DNA of 34,057 nucleotides from Omnitrophica WOR_2 bacterium GWA2_47_8 (GCA_001805375.1 MHFY01000022.1:7240-41296); one strand, 5' to 3'. Shown: positions 1 to 34,057, counted from the stretch's first letter. Numbers and translations are program-made. Notes: generated by a model from the sequence alone, not told the origin.

Positions 1-270
1 AAGCCGGATGTCATTCTTTTGGATGTTTTGATCAACAATAAACCGTCGTATCCCATCATTATTCAACTGAAGAAAACACCCGCGTTCAAAAATGTACCCA
101 TTGTGATCTATAGTAATTTAGATAAGGCCAATTTAAAGGATGTGTCCATCTCCCAAAGGGCCGTGGAGATCAAGGCCGCTCAAAAGGCCTGCCTGGAAGC
201 CGGCGCGACGGAATCCGTGGGTGGTTTTGAAGAGACCGCGTTCTTAAAGACGATCGAAAAATATTTTTAG
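1..270 (+). CDS. Response-regulator receiver-like protein, C-terminal part (5' end lies outside the window)
   Basis: Frame 1 is open from nt 1 (KPDVILLDVL...), with the stop at 268-270. Receiver beta3 'DVILLD' and beta4 'PIVIYS' are recognisable. The usual beta5 K-P position reads 'VGGF'. Confidence 0.6.
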   Translation, partial: KPDVILLDVLINNKPSYPIIIQLKKTPAFKNVPIVIYSNLDKANLKDVSISQRAVEIKAAQKACLEAGATESVGGFEETAFLKTIEKYF

Positions 271-304
271 ATCTTTATTATTGCTTGAGCAGTGATTTTT
301 GAAG

Positions 305-2527
305 ATGAATTTGGAAAAGATCTTATCTTTTGTCTTTTTTCTCTCCGGATTTTCCGCCCTTATCTATCAGGTCGTCTGGCAGCGGCTTTTGACGCTGTAT
401 TACGGCGTGGGAGCCGTCTCGATCACCCTTATCGTCAGCGTTTATCTGGCCGGATTAGGGATCGGGTCTTTGCTGGGCGGTCATCTTATCGAACGGGTTA
501 AAAGAAAGGTCAACTTTTATTTCCTCCTCGAATTCCTGATCGGCTGTTTCGGGATCGTGAGCATCCATTTCCTTAAGTATGTGGGAGAAAGAACGGCCGG
601 TGCGGATTATAGGCTTGCCTTTCTTTTTATGTCCTTGTTTTTACTCCTTCCGACGACGTTGATGGGAATGACCCTGCCGGCCTTAACCAAGATATTCAAC
701 GGTATTATCCATGACTTCAAAAAAACGGTAAGCTTTCTTTATTTTATCAACACCCTGGGGGCGGCTTTAGGCGCGATCATCAGCAGTTATGTATTGATCA
801 CCTTCGGAGGGTTTGATACCGCGGTCTATACGGCCGCGGGGATCAATTTTATCTTGGCGGCTTTGATCTTTGGCTGCCGGGGCAGGGAACCATCGCTGAG
901 TTATAAGAAAGAACCGGCGGCGGTCAAGGGAAAGCCGTTCGTTAGGCTGGCGTTTGTTCTGATTTTTGTAACGGGATTTTTTGCCATCGGATTTGAGATG
1001 ATATGGTTTCGGGTCATAGGCGTCCTGGTGAAAGAATCGCCGTACGCGTTCTCAAGTATTTTGGCGGTTTATTTGCTCGGGATAGCCTTGGGAAGCCGTT
1101 GGGTCAACCGTTATTTAGACCGGCACCCGTCGGTTGACCAAAAGAATTTATTGTTTTCTCTGCAAGGGCTGCTGGGCTGTTCGATCCTTGTGATTTTCTT
1201 GGGATACTATTATCTGACCTCCAAGACATCCTTTTATTATTTTACGGATGTCTCGATGGCCTTTTATCTTCACCCTTTTGTCAAGATATTGAATGCCGAG
1301 ATGTTTTCTTCCCTAAATAATTTTTTAAACGGGGTTTTTGCCGTCTTCGATGTGTTCTGGTGGCCGCTCTTTTTTCTGTTCCTGCCGACCTTTTTAATGG
1401 GGGCGAGCTTTCCGTTGTTATCAAGCCTGGCCTTAAGCGGCGACAAGGAAGGGAAAGTTATCGGAAGAGTTTATGCCGCTAATATCTTAGGCTGTGTGCT
1501 GGGCGGAGTGGTTACGGGTTTTTTTATTTTGCCGATGGTAGGAAGCGAGAGGGCCATCTTGGCCTACGCCAGCTTGATATTGCTGATGGGTGTTGGTATC
1601 GCAAGAATCGGAAAGATAAAAATTGATCTGATCTCTCGGGTTTTATTTGTTGGCGCGCTGATTGCAGGGAGTGTGCTTTTGTTCCCGGGCAAGGGCGAAC
1701 TTTATAAACTCATGCACAAACCGTATGCAGAAAAGGAAATGTATATCGATGAGGGGGTCAACGGGGTGGTCGCCACCATAAAAAACGATTACCAGATCGT
1801 CACATATTTAAACGGCATGAGCCATGGAGGGTATCCCGGATACAGGTTTTATGCGATCGCTTTAGACGGCTTGAGCCAATTAAGAGCGGCAAAAGATGTT
1901 TTAATTATCGGCTATGGGACCGGTTCAACAACTGAGACGGTCTTAAGTGACCGCACAGTAAAAAGTGTTGCCTTGGTCGAGATCAACCGGACCCTTATCA
2001 AGAGTTTAAGCCGGTTTGAGGTCTTTAAAAATATGCTGACGGACCCGCGGGTTGATCTGATCATCGATGACGGCAGGCGTTACCTTTTAAGAACAGATAA
2101 GAAGTTTGACCTGGTCCTGATCGACCCCTTGCGGACAACGTCCAGTTATAGCAATAACCTTTACTCCAAGGAGTTCTTTGAACTGGTTCGAAGCCATTTA
2201 AACCCGGAAGGGGTCTTTGTGGTCTGGATGGATGAGTTTAATATCCTGCCGTTGACCTTGTCGGAGGTTTTCCCCTATGTTGAATTCAGGGCCTGGAATT
2301 TTTCCGCTTATTGCATGGCTTCCGATCAGGCTATGGTTAGAAAGGACAAAAGATTTTTAAATATTTTGTATACTTTGCCGGAAGGGACACAAAAAGAGGT
2401 CAAGGTTTCTTTGCCGAATAGGAAAGCGGACCAAAAAGAGTTTCTGAAGATAAGAGATTTTTATCCGATCAATACGGATTTTAAACCTTCTGCCGAATAT
2501 TTCTTAAATTATATAATTTATCAGTAA
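305..2527 (+). CDS. Polytopic membrane protein fused to a spermidine-synthase-like (class I SAM-fold) C-terminal domain
   Basis: The track ORF is 299..2527 and the first ATG is at 305. The N-terminal ~460 aa are consecutive hydrophobic helices. The C-terminal domain carries 'VLIIGYGTGSTT', 'VEIN', 'DDGRRYL' and 'DLVLIDP' in the order seen in the SpeE fold. Confidence 0.7.
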   Translation: MNLEKILSFVFFLSGFSALIYQVVWQRLLTLYYGVGAVSITLIVSVYLAGLGIGSLLGGHLIERVKRKVNFYFLLEFLIGCFGIVSIHFLKYVGERTAGADYRLAFLFMSLFLLLPTTLMGMTLPALTKIFNGIIHDFKKTVSFLYFINTLGAALGAIISSYVLITFGGFDTAVYTAAGINFILAALIFGCRGREPSLSYKKEPAAVKGKPFVRLAFVLIFVTGFFAIGFEMIWFRVIGVLVKESPYAFSSILAVYLLGIALGSRWVNRYLDRHPSVDQKNLLFSLQGLLGCSILVIFLGYYYLTSKTSFYYFTDVSMAFYLHPFVKILNAEMFSSLNNFLNGVFAVFDVFWWPLFFLFLPTFLMGASFPLLSSLALSGDKEGKVIGRVYAANILGCVLGGVVTGFFILPMVGSERAILAYASLILLMGVGIARIGKIKIDLISRVLFVGALIAGSVLLFPGKGELYKLMHKPYAEKEMYIDEGVNGVVATIKNDYQIVTYLNGMSHGGYPGYRFYAIALDGLSQLRAAKDVLIIGYGTGSTTETVLSDRTVKSVALVEINRTLIKSLSRFEVFKNMLTDPRVDLIIDDGRRYLLRTDKKFDLVLIDPLRTTSSYSNNLYSKEFFELVRSHLNPEGVFVVWMDEFNILPLTLSEVFPYVEFRAWNFSAYCMASDQAMVRKDKRFLNILYTLPEGTQKEVKVSLPNRKADQKEFLKIRDFYPINTDFKPSAEYFLNYIIYQ

Positions 2528-2562
2528 CGATAATGAGTTGGATTCTATATAATAGGTGACAT

Positions 2563-2727
2563 GTACTTATTTTCCCTGAATATTATCAGAGGTAATAACC
2601 CCAACTTCCTTGAAATTATTCAGAAGAAGTTGGGACGTCCTTGCTTTCCCTAAATTTTAGAGGAAGCAAGGGGTACTTATCCCAATTTCATCTAAATAAT
2701 AATTGGGTTAATTAAAGGAAAATTGGG
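2563..2727 (+). promoter_or_regulatory. Structured leader with four consecutive CCC...GGG hairpin modules directly upstream of the ABC-2 exporter start codon
   Basis: Hairpins are at 2574-2592 (ccctga/tcagagg), 2600-2634 (cccaacttc/gaagttggg), 2639-2671 (ccttgctttccctaa/ttagaggaagcaagg) and 2681-2707 (cccaatt/aattggg). 'gtacttat' occurs at 2563 and 2673. 'aattggg' is repeated at 2721-2727, abutting the ATG. Confidence 0.35.
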
Positions 2728-3645
2728 ATGCGAGCGATCACAATATCCAATTTAACCAAAGTTTATAAGAACGGCGTGCGCGCGCTTAATAACGTGAGCC
2801 TCGAGGTCGAGCAGGGAGATTTTTTTGCGCTGCTGGGGGCTAACGGGGCCGGGAAAACGACCCTGATCGGGATCTTGACCAGCATTGTCAATAAAACAGC
2901 CGGGAAAGTTCGGGTCTTTAATTATGATCTGGATACCCACGAGACCGAGGCCAAAAAGACCATCGGCGTTGTTCCGCAGGAGTTTAATTTTAATATGTTT
3001 GAAAGGGTCCTGGATATCATCACCACCCAAGCGGGATATTTTGGGATCGAACGAAGGGCGGTCCTGCCTTACGCCCAGGAATTGTTGACCAGGTTAGGGC
3101 TTTGGGAAAAAAGAAATTCTCCCGCGCGCACGCTTTCCGGAGGGATGAAGCGAAGGCTGATGATCGCCCGGGCTTTGATCCATCAGCCGAAACTATTGAT
3201 CCTGGATGAGCCTACGGCCGGTGTGGATGTGGAGCTGCGTTATGAGATGTGGGAATATTTGCGCAGTTTAAACAAGAACGGCGTCACGATCCTTTTGACC
3301 ACGCATTACCTGGAAGAGGTGGAACAGATGTGCCGTCACGCCGCTATTATCAAAAAAGGCGAGATCGTCATCAACGACAGGGTGAAGCATTTGATGCAGC
3401 AGGTGGAGAAGGAAATATACACCGTGGCCGTTAAAGAATTAAAACCGTTGAATATGATCAATGATTTTAAGATCACCACCATCGATGACCACACGTTGGA
3501 AGTTGAAGTCAATCGAACCCAGACCTTAAACGCCTTTATCGCCCAGCTTTCGCAATTAGGGATCATTGTCACCGATATCAGGCCGCAAGGGTTCCGATTA
3601 GAAAAAATATTTTTGAATTTATTAAAGAGCGATAGGAAGGCTTGA
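2728..3645 (+). CDS. yadG: ABC transporter ATP-binding protein (ABC-2 exporter type, YadG-like)
   Basis: Walker A 'GANGAGKTT', signature 'LSGGMKRRL' and Walker B 'LLILDEPTAGVD' are present. At 305 aa it has the C-terminal extension typical of YadG/NatA-type ATPases. SD 'aaagga' lies upstream. Confidence 0.9.
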   Translation: MRAITISNLTKVYKNGVRALNNVSLEVEQGDFFALLGANGAGKTTLIGILTSIVNKTAGKVRVFNYDLDTHETEAKKTIGVVPQEFNFNMFERVLDIITTQAGYFGIERRAVLPYAQELLTRLGLWEKRNSPARTLSGGMKRRLMIARALIHQPKLLILDEPTAGVDVELRYEMWEYLRSLNKNGVTILLTTHYLEEVEQMCRHAAIIKKGEIVINDRVKHLMQQVEKEIYTVAVKELKPLNMINDFKITTIDDHTLEVEVNRTQTLNAFIAQLSQLGIIVTDIRPQGFRLEKIFLNLLKSDRKA

Positions 3646-4418
3646 TGCTTACCATGCTGAATTACGTCGCTTTAAAAACGATCGTTCGTAAAGAAGTCAT
3701 CCGGTTCATGCGGATCTGGCCGCAGACCTTGCTGCCGCCGATCATCACCCAGGGGCTTTATTTTGCGATCTTTGGGAAATTTATCGGTTCGCAGATCGGC
3801 CAGGTCCACGGGGTCAGTTATATGGCCTTTATCATCCCCGGGTTAGTGATGATGGCGGTGATCAACAATTCGTACGCCAATGTCGTGAGTTCTTTCTTTG
3901 GGTCCAAATTTCAGCGTAACGTTGAGGAGGTCATGGTTTCCCCGACTTCGAACTGGGTCATTATGGCCGGTTACTCCATCGGCGGGATCCTGCGCGGCCT
4001 GTTGGTGGGGCTGCTGGTCTTTATCATTTCCACCCTTTTTGAACACCCGGTCATTTTTAATTTCGGGATCATCCTTTTGTTCATCCTTTTGACGTCGCTG
4101 GTCTGTTCCTTGGGCGGGCTGCTGAACGGGATCTTAGCCACTAAATTCGACGATGTTTCGATCTTTCCGACTTTTATCTTAACGCCGATGACGTATTTAG
4201 GCGGAGTCTTTTATTCGATCCACAGCTTGCCGGAGGCCTGGCAGAAAATTTCGATGTATAACCCCATCCTCTATATGGTCAACGGCTTTCGATACGGTTT
4301 TTATGGGTTTACGGATGTGAGCCTGGCTTTGAGTATCTTTCTTTTATGCCTTTTAAACGTTGTTTTAGCGGTGCTTACATTGGTGATGCTGAAAAAAGGC
4401 ATCGGTCTTAAAAGCTAA
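3645..4418 (+). CDS. yadH: ABC-2 type transporter permease (YadH-like)
   Basis: The ATG at 3645 overlaps the upstream TGA (TGATG) and follows SD 'aggaagg'. There are six hydrophobic segments. 'RFMRIWPQTLLPP', 'FFGSKFQRNVEE' and 'TPMTYLGGVFYS' closely resemble E. coli YadH as I recall it. Confidence 0.85.
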   Translation: MLTMLNYVALKTIVRKEVIRFMRIWPQTLLPPIITQGLYFAIFGKFIGSQIGQVHGVSYMAFIIPGLVMMAVINNSYANVVSSFFGSKFQRNVEEVMVSPTSNWVIMAGYSIGGILRGLLVGLLVFIISTLFEHPVIFNFGIILLFILLTSLVCSLGGLLNGILATKFDDVSIFPTFILTPMTYLGGVFYSIHSLPEAWQKISMYNPILYMVNGFRYGFYGFTDVSLALSIFLLCLLNVVLAVLTLVMLKKGIGLKS

Positions 4419-4480
4419 AATCCAAGAACGCAAGCTTTTGTCTTGTTTTTGAAGGTTTTCCTGGGTAAAATAAAAACGCT

Positions 4481-4873
4481 ATGAACCCGCCGTACACGGC
4501 TAAAAAGATCCTTATCATTGACGATGATCTGACGACCATTAAATTGGTCGAGTCGCGGCTTTCGGCTAACGGCTACCTGGTCATCGCTTTAAGCGAGGCA
4601 GCGCTTGGATTGGAAGCCGCCTTCAAACAAAAACCGGATCTGATCGTCTTGGACGTGATGATGCCTATCGTCAACGGTTTTAATTTTTGTCGTCTGCTCA
4701 AAAGCCAGGAAGAGCACCGGCACATCCCGGTCATCCTGCTGACGTCCCGTTCCGAGGACAAGGACCGGAAGATAGGCCAAGAAGTAGGGGCCAATGCCTA
4801 TTTGACCAAACCGGTCAACGCCGACGAACTTTTGAACACAATCAAAGAACTTTTAATGAACAGCCGGTCGTGA
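4481..4873 (+). CDS. Stand-alone response regulator receiver (CheY-like)
   Basis: The 130-aa protein has 'ILIIDDD', 'DLIVLDVMMP', 'VILLTSR' and 'AYLTKP', so all canonical receiver positions are present. There is no output domain. Confidence 0.85.
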   Translation: MNPPYTAKKILIIDDDLTTIKLVESRLSANGYLVIALSEAALGLEAAFKQKPDLIVLDVMMPIVNGFNFCRLLKSQEEHRHIPVILLTSRSEDKDRKIGQEVGANAYLTKPVNADELLNTIKELLMNSRS

Positions 4874-4884
4874 AAAAATAATCC

Positions 4885-5691
4885 ATGGAGAAAATCATTT
4901 CTTATTTCGAAAGTGTCGGACGAACGGTTAAAAATTGGATCATTATCTTCGTTGAATTCTCCCAGCTGGTGGCCCAGACCATTTACTGGATCTTCTGGGG
5001 GCCCTCCCGCAGCAAGCCTGTCAAATCAAAATCTGTCTTCGAGCAAATGGTCTTTATGGGGGCCAAATCCATCATCATAGTTTTTTTCGTGACCTTTTTT
5101 ACCGGGGTGGTCTTGGCCATGCAGTCCGCCTATCAATTGGAGAAAATGGGCGCGGTCATGTATGTGGCGAGTTTGGTGAGCATTTCCGTCTGCCGTGAAT
5201 TAGGGCCGGTCTTAACCGCGCTGGTCTTGGCGGGGCGCATCGGTGCGGCGATCACCGCCGAGATAGGCTCCATGAATGTTAACGAACAATTGGAGGCCCT
5301 GGATGCGATGGCCATTAACCCTATCCGGTTCTTGATCGTGCCTAAATTTTTGGCCTTATTTTTTATGCTGCCCTGTTTGACGGTCATCGGCGATATTTCG
5401 GGGATCTTCGGCGGGTATCTGATCGGGGTTTATAATTTAAAGATCAATTCCGGGCTTTTCATCCAAACGGCCTTTAAATTTTTGACCCTTAAAGACATCT
5501 ATACGGGTTTAACAAAGGCCTTTATTTTCGCCATGATCATTTCTATGGTGGGAAGTTATCAGGGCCTTAAAACTTCCGGCGGGGCCGTGGGTGTGGGGCA
5601 GGCGACCACCATCAGCGTGGTGACGAGTTTCATTTTAATTATCCTGGCGGATTGTATCATGACCGGGATCTTTTATTTTTCGAACCTATGA
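4885..5691 (+). CDS. mlaE: MlaE-family ABC permease (phospholipid/lipid transport)
   Basis: Conserved core 'ELGPVLTALVLAGRIGAAITAEIGSMNVNEQLEALDAM' is present. It has multiple TM helices and is followed by MlaF and MlaD homologues. Confidence 0.85.
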   Translation: MEKIISYFESVGRTVKNWIIIFVEFSQLVAQTIYWIFWGPSRSKPVKSKSVFEQMVFMGAKSIIIVFFVTFFTGVVLAMQSAYQLEKMGAVMYVASLVSISVCRELGPVLTALVLAGRIGAAITAEIGSMNVNEQLEALDAMAINPIRFLIVPKFLALFFMLPCLTVIGDISGIFGGYLIGVYNLKINSGLFIQTAFKFLTLKDIYTGLTKAFIFAMIISMVGSYQGLKTSGGAVGVGQATTISVVTSFILIILADCIMTGIFYFSNL

Positions 5692-6458
5692 GCGAGCGAA
5701 AAGTCATTTTGGCGGTCCAGAACATCACGAAGTCTTTCGGCGGCCGTAAGGTCTTGGATGGCATTTCAGTGGAAATTTATCAGGGGGAGATTTTTGTTAT
5801 CATGGGAGGGTCAGGCTGCGGAAAAAGCACATTGTTAAGGCATATGATCGGCTCCATTAAGCCGGATTCGGGCCGGGTGTTATTCGACGGGAAGGATCTT
5901 TCGAAATTAAGTGAGGCCGAAGAGGAGAAAATGAAACGCCGTTTCGGGATGTCGTTTCAATCCTCGGCGCTTTTGGATTATATGAACGTTGAAGAAAATG
6001 TGAGCCTGCCGTTAAGCGAGCATACGAGTTTGGACCCCAAGGTTATCAGTATCATTGTTAAAATGAAATTGGGGCTGGTTGGATTACAGGGGTTTGATCA
6101 TCTGATGCCGAGTATGCTCTCCGGCGGGATGAGGAAACGGGTAGGGCTCGCCCGCGCCATTGCCATGGACCCCGAGGTGGTTTTTTATGATGAGCCGACG
6201 GCTGGTTTGGACCCGGTTGTCTGCGCGGTAGTCGATAAACTTATTGTGGACCTGAGCAAAAAACTCCTTTTGACCTCGGTCGTGGTCACGCATAACATGG
6301 AAAGCGTGTTCCGTATCGCGGACCGGGTGGCGATGTTGCATAAAGGCAAGGTTTTGGAAATAGGAACACCGGAGCAGATCAAGAATTCTAAGAATCCGAT
6401 CGTTCAGCAGTTTATTAAGGGCGAGATCGAAGGCCCGATTAATGTGATCGAGGAATAA
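5688..6458 (+). CDS. mlaF: MlaF-family ABC ATP-binding protein
   Basis: The ATG at 5688 forms an ATGA overlap with the mlaE stop; the track's longer 5652 start lies inside mlaE. Motifs are 'GGSGCGKST', 'LSGGMRKRVGLARA' and 'VVFYDEPTAGLDP'. Confidence 0.85.
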   Translation: MSERKVILAVQNITKSFGGRKVLDGISVEIYQGEIFVIMGGSGCGKSTLLRHMIGSIKPDSGRVLFDGKDLSKLSEAEEEKMKRRFGMSFQSSALLDYMNVEENVSLPLSEHTSLDPKVISIIVKMKLGLVGLQGFDHLMPSMLSGGMRKRVGLARAIAMDPEVVFYDEPTAGLDPVVCAVVDKLIVDLSKKLLLTSVVVTHNMESVFRIADRVAMLHKGKVLEIGTPEQIKNSKNPIVQQFIKGEIEGPINVIEE

Positions 6459-6486
6459 ATGAGACCCAAACTTATGAGGAGCAAAA

Positions 6487-7209
6487 ATGAAATTAACTAA
6501 TGAAGCAAAGATCGGGATCATGGTGGTCGGTGTTTTGGTGGCGTTATTTATTATTACCATCAAGGCCAGCGATTTTAGTTTTCGGGAAAAAGGTTATGAA
6601 CTGATCGTGCATTTTAAGAACATTGACGGGGTGGATAAGAACGCGCCGGTCAGGCTCAATGGCTTTGAGGTAGGGACCGTTAAGGATATAAAGATCCTCT
6701 ATGGTGATGATCCTAAGATGGAATTGACCCTCTTGATCAACGAGGGGGTTAAGATCTATCAGGGGACCGAGGCCTATGTGAAGAATTTAGGGTTATTCGG
6801 CGAGAAGTATATCGGATTGACGCTGGGGGACGCGGGCAAGGAGTATGTAAGCCCGGGTTCCGTTGTGATAGGTGACGAAGCGGCGAATTTAGATAAGATC
6901 ATGGCGGATGGCGAGGTGATCGCGACCAATTTAAAAGAGATCTCCGCTGAAGTCAAAGAACGGCTTAAGGTCAATAGCGAGAACATTGACAGCATCTTGG
7001 CCAATTTAAAAGTCACCTCGGAGCATATGTCATCATTAACTACAAATTTGGATGAAAGGCTTCAGGTTAATAAAGGCCACATTGATAGTATCATGGCGAA
7101 TATGAACTCTGCGGTGGAGAATTTTGACGAGATGAGTTATGACCTGAAGTTAAATCCCTGGAAGCTGATGTACAAGGAACGAGAGAGAAGGAAGGAAGAG
7201 ACCAAATAG
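6487..7209 (+). CDS. mlaD: MlaD/MCE-domain substrate-binding protein
   Basis: It has an N-terminal TM anchor and an MCE core 'VRLNGFEVGTVKDI'. SD 'gaggag' lies upstream. The C-terminal region contains a 32-aa tandem repeat. Confidence 0.8.
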   Translation: MKLTNEAKIGIMVVGVLVALFIITIKASDFSFREKGYELIVHFKNIDGVDKNAPVRLNGFEVGTVKDIKILYGDDPKMELTLLINEGVKIYQGTEAYVKNLGLFGEKYIGLTLGDAGKEYVSPGSVVIGDEAANLDKIMADGEVIATNLKEISAEVKERLKVNSENIDSILANLKVTSEHMSSLTTNLDERLQVNKGHIDSIMANMNSAVENFDEMSYDLKLNPWKLMYKERERRKEETK

Positions 7210-7593
7210 ATGGTTAAGAGAAATTTAATGGTCGTGATGCTTGCGCTATTTTTGAGCGGATGTTCCTATATCCCGTTCTTTTCAAAGGGGAAAGAAGAGG
7301 CGTCCGCTTCGTCCGCACCATCGGTGTATGCCAACAAGGTGGTTTTAAATAAGCGCGATGCCTTAAAAGCGGCGCAGGACTTTATGGTAAAAGAAGGCTT
7401 GGACCAAGAATTTGTAAGCAGAAAGGTCACGAAAATCAAGAAACTCGCCACCCAAGAGAAGAGCCCGCGTTGGGTTTGGGAGGTATATTTTGAAAGTAAA
7501 GAGGACGCAAATTTAAAGTTTTGGAAAACTTCTCCCTTGATGGTGCAGGTCGATGCCGAGACCGGCCAGGTCTTAAATTGGGGTCGAAGGTGA
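7210..7593 (+). CDS. Lipoprotein, PepSY-like small domain
   Basis: The start abuts the mlaD stop. The signal peptide carries lipobox 'LFLSGCS'. The C-terminal 'ALKAAQDFM...WVWEVYF...VQVDAETGQVLNWG' resembles the PepSY pattern. Confidence 0.55.
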   Translation: MVKRNLMVVMLALFLSGCSYIPFFSKGKEEASASSAPSVYANKVVLNKRDALKAAQDFMVKEGLDQEFVSRKVTKIKKLATQEKSPRWVWEVYFESKEDANLKFWKTSPLMVQVDAETGQVLNWGRR

Positions 7594-7776
7594 TTTTTGT
7601 GTTGATTTGCAAGTAAAGTTTTCCAAAAAATATGTCTAAAAAATTGAACCTTTTCCGTTTTTCTCCTTCCATTTATCCATAATTCATTCATATGCATATA
7701 GTTACAGTAATTTAAGCTTAATTTGTTTACTTCAAATATAAAAAAAGAAACGCTTTCTTGGCGGCTCTTGTAACTA

Positions 7777-7804
7777 CTTGTGTCCCAATGCCATAGTGCT
7801 ATAA
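7777..7804 (+). promoter_or_regulatory. Sigma70-type promoter with extended -10
   Basis: -35 TTGTGT (7777-7782), 16-nt spacer, TGc extended element and -10 TATAAT (7799-7804). Confidence 0.45.
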
Positions 7805-7871
7805 TTTGAGTAACAAGGCGGTTGTACAGCTGTAGATCGGGTTGTGCCGCTCCACATCAGTTGGCAATATG

Positions 7872-7920
7872 TCCAGACATCGAGCTTATGCGGCTTTTAG
7901 GGTCTGGATTTATTTTTTTA
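7872..7920 (+). terminator. Intrinsic terminator/attenuator-like hairpin inside the 5' leader of the 8001 gene
   Basis: The stem is tccagac (7872-7878) with gtctgga (7902-7908). An inner 4-bp helix (7882-7885/7893-7896) is also possible. It is followed by tttattttttt (7909-7919). Confidence 0.4.
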
Positions 7921-8000
7921 AGCAGAAGATTGTCGTCACTTGTATCCAGCTATTTCCCCAGAGTTGGATGCAAAATGGCTGAAGAAAGGAGGGGAGAACA

Positions 8001-8657
8001 ATGGAGACAATAAAAACACTACTGATTGATCCTTTTCTTGAATTGTTAGGCCAAGTCGCCGGGTTTATCCCCACTTTGGTCAGCGTATTATTTATCTTGG
8101 TACTCGGCATCCTACTCGCACGCGTATTACGGGATGTCGTGACAAGATTCTTGAAAGAAATCCGCTTCGATGGGATTGCTGACAAACTAGGGGTAAGCGA
8201 CGCTTTGAAGAAAGGCGAAGTAAAACCTGGTTTCAGTGATCTTATTGGATCGCTATTATATTTGATCGTTATGGTGATCTTTGTCATTATGACGATTAAA
8301 TTAATTGGTCTAACGATGATGACCGATCACGTCAGCGCTATTTTGGGATACATTCCTAAGGTATTCTCAGGCGTTATTATTTTGGTTTTAGGTATGGTAT
8401 TGGCGAAGATCGCCGCCAGCATTGTGCATATTGTTGCACATCTGACTGGTTCACCTAATCCAAAATTAATGGAACGTATCACCAAATGGGCCGTACTTTT
8501 GTACGTGGTCATTATGGCGATTGGCGAATTAGGTTATGGTCATCTCCTTGTAGGTCGTTATTTCGATATGCTTTTTGGCGGCATTGTGTTTGCTTATGCC
8601 TTAGCCTTCGGGTTAGGCGGCAAAGATAAAGCTGCGAAGTATCTCGACAAAAAGTAA
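8001..8657 (+). CDS. Membrane protein with two 'conserved TM helix' repeats (MscS N-terminal-like), no channel body
   Basis: Strong SD 'aaggagg' lies upstream. The repeats 'FIPTLVSVLFILVLGILLARVL' and 'YIPKVFSGVIILVLGMVLAKIA' resemble each other. The protein is 218 aa and mostly hydrophobic. Confidence 0.55.
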   Translation: METIKTLLIDPFLELLGQVAGFIPTLVSVLFILVLGILLARVLRDVVTRFLKEIRFDGIADKLGVSDALKKGEVKPGFSDLIGSLLYLIVMVIFVIMTIKLIGLTMMTDHVSAILGYIPKVFSGVIILVLGMVLAKIAASIVHIVAHLTGSPNPKLMERITKWAVLLYVVIMAIGELGYGHLLVGRYFDMLFGGIVFAYALAFGLGGKDKAAKYLDKK

Positions 8658-8688
8658 GAAATACGCCTATCAAGGCAAGAGCTGTATT

Positions 8689-8724
8689 GGGGCCCACCCC
8701 TTCGGGGTGGGCCCCTTAATTTTC
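8689..8724 (+). terminator. Rho-independent terminator
   Basis: A perfect 12-bp GC-rich stem pairs ggggcccacccc (8689-8700) with ggggtgggcccc (8704-8715). It has a UUC(G) loop and is followed by ttaatttt. Confidence 0.7.
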
Positions 8725-8745
8725 CACTTTTTTTCTCAGATATCC

Positions 8746-8774
8746 TTATACCGCATTGAAAATTTTGCTATAAT
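8746..8774 (+). promoter_or_regulatory. Sigma70-type promoter with extended -10
   Basis: -35 TTATAC (8746-8751), 17-nt spacer, TGc and -10 TATAAT (8769-8774). Confidence 0.4.
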
Positions 8775-8797
8775 TCTAGAATACTCAGAAGACCTGT

Positions 8798-9322
8798 ATG
8801 AAAAAACTTTCCCACTCTCAAATTGTCACGCGTCAAAAGGCCAATATGAAGGAACCTCGCCTTTCCTTTTGCGTTGTTCTTAATAACATCAGAAGCTTAT
8901 TTAATGTCGGCTCTATTTTCCGTACCGCTGATGGGGCAGGCATTGAAAAGATATGGCTTTGCGGCATCACCGGCTATCCGCCGGCGGCGGACATTGCCAA
9001 AACCGCCTTAGGGGCCCAAGAACGCGTGCCCTGGGAGTATACAGCCTCGGCTTTGGATGTTATCAGAAAATTAAAGAAGAAAGGCTATCAAATTGTAGCC
9101 CTTGAGCAGACCACAAAGAGCATCCCCCACCATGAATTTAGGCCAAGGAACAAGGTGTGTTTAGTGATAGGACATGAGATCACCGGTGTCCATGACGATG
9201 TGGTCGATCTGTGCGATGCCGCCATTGAGATCGAGATGATGGGTGTTAAAAACTCTCTCAATGTCGCCGTTGCCTTCGGCATTGCCGCGTATCATATCCG
9301 GCATTGCCTCTTAAAAATATAA
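8798..9322 (+). CDS. SpoU/TrmH-family RNA 2'-O-methyltransferase
   Basis: 'NVGSIFRTADGAG', 'VCLVIGHEITGV' and 'IEIEMMGVKNSLNVAVAFGIAAY' are the three SPOUT knot motifs. Confidence 0.8.
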   Translation: MKKLSHSQIVTRQKANMKEPRLSFCVVLNNIRSLFNVGSIFRTADGAGIEKIWLCGITGYPPAADIAKTALGAQERVPWEYTASALDVIRKLKKKGYQIVALEQTTKSIPHHEFRPRNKVCLVIGHEITGVHDDVVDLCDAAIEIEMMGVKNSLNVAVAFGIAAYHIRHCLLKI

Positions 9323-9324
9323 AT

Positions 9325-9350
9325 ATATTCTTCCAAAAGAATATTTTTTC
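9325..9350 (+). terminator. AT-rich intrinsic terminator candidate
   Basis: Stem atattctt (9325-9332) pairs with aagaatat (9337-9344). The loop is ccaa and a ttttt tract follows. Confidence 0.4.
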
Positions 9351-9402
9351 TGTTATAAATAAAAGAGAATTGAATTTTAGCTTTTAAAAAAGGAGCTACC
9401 GT

Positions 9403-9909
9403 ATGTCTGAAGCGATCAAAGTCCTTTTTATTGATGATGAACCCGATCTCTGTGAGATGGTCAAATTGGCCCTGGAGGGAAAGGGAGGTTATTCTGTTAC
9501 GACCACGACGGACCCGACCGCGGCCGAAAGCCTCTTCACGCAAACCCAGCCGGATATCGTCATTTTGGATAATGTCATGCCTAAGTTAAGCGGGGGAGAC
9601 GTCGCAAAGAAATTAAAAGCCCTGATGACGGAAAGAAAATTCCCGGTCATCATGATCAGCGGAAAAGGCGAATTTGTTTACCTTAAAAAAAGCAAAGAAT
9701 TTAAATGGATGCCGAACGCCCCTGCTGTCAAAACACGAGGCCCTCTTCCCGATATCAAGAATTCTGAAGAATTAGCCAAGCATTACGGTGTCACCCGCTA
9801 TGCTACTAAGCCATTTACCGTCGATTTTCTCATTGAGGCGATGGGAGAAGAGTTGGCAAAATTTGTCGTACGCAAAAAAGACGAAACCGACGATACGCAG
9901 ATCATTTGA
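9403..9909 (+). CDS. Stand-alone receiver-domain protein with an insertion between beta4 and beta5
   Basis: SD 'aaggag' lies upstream. Motifs are 'VLFIDDEPD', 'DIVILDNVMP', 'VIMISGKG' and 'YATKPF'. About 46 aa separate ISGKG from TKPF, against roughly 20 in canonical receivers. Confidence 0.7.
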   Translation: MSEAIKVLFIDDEPDLCEMVKLALEGKGGYSVTTTTDPTAAESLFTQTQPDIVILDNVMPKLSGGDVAKKLKALMTERKFPVIMISGKGEFVYLKKSKEFKWMPNAPAVKTRGPLPDIKNSEELAKHYGVTRYATKPFTVDFLIEAMGEELAKFVVRKKDETDDTQII

Positions 9910-9915
9910 TTTTTT

Positions 9916-10206
9916 ATGATAAGGATACTCTTTATAGCTTTAATGGTCTGGGCGGCTGTGGCATTGTGCGCCACGCTCCTTGACCGCGGTTTTTATATCT
10001 GGCTTCTTAGTCAAGCCAGGAAAAAAGGTCTTTACCCTTTTAACAAACCCACCCTTGATGATGTTAAGGAACTGCTCCGCAGAGGGGATAAACTGCTGGC
10101 CATCCGTCTTTATGGCCAGATATACCGGCTAAATCACAAACAGGCCGCGTTAGAGGTAGACCTCCTGGAAAGAAACCTGGATAAAAATAACACCTCCAGG
10201 CCTTGA
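9916..10206 (+). CDS. Small single-pass membrane protein, unknown function
   Basis: It starts 6 nt after the receiver gene. It has an N-terminal hydrophobic helix and a C-terminal 'DDVKELLRRGDKLLAIRLYGQIYRLNHKQAALEVDLL' segment. Confidence 0.45.
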   Translation: MIRILFIALMVWAAVALCATLLDRGFYIWLLSQARKKGLYPFNKPTLDDVKELLRRGDKLLAIRLYGQIYRLNHKQAALEVDLLERNLDKNNTSRP

Positions 10207-10244
10207 TCGGGAATGAAAGAGCCCCGGATCGTTATTTTTTCATC

Positions 10245-11102
10245 ATGAACGTCGCTGTTTTGGGAACAGGTCTCATGGGGTATCCAATGGCCGAGCGGCT
10301 TCTTCGGGCTGGCCATCGGGTCATTGCCTTTAACCGCACGGTTAAAAAGGCCACGCCCTTGAAAGATCTGGGTGCGGCCGTTACGAAAAGCCCTAAAGAA
10401 GCGATAGAACACTCCCAATGCATCATCCTCATGCTCGCCAACGCCGAAGCTATCCAAACGGCATTATTTTCTTCAAAAATTCCTTTAAAGAATAAAACCA
10501 TTATTCAAATGGGCACCATTTCTCCCGAGGAAAGCAGAAAATTCCATAAAAAGATTATAAAGCAGGGCGGACAATATCTGGAGTGCCCGGTTCTCGGTAG
10601 CCGAAAAGAGGCCCGGGAAGGGACTTTAATTTTGATGGTGGGAAGTACCCTTAAGCAGTTCAAACAGTGGAGGGGCCTTCTAAGATGCTTTGGCCCAGCA
10701 CCGAAGTGGGTCGGCACAGTGGGGAAAGCGGCTGCGCTTAAACTCGCCTTAAATCAGATGATAGCCTCTATGATCTCGGCCTTTGCCTTAAGCCTTGGGT
10801 TTGTTAAGCGTCAAGGCGTGAAGGTTGATGATTTTATGGGGATCTTGCGTAAAAGCGTTCTTTACGCGCCTACTTTTGATAAAAAACTTCCGCAAATGCT
10901 CAAGGCGGATTACATGAATCCAAACTTTTCAACCCGCAATATGTTAAAAGACGTTAATCTTTTTCTAAAGGAAGCGAAATCCAAAAGGCTTGCCATCCCA
11001 GCCCTCCAGGGAATACGCGGGATCCTTATTAAGACGATAGGGAAGGGGTTTTCCGACGATGATTATTGTTCCATTTTTGAAACTATCTCTCCCCGCAAAT
11101 AG
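10245..11102 (+). CDS. NAD(P)-dependent oxidoreductase, 3-hydroxyisobutyrate dehydrogenase/6PGDH-NAD-binding family
   Basis: Rossmann motif 'VAVLGTGLMGYPMAERLLRAGHRVIAFNRT' sits at the N-terminus if the ATG at 10245 is used. The track's 10203 start overlaps the previous gene. Confidence 0.8.
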   Translation: MNVAVLGTGLMGYPMAERLLRAGHRVIAFNRTVKKATPLKDLGAAVTKSPKEAIEHSQCIILMLANAEAIQTALFSSKIPLKNKTIIQMGTISPEESRKFHKKIIKQGGQYLECPVLGSRKEAREGTLILMVGSTLKQFKQWRGLLRCFGPAPKWVGTVGKAAALKLALNQMIASMISAFALSLGFVKRQGVKVDDFMGILRKSVLYAPTFDKKLPQMLKADYMNPNFSTRNMLKDVNLFLKEAKSKRLAIPALQGIRGILIKTIGKGFSDDDYCSIFETISPRK

Positions 11103-11121
11103 TTTTATCAGAAATTCATCT

Positions 11122-11150
11122 TTGACTTATTAAGTTCATTTGGCTATAAT
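11122..11150 (+). promoter_or_regulatory. Sigma70-type promoter of the trehalose operon
   Basis: -35 TTGACT (11122-11127), 17-nt spacer and -10 TATAAT (11145-11150). Confidence 0.55.
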
Positions 11151-11166
11151 TTAGACAAATTGGAAG

Positions 11167-11208
11167 CATGGGGCCGTCCCCCTTTTTAAAAGAGGGGACG
11201 GCCCCATG
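11167..11208 (+). promoter_or_regulatory. 15-bp perfect GC-rich stem-loop in the otsA leader
   Basis: catggggccgtcccc (11167-11181) is the exact reverse complement of ggggacggccccatg (11194-11208). The element lies downstream of the predicted promoter and upstream of the likely otsA start. Confidence 0.6.
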
Positions 11209-11221
11209 TATTTATAAAACT

Positions 11222-12703
11222 ATGTGGACAAAAAAAAACTTACAAGCATTGACCCAGGAAAAAATGGGCGATTACCGTTTTGTCGTTGCCTCTAATCGGC
11301 AGCCCTATGTGCACAGTTTTTCTAGAGGAAAAAAGATTGGATGGCAGCGCGGTGTGGGCGGTGTCATAAGCGCGCTTGACCCGGTGATGCAGGCCTGTCA
11401 GGGCTTATGGGTCGCATATGGTAATGGCGATGCGGATCAAAAGGTCACATCCAAAGATGGAAAAGTGAAAGTTCCTCCGGATAAGCCTTCTTATCTGTTA
11501 AAACGGGTCTGGCTTAACAAAGAGGAGGAAATGGGTTATTATTACGGCTATTCGAATGAGGTCCTGTGGCCGCTGTGTCATATGGCGTTTAAACGCCCGG
11601 TTTTTCGGCAGGAAGACTGGGAGTATTATAAGCGTGTTAATGAAAAATTTGCAAAGGCTATTGTAGAGGAAATCAACGGCAAAAAGGCCTTTGTCTGGAT
11701 CCAGGATTACCATTTATGCCTTTTGGCTAAATATTTAAAGCAGCTGGCTCCGTATCAGATCATCACCGCCCATTTTTGGCATATCCCTTGGCCCAGCTAT
11801 GAAGTCTTTCGTATCTGCCCTCAGAAGAAAGAAATCTTGGAAGGTCTTTTGTGCAATGATCTGCTGGGATTTCATACCCGCTATCACTGCAATAATTTTT
11901 TAGATGTGATCGACCGCGAGTTGGAAAGCAAGATCGACCGCGAAAGGGAGTCTGTTGTTAAGAACGAACACGAAACCTTGATACGCTCATATCCGATCAG
12001 TGTGGATTACCAGGGGATACAGACAATGTCGGAATCATCCGAGGTAAAGGCTTTCCAGGATGCGTTGGTCGAAGAGTTTCAGCTTTCTGGTTTGAGGGTT
12101 TTGGTGGGGTTGGATCGCATTGACTATACCAAAGGGATCCCCGAGAGATTGCTGGCCATCGATCGATTGTTGGAAAAACATCCTGAATTGAGAGAGCAGG
12201 TTGTCTTTTTGCAGATCGGGGTCGTGACCCGGCTGCATTTGACCCCGTATAAAGACCTTAATGACGAGATCAATGCCTTAGTTGAGCAGATCAATTGGAA
12301 ACATTCCACGCCCGGCTGGAAACCGATTATTTTTGTCCGGCGGCATTTTTCGCTCATTGAACTCTTGGCCCTTTATCGGATCAGCGAGGCAGGGATCGTC
12401 AGCTCTCTGCACGATGGGATGAACCTGGTGGCCAAGGAGTACGTCGCCAGCCGCACAGACGGCAAGGGGATGTTGGTCTTGAGCCAATTTACCGGGGCCG
12501 CACGGGAATTGACGGATGCTGTCTTGATCAATCCGTTTGATAAAGAACAGTTCAGCGACGGCCTTTATATGGCCCTTTCCCTTGCGGAAGAAGAACGCAA
12601 TAAACGCATGACGAAGATGCGTGAAATACTTCAAAATAATAATATTTATCGTTGGGCAGGAAAAATTATCTCCGAACTATTAAAATTCGAGTTTGCAGAA
12701 TGA
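11222..12703 (+). CDS. otsA: Alpha,alpha-trehalose-phosphate synthase (GT20)
   Basis: Motifs are 'VVASNRQPY', 'YYYGYSNEVLWPLCH', 'WIQDYHL', 'GLDRIDYTKG' and 'SSLHDGMNLVAKEY'. The start is uncertain. The ATG at 11168 lies inside the hairpin; 11222 is used here; 11264 has the best SD (agga) and gives 'MGDYRFVV'. Confidence 0.85.
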   Translation: MWTKKNLQALTQEKMGDYRFVVASNRQPYVHSFSRGKKIGWQRGVGGVISALDPVMQACQGLWVAYGNGDADQKVTSKDGKVKVPPDKPSYLLKRVWLNKEEEMGYYYGYSNEVLWPLCHMAFKRPVFRQEDWEYYKRVNEKFAKAIVEEINGKKAFVWIQDYHLCLLAKYLKQLAPYQIITAHFWHIPWPSYEVFRICPQKKEILEGLLCNDLLGFHTRYHCNNFLDVIDRELESKIDRERESVVKNEHETLIRSYPISVDYQGIQTMSESSEVKAFQDALVEEFQLSGLRVLVGLDRIDYTKGIPERLLAIDRLLEKHPELREQVVFLQIGVVTRLHLTPYKDLNDEINALVEQINWKHSTPGWKPIIFVRRHFSLIELLALYRISEAGIVSSLHDGMNLVAKEYVASRTDGKGMLVLSQFTGAARELTDAVLINPFDKEQFSDGLYMALSLAEEERNKRMTKMREILQNNNIYRWAGKIISELLKFEFAE

Positions 12704-13515
12704 AACTTTCCTCGGCTACAGTAAAATGGTCTGCGATCGAAAAACGCCTTAAAGAAGCGGAGTATTTTTATCTTTTTCTGGATTATGACGGGACGTTAAC
12801 TCCCATTGCCGCGACCCCGCAAGAGGCCGTGTTATCGCCGGAAGTGAAAGGCCTTTTGCAGAAATTATTAAAATGCCCTCATTGTAAACTTGCTATTATC
12901 ACCGGCCGGAGTTTGGATGACATCAAAACCAGGGTGGCGCTTAAAAATGTCGTTTATGTCGGCAATCATGGGTTTGAGATCGAGGGCGGGGATCTAAAGT
13001 TCAATAGTTTAATAACCCCGAAGCTGCGCAATATTTTTGAAGAGATCAAAAAAGAAGTTAAGGGGTTGTCGGTTGAGATGAAGGAGATATTAATTGAGGA
13101 TAAACGGGCGACGTTAAGCATTCACTATCGTTTGCTCGATGAAAAGCGCTTTCCTTTATTCTTAAAAGCCGTCCGAGAAATTGTTAAGCCATATCTTGAG
13201 CAAAAGGAAATACGCTTGACCGAAGGAAAAAAAGTTATCGAACTGCGCCCGGCCATTGTCTGGGATAAAGGGGAAGCGGTCAAATGGCTTTTAATCAAGG
13301 AGGAATTTAATAAGGGTACAAAAAATATTCTGCCCATTTACATCGGGGATGATGCGACGGACGAAGATGCCTTTGCAACGATCGGCCGCCGGGGCATTAC
13401 CATTATTGTGGGTAAACGCGACAAATCCAAGGCTCAGTATTGCTTGGAAGATACAGAGGATGTCTTCAGGTTCCTGGTCAATATTTTAGAAACGATGAAA
13501 GCAAAGGCCTTATGA
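12700..13515 (+). CDS. otsB: Trehalose-6-phosphate phosphatase (HAD)
   Basis: It forms an ATGA overlap with the otsA stop. HAD motifs are 'LFLDYDGTLTPI', 'IITGRS' and 'IYIGDDATDEDAF'. Confidence 0.85.
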   Translation: MKLSSATVKWSAIEKRLKEAEYFYLFLDYDGTLTPIAATPQEAVLSPEVKGLLQKLLKCPHCKLAIITGRSLDDIKTRVALKNVVYVGNHGFEIEGGDLKFNSLITPKLRNIFEEIKKEVKGLSVEMKEILIEDKRATLSIHYRLLDEKRFPLFLKAVREIVKPYLEQKEIRLTEGKKVIELRPAIVWDKGEAVKWLLIKEEFNKGTKNILPIYIGDDATDEDAFATIGRRGITIIVGKRDKSKAQYCLEDTEDVFRFLVNILETMKAKAL

Positions 13516-14180
13516 CACCAAAGACAGATGAAAAGAAAGGTTTTCGTTTCTATACGCGGTTAAATCTTTCAGGTTTAACGGGGCTTAAGGCCGCCACCCT
13601 GGAAGAATTACTGCAACATATCAAAGAAGTCCCCGGCTCGTGTATCTACCACCATACGCATAGATTTTTGCAACAGCATCAGTATCTGTCTCCTGAACCG
13701 CCCAATGATTTTGCCTATTGGGTCACTCATATCCTAGGTGACGATAGGCTGGGAGAAGATCTGGCCAGTATCGATACGGTCCAATTCACGACGATACGCG
13801 AATTGCGTGAGAAGATCGTGACCGTCATAGAAGAATACCTTAAAAAGTATCCTTCGGCGAAGCGAAGATTTGTTAACGAAGAGCAGGCCTTTTCTTTTAT
13901 TAAATCCATGAGTTTTATCTTGCCGACCCACTATATTGCTTCAAACTTAAGAGAATTTATCGAAATTTTGCGCAAGGTCACCATTGACTCGATTTATTTC
14001 CATATCTTTGAAGCCCGGCTGAGATTAGAGAAAAAGAGTAATGATTTCTCGAATTGGATCGAAAGTTTTCTGGGTGATAAAGAGTTAGCGGAGAAGATCG
14101 CCCAACTCGACCCTTATACGCAGACATTGGAAGATCTGCGCCAAGCGCTTATCCGGATCCTTGAGCGAAAGTTGAAATAA
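13512..14180 (+). CDS. Conserved-looking hypothetical protein embedded in the trehalose operon
   Basis: It forms an ATGA overlap with the otsB stop and ends 1 nt before treT. It encodes a soluble 222-aa protein (FRFYTRLNLSGLTG...HHTHRFLQQHQY...). I recognise no catalytic motif. Confidence 0.55.
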   Translation: MTPKTDEKKGFRFYTRLNLSGLTGLKAATLEELLQHIKEVPGSCIYHHTHRFLQQHQYLSPEPPNDFAYWVTHILGDDRLGEDLASIDTVQFTTIRELREKIVTVIEEYLKKYPSAKRRFVNEEQAFSFIKSMSFILPTHYIASNLREFIEILRKVTIDSIYFHIFEARLRLEKKSNDFSNWIESFLGDKELAEKIAQLDPYTQTLEDLRQALIRILERKLK

Positions 14181-14181
14181 T

Positions 14182-15396
14182 ATGATGCCTAAAATCGATG
14201 ATTATATCCCTATTGTCGGCCAATCGGTGATCGATGACCTTCGTCTTTTGGCCGATCATCTTAAAGGTAAACGCATCCAGCATATTAATTCAACCGCGGT
14301 CGGAGGCGGAGTGGCTGAGATCTTAAACCGCATGGTGCCTCTTTTAAAGGAATTAGGTGTTAATACCCATTGGGATGTGATCAAGGGCGGGGAAAAATTC
14401 TATGATGTGACCAAAAAATTCCATAACGCGCTTCATGGCAAAGAAGGGGATGTCAGCAACGAGGAACTAGCCACATTCTTAGAGAACGGTGAACGTAATT
14501 TAAAGGAAATGGACCTCTCCGCTGATATCGTTTTCGTTCATGACCCGCAGCCCATTACCCTTGTTAAGAAAAAGAAGGAGAATAAATGGATTTGGCGCTG
14601 TCATGTCGATGTCTCCAGACCCAATCCCAAGGTCTGGGAATTCTTAGGCAAATTCATTGCGCAATATGACGCGTCTGTTTTTTCGGCTCCGGGATTTTCG
14701 CCTCAGCTTTCGATCCCGCAATTCCTGATCGCGCCTTCCATTGACCCGTTAAGTGATAAAAATAAGGAGTTGCCGCCGGAAACGATCGAAGCTGTTTTGC
14801 GAAAATATAATATCGTAAAGGATAAGCCGATCGTGACCCAAATTTCCCGTTTTGATTATTTAAAAGACCCGGTGGGCGTCATTGAAGCCTTTAAGCAGGT
14901 CAGAAAATATATCGATTGCCAATTGATCTTAGCCGGGGGAACGGCCAGTGATGATCCGGAAGGGCAGAAGGTGTTGGATGAGGTCATGGAAAAAGCCAAA
15001 GGTGTCCCGGATGTCCATGTGCTCCTTATGCCGCACAATGATATTGAAGTGAACGCCCTGCAGTGCGCCTCAGATGTTATAGTCCAAAAGTCCATCAAAG
15101 AAGGGTTTGGTTTAACGATCTCTGAGGCGTTATGGAAAAGCAAACCGGTCGTTGCCGGCAATGTTGGGGGAATTCCATTGCAGGTGACCCATAAGTATTC
15201 CGGCCTTTTGTGTCATTCCGTGGACGGTTGCGCCTTTGCGATAAAACAGCTTTTAAACAGCCCCGCCTATGCCAAAAAACTCGGCGAAAACGGCCGCGAA
15301 CATGTCCGCAATAATTTCCTTCTCACCCGCCATTTAAAAGAGTATATGCTGCTCTTTCTGTCGTTGTATCATAAGGAAGATGTTGTGTATCTATAG
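14182..15396 (+). CDS. treT: Trehalose glycosyltransferring synthase-like GT4 glycosyltransferase
   Basis: 'HINSTAVGGGVAEIL', 'WIWRCHVD', 'APSIDPLSDKN', 'QISRFDYLKDP', 'DDPEG' and 'KEGFGLTISEALWK' follow the archaeal/bacterial TreT pattern as I recall it. Confidence 0.7.
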   Translation: MMPKIDDYIPIVGQSVIDDLRLLADHLKGKRIQHINSTAVGGGVAEILNRMVPLLKELGVNTHWDVIKGGEKFYDVTKKFHNALHGKEGDVSNEELATFLENGERNLKEMDLSADIVFVHDPQPITLVKKKKENKWIWRCHVDVSRPNPKVWEFLGKFIAQYDASVFSAPGFSPQLSIPQFLIAPSIDPLSDKNKELPPETIEAVLRKYNIVKDKPIVTQISRFDYLKDPVGVIEAFKQVRKYIDCQLILAGGTASDDPEGQKVLDEVMEKAKGVPDVHVLLMPHNDIEVNALQCASDVIVQKSIKEGFGLTISEALWKSKPVVAGNVGGIPLQVTHKYSGLLCHSVDGCAFAIKQLLNSPAYAKKLGENGREHVRNNFLLTRHLKEYMLLFLSLYHKEDVVYL

Positions 15397-15472
15397 TCGG
15401 ATCCTTTAAACCGCCCTCTTTGTTTTTGAGGCTGCCATTGACCGCACATCGATCATTTTAAGCTGATTCTCA

Positions 15473-15501
15473 TTGGTAATCTTCTTTGAGCATTGTATAC
15501 T
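15473..15501 (+). promoter_or_regulatory. Candidate sigma70-type promoter
   Basis: -35 TTGGTA (15473-15478), 17-nt spacer and -10 TATACT (15496-15501). Confidence 0.3.
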
Positions 15502-15543
15502 ATCACTGTTGCGCAATTTATCCCTCACAGGAGATCGATCAAT

Positions 15544-16422
15544 ATGCTTTTAAAGGACATTTTAATAACGATGCGTCCAAATCAATGGACGAAGAATTTT
15601 TTGTTGTTCGCCGGGCTTATTTTTTCCGGAAAAATGACGAACTTGCCCGATGTTCTTGTTTCCGTGCAGGCCTTTATCGTATTTTGCCTGGGCTCATCGA
15701 GCATTTACATCCTCAATGATATTATCGACCGGGAAAATGATAGAGGGCATCCTCAAAAGAGGTTAAGGCCCATTGCTGCAGGCCAGATAACGGTCCCGGT
15801 AGCGTTGAGCCTGGCGGGCAGTTTATTGATCTTTTCGATCGTCCTGTCGATCCGATACCTTAACGTAGCCTTGATCGACACTTTTTTTACGTATCTTCTT
15901 TTAATGGCATGTTACATTTTTGTTTTAAGGCGGGTTGTTATCCTCGATCTTATAGTTGTGGCGGTAGGGTTTGTATTGCGGGCGATCGCGGGTGCGGTCG
16001 TTCTGAAAGTTGCCATCTCTCCATGGCTGATGATCTGTACTTTTTTTCTGGCGTTGTTAGTGTTGATGGGAAAGAGAAGGCATGAGATCCTTCTTTTGGG
16101 CAAAGAAGCCTATGCCCATAGATCCATCCTCAAAGAATATTCCTTGGGTTTCATCGATCAATTGATCGCGGTCGTGACCTCTTCAGCCGTCATCTCCTAT
16201 TCGCTATACACATTTTCCGAAGACACGGTTGCCAGGCTGGGGACCAATTTAATGCCTTTGACCATTCCGTTCGTTCTTTACGGGATCTTTCGATATCTCT
16301 ATCTGACGCATCAACAGAATCAGGGTGGAGCACCGGAAGAATTATTTGTTAATGACAAGGCCCTGTTGGTCAATGGCTTTTTATGGGTTGCCGCCGCTGT
16401 CGCAATATTATATTTTACTTGA
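15544..16422 (+). CDS. UbiA-family polyprenyl-phosphate phosphoribosyltransferase (Rv3806c/DPPR synthase-like)
   Basis: 'RPNQWTKNFLLFAG' and 'NDIIDRENDRGHPQKRLRPIAAG' match the signature I recall for mycobacterial Rv3806c (RPRQWVKN; NDVRDVEADREHPTKRFRPIAAG). It has about 8-9 TM helices. The ATG at 15544 follows 'aggag'. Confidence 0.75.
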   Translation: MLLKDILITMRPNQWTKNFLLFAGLIFSGKMTNLPDVLVSVQAFIVFCLGSSSIYILNDIIDRENDRGHPQKRLRPIAAGQITVPVALSLAGSLLIFSIVLSIRYLNVALIDTFFTYLLLMACYIFVLRRVVILDLIVVAVGFVLRAIAGAVVLKVAISPWLMICTFFLALLVLMGKRRHEILLLGKEAYAHRSILKEYSLGFIDQLIAVVTSSAVISYSLYTFSEDTVARLGTNLMPLTIPFVLYGIFRYLYLTHQQNQGGAPEELFVNDKALLVNGFLWVAAAVAILYFT

Positions 16423-16432
16423 AATTTTGGTT

Positions 16433-17065
16433 ATGAAAATGTGGGATGCCCTGAAGTATTATAAAACCCAGCCTCTCGCCGTCCGTCTATACATCGCTAT
16501 CCGCCCGGTTATCGTTGATTTTAACAGGATATTGGGCTTTTTTCCTGCAGATGCTAACTCCATTATGGAGTTGGCCTGCGGATATGGCATTACATCATTT
16601 GCAATGGCCAACCGATACAAAGGCACACCTATCCGCTCTTATGATATCGATGCGAAACGCATCGCCATTCTGAATTCGATCAATCCGTACCGTCACTTAA
16701 GTTTTCATCATGAGAACATCCTGGATATCCGGGAATTTACGTCCGATGTCATTTTTATGTCAGATCTTTTGCATCATCTGACCTATCCGCAGCAGGAGAA
16801 TTTGCTTAAGAGGATCCATGCCACGGCACCGAGCGGCGTAGTCCTGCTTATTAAAGATATGGATAAGGGGAGGTATTCCTTCAGGCAATTCTTAAATTAC
16901 ATGATCGATATTCTGCATACAGGGGAATTTCGATTTTCTTATCGTGCAAGGGATTCTTTTGTGGGGTTGTTTACATCCTGCGGATTTAAAGTCAAGAGAA
17001 CGGTTTATGTTAACAAATGGTTTATCCCATTAAATCACGTTTTTTTTATTCTGGGAAAAGAGTGA
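16433..17065 (+). CDS. Class I SAM-dependent methyltransferase
   Basis: Motif I is 'IMELACGYGITSF', with an acidic 'YDID' loop and motif 'VIFMSDLLHHL'. The start at 16433 is 10 nt after the UbiA stop; the track's 16325 start overlaps UbiA. Confidence 0.6.
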   Translation: MKMWDALKYYKTQPLAVRLYIAIRPVIVDFNRILGFFPADANSIMELACGYGITSFAMANRYKGTPIRSYDIDAKRIAILNSINPYRHLSFHHENILDIREFTSDVIFMSDLLHHLTYPQQENLLKRIHATAPSGVVLLIKDMDKGRYSFRQFLNYMIDILHTGEFRFSYRARDSFVGLFTSCGFKVKRTVYVNKWFIPLNHVFFILGKE

Positions 17066-18411
17066 GGATGACCATAAAAAGGATTGTTTGTTCCCGTTAG
17101 TTTCCTTGTAAGGGTTTTAATCGGGCTGGTCAATAAGTTGATGATCCCAATTGAAGCGAAGATGGTTAAGGGGGGCAGTAATTCGATCCGCATCCTGGGC
17201 CCGTCATAAAAGTAAATGAAAGAGATGATGAGGGAGTGGTTAAGAATATAAGCGAGGGGAAGAAAGAAAGGTTTGCAATATTTCCAGGAGTAGTACAGCC
17301 CCGGGATAAAGAATATTGAAAGAAGATGAAAGGTTGTTAGGGGGAATGGCAAATAAGAAAGGAAATCATAAAACACATAAGGACTTTCGGGATGAGCCCA
17401 AAGGTGTTTTTGTTTTAGTAAGATCAGATGGAGTTCTCTCGCAGGGTTTTTCCTGATCCAATCCAGCCCATATTGAAAATGTTTTTTTTGGCTGTCGATC
17501 TCATTGAGTCCTTTTAGTTCCTCCTCTTGCTGTGGTGTATAGCGTAAAGGTCCCTCGGGAATAAATCCGCCTTCAGAGTGGGGATGGTGGGCCATAAAAA
17601 AAATAAACCCACCGTTAGAGGAGACAAGTAAGAATTTTTTATGAAGGTTGTGGTTTCTAATGGTCCATGGAAGAACCGTCATGCAAAACGTAAACAGCAC
17701 GATCAGGAATGCTCGCAACACTCGCTTGAGATCCTTCCGGTTCTCAAGAAAAAACCATATGCCTACCCATGCCCAGAATAATATATTCGCAGGCCTTGTG
17801 AGGGTGGCGTGCCAAAGGATCACTGAGGCCAGGAAGAAAAGGATGTTAGTCTTTTGAGGGCTTGCTTGATCGGCCGAATAAAATAGATAAATTGAAAGGA
17901 TGATAAGAAGCGAACTGAATAGCTCTGTATAGAGGGCTTGAATAATTACAATGCTGTAATAATCAACTGCGTACAAAAATGCCGCTAGCAGCGCAATTTT
18001 TTCGCCGTGGGGCATGTCGCGGGTCAATTTTTTGGTCAAAAGAAACAAGATGAGGCAAATAGCTGTCCCAAGTAAACATTGCATGATTCTTGCCACAAAG
18101 ATGCTGTGACCAAAAAGCGCGTAGATGGCATATAGAAAAAAAGGATAACCGGGCGGCCTCCATGAGCTAGGGGTGTTGGGGTAGTATCCGAATCCTTCTT
18201 TGTTCAGAAGATTTGTGGCTATCTGATCATAGCGGACCCCGTCGTACCCGATATCGGCATGCAATGGTTCAATAAATATGACCCAGGAAATCCTAATGGC
18301 GAAGGCGAACCATAAAATAAAAAACAACGCTATTAGGGTCATTCCATTTTTGCTAAACTTAAAATGATCCCTGTCCAAGATGCGGTATTTTTTCAGGTTT
18401 GCAGTCGCCAT
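17035..18411 (-). CDS. GT-C glycosyltransferase, family 39 / ArnT-PMT_2-like
   Basis: This polytopic 458-aa protein has a first-loop 'DGVRYDQIATNLLNKEGFGY...RPPGYPFFLYAIYALFG', typical of the ArnT/PMT_2 family. Confidence 0.75.
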   Translation of the reverse strand: MATANLKKYRILDRDHFKFSKNGMTLIALFFILWFAFAIRISWVIFIEPLHADIGYDGVRYDQIATNLLNKEGFGYYPNTPSSWRPPGYPFFLYAIYALFGHSIFVARIMQCLLGTAICLILFLLTKKLTRDMPHGEKIALLAAFLYAVDYYSIVIIQALYTELFSSLLIILSIYLFYSADQASPQKTNILFFLASVILWHATLTRPANILFWAWVGIWFFLENRKDLKRVLRAFLIVLFTFCMTVLPWTIRNHNLHKKFLLVSSNGGFIFFMAHHPHSEGGFIPEGPLRYTPQQEEELKGLNEIDSQKKHFQYGLDWIRKNPARELHLILLKQKHLWAHPESPYVFYDFLSYLPFPLTTFHLLSIFFIPGLYYSWKYCKPFFLPLAYILNHSLIISFIYFYDGPRMRIELLPPLTIFASIGIINLLTSPIKTLTRKLTGTNNPFYGHPHSFPRIKKT

Positions 18412-18446
18412 ATTTTTTATTTTAACGGGTGGCCCGAATCCTTTTT

Positions 18447-19034
18447 ATGAAATTAGCGATTTTTGATTTTGATGGAACAATCACGGCCAAAGATAGCTTT
18501 ATTGAGTTTATTCTTTATGCGCAAGGCATCGCAAAGACGGCCTTCGGATTTTTTATTTTGTCCCCGGTATTATTGCTATATCATATCAGGCTGATTCCTA
18601 ATTTTAAAGCAAAGCAGATAGTTTTTAATTATTTCTTCGGAGGGTGGGAAGAAAAGAGATTTAAGTCGATATCGGAATCCTTTGCGCAGGATAGATTGCC
18701 GGGATTGATCAGGAAAAGTGCTTTTGAGAAGATCAAATGGCACAAGGAGAATGGCCATGAACTTGTTGTCGTCTCAGCCTCGTTAAACTGCTATCTTGAC
18801 CCCTGGTGTGAGAGTTATCAGCTCGTTCTTATTGCTACGGGAGTTGAATACAAAAACAATAAGGTGACCGGCAGATTTTCAACGAAAAATTGTTATGGCA
18901 AGGAAAAGGTCAGCCGATTATTGGAATTTTACAATTTAGAGAAGTTCGAATATATTTATGCTTACGGGGACAGCGAGGGGGATGAGGAGATCCTCAGGCT
19001 TGCCAACAATGCCAGTAAGGGGGAATTCCGGTAA
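18447..19034 (+). CDS. HAD-IB family hydrolase/phosphatase
   Basis: Motifs are 'LAIFDFDGTIT', 'VVSAS' and 'YGDSEGDEEIL'. A hydrophobic cap insert is present. The first ATG is at 18447; the track's 18429 start is non-ATG. Confidence 0.75.
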   Translation: MKLAIFDFDGTITAKDSFIEFILYAQGIAKTAFGFFILSPVLLLYHIRLIPNFKAKQIVFNYFFGGWEEKRFKSISESFAQDRLPGLIRKSAFEKIKWHKENGHELVVVSASLNCYLDPWCESYQLVLIATGVEYKNNKVTGRFSTKNCYGKEKVSRLLEFYNLEKFEYIYAYGDSEGDEEILRLANNASKGEFR

Positions 19035-19081
19035 CACAAAAATATATCTCCAGGAATGGTCCCGCCGAGAATTACCTCGTT

Positions 19082-20479
19082 TTATTTAAGCAGGGACGGT
19101 TTATAATTCAAAAGACAGATCAGCCAGGTGGCGAGTGGGAAGAAGTGTAAGAATAGTCGAGGCAACACATCAGCAGCAGCCGGTCCCGCCAGCCAAGCAT
19201 ATTCACTCGTTAAAAGCGCCGCCAAGAAGTAGAGCCCAAAGAACATGAAAAGCGATAGGGATAGAAGCCTCGTTTCCGGAGATTTTTCCTTGCCCCATGA
19301 GCTAATATAACTTAATAAAAGTAGAAACCAAATAATATTCCAGTCGGAGTTGGGAAATGTGTAGATCAGAAAAGTTTTGGCGATGATGAGGGGGCGATGA
19401 AAAACATCTATATTGAAGGCGATAAAATGCTTTCCCAATGGGGCCTGAAAGATGGCCTTCACAATATAAAAACCAGCGGTGAGAACGAAGCTTGGGCCGG
19501 AAAATAAAAAAAAGCTTTTTACTTTTTGGTTTAAGGATAAATCCTTTTGATCCATAAGAATTTTTACAAGCAGGGCAATGTGAATGAGCCAGTAGGCTGT
19601 GCCTTCGAATTTTACAAAAGTCGCAAATCCGCTGAATAAGCCAGCTAGGATCAATAATCGATAACCAGGCTCCCTCTGCCATAAAATCAAAAGGATCAGC
19701 GCAGTGCAATTGTAGTAAAGAAGCGGGAAGTCCGCGTAGCAAATGCCGGCCATGTTAAATAAAAATGAAGATGAGATGAGGAGGATAACACCCGTCAATG
19801 ACCAAAGATCATCAGTCAATGTCCGTAAGAAATAGTGCTGTATAACGAGATAAGAAAGAAAAGTGAAGGGCAGAAATGATTGAAGAAGGTGGTCCTGCCA
19901 GGAACCGATATTAAAGGCGAAGTAGGCTAAGGTAAACGGAAGGTGCAGGGGGTAAGAAAAATGAGGCGCATTTATTATATCTTTTAAAGAGGGATGGAAG
20001 AAAAATACTTTAGCTTTTAGAGCGATCCAGGAAAATGTATCGAAGCCGGTAAAGGGGATCGCCCAAACTTTCCAAAAAATAAGCAAGGCGTAGTAGATTA
20101 TTATAATGGTAAGCAGAAACTTAAAAATCGTTAACGCGGGCTTTGACCTACAAAGAGTTTTTAAGGTTTGTTCGTCCATTGGAGCGGTCTTCAGGTTTTG
20201 CGGCTGTGTTCTTCGTGTTTGATATGCATTAAAGAACGAAACACAAATCGTGAGGCCAAGCAGGGGAAGATCGAGGGTTTCTTTGCTGTATGGAATTTTC
20301 AGTATCCCGAGGAGGAGCATATATTGAGTTAGCACGCCGAACCCCAGCCCATAGGATAAGGCGACTTTGGGCCAAAATGGAAAGGTCCTGTCGGGGAACA
20401 AAAGGGACAGGAAGGCGAAACCCATCAGCCAAGGAATGGATAGGCTCAATATAATATTAAGGGCGTTTTCCAGGATCAT
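19082..20479 (-). CDS. Polytopic membrane protein, possible second GT-C-type transferase
   Basis: The 465-aa protein has about 12 hydrophobic segments and an acidic/aromatic first-loop region 'IPFTGFDTFSW'. Its architecture resembles ArnT-like enzymes, but I cannot name a family signature. Confidence 0.45.
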   Translation of the reverse strand: MILENALNIILSLSIPWLMGFAFLSLLFPDRTFPFWPKVALSYGLGFGVLTQYMLLLGILKIPYSKETLDLPLLGLTICVSFFNAYQTRRTQPQNLKTAPMDEQTLKTLCRSKPALTIFKFLLTIIIIYYALLIFWKVWAIPFTGFDTFSWIALKAKVFFFHPSLKDIINAPHFSYPLHLPFTLAYFAFNIGSWQDHLLQSFLPFTFLSYLVIQHYFLRTLTDDLWSLTGVILLISSSFLFNMAGICYADFPLLYYNCTALILLILWQREPGYRLLILAGLFSGFATFVKFEGTAYWLIHIALLVKILMDQKDLSLNQKVKSFFLFSGPSFVLTAGFYIVKAIFQAPLGKHFIAFNIDVFHRPLIIAKTFLIYTFPNSDWNIIWFLLLLSYISSWGKEKSPETRLLSLSLFMFFGLYFLAALLTSEYAWLAGPAAADVLPRLFLHFFPLATWLICLLNYKPSLLK

Positions 20480-21161
20480 TCATGTTCTTTCTTACCGCAA
20501 GGGCGCAGAATTCGTTGAATTGTCCGACAATTCGAAAATCCTCCGGCACGGCCAGCAAGGGGTTTTTCTTGTAAAAAATGACCAGATAATCTATGGGGCT
20601 GGTTTGGTCTATGCGGATATCCAATTCAGGGTATAAGTAATACGCAAGGATGCGATGATGATACATGGGGGAGGATGCCGATATGTCTAAATCTGTCAAG
20701 AAAAGGGCCCTGTGCTCTCCCTGCGTCAATCCTTTGCAAAAGTTTGCGAATAAGAAGGTGTCCTCATAAAGAAAGACCTTTTTCTCGTAAGGGTCCTTAT
20801 GTGCTAAAATTTCGTAAGCTTTTATAAATTTTCGGTTTGAATACATGGCCCGTATCGGCAAGTACATAAAAAATGTAATAAATGCTATCATGAGTATGGC
20901 CCGGTTGAGCGGCATTTTAATTGGTGGGAAATCGCTTTTAATTAGGATGAATTTAAGCACGATAACGCATAGAAGCGAGTTGAGTATACCCTGTCCTAAA
21001 AAGAAATAATCTTGAGCCTTATAATTTGTAAATAAAGTGCGCGGATCAAAGGGCATCATGATGGCAAGAAGACTGAAGCACACCAGGGTGATAGAGGTAA
21101 GAAAAAGGATGTTAGAAATATTGTAGTTTTCGTCTTTCATGGGGGGCGGATGTATGAACAT
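20457..21161 (-). CDS. Membrane protein with C-terminal soluble domain, unknown function
   Basis: The 234-aa protein has three N-terminal hydrophobic helices followed by a ~120-aa hydrophilic domain. Its 3' end overlaps the start of the downstream membrane protein by 23 nt. Confidence 0.4.
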   Translation of the reverse strand: MFIHPPPMKDENYNISNILFLTSITLVCFSLLAIMMPFDPRTLFTNYKAQDYFFLGQGILNSLLCVIVLKFILIKSDFPPIKMPLNRAILMIAFITFFMYLPIRAMYSNRKFIKAYEILAHKDPYEKKVFLYEDTFLFANFCKGLTQGEHRALFLTDLDISASSPMYHHRILAYYLYPELDIRIDQTSPIDYLVIFYKKNPLLAVPEDFRIVGQFNEFCALAVRKNMNDPGKRP

Positions 21162-21219
21162 TTTACCTGAATTTTAGTCAGGGTCAATTGCCCACTTATT
21201 AAATAGAGTTTTAGAAGTA

Positions 21220-24200
21220 TTGACAGATCTTTTGAGGGATCCCGTATTTAAAGAAGGTAATCTTCAGTTTTTTATGCCTAAAGTCATCCAGCAGGCCGAA
21301 AATTTTAAGCCCGTCAACTCCTCCCAGGGGAAATCTTTTGATTTCCCTGAGATCCGCGTTGTTGAAGCCTCCGCCGGAAGCGGGAAGACGTATGCCCTCG
21401 CGAAACGCTATGTTCAGCTTCTCTTGAATTTCTCTTCCGAATCACAAGAAGTCTCCATGAAGGAGATCCTCGCCATTACCTTTACCAACAAGGCCTCTCT
21501 TGAAATGAAGCTCAGAATTTTGGAATTCCTAAAGAAGATCGCCTTGGGGACTTTAAGCGAAACAGAACTGCAGAATATGCTAGGGCCTTTAGGGATGAGC
21601 CGGCAGGCCGCCAGCCAAAAGGCCTTTCGGCTGATGGATTTTCTGATCCAAAACTATAATTTCTTTCAGGTCCAGACGATCGACAAATTTATCAATACCT
21701 TATTGACCGGATGCGCCTTTAAATTAGGCTTCACGGCCAATTTTCAGATCAAGACCAATTCTATCGACTATCTTCAGGAAAGCTTAGACCAGCTGATCGA
21801 TTCCGCCGCCCAAAACATCAAGCTTAAAGATATCTTCGAAGAATTCCTTCACCATTATTTATATCTGGAGAACCGTTCCAACTGGTTTGCCAAGGATGAC
21901 ATGCTGGATATTTTAAAGACGCTTTTCGCGCAATATAACTGCTATGGTTTTTCTTTTAAGGCCAGTGACGTAAAGCCGTCGGATATCATCAAGAGAAAGC
22001 GGCTGATCCTGGACAAGATGAAAAAGTTGCGAGACATATTGCCGGAGACGACAGACAAACGTTTTGTGAAGAGCCTGGAGAAATTTTTAAGTGAGCATAA
22101 GAACAGTTTTGATATCGGGGAAGTTTCAACATACTTTCTGCGGGAAGCCCCGCCGGTCAAAGAAAATGAAAAGGGCTTATCTCACATAGAAAAACTATGG
22201 GAGCAGATCCGGCGGGAATTAAAAGGGGTGTGTGAAGATGAGGCGTTCTCGATGTTTAACCCGTATATTCAGGCGTTCAGAGAAATGCTCATCGTCCTGC
22301 ATGCTCTGGCGGTGAAAGAGGATGTCATTTTTCTGGAAGAGCTCAATAAAAGAGCGCGAAAACTTTTCGAAGGCGGGTTCGTGACGGTCCAGGAGCTTTA
22401 TTACCGCCTCGCGACACGGATACGCCATTACCTGGTGGATGAATTTCAAGACACCAGCCGCCTGCAATGGGAAAATTTAAAAGAATTGGTGGAAGAGGCG
22501 GTCTCTTCCGGCGGATCGTTGTTTTACGTCGGGGACCAGAAGCAGGCGATCTACGGCTTTAGAGGCGGCGAGACCGGGCTTTTTGAGGAGGTCAAAGAAA
22601 AGTTTAAGACCTCTCCCGTAAGGATCGAGAGCCTGGCCAATAATTGGCGCAGTCAAAAAGCCGTTGTCGAGTTTAATAACCGTATTTTTTCTTCCGGGAA
22701 CTTGACGAAATTCCTCATCCAAAAGAGCATTCAGGAAGATGAAGCCAAGAAGAAAGACGCCGTCAGTTTTACGGACGAAGATACCGCGCGATTGGAAAAT
22801 ATCTTTAAGGGCGCGCAGCAAACCTATGAACCCGCCAATGACAAAGGACATGTCCACTTCGAATATGTTGATACGGATAAAAAAGAAGACCGCGATTGTC
22901 TGGTCCGGGAAAAGTTACTGAGCCTACTGAAGAATTTAAAGGAGCGGTTTGATCATGATGATATCGCGATCTTGACGCGGGGCAACCAGGAGATCGAGAC
23001 ATTGACCGGCTGGCTGTTGCAGGAAGGGATCCAGGTCGAATCGGAACGGACGCTTAATATAAAGGCAAACTTGTTGGTCATTGAGGTCATTTCTCTTTTA
23101 AAATTTTTGAACTCACCGATCGATAATGTGAGCTTTGCTTTATTTCTCCTGGGAGACATCTTTCATAAGGCGGTGGGGATCGGCCGGCAGGAATTGCATG
23201 ATTTTATTTTCGGTCTGCGCAGCCGGCTTTTATCGGAGAAGGACGTGTATGTTTACGCGGAATTCCGCCGGCGGTACCCGAAGGTTTGGGAAGGATTTTT
23301 AGAAGGATTTTTTAAGAACGTCGGATTGTATCCTTTGTATGAGCTGGTGGTGAGCATTTACCACCGTTTTCAATGCCTGGATAATTTTCCGGAAAACCAG
23401 GGATTTTTTATGCATTTTCTGGAACTCTTGAAGTCCAAGGAAGAAGAATGCAGCGATCTGGCCGCCTTTCTCGATTATTTTGAGAAAAGGGAAGGTGAAG
23501 AATTTTATGTGCCGGGCGCGGATACCGAAGCGGTGAAGATCTTGACCATCCATAAGGCCAAGGGGCTGGAATTTCCGGTCGTGATCTTGCCGTTCTTGGG
23601 CATGGATGTCCAGCCCGGCAACTCATCGGAGAACAAACAGTCGTATATCTTTGAGCCCGCGAGCGGCCAGGATGTGCATCTGCTGCGGGTCAAAAAAGAA
23701 TATTCGCTCTTTTCGCAGGACCTTTTTCAGATCTATAAGCGGGAATACAAGAAGGCCTTTATCTCGGAATTGAACAATGTTTATGTCGCCCTAACGCGGG
23801 CCAAATTCGAGATGTACGGGTTTATCCCTAAAAAGGTGGGGGGCAGTTTTAATCTGGCGCAGCTTTTGATCCCGCAGGATCTTTGCCGGATAGGGGAGCC
23901 CGCGGTTTACCCAAAGGCGAAAGCAAAACGGCAGGCCTTCCAAAAACTTCCTTTAAGCGATTATCACGATTGGCTCAACTATTTAAAAGAAGAATTTATC
24001 GACCAGGATGAGCTTAAATACGGGAAGGAAAAATTGACCGGAGAGGTCATGCATTACGCGCTGTCTCTTGTGAAAAATCTGGATAAAGACGATAAAAAGA
24101 AGGTCTTTAAGGATATGGAAAAGAATATTACGGCGGAATTCCCGTATCTGGAAGGCCCGGATGAATATGTTCAAAAGGCCAAACAGCTGATCGATGCCAA

Positions 24201-24474
24201 GGAGCTGAAGGAATTTTTTTATCTTAAGGACGCGGATGTCTTGACAGAGTGTGACGTGGTCAGCTCTTACGGCCACGGCAAAAGGATCGATCGTTTGATC
24301 ATTAAAGAAAAGGATATTTGGATCGTGGATTATAAATCCTCGCAGGATGCGTTGGGCCGGCAGGAAGAACAGGTCAGGGAATATATTTCGATCATAAAAG
24401 AACTGTACCCCAAGAAAAAAGTGAGCGGGTTTTTGATCTATTTGGATAAACTCACGGCACAGGCGGTCAAATGA
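21220..24474 (+). CDS. addA: UvrD/Rep-type helicase-nuclease, AddA-like
   Basis: Motifs are Walker A 'ASAGSGKTY', 'LVDEFQDTS', 'GDQKQAIYGFRG' and 'TIHKAKGLEFPVV'. The C-terminal PD-(D/E)XK motif is 'IDRLII...IWIVDYKS'. The track start at 21220 is TTG (and reads TTGACA); the first ATG is at 21274. Confidence 0.8.
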   Translation: MTDLLRDPVFKEGNLQFFMPKVIQQAENFKPVNSSQGKSFDFPEIRVVEASAGSGKTYALAKRYVQLLLNFSSESQEVSMKEILAITFTNKASLEMKLRILEFLKKIALGTLSETELQNMLGPLGMSRQAASQKAFRLMDFLIQNYNFFQVQTIDKFINTLLTGCAFKLGFTANFQIKTNSIDYLQESLDQLIDSAAQNIKLKDIFEEFLHHYLYLENRSNWFAKDDMLDILKTLFAQYNCYGFSFKASDVKPSDIIKRKRLILDKMKKLRDILPETTDKRFVKSLEKFLSEHKNSFDIGEVSTYFLREAPPVKENEKGLSHIEKLWEQIRRELKGVCEDEAFSMFNPYIQAFREMLIVLHALAVKEDVIFLEELNKRARKLFEGGFVTVQELYYRLATRIRHYLVDEFQDTSRLQWENLKELVEEAVSSGGSLFYVGDQKQAIYGFRGGETGLFEEVKEKFKTSPVRIESLANNWRSQKAVVEFNNRIFSSGNLTKFLIQKSIQEDEAKKKDAVSFTDEDTARLENIFKGAQQTYEPANDKGHVHFEYVDTDKKEDRDCLVREKLLSLLKNLKERFDHDDIAILTRGNQEIETLTGWLLQEGIQVESERTLNIKANLLVIEVISLLKFLNSPIDNVSFALFLLGDIFHKAVGIGRQELHDFIFGLRSRLLSEKDVYVYAEFRRRYPKVWEGFLEGFFKNVGLYPLYELVVSIYHRFQCLDNFPENQGFFMHFLELLKSKEEECSDLAAFLDYFEKREGEEFYVPGADTEAVKILTIHKAKGLEFPVVILPFLGMDVQPGNSSENKQSYIFEPASGQDVHLLRVKKEYSLFSQDLFQIYKREYKKAFISELNNVYVALTRAKFEMYGFIPKKVGGSFNLAQLLIPQDLCRIGEPAVYPKAKAKRQAFQKLPLSDYHDWLNYLKEEFIDQDELKYGKEKLTGEVMHYALSLVKNLDKDDKKKVFKDMEKNITAEFPYLEGPDEYVQKAKQLIDAKELKEFFYLKDADVLTECDVVSSYGHGKRIDRLIIKEKDIWIVDYKSSQDALGRQEEQVREYISIIKELYPKKKVSGFLIYLDKLTAQAVK

Positions 24475-27257
24475 GCGGGATCGTTACCTACCCTTTTACC
24501 GAAAGCTTTATCGATAATCTCATCGATCATATCGATGAGCATTATATTAAGGAAGGCAAAGATCTAAGCCGTTTGGCCATTGTCTTCGGCGGGAAAAGGC
24601 CGTCTCTGTTCGTGAAAAGGGAATTGGCCACGCGCCTGAAAAAAGGATATTATTCGCCGCGGTTCTTTACGATCGATGAATTTATCGCCTACACGGCGCG
24701 GAAAGAAGAAAATTTCAATTCCGTTCTGGACCTGGATAACTGTTATCTCTTATATCAGCTGATCAAGAAATACACGCCGCAGATCTTAAAGGGACGGGAG
24801 ACCTTCGCGCAGTTCCTGCCCTGGACGCGGGAGATCCTGCATTTCATCGAACAGCTGGACTTAGAAAGGGTCGAGGACCAGAAATTAAAAGGCATCAAGG
24901 AAAGCGCGCAGATCGGGTTTACCGTGCCCGAGGACATCAACCGCTTGCTGCAGGCGATCATCATCCTGCGCAAAAATTATCACAAAGAATTAACGCAGCA
25001 GAAAATATACACCCGGGGTTTTCAATATTTAAGGGCGTCGGATATCGTCGGCAAGGCTGATTTCGCGGAATTTGACCAGGTTTTATTCTGTAACTTTTTT
25101 TACTTTAACCGCTGTGAGGAGGAGATCATAAAAGATCTGCATAGGCGCGATAAAGCGACGCTTATTTTTCAGGGGGATGAACGCAAATGGCCGGTCTTAA
25201 AACGCATAGCCAAAACTTTGAAAACAGAAATTGTGGAAGGCCCGGCGGTTAAGACGCCTTCTTTTGCTTTGAAACTGTACGCCGGGTTCAACGGCCACGC
25301 GCAAGTCGCCTGGGTGCGGGAGATCTTAAAGAAAATAAAGAATTTGAAGAACACCGTCATTGTCCTTCCGAACCCGGATGCGCTTGTGCCGCTTTTGTCA
25401 GAGATAACCAACCTGGACCAGGATTTTAATATCTCCATGGGCTATCCGCTCAAGCGCAGCAGTTTGTACGCGCTTTTGGAATTTATCTTTAAGGCCCAGG
25501 AATCAAAAAAAGAAAAGCGTTATTACAGCCGGGACTATTTAAAGGTGTTAAGTCACCCCTTTATTAAGAATTTAAAGATCACTGACAACTCCACGGTATC
25601 CCGCATTTTGATCCATAAGATCGAGGAGATCTTAACCGGCAAAGAGGCCACGGACCTTTCCGGAAGTTTATTTTTTAACCTAAAAGATATGGAATCCTTG
25701 GATGATCTATATGTGTTAACGCAGGAGACGCTCAGCCGTCTGGATATTCATATTGACCGTTCCGCGTTGGAAGAGATCTTAAAGACCCTGCATCAGATCT
25801 TATTCTTAAAGTGGGAGAAGGTCGGGAATTTTAAACAGTTCGCCGGCGCGCTGGAAGAATTTTTGAATGTATTGGTTGAAAAAAGTTTCCTGCATCATTA
25901 TCCGCTCAATATCAATATCGCCGCGCGGATCTCCGACATCAAAGAAGAATTCTTAAAGGCGCAATTCAACAAGGAAGAATTCCCACAGGAAGATATCTTC
26001 CGGATCTTTGATAGCAAATTGTCCAGGGAGATGGTGGCCTTTAAAGGTTCGCCTTTAAAGGGCCTGCAGATCTTGGGGCTTTTTGAGACCCGGTCTTTGA
26101 ACTTTGAGGAGGTGATCGTCCTGGATGTCAACGAGGGCGTGCTGCCGTACGTGGTCGTGCACGAACCGCTGATCCCGCGCGAGGTCATGATCAGTTTGGA
26201 TCTTGACCGGTTGGAGTTGGAGGAAGAGATCCAGCGTTATCAATTCATGCGGCTTATCTCATCAGCAAAGAATGTCCATCTCGTTTATCAGGAAAGCAAG
26301 GATAAGGAACGCAGTCGTTTTGTGGAGGAATTGGTTTGGCAGGAGGAAAAACAAAAAAAGGCCGTGGACGCGGTCCCGGTTTCGCGGGCGAGTTTTGAAG
26401 TGAAGGTGAATGCGCAGAGAAAGATCATCCCCAAGACCAAGGAGATGGTCGAAACACTCAAGAAGCACACCTTTTCCGCGTCGAGCATCAACATGTATCT
26501 GCGCAATCCGGTCGAATTTTATTACAATTACGTTTTGGGATTGCGCGAGCAGGAAGATCTGCTGGATGAACCAGAAGCTCGGCACGTGGGGACATTTGTG
26601 CACGAACTTCTGCACGAAAGTTTTAAGCCGTTCATTAATAAGACGCCAAAGATAGACGAGGTTTTCCGCAAGCGGTTCAACGCTGCCTTTGAGAATAAAT
26701 TTGAACAGACCCTGGCCAAACAGATGCATTCGGACAGTTTTCTTCTATATTCGGTCCTGAAAGAACGCCTGGCGCGTTTTTTGAATAACGAACAGTTTGA
26801 GCGGAAGGTGAAGAAGGTCCTCTTCTTGGAGACACGCTTTCAGGATCATTTATCCCTTTCCTGCGGGGACATCAAATTCAGCTACATCATCGACCGGATC
26901 GACCAATTGGAAGACGATACCGTCACGATCATTGACTATAAAACCGGCGGTATCGATCAAATGCCTAAAGCTATCGACCGGATCTCCAATGTAAAGCTTT
27001 CCCGCGAGTCCATCCGGGATACGGTCGTGTCCTTCCAATTGCCGCTGTATTTTCATTACCTGAACCGGGAGTTCAAAGGCCGGCCCGTTGATGCCTGCCT
27101 GTATAATCTGCGCACCATAAAGCTGCATTCTTTTCTGAATAAGAGGGCCAGTTCTTCGAAAGAGGACACAGATCAGGCCTTTTTAAGGGCGTTGGATTTT
27201 GTGGTGGGGGAGATATTGGACCCTGCGATTCCTTTTATCGAAGATGCAGAACTCTAA
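24471..27257 (+). CDS. addB: AddB-like PD-(D/E)XK nuclease subunit
   Basis: It forms an ATGA overlap with the addA stop. The 928-aa protein has C-terminal nuclease motifs 'IIDRIDQL...VTIIDYKTG' and 'QLPLY'. There is no intact N-terminal Walker A ('VFGGKRPS'). Confidence 0.65.
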   Translation: MSGIVTYPFTESFIDNLIDHIDEHYIKEGKDLSRLAIVFGGKRPSLFVKRELATRLKKGYYSPRFFTIDEFIAYTARKEENFNSVLDLDNCYLLYQLIKKYTPQILKGRETFAQFLPWTREILHFIEQLDLERVEDQKLKGIKESAQIGFTVPEDINRLLQAIIILRKNYHKELTQQKIYTRGFQYLRASDIVGKADFAEFDQVLFCNFFYFNRCEEEIIKDLHRRDKATLIFQGDERKWPVLKRIAKTLKTEIVEGPAVKTPSFALKLYAGFNGHAQVAWVREILKKIKNLKNTVIVLPNPDALVPLLSEITNLDQDFNISMGYPLKRSSLYALLEFIFKAQESKKEKRYYSRDYLKVLSHPFIKNLKITDNSTVSRILIHKIEEILTGKEATDLSGSLFFNLKDMESLDDLYVLTQETLSRLDIHIDRSALEEILKTLHQILFLKWEKVGNFKQFAGALEEFLNVLVEKSFLHHYPLNINIAARISDIKEEFLKAQFNKEEFPQEDIFRIFDSKLSREMVAFKGSPLKGLQILGLFETRSLNFEEVIVLDVNEGVLPYVVVHEPLIPREVMISLDLDRLELEEEIQRYQFMRLISSAKNVHLVYQESKDKERSRFVEELVWQEEKQKKAVDAVPVSRASFEVKVNAQRKIIPKTKEMVETLKKHTFSASSINMYLRNPVEFYYNYVLGLREQEDLLDEPEARHVGTFVHELLHESFKPFINKTPKIDEVFRKRFNAAFENKFEQTLAKQMHSDSFLLYSVLKERLARFLNNEQFERKVKKVLFLETRFQDHLSLSCGDIKFSYIIDRIDQLEDDTVTIIDYKTGGIDQMPKAIDRISNVKLSRESIRDTVVSFQLPLYFHYLNREFKGRPVDACLYNLRTIKLHSFLNKRASSSKEDTDQAFLRALDFVVGEILDPAIPFIEDAEL

Positions 27258-27265
27258 GACCTCCG

Positions 27266-27294
27266 TTGACTGTTCCTGTCTTTTGTGCTATTTT
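27266..27294 (+). promoter_or_regulatory. Sigma70-type promoter with extended -10
   Basis: -35 TTGACT (27266-27271), 17-nt spacer, TGc and -10 TATTTT (27289-27294). Confidence 0.45.
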
Positions 27295-27321
27295 ACCCCG
27301 CATAGTTTTTAAGACATTATT

Positions 27322-28041
27322 ATGACAACACATTCTACAGAAAGAACTTCCATGACTAGCGACCGTGTAAAGCAAATTCAGGGTAGAATCTCATCTATTT
27401 GCAAGAAGTTAAGAAGAAGTCCCAAGGACATTACCGTCATCGGGGTAACGAAATTTGCCTCTATCGAGAAGATCAAAGAGGCGATCGAAGCGGGTATCAC
27501 CCATATTGCCGAGAATAAGGTCCAGGAGGCGCAGAAGAAATTCCCGGAATTGAAAGCCGTTTATCCCGGATTGATCTGCCACATGATCGGGCATTTGCAG
27601 ACCAATAAAGTCAAAGATGTACTTGAAGTGTGTGACATTATCCAATCGGTGGACAGCCTGAAATTAGCCAAAGAGATCGAAAAGCAGGCGCAGAAATTAC
27701 AGCGTGAGATCGATACCCTGGTCCAGGTCAAGACCTCCGGCGAAGAACAGAAATTCGGGGCTGACCCCAAAGAAGCGCTTAAGTTTATTGGTCAAGTTTC
27801 CAACCTTAGGGGGATCCGCGTGGTCGGACTTATGACCATGGCGCCTTTTACCGAGGACAAAGATGTGGTCCGGGGCTGTTTCCGGCAGCTACGCGAAATC
27901 TATGAAAAGGCCGAAGTGCAATTTGAAGATTCTCCTAATGTTGTTATGAAATATCTTTCTATGGGCATGACGGATGATTACGATATCGCGATCGAAGAAG
28001 GGTCCAATATGGTGAGGATCGGACGGGCGATCTTTCAATAA
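27322..28041 (+). CDS. yggS: YggS-family pyridoxal-phosphate homeostasis protein
   Basis: Motifs are 'GVTKF', 'ENKVQEA', 'HMIGHLQTNKV', 'LSMGMTDDY' and 'VRIGRAIF'. The alternative start at 27352 gives a more typical 229-aa length. Confidence 0.85.
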   Translation: MTTHSTERTSMTSDRVKQIQGRISSICKKLRRSPKDITVIGVTKFASIEKIKEAIEAGITHIAENKVQEAQKKFPELKAVYPGLICHMIGHLQTNKVKDVLEVCDIIQSVDSLKLAKEIEKQAQKLQREIDTLVQVKTSGEEQKFGADPKEALKFIGQVSNLRGIRVVGLMTMAPFTEDKDVVRGCFRQLREIYEKAEVQFEDSPNVVMKYLSMGMTDDYDIAIEEGSNMVRIGRAIFQ

Positions 28042-28048
28042 GGAAATT

Positions 28049-28834
28049 ATGAAAAAAATAGCAATTATCGGCGGCGGAAACATGGGCGCGGCGATCTTTA
28101 GCCGTGTGCGGGGGGAATTCTCTGTCTGTGTGTGCGAAGCAAGCGCAGAGCGCCAGTCCTTCTTAAAGCGCAATTTTAAGATCAAAACAGAAGATATAAA
28201 ATCAGCCGTTAAGAAGAGTGATGTTATTATTCTTGCGGTGAAACCGCAGGATTTTGATCCGGTTTTAAATGAGATCCGCCCGTTTATCAGTTCAAAAAAA
28301 TTAGTCATTTCGATCGCCGCCGGCGTCACATCCATATATATTGAAGAACAATTAGGAGAAGGGGCTCGGGTTATCCGGACCATGCCTAATATGCCTGCCC
28401 AGATCAGTGAAGGGATAACCGCTATTGCCGGCGGAAAATTAGCCAAGCCGGCGGATATTAAATTAGCCCAAACAATTTTTAATTGTGTCGGAAAAACGAT
28501 CACGGTCGAGGAAAATTTGATCGACGCGATCACGGCTGTTTCAGGCAGCGGGCCGGCGTATGTTTTTCTTTTTGTAGAGTGCTTAATGAAAGCTGCTCAA
28601 GCGCTTGGTTTAAATGAGGCGCAGAGCAGGGAATTAGTTTATTCAACCCTTGCCGGCAGCGCGCATCTTTTGGAAAGATCCAGAGACGATGCCGCAACGC
28701 TGCGTTCCAAAGTCACATCCAAAGGCGGAACGACCCAGGCCGCGATGGATGTCTTCACGCAATATAATATAGAGAAGATATTCCAGGAAGCTTTGAGCGC
28801 GGCTCAAAAAAGAGCAAAAGAATTATCCAAATAA
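28049..28834 (+). CDS. proC: Pyrroline-5-carboxylate reductase
   Basis: Motifs are 'IAIIGGGNMG', 'AVSGSGPAYVF' and 'VTSKGGTTQAA'. Confidence 0.9.
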   Translation: MKKIAIIGGGNMGAAIFSRVRGEFSVCVCEASAERQSFLKRNFKIKTEDIKSAVKKSDVIILAVKPQDFDPVLNEIRPFISSKKLVISIAAGVTSIYIEEQLGEGARVIRTMPNMPAQISEGITAIAGGKLAKPADIKLAQTIFNCVGKTITVEENLIDAITAVSGSGPAYVFLFVECLMKAAQALGLNEAQSRELVYSTLAGSAHLLERSRDDAATLRSKVTSKGGTTQAAMDVFTQYNIEKIFQEALSAAQKRAKELSK

Positions 28835-28844
28835 GCGAGAGAAC

Positions 28845-29705
28845 ATGACAAAAGTCGGCATCATAGGCGGTAGCGGTCTTTATGAGATCGAAGGTTTCTC
28901 TGGAGAAAAAGAAGTCTCGGTCACCACACCTTTCGGGAAAACGTCCGATAAATTGATCACCGGAAAATTAGACGGGGTCAGCGTGGTCTTTTTGCCGCGA
29001 CACGGCAAGGGGCATCGGATCAATCCGACGGAAGTCAATTACCGCGCTAATATTTATGCCATGAAAGAATTAGGTGTTGATGCGGTCATTTCTGTGACGG
29101 CCTGCGGAAGTTTGAAGGAAGCGATCAAGCCTTTGGATTTCGTTGTTCCGGATCAGTTTGTGGACCGCACGAATAAAAATCGCGCCTCGACTTTTTTTGA
29201 AGGGGGTATCGTCGCGCATGTGGCGTTCGCTGAACCGTTCTCTGGAGAGATCCGTAAGATCTTGATCGACAGCGCCAAAGGTTTGAAACTGACCGTGCAT
29301 GAAAAAGGGACCTACCTTAATATGGAAGGCCCGCAGTTCTCCACAAAAGCGGAATCCAATCTTTACCGCAGCTGGGGCATGGATATCATCGGCATGACCA
29401 ATTTAACCGAGGCAAAATTGGCCCGCGAGGCGGAAATTTCCTACGCGTCTTTGGCCGCGGTCACGGATTATGATTGCTGGCACCCGGAGCATGATTCGGT
29501 CACCATCGAAATGATCATTCAGTATTTGACCAAGAACGCGGAGAACGCGAAAAGGATTTTAAAGGCCGCTGTCCCGAAGATCGGAAAATTAAAGGCCTTT
29601 AGCGCCCAGGACGCTTTAAAGTTCGCCATTGTGACTAACCCTAAGCTCATCCCAGCCAAAAAGAAAAAAGATTTAGCGATACTGATCGGGAAATATATCA
29701 AGTAG
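28845..29705 (+). CDS. mtnP: S-methyl-5'-thioadenosine phosphorylase
   Basis: Motifs are 'GIIGGSGLY', 'FLPRHGKGHRINPTEVNYRANIYA' and 'GMTNLTEAKLAREAE'. Confidence 0.85.
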   Translation: MTKVGIIGGSGLYEIEGFSGEKEVSVTTPFGKTSDKLITGKLDGVSVVFLPRHGKGHRINPTEVNYRANIYAMKELGVDAVISVTACGSLKEAIKPLDFVVPDQFVDRTNKNRASTFFEGGIVAHVAFAEPFSGEIRKILIDSAKGLKLTVHEKGTYLNMEGPQFSTKAESNLYRSWGMDIIGMTNLTEAKLAREAEISYASLAAVTDYDCWHPEHDSVTIEMIIQYLTKNAENAKRILKAAVPKIGKLKAFSAQDALKFAIVTNPKLIPAKKKKDLAILIGKYIK

Positions 29706-29707
29706 TC

Positions 29708-32524
29708 ATGGATTACCAAAAAACCCTCAATTTGCCGCAGACGGATTTTCCGATGAAGGCCAACCTCGTTCAGCGCGAGCCCGCGCTTTTGGAAAAGTGG
29801 TACAAGGACGGCCTTTATTTTCAGATCCGCAATAAATCCAAGGGCAAGAAAACTTTTATCCTGCACGACGGGCCGCCCTACGCCAACGGCAATATCCATA
29901 TCGGCCACGCCTTAAATAAGATCCTCAAAGACATGATCGTCAAATTCCGCAACATGGAAGGATACGACAGCATTTATGTCCCCGGCTGGGATTGTCACGG
30001 GCTTCCCATCGAGCATCAGCTTTTTAAGGAGTTAAAAAAGAAAAAAAGTGAAGTCGATACGGTCGAGTTCCGTAAAAAGGCGCATGAGTTTGCCATGAAA
30101 TACGTCAACATTCAGCGCGAGGAATTCAAACGTTTAGGCGTGTTAGGCGATTGGGAGCATCCGTATTTAACTTTGACCCCGGAATACGAGTATTGGATAT
30201 TGAAATCTTTTGCCCAGCTGGTTAAAAAAGGATACATCTATCACGGTTTAAAACCGGTCAATTGGTGTTTTGATTGCGAGACCGCCTTGGCGGAAGCGGA
30301 AGTCGAATATGAAGACCATACGTCACCGTCGGCGTATGTCAAATTTAAGGTCAATAATCCGCAGGCGTTAAAAGAGATCCCTAAAGGAAAAGATGTTTAT
30401 CTTCTCATCTGGACGACCACGCCCTGGACGCTTCTGGCGAACGTGGCGGTGGCGGTCCATCCGGCGTATCTGTATGAATTGGTTGAGGTCAACAACGAGA
30501 TCCTGATCATCGAAAAGACGCTGGTTGAGCGCGTGATGGAAAAAACCGGGATCAAAAAATATTCCTTACTGAAAGAAATCTCCGGAGAGAAATTAAAAAA
30601 TCTCCTTTATCAGCACCCTTTTGGTATCAAAGAAAATTGCCGTGTCATTACCGTGGATTATGTCACGAGAGATGACGGGACCGGGTTGGTGCACACCGCG
30701 CCGGGCCATGGGCAGGAAGATTTTGAGGCGGGCCAGCTGCATAACTTAGAAATTTTGATGCCGGTCAATGACCGGGGCGTTTTTACCGAGCAGGGCGGGC
30801 CTTTTAAAGGCCAGCATGTTTTTAAAGCCAATCCGGAGATCATCAATGATCTTAAAAATAGAGGATTTTTATTTTTATCCGAAGACATCCCGCATTCCTA
30901 TCCGCATTGCTGGCGCTGTAAAAAGCCGATCATCTTTCGCGCAACACAGCAATGGTTTTTAAAGATCGATCATGATAACCTGCGCGGAAAATTAAAAGAG
31001 GCGATCAAGCATCGGGTGAAATGGATCCCTGAAACAGGGGAAGAGCGGATCCTCGGCATGGTGACTACGCGGCCGGATTGGTGCCTGTCCCGGCAACGGC
31101 ATTGGGGTGTTCCCATCCCCGCGTTGTTATGTTTGGGCTGCGGCAAAAAACATAAATTATTCGTCGAGGTCATCGAGCATTTGGCGGATATCGTTAAGAA
31201 AAGCGGAAGCGATGCCTGGTTTGAAAAAGATATCAAGGACCTTTTGCCTAAAAATTTTAAATGCCCTGACTGTAAAAAAAGCCAATTCGAAAAAACTTAC
31301 GATATTTTGGATGTTTGGTTTGATTCCGGAGTCAGCCACCAAGCGGTTGTCAAAGCCATGCTGAAAAAAGAACTTCCCATTGAGCTTTACCTGGAAGGTT
31401 CGGACCAACACCGCGGCTGGTTTCAGTCTTCGCTTATCCCGGCCGTTGCCATGGAAGGAAAGCCTCCGTACGCGGCGGTCTTAACGCATGGATTTGTGGT
31501 GGATGGCGAGGGCCGAAAGATGTCGAAATCGTTAGGCAACGTCATTGCCCCGCAAGAGATCATGAAAAATAACGGCGCGGATATTTTAAGGCTATGGGTC
31601 GCTTCCAGCAGTTATCATGATGATATCCGCCTTTCAAAAGAGATCCTTGACCGGATGGTGGACAGCTACCGCAAGATCCGCAACACCTTCCGATATCTTT
31701 TAAGCAATCTTTATGACTTTAATCCGCAAAAAGATGAGGTCAGCTATGATGATATCCTGGATATCGATAAGTGGGCGCTCTATAAACTTAACACGCTGAT
31801 CCGCGACGTACGGCAGTCGTATGATCTGTATGATTTTGCGAAGGTGACAAAATTGATTTTTGCCTTTTGTAACGAGGATCTGTCCAGTTTTTATCTTGAC
31901 ATCCTAAAAGATCGATTGTATACTTCCCCATCCAAATCAGCGGAAAGGCGTTCCGCGCAGACCGTTCTTTATTATATCTTGACGCATCTGGTGGGTCTTT
32001 TGGCACCGGTGCTGAGTTTTACCACAGAAGAAGTTTTCAATTACATGCCCAAGAACGTTCATTCATCCCTGGAATCCAGCGTTCATCTTTTAGTTTGGGA
32101 AAAAGCTTCGGCCCATTGGGACAATGAACATATCGCTGAAAAATTCAAGCTATTGATCGATCTAAGGCCATTTGTGCTTAAGGCATTAGAGGAAAAAAGA
32201 CGGAACGGCAGCATCGGCAGTTCTCTCGAAGCCAAGGTGATCTTTAAAACAGCTTCACAACGCGATCATGATTATTTAAATTCCTTGGCCGGTCTTTTAC
32301 CATCGATATTTATCGTTTCTCAGGTTGAAATAAAAAAGGTCGCCAGTGTCGAAGAAGGTTTAGGCGAGGTATTTGCCAAGACCGCGGTTGCGGTGGAAAA
32401 GGCCGACGGCGAAAAATGTATCCGCTGCTGGGCCTATCGGACCGATATCGGGGTCGATAAAGAACACGCGCAGTTATGCGGGCGGTGTCTTAAGGCGATC
32501 AAGGAAGAATCGGGTTTAAAATAA
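29708..32524 (+). CDS. ileS: Isoleucine--tRNA ligase
   Basis: It has HIGH 'PPYANGNIHIGHAL', KMSKS 'KMSKSLGN', a CP1 editing insert and a C-terminal zinc finger 'CIRCW...CGRC'. Confidence 0.95.
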   Translation: MDYQKTLNLPQTDFPMKANLVQREPALLEKWYKDGLYFQIRNKSKGKKTFILHDGPPYANGNIHIGHALNKILKDMIVKFRNMEGYDSIYVPGWDCHGLPIEHQLFKELKKKKSEVDTVEFRKKAHEFAMKYVNIQREEFKRLGVLGDWEHPYLTLTPEYEYWILKSFAQLVKKGYIYHGLKPVNWCFDCETALAEAEVEYEDHTSPSAYVKFKVNNPQALKEIPKGKDVYLLIWTTTPWTLLANVAVAVHPAYLYELVEVNNEILIIEKTLVERVMEKTGIKKYSLLKEISGEKLKNLLYQHPFGIKENCRVITVDYVTRDDGTGLVHTAPGHGQEDFEAGQLHNLEILMPVNDRGVFTEQGGPFKGQHVFKANPEIINDLKNRGFLFLSEDIPHSYPHCWRCKKPIIFRATQQWFLKIDHDNLRGKLKEAIKHRVKWIPETGEERILGMVTTRPDWCLSRQRHWGVPIPALLCLGCGKKHKLFVEVIEHLADIVKKSGSDAWFEKDIKDLLPKNFKCPDCKKSQFEKTYDILDVWFDSGVSHQAVVKAMLKKELPIELYLEGSDQHRGWFQSSLIPAVAMEGKPPYAAVLTHGFVVDGEGRKMSKSLGNVIAPQEIMKNNGADILRLWVASSSYHDDIRLSKEILDRMVDSYRKIRNTFRYLLSNLYDFNPQKDEVSYDDILDIDKWALYKLNTLIRDVRQSYDLYDFAKVTKLIFAFCNEDLSSFYLDILKDRLYTSPSKSAERRSAQTVLYYILTHLVGLLAPVLSFTTEEVFNYMPKNVHSSLESSVHLLVWEKASAHWDNEHIAEKFKLLIDLRPFVLKALEEKRRNGSIGSSLEAKVIFKTASQRDHDYLNSLAGLLPSIFIVSQVEIKKVASVEEGLGEVFAKTAVAVEKADGEKCIRCWAYRTDIGVDKEHAQLCGRCLKAIKEESGLK

Positions 32525-32593
32525 ACAATAGTTTTACTTGCGCAGTTTTTTTCCGTGTTTAGAATTAATTAAAGCAATAAGGAGAGATGGTCA

Positions 32594-32989
32594 ATGCCAA
32601 CAACCAAGAAATTAGATAGAAAAATATTGGATGCTTATAAAAAGACCCTTATGCACATGAAAGAAAAACTTGTGCATGATATCAAGAATATGGCTCATGA
32701 ATCCGCTGATTCCGAAGCGAATTCTAAAGATGTTTCCGGTCACGCGCTGCATATGGCGGATGTCGCAACCGATATGTATGACCGCGAATTTAATCTCGGC
32801 CTTGCCTCTAATGACCGGGAAGTCCTCAATAAGATCGAATCAGCCTTAAAACGGATTTCAGATCAATCTTTTGGTCTTTGCATTGAATGTAGCAAGCTTA
32901 TCGCTACCGCGAGACTTAAAGCGATCCCCTACGTTGAGACCTGCTTGAAGTGCCAAGAAAAGCTTGAAGGATCAGCAGGACGCCGATAA
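32594..32989 (+). CDS. DksA/TraR-family C4 zinc-finger protein
   Basis: SD 'aaggagag' lies upstream. It has a coiled-coil N-terminal part and a 'CIECSKLI...ETCLKCQ' zinc finger. Confidence 0.8.
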   Translation: MPTTKKLDRKILDAYKKTLMHMKEKLVHDIKNMAHESADSEANSKDVSGHALHMADVATDMYDREFNLGLASNDREVLNKIESALKRISDQSFGLCIECSKLIATARLKAIPYVETCLKCQEKLEGSAGRR

Positions 32990-33030
32990 TCTTTTTAAAG
33001 CTTTTCTCTTCAAGGTATAGATATAACCTG

Positions 33031-33510
33031 ATGAGAAATCCCGATCGTTCACAAATCGATATTTTCCTCTCCTTGATCACGGTTGTTGTCATTATCTTCC
33101 TTGACCGTTTGAGCAAAATCTTCTTTTCTAAGTTGCTTTCCGCAGGCGAATCCTTGCCGATCATTAAAAATGTTTTTCATATGACCCTGGTCCATAATAC
33201 GGGAATAGCCTTTGGGCTTTTTAAAGATCAGGGTATTGTTTTTATCATTATCCCGGTTATCGCGGTCATTCTTTTGATCTTTAATATTTTTTATTATAAG
33301 AACAACAAAGAACTGAGCCGCACCTATATCTTAGGGTTTTCTCTTATATTGGGAGGGGCCATTGGCAATTTAGTGGACCGCATCAACTACGGTTATGTGA
33401 TCGATTTTATCGATTTTCGTTTTTGGCCTGTCTTCAATATCGCCGATAGCGCCATAACTATCGGCGCCATCATTATAGGGATCAAATGTATCCTATTATC
33501 TGCCAAGTAG
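33031..33510 (+). CDS. lspA: Lipoprotein signal peptidase II
   Basis: Motifs are 'NTGIAFG', 'GNLVDR', 'VIDFIDF' and 'FNIADSAI'. It has four TM segments. Confidence 0.9.
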   Translation: MRNPDRSQIDIFLSLITVVVIIFLDRLSKIFFSKLLSAGESLPIIKNVFHMTLVHNTGIAFGLFKDQGIVFIIIPVIAVILLIFNIFYYKNNKELSRTYILGFSLILGGAIGNLVDRINYGYVIDFIDFRFWPVFNIADSAITIGAIIIGIKCILLSAK

Positions 33511-34057
33511 GCGATTTCGCCATCTATTCGTACGGGGTCATGATGGCCCTGGCCGTTATCCTCTGCAGTATCCTTTTGTCCCGCGATGCAACTAAGATCG
33601 GAATAAAAAGCGAAGTGATCTTTGATTTTGTGTTCTGGCTCGTTTTGGGAGGGATCGTCGGGGCCAGGCTTTTTTTTATCATTCTTAATTTGGAATATTT
33701 TTCCGTTCAGCCTTTAGAGGTTTTGAATGTCCGCAGCGGCGGCTTGGCCTGGCAGGGCGGGCTTGTTTTTGGGACCATCGCGGGGCTGGCATTTATAAGG
33801 GCAAAGAAGCTTCCGCTATTTATCACTCTGGATCTGGCCGCACCATACATTGCCTTAGGGCAGGCGATCGGGCGTTTGGGCTGTTTTTTAAACGGATGCT
33901 GTCATGGTAAAGAATCCGACTGGGGATTATTTTTTCCCATACACAATGCCGCCCTTATCCCGACCCAGCTTTTTTCTGCTGCCGGGTTATTCGTTATTTT
34001 CTTGGTCCTTAAAAAGTACCAAACGCTGACGCACAAAGAAGGTCAGGTTTTTTTTCT
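33486..34057 (+). CDS. lgt: Prolipoprotein diacylglyceryl transferase, N-terminal part (runs off the window; absent from the ORF track)
   Basis: The ATG at 33486 overlaps the lspA 3' end by 25 nt. My translation reads MYPIICQVGDFAIYSYGVMMALA...GGLAWQGG...GQAIGRLGCFLNGCCHG..., the Lgt signature. The frame stays open to nt 34057. Confidence 0.85.
   Translation, partial: MYPIICQVGDFAIYSYGVMMALAVILCSILLSRDATKIGIKSEVIFDFVFWLVLGGIVGARLFFIILNLEYFSVQPLEVLNVRSGGLAWQGGLVFGTIAGLAFIRAKKLPLFITLDLAAPYIALGQAIGRLGCFLNGCCHGKESDWGLFFPIHNAALIPTQLFSAAGLFVIFLVLKKYQTLTHKEGQVFF

Follow-up and report, generated by a model that had tools for sequence, protein, structure and literature searches.

A putative PRPP-dependent pentofuranose glycosylation cluster in an uncultured Omnitrophota bacterium

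Six neighboring genes in an Omnitrophota genome probably encode a pathway for pentofuranose glycosylation outside the cytoplasm, similar in kind to that of Kelly et al. (PNAS 2024, PMC11127046). In the Citrobacter system of that study, a PRPP-dependent UbiA-type synthase and a HAD-family phosphoribose phosphatase were shown experimentally, in an assay that used PRPP and farnesyl-P as the polyprenyl-P analogue. Ribofuranose (Ribf) needs no epimerase there, and a periplasmic GT-C enzyme carries out the transfer (PMC11127046). The three-component pentofuranose side-chain system of Citrobacter youngae O1/O2 corresponds to ORF15-ORF14-ORF12, and PRPP-dependent ribofuranose addition in Gram-negatives was termed widespread (PMC11127046). 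The first description of such a pathway in Gram-negative bacteria dates from 2024, and the same paper cites pilin arabinosylation in Pseudomonas aeruginosa as an earlier case outside the Corynebacteriales (PMC11127046). The original prediction for the locus, that no such combination had been described, is overturned by this characterization of epimerase-free, HAD-assisted Ribf addition by a GT-C. Given that the pathway kind was described in 2024, we regard the cluster as a variant of a known system rather than a new one.

The cluster was found in a window of 34,057 nucleotides (the whole stretch of DNA analyzed), and all six genes are present as open reading frames, as first proposed. They form four alternating transcription units and not one operon. 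Between positions 15300 and 21300, neither promoter-like sites (15, versus 12.6 in shuffled sequence) nor terminator-like sites (3, versus 6.7) are enriched. In the pathway that we envisage, the UbiA enzyme would move 5-phosphoribose from PRPP onto a polyprenyl phosphate, probably undecaprenyl-P, at the cytoplasmic face, a step with strong sequence support. Judging from context, the HAD-IB phosphatase would then strip the 5-phosphate to yield polyprenyl-P-ribofuranose; a related lineage would use a PgpA-type phosphatase instead. More speculatively, the methyltransferase co-transcribed with UbiA may alter the lipid-linked sugar before export, or may act on a later product. The donor would cross the inner membrane by a flippase encoded outside the cluster, and the fold and synteny of the PMT_2/ArnT-like first GT-C (GT-C1) suggest that it passes the sugar to a periplasmic acceptor. 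The second GT-C (GT-C2) and its small partner may serve a second site or acceptor, or use a different donor.

UbiA, methyltransferase, GT-C and phosphatase form a core that also occurs in two other related lineages, and this recurrence indicates that the arrangement did not arise by chance. The order UbiA, methyltransferase, GT-C1 (minus strand), HAD (plus strand) is repeated in loci L003/L004, where UbiA is 71% identical. Omnitrophota OFTM390 (GCA_029261065.1; UbiA 61% identical) has all six roles, with a second PgpA paralogue 15 nt upstream of UbiA replacing the HAD. Gene order is rearranged in OFTM390, and the UbiA cluster of L003/L004 is missing GT-C2 and its partner, ORF6.

The UbiA gene (15544-16422, plus strand; alternative TTG start at 15493) is strongly supported by sequence comparison as encoding a polyprenyl-phosphate 5-phosphoribosyltransferase of the UbiA superfamily, NF008977 subfamily. 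Its product scores 258.9 bits on NCBIfam NF008977 (cut-off 234), passes the curated cut-offs of both of two DPPRS models, and aligns end to end over its full length with the Rv3806c structure 8J8J (E = 2e-36). The signature motifs quoted in the original prediction are literally present, as MRPNQWTKN and NDIIDRENDRGHPQKRLRPIAAG. In profile searches, CyoE, UbiA and MenA-type models reach at most 31 bits, versus 259 for the DPPRS model, which bears out the predicted placement in the phosphoribosyltransferase clade and not among quinone or heme enzymes. Eight of the 11 PRPP contacts named for Rv3806c are identical (R22, K28, Y70, N73, D77, K87, R90 and Y138), two are conservative swaps and one is changed (K143 to R, Y157 to F and Q135 to M). 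Met replaces Gln135, the ribose O3 contact of Rv3806c, in this protein as well as in the majority consensus from 15 aligned subfamily members. According to the Rv3806c structure paper, the residues that bind the pyrophosphate and the 5-phosphate are specific to phosphoribosyltransferases and not conserved in prenyltransferases; all of these are kept or conservatively replaced in the Omnitrophota protein. On NF008976, the Rv3806c type, the protein scores 160 bits against a cut-off of 474 (Rv3806c itself scores 586), and by these profile scores it is an Rv3806c homologue in a different subfamily, NF008977, not an NF008976-type orthologue. In 4 of 84 sampled loci, from four genomes, the gene directly downstream of an NF008977-subfamily UbiA encodes a DprE1 homologue that shares 36-39% identity with the M. 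tuberculosis enzyme, which implies that the subfamily makes polyprenyl-P-ribose. UbiA relatives at 43-51% identity mostly have quite different neighbors, with DUF362 and GT4 genes.

The HAD-IB phosphatase (18429-19034, plus strand; alternative ATG at 18447) scores 118.6 bits on TIGR01490 (cut-off 98.3), and its motifs DxDGT, SAS and GDSxGD are all intact; a sequence search of the PDB gave no match. The gene holds the same position in L003/L004, and PgpA takes its place in L001. With this co-conservation and intact catalytic motifs, the proposal that a phosphatase other than PAP2 fills the role of Rv3807c is plausible, and the genomic context makes the HAD-IB protein a candidate polyprenyl-P-ribose-5-phosphate phosphatase. 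Its best 150 relatives include fusions to ArnC-like GT2, PMT_2 GT-C, GtrA and ATP-grasp domains, the first three of which tie the subfamily to lipid-linked glycosylation; no fusion to UbiA is present among these 150. In Paenibacillus, a HAD of the same subfamily directly follows UbiA, the only such case found by an iterated search of 80 UbiA-subfamily loci. In Clostridium rectalis, the genes after UbiA encode a PMT_2-like GT-C and a small membrane protein of EamA/SMR type.

The methyltransferase (16433-17065, plus strand) is predicted to be a soluble class I SAM-dependent enzyme, with matches to Pfam Methyltransf_23, Methyltransf_12 and Methyltransf_25 all above cut-off and generic weak matches to PDB sequences. 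As originally noted, it follows closely on UbiA, its ATG at 16433 lying 10 nt past the UbiA stop, and this gap is 8-12 nt in every related locus. No close homologue was found beside UbiA in the 80 NF008977-type genome loci by single-sequence or iterated searches, the latter returning only weaker class I methyltransferase matches. Given this absence and the restriction of the HAD to Paenibacillus in the same 80 loci, the full cluster is lineage-restricted. Distant relatives of the methyltransferase are always alongside a GT-C1-like GT-C, and in nine metagenome loci (L090-L098) relatives of both co-occur with GT2 rather than UbiA. A joint reading, which we regard as doubtful, is that the methyltransferase and GT-C1 are a portable pair that takes its donor from either a PRPP-dependent UbiA or a GT2 synthase. 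In the same reading, and again only tentatively, the methyltransferase would work at the cytoplasmic face on the lipid-linked sugar, which GT-C1 would then deliver as an O-methylated pentofuranose. An equally tentative part is that the 5-phosphatase slot would be interchangeable among HAD-IB, PgpA and PAP2. The methylated donor is offered strictly as a hypothesis; we know of no methylated lipid-linked pentose donor described in bacteria.

GT-C1 (17035-18411, minus strand) matches Pfam PMT_2 at 35.1 bits (cut-off 26.1), has a conserved GYDGVRYDxIA motif (D-x-x-R-Y) after TM1, and is 46% identical to the protein in the same position in L001; its sequence found no match in the PDB. GT-C2 (19082-20479, minus strand) is a divergent PMT-like protein; it has three additional TM helices at its N-terminus and no Pfam match of its own. 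Some of the 20 proteins in its family have PF02366 or PF13231, and PMT or PMT_2 domains are present in two of the family members listed, in a weak outlier match and in the L002 orthologue. An AlphaFold model of GT-C2 (pLDDT 86.9), compared with the PDB by Foldseek, returned GT-C enzymes as all of its top 13 matches (AftA, STT3, Pmt, ALG9 and EmbC), and D147, after TM4, is invariant. The second GT-C identity is thus confirmed by family and modeled fold. For both proteins, the family or fold evidence and an acidic residue in the loop that first faces outward agree with the GT-C superfamily and with the fold originally proposed for them.

ORF6 (20457-21161, minus strand) encodes a small membrane protein with about three TM helices and a C-terminal domain that is conserved. 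It has no Pfam or NCBIfam match, a homologue search returned ORF6 only, and its single-sequence AlphaFold model (pLDDT 52.7) was unusable. The GT-C2 gene begins within the ORF6 reading frame, and an ORF6 homologue lies directly upstream of a GT-C2 homologue in four independent loci, overlapping it in at least three. ORF6 is an obligate upstream partner of GT-C2, and the pair is a portable two-gene module.

The claim that both GT-Cs are wired to the ribose donor is supported by synteny for GT-C1, which adjoins the UbiA-methyltransferase pair in all three lineages. In Clostridium and in another Omnitrophota genome, GT-C1-like genes come directly after a UbiA of this subfamily. For GT-C2 it is weaker than first stated, because the ORF6/GT-C2 module is also found without any UbiA, beside GT2 genes. 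This finding, together with the missing module in L003/L004, the GT2-associated metagenome loci and the alternating strands, would fit a partial linkage, in which the ribose lipid made by UbiA, methyltransferase and phosphatase (methylated or not) is an end product or belongs to another pathway. One or both GT-Cs would then use another donor, such as a polyprenyl-P-hexose from a GT2 encoded elsewhere. We consider partial linkage unlikely, given the constant position of GT-C1 and the lack of a GT2 polyprenyl-P-sugar synthase gene in the window.

The mycobacterial decaprenyl-P-arabinose (DPA) pathway consists of Rv3806c, the PAP2 phosphatase Rv3807c, DprE1/DprE2, the GtrA-like Rv3789 and the Emb/Aft transferases. 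The Omnitrophota cluster shares with it a homologous first enzyme that keeps PRPP-site residues, and a lipid-linked pentofuranose donor that would be used by GT-Cs outside the membrane. However, the PAP2 phosphatase, DprE1/DprE2 and Rv3789 have no counterparts in the cluster. Its GT-Cs, at ~460 aa, are small and resemble ArnT/PMT, and they have none of the carbohydrate-binding domains of the Emb type. Neither the window nor ~46 kb of the parent contig carries genes for DprE1, DprE2, PAP2, MATE, GtrA or SMR proteins, and L001 and L003 likewise have no MATE, GtrA or SMR flippase gene. When a PDB-verified DprE1 sequence was used as the tblastn query, matches came from four other loci but not from the window or the related cluster loci. 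With no DprE1/DprE2 or other epimerase accompanying the cluster (window and ~46 kb), the sugar is most likely ribofuranose, not arabinofuranose, and the donor is probably polyprenyl-P-ribofuranose, as originally predicted.

It is quite improbable that the cluster instead follows the known DPA-like route, with DprE1/DprE2 encoded elsewhere epimerizing the lipid-linked ribose and the GT-Cs acting as arabinofuranosyltransferases. The association of the UbiA subfamily with DprE1 in 4 of 84 loci is in its favor, but in those loci DprE1 is directly downstream of UbiA, and it is absent from all three cluster-bearing lineages within the available flanks of up to 10 kb. AftA, an arabinosyltransferase, is the best structural match of GT-C2, but only weakly so (E = 0.05, TM 0.43), with STT3 and Pmt scoring nearly as high. 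The absence of DprE1/DprE2 covers ~46 kb of the genome, which leaves this route some room.

A quinone-type or aromatic prenylation and methylation pair with no tie to glycosylation, as might be read from the JGI label '4-hydroxybenzoate polyprenyltransferase' on many UbiA homologues and from the weak similarity of the methyltransferase to UbiG/UbiE (21.9 bits, cut-off 103), is effectively refuted by the model scores and by PRPP-binding residues that prenyltransferases do not conserve.

In ArnT/Gtr-type systems, an ArnC/GtrB GT2 synthase, an ArnEF/GtrA flippase and an ArnT/GtrC GT-C act together. The ArnT/PMT_2 signature of GT-C1, the fusions of HAD relatives to ArnC-like GT2, GtrA and PMT_2 proteins, and the adjacency of methyltransferase and GT-C1 relatives to GT2 genes all recall these systems. 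The donor synthase differs: it is a nucleotide-sugar GT2 in ArnT/Gtr-type systems and a PRPP-using UbiA here, so that, unlike in those systems, a dephosphorylation step is needed.

The Citrobacter system is like the pathway proposed here in its PRPP-dependent UbiA-superfamily polyprenyl-P-phosphoribose synthase, its HAD-superfamily phosphatase for the 5-phosphate (a candidate one here), the lack of an epimerase for Ribf and a last transfer step by a GT-C at the periplasmic face in a diderm. The Citrobacter HAD is a PRP domain, N-terminal in ORF15 (AWU66546.1), fused to a synthase of the NF006088 type, whereas the Omnitrophota HAD is a separate TIGR01490 gene (replaced by PgpA in a relative) that reaches just 14 bits against the HAD portion of the NF006088 model, and the Omnitrophota UbiA is of the NF008977 type. 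The Citrobacter-type locus has a dedicated MATE flippase, unlike the Omnitrophota cluster. The Citrobacter GT-C (ORF12) belongs to GT136, a family founded on its lack of similarity to existing families (PMC11127046). The Omnitrophota GT-Cs match PMT_2 (GT39/GT83-like), which suggests, with GT136 compared by description only, a CAZy family other than GT136. A conserved methyltransferase, and a second GT-C accompanied by a small protein, are further additions in the cluster, and its host is an uncultured Omnitrophota bacterium. The remaining differences from the system of Kelly et al. are that the HAD is encoded on its own and is of another subfamily, the GT-Cs are PMT_2-type, no flippase gene lies in the cluster, and a methyltransferase is tightly coupled.

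With this cluster, the recently defined PRPP-based extracellular addition of pentofuranose would extend to Omnitrophota, an uncultured phylum of nanobacteria. The cluster opens no new category of biology. The pathway appears modular, in that unrelated enzymes are assigned to the phosphatase step: HAD-IB in this cluster, PgpA in a related lineage, PAP2 in the mycobacterial pathway and the HAD-PRP fusion of Citrobacter. Modularity extends to the transferase (a PMT_2-type GT-C) and to the methyltransferase coupled to the donor synthase, which suggests an extra step, methylation of the lipid-linked sugar. These features are concrete markers for spotting such systems in metagenomes.

Trehalose genes lie upstream of the Omnitrophota cluster; we rejected a link to them because related clusters carry different upstream genes.

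The best-supported reading of the six-gene cluster (15473-21161) is a five-step pathway for lipid-linked ribose. A UbiA-family enzyme would join PRPP and polyprenyl phosphate to give polyprenyl-P-Ribf-5-P, a step that is well supported, and a HAD hydrolase would probably strip the 5-phosphate. More speculatively, the sugar could then be methylated. A flippase with no gene in the cluster would export the donor, and a first GT-C enzyme (GT-C #1) would probably pass the sugar to a periplasmic acceptor. The original prediction of an Rv3806c-like lipid-linked pentose pathway feeding GT-C enzymes is largely supported.

All six predicted open reading frames were found where expected, confirming the six-gene cluster. 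UbiA (15544-16422, + strand; identical at 100% to A2Z88_06480) matches a polyprenyl-phosphate phosphoribosyltransferase model (NCBIfam NF008977), and the methyltransferase gene (16433-17065, +) starts 10 nt past its stop codon. GT-C #1 (17035-18411, -) matches Pfam PMT_2 above the cut-off, and the HAD protein (18429-19034, +) is a TIGR01490 HAD-IB hydrolase. The second GT-C protein (GT-C #2; 19082-20479, -) was assigned by its family and an AlphaFold/Foldseek match to GT-C enzymes; its start is overlapped by the end of ORF6 (20457-21161, -), which encodes a small membrane protein with approximately three transmembrane helices. GT-C #1 and the HAD gene are divergent, with 17 nt between their starts (18411-18429), or 35 nt if the latter begins at the ATG at 18447, and therefore at least one promoter must sit inside the adjoining gene. 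The window belongs to a 67.9-kb scaffold, the ENA copy of which matches it at 100% except for an N gap. Because of that gap (24783-24917), an AddB-like nuclease gene is called there as two ORFs; closed in the window copy, the gene encodes a single 928-aa protein.

The predicted Rv3806c-like identity of the UbiA holds in NCBIfam profile searches, where it scores 258.9 bits against NF008977 (decaprenyl-phosphate phosphoribosyltransferase; cut-off 234) and 227.3 bits against NF008978 (cut-off 207), versus at most 31 bits for the heme O synthase and 4-hydroxybenzoate prenyltransferase models. Its alignment with the Mycobacterium tuberculosis Rv3806c cryo-EM structure (8J8J; E = 2e-36) spans the whole protein. 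The Rv3806c residues that bind Mg2+ and, in PRPP, the pyrophosphate and 5-phosphate groups have been named, and ordinary UbiA prenyltransferases do not conserve the phosphoribose site (PMC10994848). In the 8J8J alignment, the PRPP-site residues R22, K28, Y70, N73, D77, K87, R90 and Y138 are identical in the window enzyme; Arg replaces K143, Phe replaces Y157 (a change also seen in some mycobacteria), and Met replaces Q135, which contacts the ribose O3. Given low scores against sub-model NF008976 (160 bits, versus 586 bits for Rv3806c itself) and the Citrobacter-type fusion model NF006088 (163 bits; cut-off 351), we predict from sequence that this is a phosphoribosyltransferase of a third subfamily, apart from the Rv3806c and Citrobacter fusion types. 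We know of no characterised member of this subfamily.

UbiA proteins of the NF008977 type occur at 43-51% identity in more than 15 phyla, with neighbour genes different from those in the window. The commonest neighbour is neither a GT-C nor a phosphatase but a DUF362 protein directly downstream (29 of 84 loci). Genes for GT-Cs and for small EamA/SMR proteins also recur, for example in Clostridium rectalis. In four of the 84 loci (L080, L085, L021 and L039), the gene directly downstream encodes a DprE1 homologue with 36-39% identity to the M. tuberculosis protein (the probe sequence was verified against the PDB). These homologues lend independent support to the subfamily's predicted phosphoribosyltransferase chemistry. 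As originally noted, the window has no DprE1 or DprE2; neither DprE1, SDR-type DprE2, PAP2, MATE, GtrA nor SMR genes were found there or in the ~46 kb of scaffold inspected. Because DprE1 adjoins UbiA wherever the subfamily is coupled to it, but not here or in the two relatives with related clusters, the transferred sugar is most likely ribofuranose.

Those relatives are a metagenomic lineage (loci L003/L004) and Omnitrophota OFTM390 (L001/L010/L002). In the former (UbiA 71% identical), UbiA, methyltransferase, GT-C #1 (-) and HAD (+) occur exactly in the window's order. In OFTM390 (UbiA 61% identical) all six roles are kept but the order is changed, with ORF6-like and GT-C #2-like genes followed by a phosphatase and then UbiA, methyltransferase and GT-C #1. 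The phosphatase, a second PgpA paralogue, is encoded just 15 nt before UbiA; no HAD gene is present within 10 kb. PgpA takes the terminal phosphate off phosphatidylglycerol phosphate, a lipid-P-polyol-phosphate, and this reaction may be regarded as formally analogous to dephosphorylation of polyprenyl-P-ribose-5-P. The swap of HAD for a non-orthologous PgpA is the best contextual argument that this slot belongs to a lipid-linked phosphomonoesterase.

The window HAD protein keeps all catalytic motifs of its class. Its nearest relatives carry a fused ArnC-like GT2, PMT_2 GT-C or GtrA domain (proteins P0150, P0206 and P0268), and in Paenibacillus a HAD of the same subfamily immediately follows UbiA. 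GT2, GT-C and GtrA are all three parts of classical periplasmic glycosylation systems, and the fusions suggest a general, unrecognised phosphatase step there. GT-C #1 has a conserved GYDGVRYDxIA motif just past its first transmembrane helix, which we take to be ArnT-like. A methyltransferase-anchored search recovered nine metagenome loci (L090-L098) with relatives 26-31% identical, all with a GT-C #1-like PMT_2 protein and none with UbiA. A GT2 is also present in the four fully listed loci; radical-SAM/SPASM proteins lie near in L090, L097 and L098, and GDSL-type proteins in L090. These loci look like a related periplasmic glycosylation cluster resting on a GT2 donor synthase. That the lipid-linked sugar is methylated, with methyltransferase and GT-C #1 forming a pair able to work with either kind of donor synthase, seems rather unlikely.

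GT-C #2 itself has no Pfam match, and some members of its family (n = 20) carry PMT or PMT_2 domains; the OFTM390 orthologue, encoded in L002, is itself of the PMT_2 type. Its AlphaFold model is confident (pLDDT 86.9, pTM 0.89), and the 13 best Foldseek PDB matches are all GT-C enzymes (AftA, STT3, ALG9, Pmt1/2/4), with ALG3 and EmbC lower in the list (probability 0.92-1.00, weak E values of 0.05-0.6, TM ~0.4). D147, past a positively charged loop after the fourth helix, is invariant. The model fits a GT-C core with three extra helices in front. ORF6 was assigned to no database family by profile and homologue searches. It is nevertheless a real gene: in each of four independent loci, a homologue with the conserved C-terminal motif FITDxD...LAYxLYP...PxD lies directly upstream of a GT-C #2 homologue. 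The two genes, overlapping or abutting, form a conserved unit (L099, 7252-9452; L100, 6644-8658; L002, 46-2156; window, 19082-21161) that shifts between UbiA-based and GT2-based settings. Since the pair is also found next to GT2 and radical-SAM genes where UbiA is absent, and is missing from L003/L004, we regard UbiA, methyltransferase, GT-C #1 and phosphatase as the cluster core. ORF6/GT-C #2 would then be an accessory module with an uncertain donor.

The combination was originally thought to be undescribed, but Kelly, Duong, Nothof, Lowary and Whitfield (PNAS 2024; PMC11127046) already showed such a system in Citrobacter youngae. There, a UbiA-type synthase that carries a phosphoribose phosphatase domain of the HAD family converts PRPP to polyprenyl-P-Ribf; undecaprenyl-P was inferred as the natural carrier (in vitro the acceptor was farnesyl-P), the predicted flippase is a MATE protein, and periplasmic Ribf addition is by a GT-C that founded GT136. 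Epimerases are optional additions, with ORF13 or DprE1/E2 turning the donor into Xylf or Araf (PMC11127046). An earlier non-actinobacterial case is the arabinosylation of pilin in Pseudomonas aeruginosa. The window cluster would work like that of C. youngae; however, its HAD is unfused and of another subfamily, it has no MATE flippase, its GT-Cs are of the PMT_2 type, and it adds a methyltransferase and a second GT-C module. Our literature search turned up no mention of this kind of cluster in Omnitrophota.

The cluster is directly preceded, on the + strand (11168-15396), by genes for OtsA (GT20), OtsB (trehalose phosphatase), a DUF5752 protein and a TreT-type trehalose synthase. The DUF5752 gene (13440-14180) is flanked by two routes to trehalose, a hint that the function of this family may be linked to that sugar. 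At 299-2527 an MFS-like membrane domain is fused to spermidine synthase (NF037959, 742 aa). On the scaffold upstream of the window (L009, 1-3028) is a large toxin gene with RHS/YD repeats and a Tox-MPTase3 domain, and the small ORFs that follow it may be immunity genes.
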